Of a stretch of DNA of 18,076 bases, positions 1-18,076 are shown piece by piece. Positions within the stretch are counted from its first letter, which is position 1; the number at the start of each line of letters is the position of its first letter. The position numbers and the translations under genes were made by a program. The stretch is taken from positions 1 to 18,076 of the forward strand of contig JBFRWI010000169.1 of assembly GCA_051439505.1 (NCBI GenBank), in the 5' to 3' direction. Under the pieces are notes generated by a model that saw only the letters and a program-made list of their open reading frames with translations, did not search any database and was not told where the DNA came from. The stretch comes from Hormoscilla sp. Its GTDB lineage: Bacteria; Cyanobacteriota; Cyanobacteriia; Cyanobacteriales; Desertifilaceae.

Positions 1-141
1 TCATTCCCCTTCGGAATAGATTGACTATTAATCACGATTAGATATAGCTCAGACTTAAATTATAAGTCTAGATTATCAATTGAATAAAATAATATGTCTC
101 AAATTCTTGGAATTTGGTCAGCTTTTGCGTACCTAATAATG

Positions 142-189
142 ATAGAGTTATATCAATGAGAGATAAAATGGTGATTGATATAACTCTAT
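142..189. promoter_or_regulatory. Perfect 16-bp inverted repeat upstream of sbtA (candidate operator or 5'UTR hairpin)
   Basis: ATAGAGTTATATCAAT (142-157) and its exact reverse complement ATTGATATAACTCTAT (174-189) with a 16-nt spacer, ending about 30 nt before the AAGGAGG RBS (221-227). The function is inferred. Confidence 0.5.
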
Positions 190-236
190 TCCATTAGCTC
201 CTGACCCCTAAGATTTGATTAAGGAGGAATTATAAC

Positions 237-1905
<1,669 letters not shown>

Positions 1906-2036
1906 TTCTAGATCTACGCCAATTAGTAGGACTGGCAGATGCGGCAGATAAACGTCTTGGCATCAGGCATAATAAATCACCATATCTAATATCTTTCAAT
2001 CTCCCATAGGGGCGGGCAACATCTCTTGCCCGATCG

Positions 2037-2119
2037 CCCGGTTTCTTTAAACCAAGAAACCGGGTTTCTACTACTCTATTGGCTAAGGAACAGATATGTT
2101 GTCAAGAAACCCGGTTTCC
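2037..2119. repeat. AGAAACC(G/C)GGTTTCT repeat doublet plus a half copy
   Basis: AGAAACCGGGTTTCT 2055-2069 and inverted AGAAACCCGGTTTCC 2105-2119 (35-nt spacer); half copy CCCGGTTTCT at 2037-2046. Same family as 16462-16744. Confidence 0.9.
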
Positions 2120-3961
2120 GAGCCCCATTGCCAACTTCTCCAAATTTTCTTTACGCCACTTAGCATCTGCCTTTCTATCTGTCCGCAACTCCAACACCCG
2201 CATGCCCTTTTCCGGCAGTGGGTTCAACCTTTGTTGAAGCTGTTCCCACCCGGCAATCAATTCATATTCTACATTATAAGTAGCACACAACTGGGCAAAG
2301 TCAATCTCCTGGGGCGTAGCAAAAAACTCTTCAAAGGGCGGATCGAATTGGGAGATGGGCAGCATCTCAAATATACCACCTCCCCGATTATTAATCAAGA
2401 CTATGGTCAAATGTCCCACCAGTTTATGGGATAGCAAAAATCCATTGGTATCGTGCAATAATGCTAAGTCTCCCGTTAGCATAACACAGGGTTGATGCCG
2501 ATGGGCAATTCCCAAAGCGGTAGATAAGGTGCCGTCAATGCCATTGGCACCCCGGTTGAAAAAGGGTTGAATTTCCAGATTGTTTGGTTTCCAGAAATAT
2601 TCTACATCCCTCACTGGCATGCTATTGGCAATAAATATCGGCGTTCCCGTCGGGAATATCTGGGATAGTAACCACGCTGCTTTCCCTTCAAATAAATGTT
2701 CTATCTTTGACATGGTTTTGTCTAAAGACTCTCGCACCTTTCTTTCGGCATCACGCCATGCTTTCAGGTAAGCAGAACTCACCCGAGAACATGACTCCAT
2801 CATGGCAGAGAGATTTTCTATTGATGTTCTTAAATGAATTGTTTTCCCATGAATGGGGTCGAGGTTGTGATGACTGGGGTCTATTACCCAAGTTTGCGGC
2901 TTTTTCCCTGTTAACCAGGCCCGCAGTTGCTTGCTGGTGGGAAAATCTCCAATCTGGATGACTGTTTCAGGGGCGAGTTTTTCTGCTAATTCTTCATTCC
3001 TCAAGATGATGTCGTAGGTGGATATTATATTATCATTCAGTTGGAGATAGTTCCTCACAGGTGATAGTCCTTCTGCTAATACTGGAAACTTTAATGCTTC
3101 CGAAAGATGGGCGATCGCCTGTACATACTCTTTCGCCCGCCTCGGTTGCGCTACCCCAGCAATAATTATCCCCCGATCCATCCCCACCATAAAGGGTGGG
3201 GGTGTGGTCTGCATTTGTTGCAACCAGGATCCCCCCCAAACCCCCCCTTGCAGAAGGGGGGGCTTTGAAGCCCCCCTTTTTAAGGGGGGTTTGGGGGGAT
3301 CCTGCGCCTGGGAGGGTCCATGAACAAAGCCCGCCTGGGCGGACTGTAGAGTTATTCCTGCGAAGAAATCATCCTCGGAAAGTTCTGATTGCAATGCTTC
3401 TGCTTCTGCTTGTGCGATCGGGGCAAGGGGGTCGCGAAATGGGACATTCAAATGCACAACTCCAGGAGTAGGAAACAGGGTACATTCCCAGGCATGAATT
3501 ACCGTTTGTCGCAGATATGCTAACATTTCCATTTCCAGGGATGGCAATGCTAACTCTGCTTGCCAGTTCGGGTAATTCCCATATAATTTTATTTGGTCGA
3601 TCGCCTGTCCAGCATGGCAGTGCCGCAGTTCCGGCGGGCGATCGGCTGTTAAAATCAATAGAGGTACTCGACTTTCTCGCGCCTCGATCGCTGCTGGATA
3701 AAAGTTCGCACCCGCCGTCCCCGAAGTACAAATTAATGCTACTGGCAATCCCGTGCTTTTGGCAATTCCCAGGGCAAAAAAGGCTGCCGATCGTTCGTCC
3801 AACACTGGTATCGCTTCTATTTGGGGGTTTTGGGCAAACGCTACCGTTAGGGGAGTCGATCGCGATCCCGGACAGGCGATCGCTGTTTTCAATCCCAGTC
3901 GCTTTAACGTTTCTACTAAAATTGAAGCCCAAAGAAAATTTACATTCCGGAAATCCAGCAT
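2102..3961 (-). CDS. menD: SEPHCHC synthase MenD (phylloquinone/menaquinone pathway) with an in-frame repeat-derived insertion
   Basis: Motifs CPGSRSTPL, DERSAAFFALG, CTSGTAGANFYPA, TADRPPEL, NSMPVRD, NRGANGIDG and the ThDP-binding GDLALLHDTNG..NNRGGGIF. Confidence 0.96.
   Translation of the reverse strand: MLDFRNVNFLWASILVETLKRLGLKTAIACPGSRSTPLTVAFAQNPQIEAIPVLDERSAAFFALGIAKSTGLPVALICTSGTAGANFYPAAIEARESRVPLLILTADRPPELRHCHAGQAIDQIKLYGNYPNWQAELALPSLEMEMLAYLRQTVIHAWECTLFPTPGVVHLNVPFRDPLAPIAQAEAEALQSELSEDDFFAGITLQSAQAGFVHGPSQAQDPPKPPLKRGASKPPLLQGGVWGGSWLQQMQTTPPPFMVGMDRGIIIAGVAQPRRAKEYVQAIAHLSEALKFPVLAEGLSPVRNYLQLNDNIISTYDIILRNEELAEKLAPETVIQIGDFPTSKQLRAWLTGKKPQTWVIDPSHHNLDPIHGKTIHLRTSIENLSAMMESCSRVSSAYLKAWRDAERKVRESLDKTMSKIEHLFEGKAAWLLSQIFPTGTPIFIANSMPVRDVEYFWKPNNLEIQPFFNRGANGIDGTLSTALGIAHRHQPCVMLTGDLALLHDTNGFLLSHKLVGHLTIVLINNRGGGIFEMLPISQFDPPFEEFFATPQEIDFAQLCATYNVEYELIAGWEQLQQRLNPLPEKGMRVLELRTDRKADAKWRKENLEKLAMGLGNRVS
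3200..3345 (-). mobile_element. Chimeric MITE/REP insertion inside the menD coding sequence
   Basis: 3200-3325 is the near reverse complement of the MITE at 13729-13881 (end GGGTGTGGTC-TGCATTTGTTG and the GGATCCCCCC..GGGGGGATCC hairpin at 3225-3304). 3319-3345 (CATGAACAAAGCCCGCCTGGGCGGACT) matches the repeat at 16790-16816. Confidence 0.85.
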
Positions 3962-4061
3962 TTTGATTCCTTAAAAACAAATTAAAATATTAACATTACC
4001 GGTGACTAGCGCTCCTCGCACTGCCAAAATATGGCAGATTTCTGTTGTGATTATATCAAAC

Positions 4062-4517
4062 TCATGTTCGGGATTTGAAATAAAATTTATATGGTGATTT
4101 AGATTCCAGGATAGTTTCGGCATCTTGCAATGCTTCTCTCGGCAGTTCTATTTCTATTGTCCTTGCAGGAGTCTCCACCAAAAGCCAGTAGTATTTTCTA
4201 ACTATCTTTTTTGGAAATGCTTTGACGATCGCATCCCAGGGAATCAACAGGGGTGGATGAAAAAAGGGATTTATCAACATCCAATAGGTTGTTGATAAAT
4301 AAATTCCCTCATCCAGGACCTCAATATTGAGAGTATTTCTATAATGCACCTTACCGATATGTCCACTTTGCCATATCCATTTTGAACAGTGGTGCCGTTC
4401 CTTTGTGCCATAAATATCTGCTAATTCTCTCCAACGGCTAACCCTAGATTCCACACAGCTTGCTATTAACGCTGCTATGTATATTATTATTGACTCGATG
4501 ATAAATTTGGTCATCAT
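4062..4517 (-). CDS. Hypothetical protein with N-terminal hydrophobic segment (151 aa)
   Basis: Fills the menF-menD gap on the same strand, starting 7 nt after the menF stop with GAGGAG upstream. AT-rich; no recognised family. Confidence 0.7.
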   Translation of the reverse strand: MMTKFIIESIIIYIAALIASCVESRVSRWRELADIYGTKERHHCSKWIWQSGHIGKVHYRNTLNIEVLDEGIYLSTTYWMLINPFFHPPLLIPWDAIVKAFPKKIVRKYYWLLVETPARTIEIELPREALQDAETILESKSPYKFYFKSRT

Positions 4518-4524
4518 TACTCCT

Positions 4525-5970
4525 CTAGACTAAAGCTTTCAACAATGCTTGAAATTTCAGCTTAATTTCTGCTAATTCTTTCTCCGGATCGGAACCGGCG
4601 ACTATCCCCGCACCCGCATATACTGTCGCCCGATCGCCCTCGATCAGGGCCGACCTAATTCCCACCACAAACTCACTATTTCCCCGTCCATCTACCCAAC
4701 CCAAGGGCGCGGCATATAAACCCCGATCGAAGCTTTCATACTTAGGTATTTCCTGACAGGCTATGCTAGTGGGGGTACCCGCCACCGCTGGCGTCGGATG
4801 TAATGCTGCTAGGATTTCCAAGGGATGCACTCCATCAGGCGTCTTCGCCTCGATCGGGGTCCATAGATGTTGGATATTCGCCAGTTTTCGTAACTTGGGC
4901 ATGGGCAATATTTCCGGCCTTAAGCCCAACCTGGATAAGCATCCTTTAATATAATCTATCACAAATTGATGTTCCCGTCTATCCTTTTCGCTAGCTAGTA
5001 AACTATTGCCCAACTTGACATCTGCCGATGTCGTTTCCCCCCGAGGGGCTGAACCTGCTAACGCCTCCGTCAATAGCTGCTGGTTCTCTATCCGCATTAA
5101 CCTCTCTGGCGTCGCCCCAATAAAACTCTTCCCTTCACCATTATTTACCATAAATATATGGCAATCACCGTACAGCCGCTGTAAATTATGCAGGACTTCA
5201 ATTACTGCAAATGGGACTTTAGCTTGAATCGCGATCGCATGGGCAATTACTATTTTCCTCAATTTTTCGGACCGAATTAATTCTAATGCTTCATCCACCG
5301 CCTGCTTAAATTTACCGTAATCCGATCCTATAGTTGGCAATATATGTCCTACCGGTTGATAGCAGACATGATTGCTAGCTAAACTGATTTTCTGCCAGTC
5401 CTGCCATAACTGTGAGGATATGCTGTTAAGATCGTCTACAGGAGAAATAGCTAAATTACTGACTAGGACACAGCGGTTACCGCTACAAGCTACCTGTAAA
5501 CGCGGTAAAAACACTGTTGCTGCCGGAAAAGCTGACCTTGACTGCTGTTCAAAAAACGTGAAGCTGCAAAAGAAATGGGGACCAGCAAATCGCAAATCTC
5601 GATCGCCAATGATAATGGTATTCGCCAGACATGTATGTATAAATTCTTGGGCTTTTATGAATCGCCCCGGCGACGTTATTTTGATACTTGTGGTAGCATC
5701 AATGGCCGCGATCGCCTCCCCGCCGCTTTCCCAGTAAAACTGGAGTCCATCCCCACGGGCGATCGCCGCTATTACCGCTAGAGGGTCTACTCGGGGAATC
5801 TCTTGCGATATGCTGATCGATATCGTACTATTTTTGGCGATCGCTGTTTCTTGATAACTTAACAGAAAATCTTGCAGAACCTTGGGGGAAGCAAATATAG
5901 AACCTCCTGACGTAGTGACGAAGGGAGGCTGAGATAATAACGTAAAGTTTTTTGAAGTTATGTCTGTCAC
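4525..5970 (-). CDS. menF: Isochorismate synthase MenF
   Basis: Chorismate-binding motifs KIVIAH, FIGATPERL, EALAGSAPRG, EKDRREHQFV, LANIQHLWTPI, LHPTPAVAG, RGLYAAPLGW, VGIRSAL and YAGAGIVAGSDP..E..EIKLK. Upstream of menD. The GTG start position is uncertain. Confidence 0.93.
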   Translation of the reverse strand: MTDITSKNFTLLSQPPFVTTSGGSIFASPKVLQDFLLSYQETAIAKNSTISISISQEIPRVDPLAVIAAIARGDGLQFYWESGGEAIAAIDATTSIKITSPGRFIKAQEFIHTCLANTIIIGDRDLRFAGPHFFCSFTFFEQQSRSAFPAATVFLPRLQVACSGNRCVLVSNLAISPVDDLNSISSQLWQDWQKISLASNHVCYQPVGHILPTIGSDYGKFKQAVDEALELIRSEKLRKIVIAHAIAIQAKVPFAVIEVLHNLQRLYGDCHIFMVNNGEGKSFIGATPERLMRIENQQLLTEALAGSAPRGETTSADVKLGNSLLASEKDRREHQFVIDYIKGCLSRLGLRPEILPMPKLRKLANIQHLWTPIEAKTPDGVHPLEILAALHPTPAVAGTPTSIACQEIPKYESFDRGLYAAPLGWVDGRGNSEFVVGIRSALIEGDRATVYAGAGIVAGSDPEKELAEIKLKFQALLKALV

Positions 5971-6222
5971 TATTAATAGCAGAACGGGGAACTAATATGT
6001 AGGATACAGGATAAGGGACGCGATCGCGATCGTGCATTAGCGATCGAAGTAGTGGGTCACTAGCAATGATACCAGAGAGATCTCTACTCTAGACCCCAGT
6101 CAAATGACTACCAGAATGGCCGCTACGAAACGGGAAACACCGAAACGCGACCGAATATTGATCCCAAATCAGCAGTATATTACTATATTATCAGTTCGGT
6201 AGAAAACAGGCGCAGGTGGTGA

Positions 6223-6263
6223 GGGGGGAGGATCCTTGTGCAACGGTCTACATGACCACACCC
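6223..6263 (+). mobile_element. Isolated right-end remnant of the GGGTGTGGTCA-TIR MITE
   Basis: GGGGGGAGGATCCTTGTGCAACGGTCTACATGACCACACCC resembles the right end of the 13729-13881 element (GGGGGGGATCCTCTACAACAAATGCATGACCACACCC). Confidence 0.65.
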
Positions 6264-6581
6264 ATCAGAGAAACCCACCCATACCGAACCTGGCATCGGG
6301 AGTACACTCAAGGGTTGCGTTACCACCGGCGTATGCGATCGGGGAGGTAAAAGCCCGACGCAGGCATGTAGAACATTTGCCATATCTACATTTTTTCGCG
6401 ATCGGACTGTGAGTCGCCGGTCGCCACCGCTGATGGCCCTCACGGGACGTGAGGAGTGACCTTCTCCACCGAAGGAGTTCTCCGTTGGGGATCTCTTTAA
6501 CGCAATCATGTAGTCGCGCTCCAGATCCAGGTTTCTGGGTTACGGTTGACAGGTAGCTAGATTATTGCCTGAAGAAAAAAC

Positions 6582-7361
6582 ATGACCTTAAATCCAAAAC
6601 ATATCCTATTGACCGCCCTCCTGTTGCTAGCACTGGGAGGTTCAATTGTTTTGAATTTTAGACTATATAATCGAGCCAAGCAGTATTACCTAGAACTCAA
6701 TGAAACGAGATTAGATCCTTTGGGCTTAAGCCACTACCCTATCAATCTCCAGCAATTGCCTAATGCGAATAAAATGCGGGTTATCTTCTTAGGGGACTCT
6801 AGAGCCGCTAGTTGGATAGCCCCTCAGCTCGATGGCTATAGGTTTATTAATCGTGGAGTGTGTTCCCAAACCTCGGTGCAGACGATCGGCAGGTTTGCCG
6901 AACATCTGGGTTTCTTGCAAGATGGTGATGTTGTGGTTATCCAGGTCGGTATTAACGATTTGAAAACTATTGCCTTGTTTCCAGAACGCCGACAGTCAAT
7001 TGTTGCTAATTGTAAAAATAATATTCAGGCAATTGTAGAAGCATCTAGGAAAAAAGGTGCTACGGTAATTGTTACGACAATATTTCCCGTGGGGGAAGTG
7101 CCATTGGAACGTAAACCGTTCTGGTCGGATGCGATAGATAGGGCCATTACCGATGTTAACGCTTACATTGAGACATTAGCTGAAGATGGAAGTCATCTAT
7201 TTGATGTCTTTTCTCTGCTGGCAGACAGTGAAGGCATGATGCAACAGCAGTATGCAAAAGATGAGCTACATTTAAATGAACGCGGCTACGCGATTCTCAA
7301 CCAGAAATTGGTACAAATACTTCTGACAATACAATCTCAGACAACCGACCCAGCGGGGTAA
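6582..7361 (+). CDS. SGNH/GDSL-family hydrolase with N-terminal membrane anchor or signal
   Basis: Block I FLGDSRA, block II NRGVCSQTS, block III QVGINDL, block V DELHLN; hydrophobic N-terminus. Confidence 0.9.
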   Translation: MTLNPKHILLTALLLLALGGSIVLNFRLYNRAKQYYLELNETRLDPLGLSHYPINLQQLPNANKMRVIFLGDSRAASWIAPQLDGYRFINRGVCSQTSVQTIGRFAEHLGFLQDGDVVVIQVGINDLKTIALFPERRQSIVANCKNNIQAIVEASRKKGATVIVTTIFPVGEVPLERKPFWSDAIDRAITDVNAYIETLAEDGSHLFDVFSLLADSEGMMQQQYAKDELHLNERGYAILNQKLVQILLTIQSQTTDPAG

Positions 7362-7538
7362 AGCGCCAGAACGGCAAAAATGTCGCATAGCAAATTGTTT
7401 ATGCATCACAGCTTATCTGCAGCGGTCATAACAGGCTGTAATCCCCTGGTGGCAACCCATCGGCAGCTATTCCATCGCTATTGGCAAAATGTGACTATAA
7501 TACATTAATTGGAAAAAACTAAACTGTGTGAGGATTGT

Positions 7539-10500
7539 ATGGAGAGAATACCAGGCACCCCAGAGCCAGATGAACTATTCGCTGGCATGGAAGACACCTT
7601 GGAGGGTGGAGCAGGGAACGACACCTTGGATGCGAGGGCAGGAGAAGGGGGCAACTTGCTGTTGGGCCAGGAAGGTGACGATATTCTCCTTGCAGGCAGC
7701 AACGATGTCCTCCGAGGAGGCCCGGGAAACGACCAGTTGTTTGGTGGAACTGGTGGCTCGACGTTGACTGGCGGACCAGGGGAAGATGGCTTGTGGATCA
7801 TCGATGGTGCATTGCCCGAAGAGATGCTGGAAGTTACGGACTTCGTGCAAGGAACGGATGTCCTGGGAATTCGCGGCTTTACTCTAGAGGAGGTCAAAGC
7901 TCTGAGAGTAGAGCAAATAGACGCCGATACGATGGTGACGCTGGATGGTGTGGAGATCGCCATCCTGCGGAATACAGTAGCTCGAACCCTGAAACGAGAT
8001 GATTTCGTGGTGCTGCCCGTACCAGAAGTTAGCCTCTCCCTAGATCCCGACAGCATTTTAGAAGGGGAGTCAACGACTCTGACCTTGAGTCTGTCTGCAC
8101 CAGCACCGGAGGGCGGTCTGGAAGTTGCTTGGACTGAACTGGACTCTGATGGTGCCCTCGGAGATATCGAACCTCTTCTAGAGGAAAGCACCAACATCGT
8201 CGAGTTTGAGGGATTGGTAGATGGGGACGTACCCATAGGATCGGTGGTCACGATCGCCCCTGGAGCCACGGAGGCCACAGTAGTATTCTCAGCGAACGAA
8301 GACGAAACCGAAGAGGACCCGGAAACCACCACCTACACCCTCCAACCAGGAGAGGGCTATATTGTCGATGCAGAAAACAGCAGCGATACCCTGACGATTA
8401 CCGATGAACCCATAGAGGGACTGGCGATCGGGCTCTCGCTAGAACCAAACAGTATCGCGGAAGGAGAGTCCACAACTATCACCTTTAGTTTGAGTGAGCC
8501 AGCACCAGAATCCGGTCTGGAAATTAGTTGGAGTGAGGAAGACTCCGATGAAGCCCTCGGAGATATCGAACTGCTGCTTTCGGAAAGCACCAACATCCTA
8601 GATTTTGAAGGATTGGCAGATGGGGACGTACCCACAGGGGCAGTAGCGACGATCGCCCCTGGAGCCATGTCGGCCACTGTAGTGATAGAGGCAACCCCAG
8701 ACTCAGAGGAAGAGGGCCCCGAAACCACTACCTACCGCCTCCAGCCAGGTTTCGGCTACATGGTCGATCCAGAAAACAGCAGCGAGACGCTGACGATTAC
8801 CGATGCACCAATAGAAGCAGACTCCCTACTGGATGAAATCCTAGAACGGGGCTTCCTGCGCGTAGCGGTGACTGGTGACTCGCCGGGATTTGACTTGTTT
8901 GACTCTAACGGTGAACTCCGTGGTATTACTGCTGATTTTAGTCGCGCCTTAGCGGTGGCATTGTTCGATGACCCGAATGCGATCGAGTATGTGGTCGGAG
9001 ACTTTAGCGATGGGTTTAGTCGGGTTGCCTCCAAGGAGGTGGATCTGGGAGGAACAACGCCCACTCAAAACGTGACTCGGGATGCCACTCTGGGGATAGA
9101 CTATTCACCGATTATCTTCTACGACGGTCAAGGGGTGCTGGTGCGTGCTGATAGCAGCATCACCGAATTGGCAGATCTCGATGCGCTCACGATCGGTGTG
9201 GCGGAAGGTACTACATCCGGACAAAATCTGGAAGATGCCTTGGACTCAGCAGGGGTAGAAGCGACGGTCTCGACTATATCATCACAAGACGAGCTGTTTG
9301 CCGCATATGATGCAGGCGATCTGGACGCGGTATCTATAGATCGGGGCATTATCAGCGGTCGTCTTCCCCAGTTGGAGAATTCCAGCAATCACCGGCTCCT
9401 CTCGGAGGTCCTCTCCAAGGAACCTCTGGGTTTGGTACTTCCCGAGAATGAATCAGAATTCGCTGATGTGGTGCGCTGGGTCGTATATACCACATTTCAA
9501 GCAGAAGAGTTTGGCATTACTTCGGAAAATGTCGATGAATTCCTCGATAGCGACGACCCTGCTATCCGCCGCTTCTTAGGTGTGGAAGGAAATTTAGGTG
9601 AAGCTTTGGGTCTAGAAAATGACTTTACAGAGCAGGTGATATCGTCGGTAGGCAACTACGAGGAAATATACTTTAAAAACTTCCGAAGAAGGCAAGATGT
9701 GTTCCCTCGCGGCTTGAATCGGATCTGGAGTGAAGGTGGTCTGATCTATTCTCCTCCCTTCTCCGGGACTCCTCCGGAGGATGTGACATTAGAGGATAAC
9801 GACGATCGCAATGTCTTGGAGGAAGTATTAGATCGGGGTTTTGTACGGGTCGGCATCAATGGGGATCTTCCTGGGTTCAGCCAACTGGTAAACGACGAAT
9901 TCGTAGGAGTTGATGCTGATTATGGTCGGGCGATCGCGGCTGCGGTGTTTGGGGACCCCGAGGCAGTGGAGTTTGTGGTTCAGGAACGGTCCGATCGGTT
10001 TAGCGATGTGGCCAATGGCATAGTAGATGTGACCAGCCATGCAGCTACCCATAATCTAGTTCGCGATGCCGTGCTTGGGGTAGATTTTGCGCCTGTCTAT
10101 CTTTTCGACGGTCAAGTTGTATCGGCTCCAATTGACAGTGACATCGACTCGTTGGAGGATCTGGAAGGTCGCTCCCTCGGAGTGTTTGCTGGTACGACCT
10201 CCGAACAGAATATCATAGAAGTCTTGGATGAACTTGACATTACCGTTGACTTAGTCACCTTCGACAGCGGGATCGCACTAAATGAGGCCTATCAAAATGG
10301 TGAAGTTGATGCGGTTACTGGTGATGGCAGCTTCATCCAGGGACTGGCTTTAAGTGTACCTCCTGAAGAACGTATTCCTTCACGCCCGATCGCCACAGGG
10401 TTATCAAAAGAACCTTTGGCGATGGCAGTGGATGAAAATCAGTCCGAGTGGAAGGATGTGGTCTCTTGGACAGTGTATGCTACTATCCAAGCAGCAGAGT

Positions 10501-10721
10501 GGGGCATTACCTCGGAAAATGTCGAGGACTTCCTTGATAGCGACGATGCAGCTATCCGGCGCTTCTTGGGAGTGGAAGGTAATTTAGGAGAAGGTCTGGG
10601 TCTATCTAACGACTTCGTGGTAGACGTGATCTCAGCCTTCCCCTTCCCCGATGCACCCCCCCCGATCGGCAACGATCTCTTTACCGATGGCGGTCTGCAA
10701 TATTCTCCTCCCTTCGCATAA
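7539..10721 (+). CDS. Multidomain acidic protein: RTX-type Ca-binding repeats + 2 Calx-beta-like repeats + 2 tandem polar amino-acid ABC substrate-binding domains (AapJ/BztA-like)
   Basis: GGAGNDTL, GQEGDDIL, GGPGNDQL and GGPGEDGL nonapeptides; two 133-aa beta-rich acidic repeats; two SBP_bac_3-like domains (RGFLRVAV..PGF, GTTS, SKEPLG, W..Y....AEE.GITSENV, IRRFLG.EG.LG..LGL, GGL.YSPPF). ATG 7539 has a GAGGA RBS and a TATAAT at 7496-7501, so it is preferred over TTG 7509. Confidence 0.88.
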   Translation: MERIPGTPEPDELFAGMEDTLEGGAGNDTLDARAGEGGNLLLGQEGDDILLAGSNDVLRGGPGNDQLFGGTGGSTLTGGPGEDGLWIIDGALPEEMLEVTDFVQGTDVLGIRGFTLEEVKALRVEQIDADTMVTLDGVEIAILRNTVARTLKRDDFVVLPVPEVSLSLDPDSILEGESTTLTLSLSAPAPEGGLEVAWTELDSDGALGDIEPLLEESTNIVEFEGLVDGDVPIGSVVTIAPGATEATVVFSANEDETEEDPETTTYTLQPGEGYIVDAENSSDTLTITDEPIEGLAIGLSLEPNSIAEGESTTITFSLSEPAPESGLEISWSEEDSDEALGDIELLLSESTNILDFEGLADGDVPTGAVATIAPGAMSATVVIEATPDSEEEGPETTTYRLQPGFGYMVDPENSSETLTITDAPIEADSLLDEILERGFLRVAVTGDSPGFDLFDSNGELRGITADFSRALAVALFDDPNAIEYVVGDFSDGFSRVASKEVDLGGTTPTQNVTRDATLGIDYSPIIFYDGQGVLVRADSSITELADLDALTIGVAEGTTSGQNLEDALDSAGVEATVSTISSQDELFAAYDAGDLDAVSIDRGIISGRLPQLENSSNHRLLSEVLSKEPLGLVLPENESEFADVVRWVVYTTFQAEEFGITSENVDEFLDSDDPAIRRFLGVEGNLGEALGLENDFTEQVISSVGNYEEIYFKNFRRRQDVFPRGLNRIWSEGGLIYSPPFSGTPPEDVTLEDNDDRNVLEEVLDRGFVRVGINGDLPGFSQLVNDEFVGVDADYGRAIAAAVFGDPEAVEFVVQERSDRFSDVANGIVDVTSHAATHNLVRDAVLGVDFAPVYLFDGQVVSAPIDSDIDSLEDLEGRSLGVFAGTTSEQNIIEVLDELDITVDLVTFDSGIALNEAYQNGEVDAVTGDGSFIQGLALSVPPEERIPSRPIATGLSKEPLAMAVDENQSEWKDVVSWTVYATIQAAEWGITSENVEDFLDSDDAAIRRFLGVEGNLGEGLGLSNDFVVDVISAFPFPDAPPPIGNDLFTDGGLQYSPPFA
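8022..8819 (+). repeat. Internal tandem duplication with a 399-bp period (two Calx-beta-like domains)
   Basis: CTCTCCCTAGATCCCGACAGC at 8034 vs CTCTCGCTAGAACCAAACAGT at 8433. The protein repeats LSL.P.SI.EGESTT..GDIE.LL.ESTNI..FEGL.DGDVP..TIAPGA..PETTTY.LQPG.GY.VD.ENSS.TLTITD. Confidence 0.92.
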
Positions 10722-10728
10722 GGAAAAT

Positions 10729-10937
10729 GTAGGGTGGGCACTGCCCACCATCTGGCAAATGTCGGGTGTACAGGGTGCATTTCAATGCAAGACATCTCTT
10801 TGGTTGGGTTGTCGAAAGTTACCCAACAAGGGCAACGCATACAACATTGATTTGTTGGGTTTCGTGCCTCAACCCAACCTAGGAGATTAATATTTTTGCA
10901 AATATGCAGTCCACCCGGTGGGCTGTGCCCACCCTAC
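10729..10937. repeat. Cluster of GTAG-footed REP-like hairpins (REPIN/BIME-like)
   Basis: GTAGGGTGGGCACTGCCCACC (10729-10749) and an inverted partner GGTGGGCTGTGCCCACCCTAC (10917-10937) bracket GTTGGGTTTCGTGCCTCAACCCAACCTAG (10854-10882) and a related TTGGGT..ACCCAA hairpin near 10804-10826. Confidence 0.85.
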
Positions 10938-10960
10938 GGCAAAAGGATAAAATAAAAAAA

Positions 10961-11107
10961 ATGGTTGCAGCAAAAGCTTTGGATCGAGGAAAAACCTCCA
11001 TCCGCAAACAACCTCAATGGATTCAGGATAGCTTCTTTCTCGGGAATGACTTTCACTATCGGAAGAAAAACTGTCTCCCTCACAATGCCCTGAACCTATC
11101 CGTGTTA
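10961..11107 (+). pseudogene. Truncated duplicate of the first 49 codons of the downstream fatty acid desaturase
   Basis: MVAAKALDRGKTSIRKQPQWIQDSFFLGNDFHYRKKNCLPHNALNLSVL vs MVTTKALDKGRTSIRKQPQWIQDSFFLGNDFHYRKKNCLAHNALNLSVL (11589-11735). Similarity stops abruptly after CCGTGTTA. Confidence 0.9.
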
Positions 11108-11132
11108 CTGTCTAGTATAGGGGCGATCGGGG

Positions 11133-11207
11133 GCAATACAATTATATCAGATTTCGCTAATTGTATACGATCCAGTTAATGAGGTGATTGTGCAATGGAG
11201 AAGATAA
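11133..11207 (+). pseudogene. xisH: 3' remnant of xisH
   Basis: Reads AIQLYQISLIVYDPVNEVIVQWRR*, resembling the XisH C-terminus (LIVYDP..EVI.QW). It overlaps the xisI start as in xisHI pairs; the 5' part is missing. Confidence 0.75.
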
Positions 11208-11530
11208 CAAAATATCGGGAGTATATTCAGAATCTATTGACTCGTTACGCTAGTACTGATATCTCGGACGAGCAAGTGGAGGTGCAACTGATCTTGGACC
11301 CGGTGCGAGATCATTATCAGTGGATGAATGTGGGGTGGCAGCATCTTACTCGCGTCTATCGATGTGTGATCCATTTTGATATTAAAGATGGTAAAATATG
11401 GCTTCAGCAGAATTTAACCGATCGCGATCCCGCTGAAGAATTAGTTGCCATGGGAGTCCCTAAAGAGGATATCGTCCTAGGGTTGCACCCTCCCTACAAG
11501 CGACAGTACACTGAATATGGTACTGTCTAA
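11195..11530 (+). CDS. xisI: XisI family protein
   Basis: D..RDHYQWMNVGW...RVY.CVIHFDIKDGKIWLQQN.T...AEELVAMGVPKEDIVLG.HPPYKRQYT.Y is the XisI signature. Confidence 0.93.
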   Translation: MEKITKYREYIQNLLTRYASTDISDEQVEVQLILDPVRDHYQWMNVGWQHLTRVYRCVIHFDIKDGKIWLQQNLTDRDPAEELVAMGVPKEDIVLGLHPPYKRQYTEYGTV

Positions 11531-11531
11531 T

Positions 11532-11565
11532 GTAAGGTGGGCACTGCCGGCAGTGCCCACCTTAC
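11532..11565. repeat. Perfect 34-bp palindrome formed by two fused REP halves
   Basis: GTAAGGTGGGCACTGCC|GGCAGTGCCCACCTTAC, related to the REP at 10729. Confidence 0.9.
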
Positions 11566-11588
11566 GGCTGAAAAGGATAAAAAACATT

Positions 11589-12557
11589 ATGGTTACAACA
11601 AAAGCCTTAGATAAAGGAAGAACCTCTATCCGCAAACAACCTCAATGGATTCAGGATAGCTTCTTTCTAGGTAATGACTTTCACTATCGGAAGAAAAACT
11701 GTCTAGCCCACAATGCCCTGAACCTATCCGTGTTAGGATTAATATTAGGGGCGCTATATTTTTTCTGTTATCTAGGTACGATGCTGCCACCATTATTATA
11801 CATACCCCTGGGCAGCTTGGGATTGGGAGTTTGTTTCTTCATGCTCTTCATTTTGGTGGTCCATGAAGCATGCCATGATATGTTTGTGGTCAGCAAAGAC
11901 CTGAAGAAAGCCCGAACTTGGAATCGCATTTGGGGATGGATAGTTTGCTTTCCTTTCGGTATAGATTATATTAACCACTGGGAAATCGGACATGAACTGC
12001 ATCACCTCTATCTCACTGAACCGACAGATCCCCAGAATTGTCCGGAAGCTATGTATACGGGACGGAAATTGTGGCAGCATGTAGCTAAAGCATTATTATT
12101 GCCCGGTTACGCTCACATATACGATCGCTACAATGACTGTCCCGCAACCCAAGAATATGCCAGAAGTTGGCAGTTGTTCGTAAGTATGCTAGGACTATGG
12201 ACAGTTACATTGAGTTTAGCAATAATATATTTAGGTTGGCCAGTTGCAGTGGCTGCTTTCTTGGGAGCAGAGATCCTGTCGGTATTCAATCAATTTAAAA
12301 TAGCCATGGAACATGCCGGGGAAATTGCTCGCCGGGAAAATCCCTTCATGAGGTCTGTCAGTTCCTTTTTTCCTTTGCGACAGTTGTTGATGCCCTTGAA
12401 TATATCGGTCCATTTTGAACATCACTTGAACTGCTACGTTCCCTGGTACGATCTCATGAAATACCATCGGCAACTGGAAAAAATTGTTCCTCCCGAAGTG
12501 CAAAAGCAGATCTTTCGATATAATAGAGATGTGTGGCAGCAGATACGGTCTCGTTAA
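11589..12557 (+). CDS. Membrane fatty acid desaturase-family protein (322 aa)
   Basis: Three His boxes HEACH, HELHH and HFEHH plus hydrophobic segments. ATG 11589 is chosen because the upstream part of the ORF is REP-derived and the duplicate copy starts at the equivalent ATG. Confidence 0.9.
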   Translation: MVTTKALDKGRTSIRKQPQWIQDSFFLGNDFHYRKKNCLAHNALNLSVLGLILGALYFFCYLGTMLPPLLYIPLGSLGLGVCFFMLFILVVHEACHDMFVVSKDLKKARTWNRIWGWIVCFPFGIDYINHWEIGHELHHLYLTEPTDPQNCPEAMYTGRKLWQHVAKALLLPGYAHIYDRYNDCPATQEYARSWQLFVSMLGLWTVTLSLAIIYLGWPVAVAAFLGAEILSVFNQFKIAMEHAGEIARRENPFMRSVSSFFPLRQLLMPLNISVHFEHHLNCYVPWYDLMKYHRQLEKIVPPEVQKQIFRYNRDVWQQIRSR

Positions 12558-12576
12558 AAAGCCTTTGCGTTGCTGC

Positions 12577-12627
12577 CCGAACCCTAAAGGGTCCGGCTAA
12601 AAGAACGAAGCCCGCCTGCGCGGGCTA
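12577..12627 (-). repeat. Two-hairpin dispersed repeat (GCCCGC..GCGGGC + TAGCCGG.CCCTTTAGGGTTCGG)
   Basis: CCGAACCCTAAAGGGTCCGGCTAAAAGAACGAAGCCCGCCTGCGCGGGCTA. Other copies at 14055-14103, 14200-14248 and 16767-16816. Confidence 0.9.
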
Positions 12628-12680
12628 GAGTACAAAAGTAAGATGCACCCGGAAAACCTTATACATAAGAGTTTTCCCCC

Positions 12681-12709
12681 CTCGTTCCCGGGAACTGCCT
12701 GGGAACGAG
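12681..12709. repeat. CTCGTTCCC..GGGAACGAG hairpin repeat
   Basis: CTCGTTCCCGGGAACTGCCTGGGAACGAG; related copy at 17666-17692. Confidence 0.8.
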
Positions 12710-12749
12710 TAACGAGGCGAGTGCCTATAGTAGCACAGGGTGCAAGATA

Positions 12750-13001
12750 ATGAGATTAGTATGGGACGAGCAGATTATGGAAAGAATATCGGTCAATCCT
12801 CAAATACGTTTTGGCAAACCTTGTATCGCTGGCACTCGCATTACTGTCCAGGAAGTGCTGGAACTACTGGATGCAGGACTTTCATTTCAAGACATTATGC
12901 GCGATTACTATCCAGATATTCAAGTGGAGGACATCCGCGCCTGTCTTAAGTATGCTATTGCATTGATAGCGGCTGAAGATATTCACTATCTGTCTGCATA
13001 A
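12750..13001 (+). CDS. DUF433-family putative antitoxin
   Basis: RISVNPQIRFGKPCIAGTRITVQEVLELLDAG.S..DI..DYYP.I..EDIRACLKYA. Alternative start at ATG 12777. Confidence 0.92.
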   Translation: MRLVWDEQIMERISVNPQIRFGKPCIAGTRITVQEVLELLDAGLSFQDIMRDYYPDIQVEDIRACLKYAIALIAAEDIHYLSA

Positions 13002-13003
13002 AA

Positions 13004-13447
13004 ATGAGATTATTGCTGGACCAAAACATATACGCTGTGACAGCAAGATTGCTCATAGACGCTGGGCATGATGTTATTCTAGTAGCTCAACTTGGTCTTT
13101 CCCAGGCAAGTGATGAAGAAATACTTACAACAGCGCGGGAACAAAACCGGATCATGGTCACGGGAGATAGAGATTATGGGAACCTGGTTTTTGTTAAAGC
13201 TATTGTATCGGGTGTTATCTACCTGCGGATATCACCGGCAAACATAAACGCAATCGGAAGCCAACTAGAATTAATTCTACAAACTTACCCGGAAGTAGAA
13301 TTAGCACAATCTTTTGTGATTGTAGAACCAAGTAGAGTTGCGACTAAGTTCCCAAAAACTTACACATCTCTCATATTTAGAGGAATCATCAGTAATAAAA
13401 AAGCTATTTTCGGTATAAAAAACTTATCAAGTTTACGTAGGATATAG
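13004..13447 (+). CDS. DUF5615-family PIN-like putative toxin (C-terminus possibly aberrant)
   Basis: MRLLLDQNI..GHDV..ASDEEIL..A....RIMVTGDRDYG.LVF...GVIYLR; starts 2 nt after the DUF433 stop. Confidence 0.88.
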   Translation: MRLLLDQNIYAVTARLLIDAGHDVILVAQLGLSQASDEEILTTAREQNRIMVTGDRDYGNLVFVKAIVSGVIYLRISPANINAIGSQLELILQTYPEVELAQSFVIVEPSRVATKFPKTYTSLIFRGIISNKKAIFGIKNLSSLRRI

Positions 13448-13701
13448 CAGAGCAGGCGCTCGTCTTACTTGAGAGGGGCAAATGAAGCGCAAGTCCACTT
13501 GCTTTTAGTGATGCAAGTCCACTAAGCTTGAAATTAGCAGTGGATGGCTAGCCCTGGCTGCTAACTATAAGCGCTCGCTGGCTTTGGGCCACGAGTTTTG
13601 CTGGCTGCGGCCTCCCGTGTCGAAAGATGCGGATGTTATACTTGCACCGATCTAGTTGTTAGATTTGTGAGGGTTAAACGCAGCACATAGGTTGAGAAGA
13701 C

Positions 13702-13960
13702 TACAGCACTTCTCAATAAGGTGAGGTAGGGTGTGGTCAAAACCCGTTGATCGTTCATGGTACCCCCCAGTCGTCGGATCCCCCCAAACCCCCCTTAAAA
13801 AGGGGGGCAACCGGTGCGCCCCCCCTTCCCAAAAGGGGGGGCTTGGGGGGGATCCTCTACAACAAATGCATGACCACACCCGGTGAGGTACAGTGAAAGC
13901 CTTGCTATCACAGGGTTTCATCGCTTGATGCTGTACCTCATAATTTCGATAAATGCTATA
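13702..13960. mobile_element. Outer MITE-like element with TA(C/T)AGCA..TGCTATA ends, interrupted by an inner MITE
   Basis: Removing the insert and one TSD gives a left arm TACAGCACTTCTCAATAAGGTGAGGTACAG, which matches the reverse complement of 13931-13960 (TATAGCATTTATCGAAATTATGAGGTACAG) at 22/30 positions. Confidence 0.75.
13729..13881. mobile_element. 153-bp MITE with 11-bp TIRs and a 9-bp target-site duplication
   Basis: TIRs GGGTGTGGTCA (13729-13739) and TGACCACACCC (13871-13881); flanking direct repeat GGTGAGGTA at 13720-13728 and 13882-13890; internal poly-C/poly-G hairpin at 13776-13855. Confidence 0.9.
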
Positions 13961-14054
13961 TTATCGGGAGAAAGGGACGGACAGTGATTGAGAGTCTAGG
14001 TCTAAATAAGTTCCGGGTGCGACGATAATGCATGTAATGTCATGTCATGCCGCG

Positions 14055-14248
14055 GCCCGCGCAGGCGGGCTTTGTAAGTGTAGCCGGGCCCTTTAGGGTT
14101 CGGGCTATGAGGCCGAGTACCAACTGGTGCAAGACCACACCCTGGGCACACCGCGTCACGGGTGAAGTGAAAGTCAGATGTATAGGGTGATGCATTCTAG
14201 CCCGCGTAGGCGGGCTTTGTACCTGTAGCCGGGCCCTTTAGGGTTCGG
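14055..14248 (+). repeat. Two direct copies of the GCCCGC..GCGGGC / GTAGCCGGGCCCTTTAGGGTTCGG repeat
   Basis: Copies at 14055-14103 and 14200-14248, each followed shortly by GGTGCAAGACC. Confidence 0.9.
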
Positions 14249-14306
14249 CGGCGGGCGGGTGCAAGACCCCATCCGGGGATCCCTTTGAGTCCATCGCGAT
14301 CTGACA

Positions 14307-14321
14307 AGAAACCGGGTTTCT
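14307..14321. repeat. Single AGAAACCGGGTTTCT copy
   Basis: Exact 15-mer preceded by ATCTGACA, as at 17463-17480. Confidence 0.85.
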
Positions 14322-14828
14322 GACGCGGACTGTGGGGGAGGCGGATAGTCAAATTCCACGCAACCACCGGTCCACAGCAGGACTGCAACCGGTGGAATAT
14401 AGCCGGAAAATTCCCCGAAAGGGCAGTCCATACCGGCGAGAAGCGTCTACTTCGACTCGGGATATCGGCTTCCCCGAGGGGAAAACATCAGTATATATAC
14501 GCGAAGTCCAGTCGTAATTGAGTGTTGTTACAGATGAGTTGGTGGCAAAGTCCAGACCGTCGCCACCGGCTAACCAAAAGCTTTTTATGAAGATTCTGTA
14601 AAGATAGGAAAATGTACTTGCCACTTGGGAGAGAATTGAGGCATACTAGAAAAAACGCGATGGCCGGGTACGAGAGGTCCGAGAGGTACCACCTGTGAGG
14701 CAGACAGAGAGGGCAGTAGTCCTATTGCGCCAGTCAGCTTGACGGTGTCCCACCAATCGACTGAAAACACTATTTAATAACGCGATCGCACACAGGGTGC
14801 GGGAAAAATTACCACCTAAGGGAAAGAA

Positions 14829-15449
14829 ATGAAAAAAATTACCAAAACCTTGGCCGCTGCCGCGACTACCGCCGCGACGACAGCATTAGTGGCGACTTTG
14901 ACGACGGCGAGCGCGAGCGCCACTTCTTTCTACAGTACCGAAATTTTCGGCGGGACGCTCACGATCGAGTTCGACGGAAACCGAGACGAGTTCTTGGACA
15001 GCGGAGTGACAGATTGGAGTAGTGTATCGTTTACGGGAGGAAACGATTTCGGCGAAACATACCAACCGTTCTTCGCAGGGGAATATTACTTCGAGGACCG
15101 ATGGGACGGTGCAGTGCGGGGATGGCGACCGAGTGATGGGGGCAAGGGGGGACTATATCAGTGGGTCGGCTCGGCTCCGGAGCACTTATTGGTCAAGGCT
15201 ACCGACGGTACCGGCACTGTCACCACGAGCGTTTTCTTGGAAGATGAGTATTGGGTCGAAACTTCTACCGGGGGGCGAGGCGGCTCCGGCGGGGGTGGAG
15301 AGCCCAGCCCCAGAGAAGGCGGAAGCGTCGTGTCCGGCGCGGGGGGGGAGCAAGAAGCGGTGTCCACCCCGGAGCCCAGCTCGGCGATCGCCCTTTCCGT
15401 GCTAGCGTTGGGAGCAGTAGCATCCAGACTGCGGCGTCGTTCCAAATAG
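14829..15449 (+). CDS. PEP-CTERM sorting-domain surface protein (206 aa)
   Basis: N-terminal signal peptide (MKKITK, Ala/Thr-rich, ASASA cleavage site), Gly-rich linker, and C-terminal TPEPSS + transmembrane helix + RLRRRSK. Confidence 0.92.
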   Translation: MKKITKTLAAAATTAATTALVATLTTASASATSFYSTEIFGGTLTIEFDGNRDEFLDSGVTDWSSVSFTGGNDFGETYQPFFAGEYYFEDRWDGAVRGWRPSDGGKGGLYQWVGSAPEHLLVKATDGTGTVTTSVFLEDEYWVETSTGGRGGSGGGGEPSPREGGSVVSGAGGEQEAVSTPEPSSAIALSVLALGAVASRLRRRSK

Positions 15450-15477
15450 CTTAGCACCAAGTCGAAAGAAGAGTCAA
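15448..15477 (-). promoter_or_regulatory. Candidate sigma70 promoter firing antisense into the PEP-CTERM gene
   Basis: Minus strand TTGACT (15477-15472), 18 nt, TAAGCT (15453-15448), with a TG extended -10 and an upstream A-tract. Confidence 0.4.
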
Positions 15478-15499
15478 GTTTTTTCTTTTTTCGGTAATT

Positions 15500-15549
15500 C
15501 GATACCTGTCAGGCCCGAAAAACATTCCCCGTGGCCCAGACAGGTATCG
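15500..15549. other. 11-bp inverted repeat between the convergent PEP-CTERM and RAYT genes
   Basis: CGATACCTGTC (15500-15510) and GACAGGTATCG (15539-15549). Could be a terminator or a transposase-recognised hairpin. Confidence 0.55.
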
Positions 15550-15687
15550 GGGGTTATAAAAATAAAATTTCCTTTCTTAAATATGCTATTAATTGAGAAA
15601 TATTCCTATTTGAGAGAGAAAAATATCCCTCAGCAGTTGCCAAACGGCATTTAGACAGTACGATCCCTTGTTTGACTCGCGACGAGG

Positions 15688-16443
15688 CTAATAGAACTTT
15701 TCTAAGGCGACTTCATAAGCATAACTATTAGCACGGACAAAATCGATGGCCGCCGTGACAATATCGTCCCGTTCCAAAGTCTGGGCTCTTTGGGCCCAAG
15801 GCAAAACCATCTGCCCGGGAGATTCTTGCTTGGGTTTAAGTTTGAGAATATTTGGCAAGAACTTTCTCCCCCAGTGGGAGCGGTTATCAGACTTAGCCCG
15901 GGGTTTATATCTGTTACAAAAGTGTTTATATTTTTCGGCACAGCCATCTAAATTATCGGCAAGTTCGAGGAACGCCGGATGCCATTGGGTCAACCCATCA
16001 TCTGTTAAGCGTGCATAGGATCCATAGTTAGAAAAGTCATAGAAAAAACCTTGTTGCATGCCGGCAGTTTTGGGATTGGCATGTATGTAGCGGAGGGTAT
16101 TTAACACCCTTTGGAAATCGGAGTTGGGAAATCCTTCACTAAAATAACGCTTCTCCCAGAAATGGCCGGTGCGGTTTAACATCCGATTGAAGCACATCGC
16201 CGTATACCAATTAATCCAATGCATGATTTTGGGTAAATCTTCCGGTTGGGCCGGTTCCAGGAGATAATGGACGTGGTTGGACATGATGCAGAGTCCATAG
16301 AGTTTGAACTGGTACTTCTCAATGGCCTTTTTGAGGGCGTAGAGGAAGACTTGCTTACATGTGTGGTTGGTCAGCTTAAATTCCCGGTTGTTGCAGCGGG
16401 AGGTGACGTGGTAACAATAGTCGGGTAAGAGTTCTCGTGACAT
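15688..16443 (-). CDS. REP-associated tyrosine (HUH, Y1) transposase, RAYT/TnpA-REP type (251 aa)
   Basis: YHVTSRCNN, the HUH motif MSNHVHYL, RTGHFWEKRY, the catalytic Tyr in LRYIHANPKTAG and FSNY. The NP..AG tail and C-terminal extension favour RAYT over IS200 TnpA, and there is no tnpB. ATG 16443 is used because the longer ORF start is repeat-derived. Confidence 0.88.
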   Translation of the reverse strand: MSRELLPDYCYHVTSRCNNREFKLTNHTCKQVFLYALKKAIEKYQFKLYGLCIMSNHVHYLLEPAQPEDLPKIMHWINWYTAMCFNRMLNRTGHFWEKRYFSEGFPNSDFQRVLNTLRYIHANPKTAGMQQGFFYDFSNYGSYARLTDDGLTQWHPAFLELADNLDGCAEKYKHFCNRYKPRAKSDNRSHWGRKFLPNILKLKPKQESPGQMVLPWAQRAQTLERDDIVTAAIDFVRANSYAYEVALEKFY

Positions 16444-16461
16444 AGGAGTGGGTGGGAGGCC

Positions 16462-16744
16462 AGAAACCGGGTTTCTTTTACAGATTATCATCTTGGTGGC
16501 CTCAATGACAACAGAAACCCGGTTTCTCGGAACCAAGCGCGTGGGGGCCAGAAACCGGGTTTCTTTGGTAAATGCTCATCTTCGTTGCTCAATGACAACA
16601 GAAACCCGGTTTCTCGGAACCAAACCCGCCCGTGTCCGCCAGAAACCGATGGTACGGGGAGACCTCCCGTGGGGGTTGAGAAACCGGGTTTCTTTGGAAA
16701 TGGCTGCAAATTGCCCTTAACTTGATAAAAGAAACCCGGTTTCT
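16462..16744. repeat. Array of three inverted AGAAACC(G/C)GGTTTCT doublets upstream of the RAYT
   Basis: Copies at 16462, 16513, 16550, 16600, 16679 and 16730 in alternating orientation; intra-doublet spacers of 36, 35 and 36 nt; partial copy at 16641. The first two doublets form an ~88-bp tandem duplication. Confidence 0.92.
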
Positions 16745-16766
16745 TGTCCGTTGGCCATCGACTACC

Positions 16767-16816
16767 CCGAACCCTAAAGGGTCCGGCTACATGAACAAAG
16801 CCCGCCTACGCGGGCT
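16767..16816 (-). repeat. Copy of the GTAGCCGG..CCCTTTAGGGTTCGG / GCCCGC repeat
   Basis: CCGAACCCTAAAGGGTCCGGCTACATGAACAAAGCCCGCCTACGCGGGCT. Confidence 0.9.
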
Positions 16817-17001
16817 GTGCGATCGCCCGTTGGTGGTGGATGCGATCGCGAACATAACGTAGGGGCACGGCAGGAGCAAATTATCGGTAAAGATGAGAAA
16901 TGTTTGTATCGCCGTACCGCAGCCCCATGGGGATGGGAATGCCGATGCGATCGACGGTTGGCGTCACGCGGGCTCTCCCCTTCAACACGAACAAAATTAT
17001 T

Positions 17002-17039
17002 TAAAAATGCGCAGGAGAGCCCTGCCACAGGGCGCTCCT
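17002..17039 (-). terminator. Putative intrinsic terminator of the candidate ncRNA
   Basis: Minus strand AGGAG-C-GCCCTG-TGG-CAGGGC-T-CTCCT followed by GCGCATTTTTA. The U-tract is offset from the stem by 5 nt. Confidence 0.45.
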
Positions 17040-17203
17040 TGTGGAGTGGAAGAGAGCGATCTAGAGATTTACCTGACCCGGAGTTACGCTCTGGCGCGCC
17101 TATTTCCGTTGCTTGACCCAAGTGAGGCGCTTTTGGCGCAGTCCGGGCCGGGCATCCCTGGTTTCGCTTGGGCTTTTTCCAAGCCCCCATCAACCTTCAT
17201 TAT
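17005..17203 (-). ncRNA. Candidate structured non-coding RNA (~200 nt), family not recognised
   Basis: Lies between a near-consensus promoter and a terminator-like hairpin. GC-rich with several long helices (17061-17082 with 17142-17161; 17117-17128 with 17161-17172; hairpin 17170-17186). No credible ORF. Confidence 0.55.
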
Positions 17204-17209
17204 GAATAT

Positions 17210-17239
17210 AGTATAGCTAACGGGAGTGGAACTTGTCAA
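17210..17239 (-). promoter_or_regulatory. Near-consensus sigma70 promoter
   Basis: Minus strand TTGACA (17239-17234), 18 nt, TATACT (17215-17210), with an A-tract UP-like element upstream. Confidence 0.65.
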
Positions 17240-17470
17240 GGGAAAAGGTAAATTTTTTTCCCCTCTCTAGGTAGATATTTATTTTATCTTCATTGAACGT
17301 GATACTCTACCCATAAATGGGCGACAGGTGTGTGAGTCCGGTTGTAGTATCGTAAAATGAAGGAAGTATAAGACGATCGGGTTATGAATGGGAATATCTG
17401 TTAATCGGAAAATCGGTTTTGGCAAGGGGGCCCATGGGCGCGATCGCATGTAATTGATAGCCATCTGACA

Positions 17471-17536
17471 AGAAACCGGGTCTACTGCGACCAATGGTTA
17501 AGGAAAAAAGCAGCCATAACATCAATAACCCGGTTT
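17471..17536. repeat. Degenerate AGAAACCGGG doublet
   Basis: AGAAACCGGGTCTACT..TGGTTAAGGAA..ATAACCCGGTTT. The spacer resembles that of the 2055-2119 doublet (CTACT..TGGCTAAGGAA). Confidence 0.65.
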
Positions 17537-17645
17537 GGATCCCCCCAGGGAGAGGTATTCGCAGTAGCAAAAGACCCCCGATCGCATCCCTGTAATACCA
17601 TTTTGTTAAAGATATGATAGACTTGACGGTAGCACTCATTCTCAG

Positions 17646-17692
17646 GAGGCGGAGCCTCAGAAGACCGTTCCCAGGTAGAACCTGGGAACGAG
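17646..17692. repeat. GAGGCGGAGCCTC + CGTTCCCAGG..CCTGGGAACGAG hairpin repeat
   Basis: Two adjacent hairpins; the second is related to 12681-12709. Confidence 0.8.
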
Positions 17693-17757
17693 AGGGTAGG
17701 TTTTTTCTCTATCATAACTTTAATAAATTGGTATAATACATGGCTATCCTAGGGGCT

Positions 17758-18075
17758 CTACAAAACAGAGCCCCCATAAAGATAACCTATATGTGGATTT
17801 AGGTTCGACCTTAAACACAGTTCTTTAAATACAGTCATTGCCATGGCATTTAAGAGAGAATCCCCTGCTTGGCGATCGGAATTATTTACCCGTTCAAACC
17901 ACTCCATTAAAGTCTCAGACTTAAATAAATTTATCTCAGCACAATCCACATATTTCTCCTTGAAAGGCTGCCAAATACGCTTGATGATCTTCTCTTTCAT
18001 CCGATAATATATTAACGGCTCACTGCCGCCAGATTTACTCCGTTCCACCCAATCATTATGAAGCCAGTCTGAAGC
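17758..18075 (-). CDS. C-terminal part of a hypothetical protein running off the right edge
   Basis: The frame stays open to the window end (..ASDWLHNDWVERSKSGGSEPLIYYRMKEK..YLYGGSVL*). No recognised motif. Confidence 0.6.
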   Translation of the reverse strand, partial: ASDWLHNDWVERSKSGGSEPLIYYRMKEKIIKRIWQPFKEKYVDCAEINLFKSETLMEWFERVNNSDRQAGDSLLNAMAMTVFKELCLRSNLNPHIGYLYGGSVL

Positions 18076-18076
18076 C

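Follow-up and report, generated by a model that had tools for sequence, protein, structure and literature searches.

A dispersed repeat of Hormoscilla that carries a putative small-RNA gene with its own promoter and terminator

Results

The repeat and its distribution

The window considered here (18,076 nt of Hormoscilla sp. DNA, contig JBFRWI010000169.1) contains, at positions 16967–17293, one of 28 copies of a dispersed repeat of about 330 bases in its own genome (blastn, E ≤ 1e-30). Read on the minus strand, this repeat carries, in this order, a sigma-70 promoter, the sequence of a structured RNA about 200 nt long, and an intrinsic terminator. In our judgement it is highly probable that the copies make up a previously uncatalogued, dispersed and self-contained family of small-RNA genes that is both real and under selection. 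The fuller reading, in which each copy holds a complete small-RNA gene that is likely transcribed and whose product probably serves in trans as a scaffold for protein binding, is favoured with moderate confidence. The first-pass annotation had described a single structured unit at 17005–17239. That unit is real, but it is one of 28 dispersed copies and reaches from about 16967 to 17293; its repeat nature and its extension beyond these narrower limits had been overlooked.

As delimited by blastn against its own genome, the unit (16967–17293, minus strand) consists of an upstream module, the promoter, the RNA gene, the terminator and a 3' extension. Two copies (C156 and C212) align with it over 16967/16968–17293, further copies over 16992–17293. 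The upstream module (17240–17293, minus strand) is common to part of the family, with a mean pairwise identity of 61% in the copy alignments, and beyond 17293 the window copy departs from the other copies. The 3' extension (16967–16999, minus strand), likewise taken from copy alignments, belongs to subfamily A. Identity among the 28 copies is 75–95%, and their settings are unrelated to each other; 22 are complete, five are truncated by contig ends and one is recombined.

Relatives of the repeat occur in a few other filamentous cyanobacteria, among them two of four genomes of the same genus (G001, 2 copies; G004, 3 copies; G002 and G003 are RNA-negative). A genome from another family of the same order (G078) harbors at least nine copies of the RNA unit in an order-level search with model R1, a named Oscillatoriales MAG has 11 loci, and two MAGs titled Hormoscilla have five. 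Three contigs of one metagenome carry relatives as well; 18 of 21 metagenome pattern matches obtained no score with the model and were taken as chance. The loci of two of the relatives' copies (L015 and L016) are empty in the window's own genome. Searches for the RNA unit returned no match among viral contigs and none among plasmids and phages. A full-text literature search found no earlier description of the element, nor did a term search in PMC6520454 bring one up.

Promoter, terminator and transcript

The promoter is close to the sigma-70 consensus (11 of 12 matches) and consists of a −35 hexamer TTGACA (17239–17234, minus strand), a spacer of 18 nt and a −10 hexamer TATACT (17215–17210, minus strand). 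Among the 22 complete copies of the window's genome the −35 hexamer is invariant (22 of 22, 100% identity), and the −10 hexamer has a mean identity of 88%, compared with 66% for the spacer and 65% for the leader. A promoter of the form TTGACA, 16–19 nt, TAnnnT is found in 26 of 26 assessable copies and is present also in the copies of G078, the MAG and the metagenome. Judged by the promoter spacing, transcription is predicted to start near 17203. At the opposite end, an intrinsic terminator (17003–17038, minus strand) is built from a hairpin (17014–17038) and a U-run (17003–17007). It is found in 25 of 25 assessable copies, its hairpin is kept in distant copies too, and its stem has compensatory variants among copies (GGAGAGCCC/GGGCUCUCC, GGGGAACCC/GGGUUCCCC and GGAGAGCGC/GCGCUCUCC). 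The promoter and the terminator-like hairpin that had been proposed to bound the unit are therefore both borne out on the minus strand.

The predicted transcript (17203–17003, 201 nt) folds with −81.5 kcal/mol (z = −2.83), and one of 200 shuffled sequences is as good. Records of run X1, which are contigs of a metatranscriptome that possibly contains DNA, cover 17006–17175 with a summed depth of 200–420 and do not show strand or ends. No contig covers 17210–17617, which we do not take as evidence of absence; the drop in cover upstream of 17175 falls on a less conserved part of the repeat, so that divergence explains it equally well as a transcript end. We infer that RNA is likely made from every copy; the support for transcription as such comes from these contigs. 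A coding unit was considered for two ORFs (16774–17193, minus strand; 16893–17216, plus strand) and rejected, because the ATG is missing in many copies and because differences in the length of the P1 loop that are not multiples of three break the frames.

Structure and covariation of the RNA

The RNA folds into a 5' hairpin (P1), a long arm (P2–P5) and the 3' terminator, and compensatory changes support this fold. P1 (GGGCUU-GGAAA-AAGCCC, 17170–17186, minus strand), a hairpin named already in the first-pass annotation and recovered in folds and alignments, has a loop of 5 nt in the window copy and of up to about 19 nt in others, and shows one compensatory change from U-A to G-C (copy L020). 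The long arm is closed by P2 (5' strand AGCGA, 17164–17168; 3' strand UCGCU, 17055–17059; minus strand), placed by consensus fold and covariation. Three of its five pairs covary (AGCGA/UCGCU, AACGA/UCGUU, AGCAU/AUGCU, AGCUA/UAGCU), and these compensations are visible in a plain MAFFT alignment as well. P3 pairs CCAGGGAUGCCCGGCCCGGA (17142–17161), located inside the block AAGCCC..CUGCGC, with UCCGGGUCAGGUAAAUCUC (17064–17082), which contains a conserved AA bulge; this is the long minus-strand helix that had been predicted. The changes within P3 are exclusively switches from G-U to G-C or A-U, 10 of 16 pairs never vary, and CCCGGCCCGGA of the 5' strand is retained in all distant copies except L048.

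The distal domain (17085–17140, minus strand), a variable region defined by folds and covariation, comprises P4 (17136–17140 with 17085–17089; 4 of 5 pairs covary), P5 (17126–17130 with 17096–17100; 4 of 5 pairs covary) and an apical loop of about 25 nt. Short-form relatives have a distal domain that is about 20–25 nt shorter, without P5 and its loop. A single-stranded linker with the motif ACUCCAC (17039–17054, minus strand) is unpaired in the minimum-free-energy fold and in the consensus fold, and the motif is retained as ACUC(C)AC in distant copies.

Pair counts refer to 50 sequences fitted to model R1, an alignment that thereby leans towards the structure of the model and in which 97.1% of cells are paired. 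Both-sided changes occur in 13 of 37 pairs, compared with 4.5 ± 1.5 in shuffles (0 of 500 reach the observed number, although related copies are not independent and the shuffle control therefore overstates significance) and 2–5 in slid controls. Within the window's genus alone, double changes are found in just two of the 37 pairs.

The crossing and alternative helices specified in the first-pass annotation find no support. Its pseudoknot GCCCAAGCGA/UCACUUGGGU has a compensatory change in none of nine pairs, its pairing frequency is not above that of shuffles, and it clashes with the covarying helix P2, to which its AGCGA belongs instead. Another pseudoknot of 4 bp, formed by a 5' GGUU and AACC (17158–17161), is paired in 91.8% of cells; its one change (GGCG/CGCC) occurs in a single copy, L050, and is reached by 20 of 500 shuffles. 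We treat this possible pairing as a lead only.

Conservation within the family follows a mosaic. Among the same 22 copies, the block AAGCCC..CUGCGC is 98.5% identical (37 of 43 alignment columns invariant) and the helix strands are 92–98% identical (3' strands 92%), followed by the linker with 78% and the loops with 51–73% (P1 loop 51%, distal domain 73%). Distant lineages share only a stretch that begins shortly before the −35 hexamer and ends with the terminator, and their flanking modules differ. As a pattern in aligned sequences, this mosaic fits a selected RNA gene. Gene conversion between copies could contribute to the uniformity of the core, yet it would not spare the loops.

Comparison with known RNA families

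Rfam 15 gives no match to positions 17003–17240 of the window copy, either at gathering score or at E ≤ 10, and none that overlaps the RNA in eight diverse copies at E ≤ 10. The earlier view of the unit as a structured but unrecognised RNA some 200 nt long, unlike tmRNA, RNase P, SRP or 6S RNA, therefore stands, and homologs with covarying stems have been added to it. The Rfam 15 families covered include HEARO, tracrRNA and the Cyano-1/2 motifs, to none of which the RNA belongs; a canonical 6S gene (88.6 bits) and an SRP RNA gene are located elsewhere in the genome. The unit has three features of a stand-alone small-RNA gene, namely its own conserved sigma-70-type promoter, an intrinsic terminator and a structure backed by covariation.

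Several known systems are similar in part. Small non-autonomous repeats with promoter and terminator signals that can yield small RNAs are described for Neisseria (Correia/NEMIS) and Coxiella (QMITEs) (PMC10969869 and PMC5896051). The RNA unit is also a small non-autonomous dispersed repeat with promoter and terminator signals, but it holds an entire gene, in which selection maintains the promoter hexamers, the helices and the terminator; this gene is the only part common to distant lineages, and the presumed mobilising ends are swapped. With 6S RNA (RF00013) the unit shares a length of about 200 nt, a dominant long irregular hairpin and an own promoter and terminator, but it has no similarity to the 6S model and no large central bubble, and it is multicopy with a patchy distribution. 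HEARO/omega-RNA (RF02033, tied to IscB) is likewise structured and a few hundred nucleotides long, and filamentous cyanobacteria carry tens of dispersed copies of it on mobile DNA. In contrast to it, the RNA unit does not match the HEARO model at E ≤ 10, has no IscB/HNH ORF beside it and lacks a variable end resembling a guide, and it has an internal promoter and terminator.

Mode of action

We propose that the RNA would act in trans as a protein-binding scaffold via the invariant irregular helix P3. Both strands of P3 and its bulge are fixed in sequence, beyond mere pairing, and for this reason we tentatively suggest protein binding as the mode of action. No recurrent ORF family is present within 2.5 kb of 28 + 9 copies, except for frames overlapping the repeat. 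RAYT, a Tn5-like transposase and IS110 were considered as protein partners and rejected, as none is co-distributed with the RNA. Two long-form copies in G078 lie near paralogous genes (308 and 317 aa) in arrangements that differ from each other; by eye, their products look like putative transposases of the PD-(D/E)XK 'Rpn' type, which many cyanobacteria have.

It is unlikely, though by no means far-fetched, that the RNA acts by base pairing, with the ACUC(C)AC linker 5' of the terminator binding to GGAG-type ribosome-binding sites. The cyanobacterial small RNA Yfr1 pairs with ribosome-binding sites through the motif ACUCCUCACAC, and both RNAs have a C/U/A-rich unpaired motif directly before the terminator hairpin. 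In the family described here this motif, located in a linker that the folds leave unpaired, reads ACUCCAC in the own genus and ACUCAC in short forms, and the linker of long forms (G078, MAG) contains CCACUCACC / CUCCACAC. Yfr1, however, is about 60 nt long, single-copy and phylum-wide, whereas the RNA unit is about 200 nt long, multicopy and rare, without an Rfam hit. Moreover, conservation is highest in the double-stranded P3 arm, the linker being less conserved than the helix strands, and a blastn-short search of the RNA against the whole genome recovered only chance-level 13–15-mers outside the family, with no extended complementarity that would indicate an antisense target.

Mobility and alternative readings

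The protein-binding RNA proposed above would be encoded on a unit that is probably a mobile repeat. Like MITEs, the unit is small and non-coding, with 28 dispersed copies and with relatives' copies at loci that are empty in its own genome. The first-pass annotation had stated that a common MITE would refute its interpretation; the unit is indeed a dispersed and probably mobile repeat, but it behaves as a selected RNA gene. The opposite reading, a plain non-autonomous transposon (MITE/REPIN-like) whose hairpins are DNA features, whose promoter- and terminator-like sites are incidental and whose RNA is a by-product, is improbable. It would account for the scattered copies and for a presence and absence that differ between species. 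It would also account for the surroundings. Of 25 copies, eight lie within 130 nt of a left inverted repeat (GGGTGTGGTCA...) that belongs to an abundant MITE family; a full-length relative of this family encodes a Tn5-like transposase and generates 9-bp duplications. The 3' extension leads into the same inverted repeat in other copies, and in the window copy the latter is unrecognisable. REP-type palindromes follow 16 of 19 short-form copies, and REP-like palindromes are located at most 300 bp from 8 of the 28 copies, compared with 2.8% of random sites.

Against the transposon reading stand invariant promoter hexamers around an 18-nt spacer of 66% identity, a pattern that transposase binding does not predict, as well as strand-specific G-U pairs and one-sided changes from G-U to G-C. 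The restriction of what distant lineages share to the −35-to-terminator stretch, between flanking modules that differ, argues in the same direction. Inspection by eye detected no target-site duplication around the RNA unit (copies C156 and C64) and no matching second inverted repeat in the copies examined: the other end of the unit (GGTTGTGTGAC) matches the MITE terminal repeat at 6 of 11 positions. A link to the Tn5-like transposase was rejected, as the gene is present in G002, which lacks the RNA, and was not found in G001, which has it. A comparison with the four genomes of the same genus yielded no clean empty site for the window copy or for the C221 copy, because their flanks are repeats or too diverged.

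We consider that the DNA may spread by riding interchangeable repeat modules. In the window's genome the module would be the MITE family with Tn5-like ends, and in distant genomes REP-type palindromes may serve as the vehicle. A further, distinctly improbable reading is that of a selfish RNA gene, in which a self-expressing structured RNA is the unit of selection and hops between DNA vehicles because it recruits or programs a trans-encoded enzyme or serves as an RNA-based addiction or defence factor. The vehicles would be Tn5-type MITEs in one lineage and REP arrays in another, and candidate trans-encoded enzymes are a transposase, a recombinase or a nuclease. If true, this would constitute a new class of mobile element, guided by or dependent on RNA, to which no protein gene is linked.

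A related reading is very improbable, namely that an enzyme of a mobile element, encoded at another place, uses the RNA as its cofactor or guide, in the manner of the omega-RNA of TnpB/IscB, of the IS110 bridge RNA or of a similar pairing yet to be discovered. Orphan copies with the RNA alone would then be mobilised or used in trans. A multicopy structured RNA with a promoter on mobile DNA is compatible with this reading, as is the location of short-form copies next to REP palindromes; some elements of the IS110 family are known to insert into REP sequences. However, the IS110 DEDD transposase (PF01548) has no match in the window's genome (93% complete, 28 RNA copies), where a bridge RNA would have such a recombinase adjoining it. 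Nor does the unit have the adjoining nuclease gene and copy-specific guide end of a TnpB/IscB omega-RNA. No segment of it is hypervariable in the way of a guide, since its 5' leader and loops vary yet stay homologous; it has no recurrent neighbour ORF, and it matches neither HEARO nor any other Rfam family. With its internal promoter and terminator, the RNA ends in a hairpin and a U-run within the repeat and therefore, unlike an omega-RNA, cannot extend into the flanking DNA.

We finally note the gene adjoining the window unit, an IS200-like Y1 (RAYT) gene (15688–16536, PF01797, E = 1.3e-18) surrounded by palindromes AGAAACC(C)GGTTTCT, which bears on the suggestion that folding of the plus strand equals or surpasses that of the minus strand, possibly as ssDNA bound by this HUH enzyme. 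Apart from this neighborhood, the suggestion draws on one 12-bp plus-strand pairing in the window copy (17117–17128 with 17161–17172), and it can practically be dismissed: copies with AAAAGGG have lost this pairing and short forms do not have it, the plus strand has z = −1.26 as RNA, compared with −2.86 for the minus strand, neither strand stands out as DNA (z = −1.58 for plus, compared with −1.21 for the other strand), and the conserved helices contain 4–5 G-U pairs on the minus strand that turn into A-C mismatches when read as plus. Of the 150 other genomes sampled from the order, 29 contain the RAYT family, and none of these 29 matched R1 in an order-level search that apparently drew on the same genomes; in the RNA-positive G078 the RAYT was not found at E ≤ 1e-20. 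The unit is thus not co-distributed with the RAYT as a REP/REPIN-RAYT system would be. Palindromes AGAAACC(N)GGTTTCT beside many copies recall such systems, but the RNA unit measures about 330 bp with a complex fold, compared with a 20–40-nt palindrome pair.

Conclusions

Dispersed repeats of bacteria are in most cases classed as MITEs or REPs and given no further attention, whereas here each copy would be a complete small-RNA gene in which selection keeps the promoter, the fold and the terminator while the surroundings drift or are exchanged. Distant cyanobacteria carry the same RNA gene on different vehicles, which suggests that an RNA function has spread horizontally. The family raises the questions which protein or target the RNA serves, and whether RNA genes can themselves behave as mobile genetic units. 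As a practical gain, a covariance model is available that flags the family in genome annotation. If expressed from its approximately 28 loci, the RNA would rank among those with the most template copies in a sponge symbiont.

Promoter, terminator and copies of the RNA unit

The minus strand of the RNA unit carries a near-consensus sigma-70 promoter (11 of 12 positions), with a −35 hexamer TTGACA at 17239–17234 and, after an 18-nt spacer, a −10 hexamer TATACT at 17215–17210; a terminator scan places a hairpin at 17025–17011, followed by a T-run. The promoter and terminator-like hairpin proposed in the first-pass annotation are therefore borne out on this strand. Folded as RNA, the minus strand of 17239–17005 reaches −88.9 kcal/mol (z = −2.86, 2 of 200 shuffles as good) and the predicted transcript, 17203–17003, −81.5 kcal/mol (z = −2.83). 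Both the annotated long helix and the hairpin GGGCUU/AAGCCC are present in the minimum-free-energy fold. The plus strand, which had been suggested to fold as well, possibly as single-stranded DNA, reaches −85.4 kcal/mol with z = −1.26 as RNA, and the DNA folds of both strands are unremarkable (z = −1.58 and −1.21). The G-U pairs, 4–5 per copy, exist in the minus-strand reading only and thus also argue against folding of the plus strand or of ssDNA.

Searched against its own genome, an assembly of 6.47 Mb in 232 contigs, the RNA unit gives 30 matches. Local blastn at E ≤ 1e-30 gives 28 copies with 75–95% identity to the window copy; 22 are complete, five are truncated where their contig stops (C138, C211, C89, C65 and C81), and the copy on contig C145 comprises the 5' half only. 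The repeat unit common to the copies runs from 16967 or 16992 to 17293 (minus strand), hence the RNA unit is wider than the annotated 17005–17239. Other repeats excepted, the surroundings of the copies are unrelated. In the alignment, TTGACA, a −10 element TAnnnT and the terminator occur in every copy in which the respective region is assembled (promoter 26 of 26, terminator 25 of 25).

Distribution among cyanobacteria

Using blastn, copies are found in two of four same-genus genomes (two in G001, three in G004) and are absent from the 36 other relatives searched. For two copies in relatives (L015 and L016), the corresponding loci in the window's own genome retain the flanks and lack the copy; both comparisons reveal a replacement and no clean insertion. 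R1, a covariance model of the RNA core (156 positions, 37 pairs, built on 29 sequences), matches a single genome among 150 others of the order, one from another family (G078), with at least 9 copies (E = 2e-17 to 7e-9), and none of a phylum-wide sample of 150 other genomes. A degenerate DNA pattern scanned across one genome per species recovers 16 loci, 5 in two Hormoscilla sp. MAGs and 11 in one Oscillatoriales cyanobacterium MAG. Of 21 pattern matches among metagenome contigs, R1 recognises three, which come from a single assembly; the viral contigs, plasmids and phages searched contain no match. The few positive genomes across the order, phylum and species scans point to a family that is rare, patchy and multicopy wherever found. 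A short form, whose distal domain is about 20–25 nt shorter and lacks helix P5 and its loop, occurs in the metagenome, in G078 and in the Oscillatoriales MAG; P1–P3, promoter and hairpin are retained.

Consensus structure and covariation

From 5' to 3', the consensus fold consists of a leader, hairpin P1, a long arm P2–P5, an unpaired linker and the terminator. The arm comprises P2 (AGCGA/UCGCU), P3 (the annotated long helix, in which an AA bulge is conserved), P4, P5 and a terminal loop of about 25 nt. Most pairs are invariant within the genus, where double changes occur in only 2 of 37 pairs; the covariation test is supplied by the distant copies. Already in a plain MAFFT alignment P2 appears as AGCGA/UCGCU, AACGA/UCGUU, AGCAU/AUGCU and AGCUA/UAGCU. 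When 50 sequences are aligned to R1, the paired fraction of cells is 97.1% and 13 of 37 pairs show two-sided changes, compared to 4.5 ± 1.5 in shuffles (0 of 500 reach 13), in an alignment that is fitted to the model and made of copies related to one another. Slid controls, with partners moved by 1–3 columns, give two-sided changes in 2–5 pairs. Homologs with covarying stems therefore exist. Double changes are found in three of five pairs in P2 and four of five each in P4 and P5; P3 is nearly invariant, its sole changes being switches from G-U to G-C or A-U.

The pseudoknot GCCCAAGCGA/UCACUUGGGU of the first-pass annotation is rejected: none of its nine pairs shows a double change, its 86.8% of paired cells equals the shuffles, 4–5 copies lack its A-U pairs, the short forms lack its 3' partner, and AGCGA is claimed by the covarying P2. 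Another crossing contact, between the 5' GGUU and the AACC located between P2 and P3, appears possible. It is paired in 91.8% of cells, with a U-G wobble in two copies; compensation comes from one sequence, L050 (a long form in G078), where GGCG faces CGCC, and equally good values are reached by 20 of 500 shuffles.

Mosaic conservation

Compared pairwise, the 22 complete copies show a mosaic of mean identities. The −35 and −10 hexamers (100% and 88%) are separated by a spacer of 66% identity and lie between an upstream module (61%) and a 5' leader (65%). The segment from GGUU through the 5' strand of P1 has 94% identity, the P1 loop 51%, and the block from AAGCCC to CUGCGC 98.5%, with 37 of 43 columns invariant. 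The distal P4/P5 domain (73%) is followed by the 3' strands of P4–P2 (92%), the linker (78%) and the terminator hairpin (85%). Neutral repeat decay or plain gene conversion would not keep hexamers and helix strands while spacer and loops drift. Because the former are spared, we infer that purifying selection probably acts on an RNA expressed from many copies. Protein-coding ORFs crossing the unit were considered and rejected, since the P1 loop varies from 5 to about 19 nt by amounts not divisible by three and the ATG is gone in many copies.

Expression

One public metatranscriptome run (X1) contains part of the window. Its contigs, aligned at 85% likeness, reach a summed depth of 200–420 over 17006–17175, falling to 0.41 at 17176–17209 and zero at 17210–17617. 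This cover agrees with the predicted RNA and lends it weak support, as contigs show neither strand nor ends, the library may hold DNA, and the upstream part that lacks cover is at the same time less conserved.

By far the highest depth in the covered part, about 3200 at 16768–16801, falls on a short hairpin repeat at 16766–16835 (…AACAAAGCCCGCCUACGCGGGCUG…), which also occurs at 12604–12627. It matches the Rfam CRISPR-DR28 model weakly at 16794–16817 (28 bits, under the gathering score of 35) and barely above threshold at 12604–12627 (35.7 bits). Both sites are outside any array; the repeat is dispersed, with many copies of 95–98% identity in same-genus genomes.

Associated repeats and possible mobility

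The genome abounds in a MITE family that is bounded by GGGTGTGGTCATGCATTTG... and ...CAACGGGTTTTGACCACACCC and carries varied cargo (504 terminal motifs). Closely spaced end pairs cluster at 100–200 bp, and at least two longer pairs are flanked by 9-bp duplications. One of these, on contig C81 (36974–39096), is a full-length relative encoding a 462-aa Tn5-type transposase (PF14706, PF02281, PF01609). The cargo includes G/C-tract hairpins, REP pairs and the RNA gene, and a member of the family lies in the window at about 13690–13890 (minus strand).

In 8 of 25 RNA copies a 3' extension reaches the left end of this family; GGTTGTGTGAC, at the opposite end of the unit, matches the MITE end only in degenerate form, if at all, and two copies inspected by eye (on C156 and C64) show no target duplication. 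The 3' modules of other copies are different ones; one of them starts GGCGATCGC. REP-type palindromes (GAAACC-N-GGTTTC, at most one mismatch) follow the RNA gene in 16 of 19 distant short-form copies, and in the distant genomes other hairpins lie upstream. What all lineages share is limited to the segment that begins shortly before the −35 hexamer and ends with the terminator, which suggests that the RNA gene is selected cargo on interchangeable DNA vehicles. It would spread on MITE-type modules in the window's own genome and with REP-type palindromes in distant genomes.

Two further repeats are located nearby. A short one at 16900–16961 adjoins the RNA unit, with copies 80–87% identical on contigs C116, C100, C188, C226 and C157. 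Another of about 140 bp at 17594–17740, in which a T-run follows a long hairpin, is dispersed in dozens of copies (76–93% identity) in all four same-genus genomes.

Possible function and partners

The best-supported reading is an RNA that would act in trans and be made from many loci. Recognition by a protein, as an RNP or a sponge, is a tentative but reasonable proposal; it is favoured because the strands and bulge of P3 are fixed in sequence while the other helices covary freely. The 5' strand CCCGGCCCGGA is kept in all distant copies but one (L048), and the 3' strand with the bulge, UCCGGGYCWGGYAAA, is fixed across lineages. The unpaired ACUC(C)AC, which is conserved and situated directly before the terminator, would permit base pairing with GGAG-type ribosome-binding sites as a rather unlikely alternative. 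No extended complementarity to the RNA is found elsewhere in the own genome. That the RNA is a cofactor of a mobile-element enzyme is very improbable, as every feature of this reading that could be tested is absent.

Around the 28 + 9 copies examined, no recurrent ORF family turns up within 2.5 kb other than reading frames that overlap the repeat. The window neighbour at 15688–16536 (minus strand) encodes an IS200-like Y1/HUH (RAYT-type) protein of 282 aa (PF01797), beside five palindromes AGAAACC(C)GGTTTCT within 16513–16744 (at about 16513, 16550, 16600, 16679 and 16730), a motif that occurs 404 times genome-wide. The link drawn earlier between this enzyme and the RNA is not supported: of the 150 other genomes in the order sample, 29 carry a homolog (30 of 151 overall), none of these 29 has an R1 match in the order-level search, and no homolog was found in RNA-positive G078 at E ≤ 1e-20. 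The Tn5-like transposase was likewise rejected as a partner, being present in RNA-negative G002 and not found in RNA-positive G001; a search for an IS110 recombinase in the window's genome found none.

The two long forms in G078, L038 and L050, each have a paralogous gene (308 or 317 aa) within about 200 bp, at about 433–1357 (minus strand) for L038 and about 1881–2831 (plus strand) for L050, in differing orientation. By eye we take its products to resemble PD-(D/E)XK 'Rpn'-type putative transposases, which are common in cyanobacteria. The window also encodes, at 12750–13447 (plus strand), a DUF5615/PIN-like protein (147 aa) downstream of a DUF433 protein (83 aa), a pair that looks like a toxin-antitoxin arrangement.

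Canonical 6S and SRP RNA genes are present at other loci of the own genome, therefore the family replaces neither. On contig C93 the model of the bacterial small SRP RNA is matched twice, on the same strand and about 100 bp apart (6375–6469 and 6574–6670; 47.6 and 61.2 bits, both over the gathering score), which may represent a tandem duplicate of ffs.

As anticipated for an unrecognised RNA, no Rfam 15 family matches the window region at the gathering score or at E up to 10. A full-text literature search found no description of the element, and the Hormoscilla comparative-genomics paper (PMC6520454) mentions neither repeats nor small RNAs in its passages around the searched terms. Small RNAs borne on dispersed repeats are a known kind; this one would be unusual as a complete, selected gene on exchangeable vehicles.
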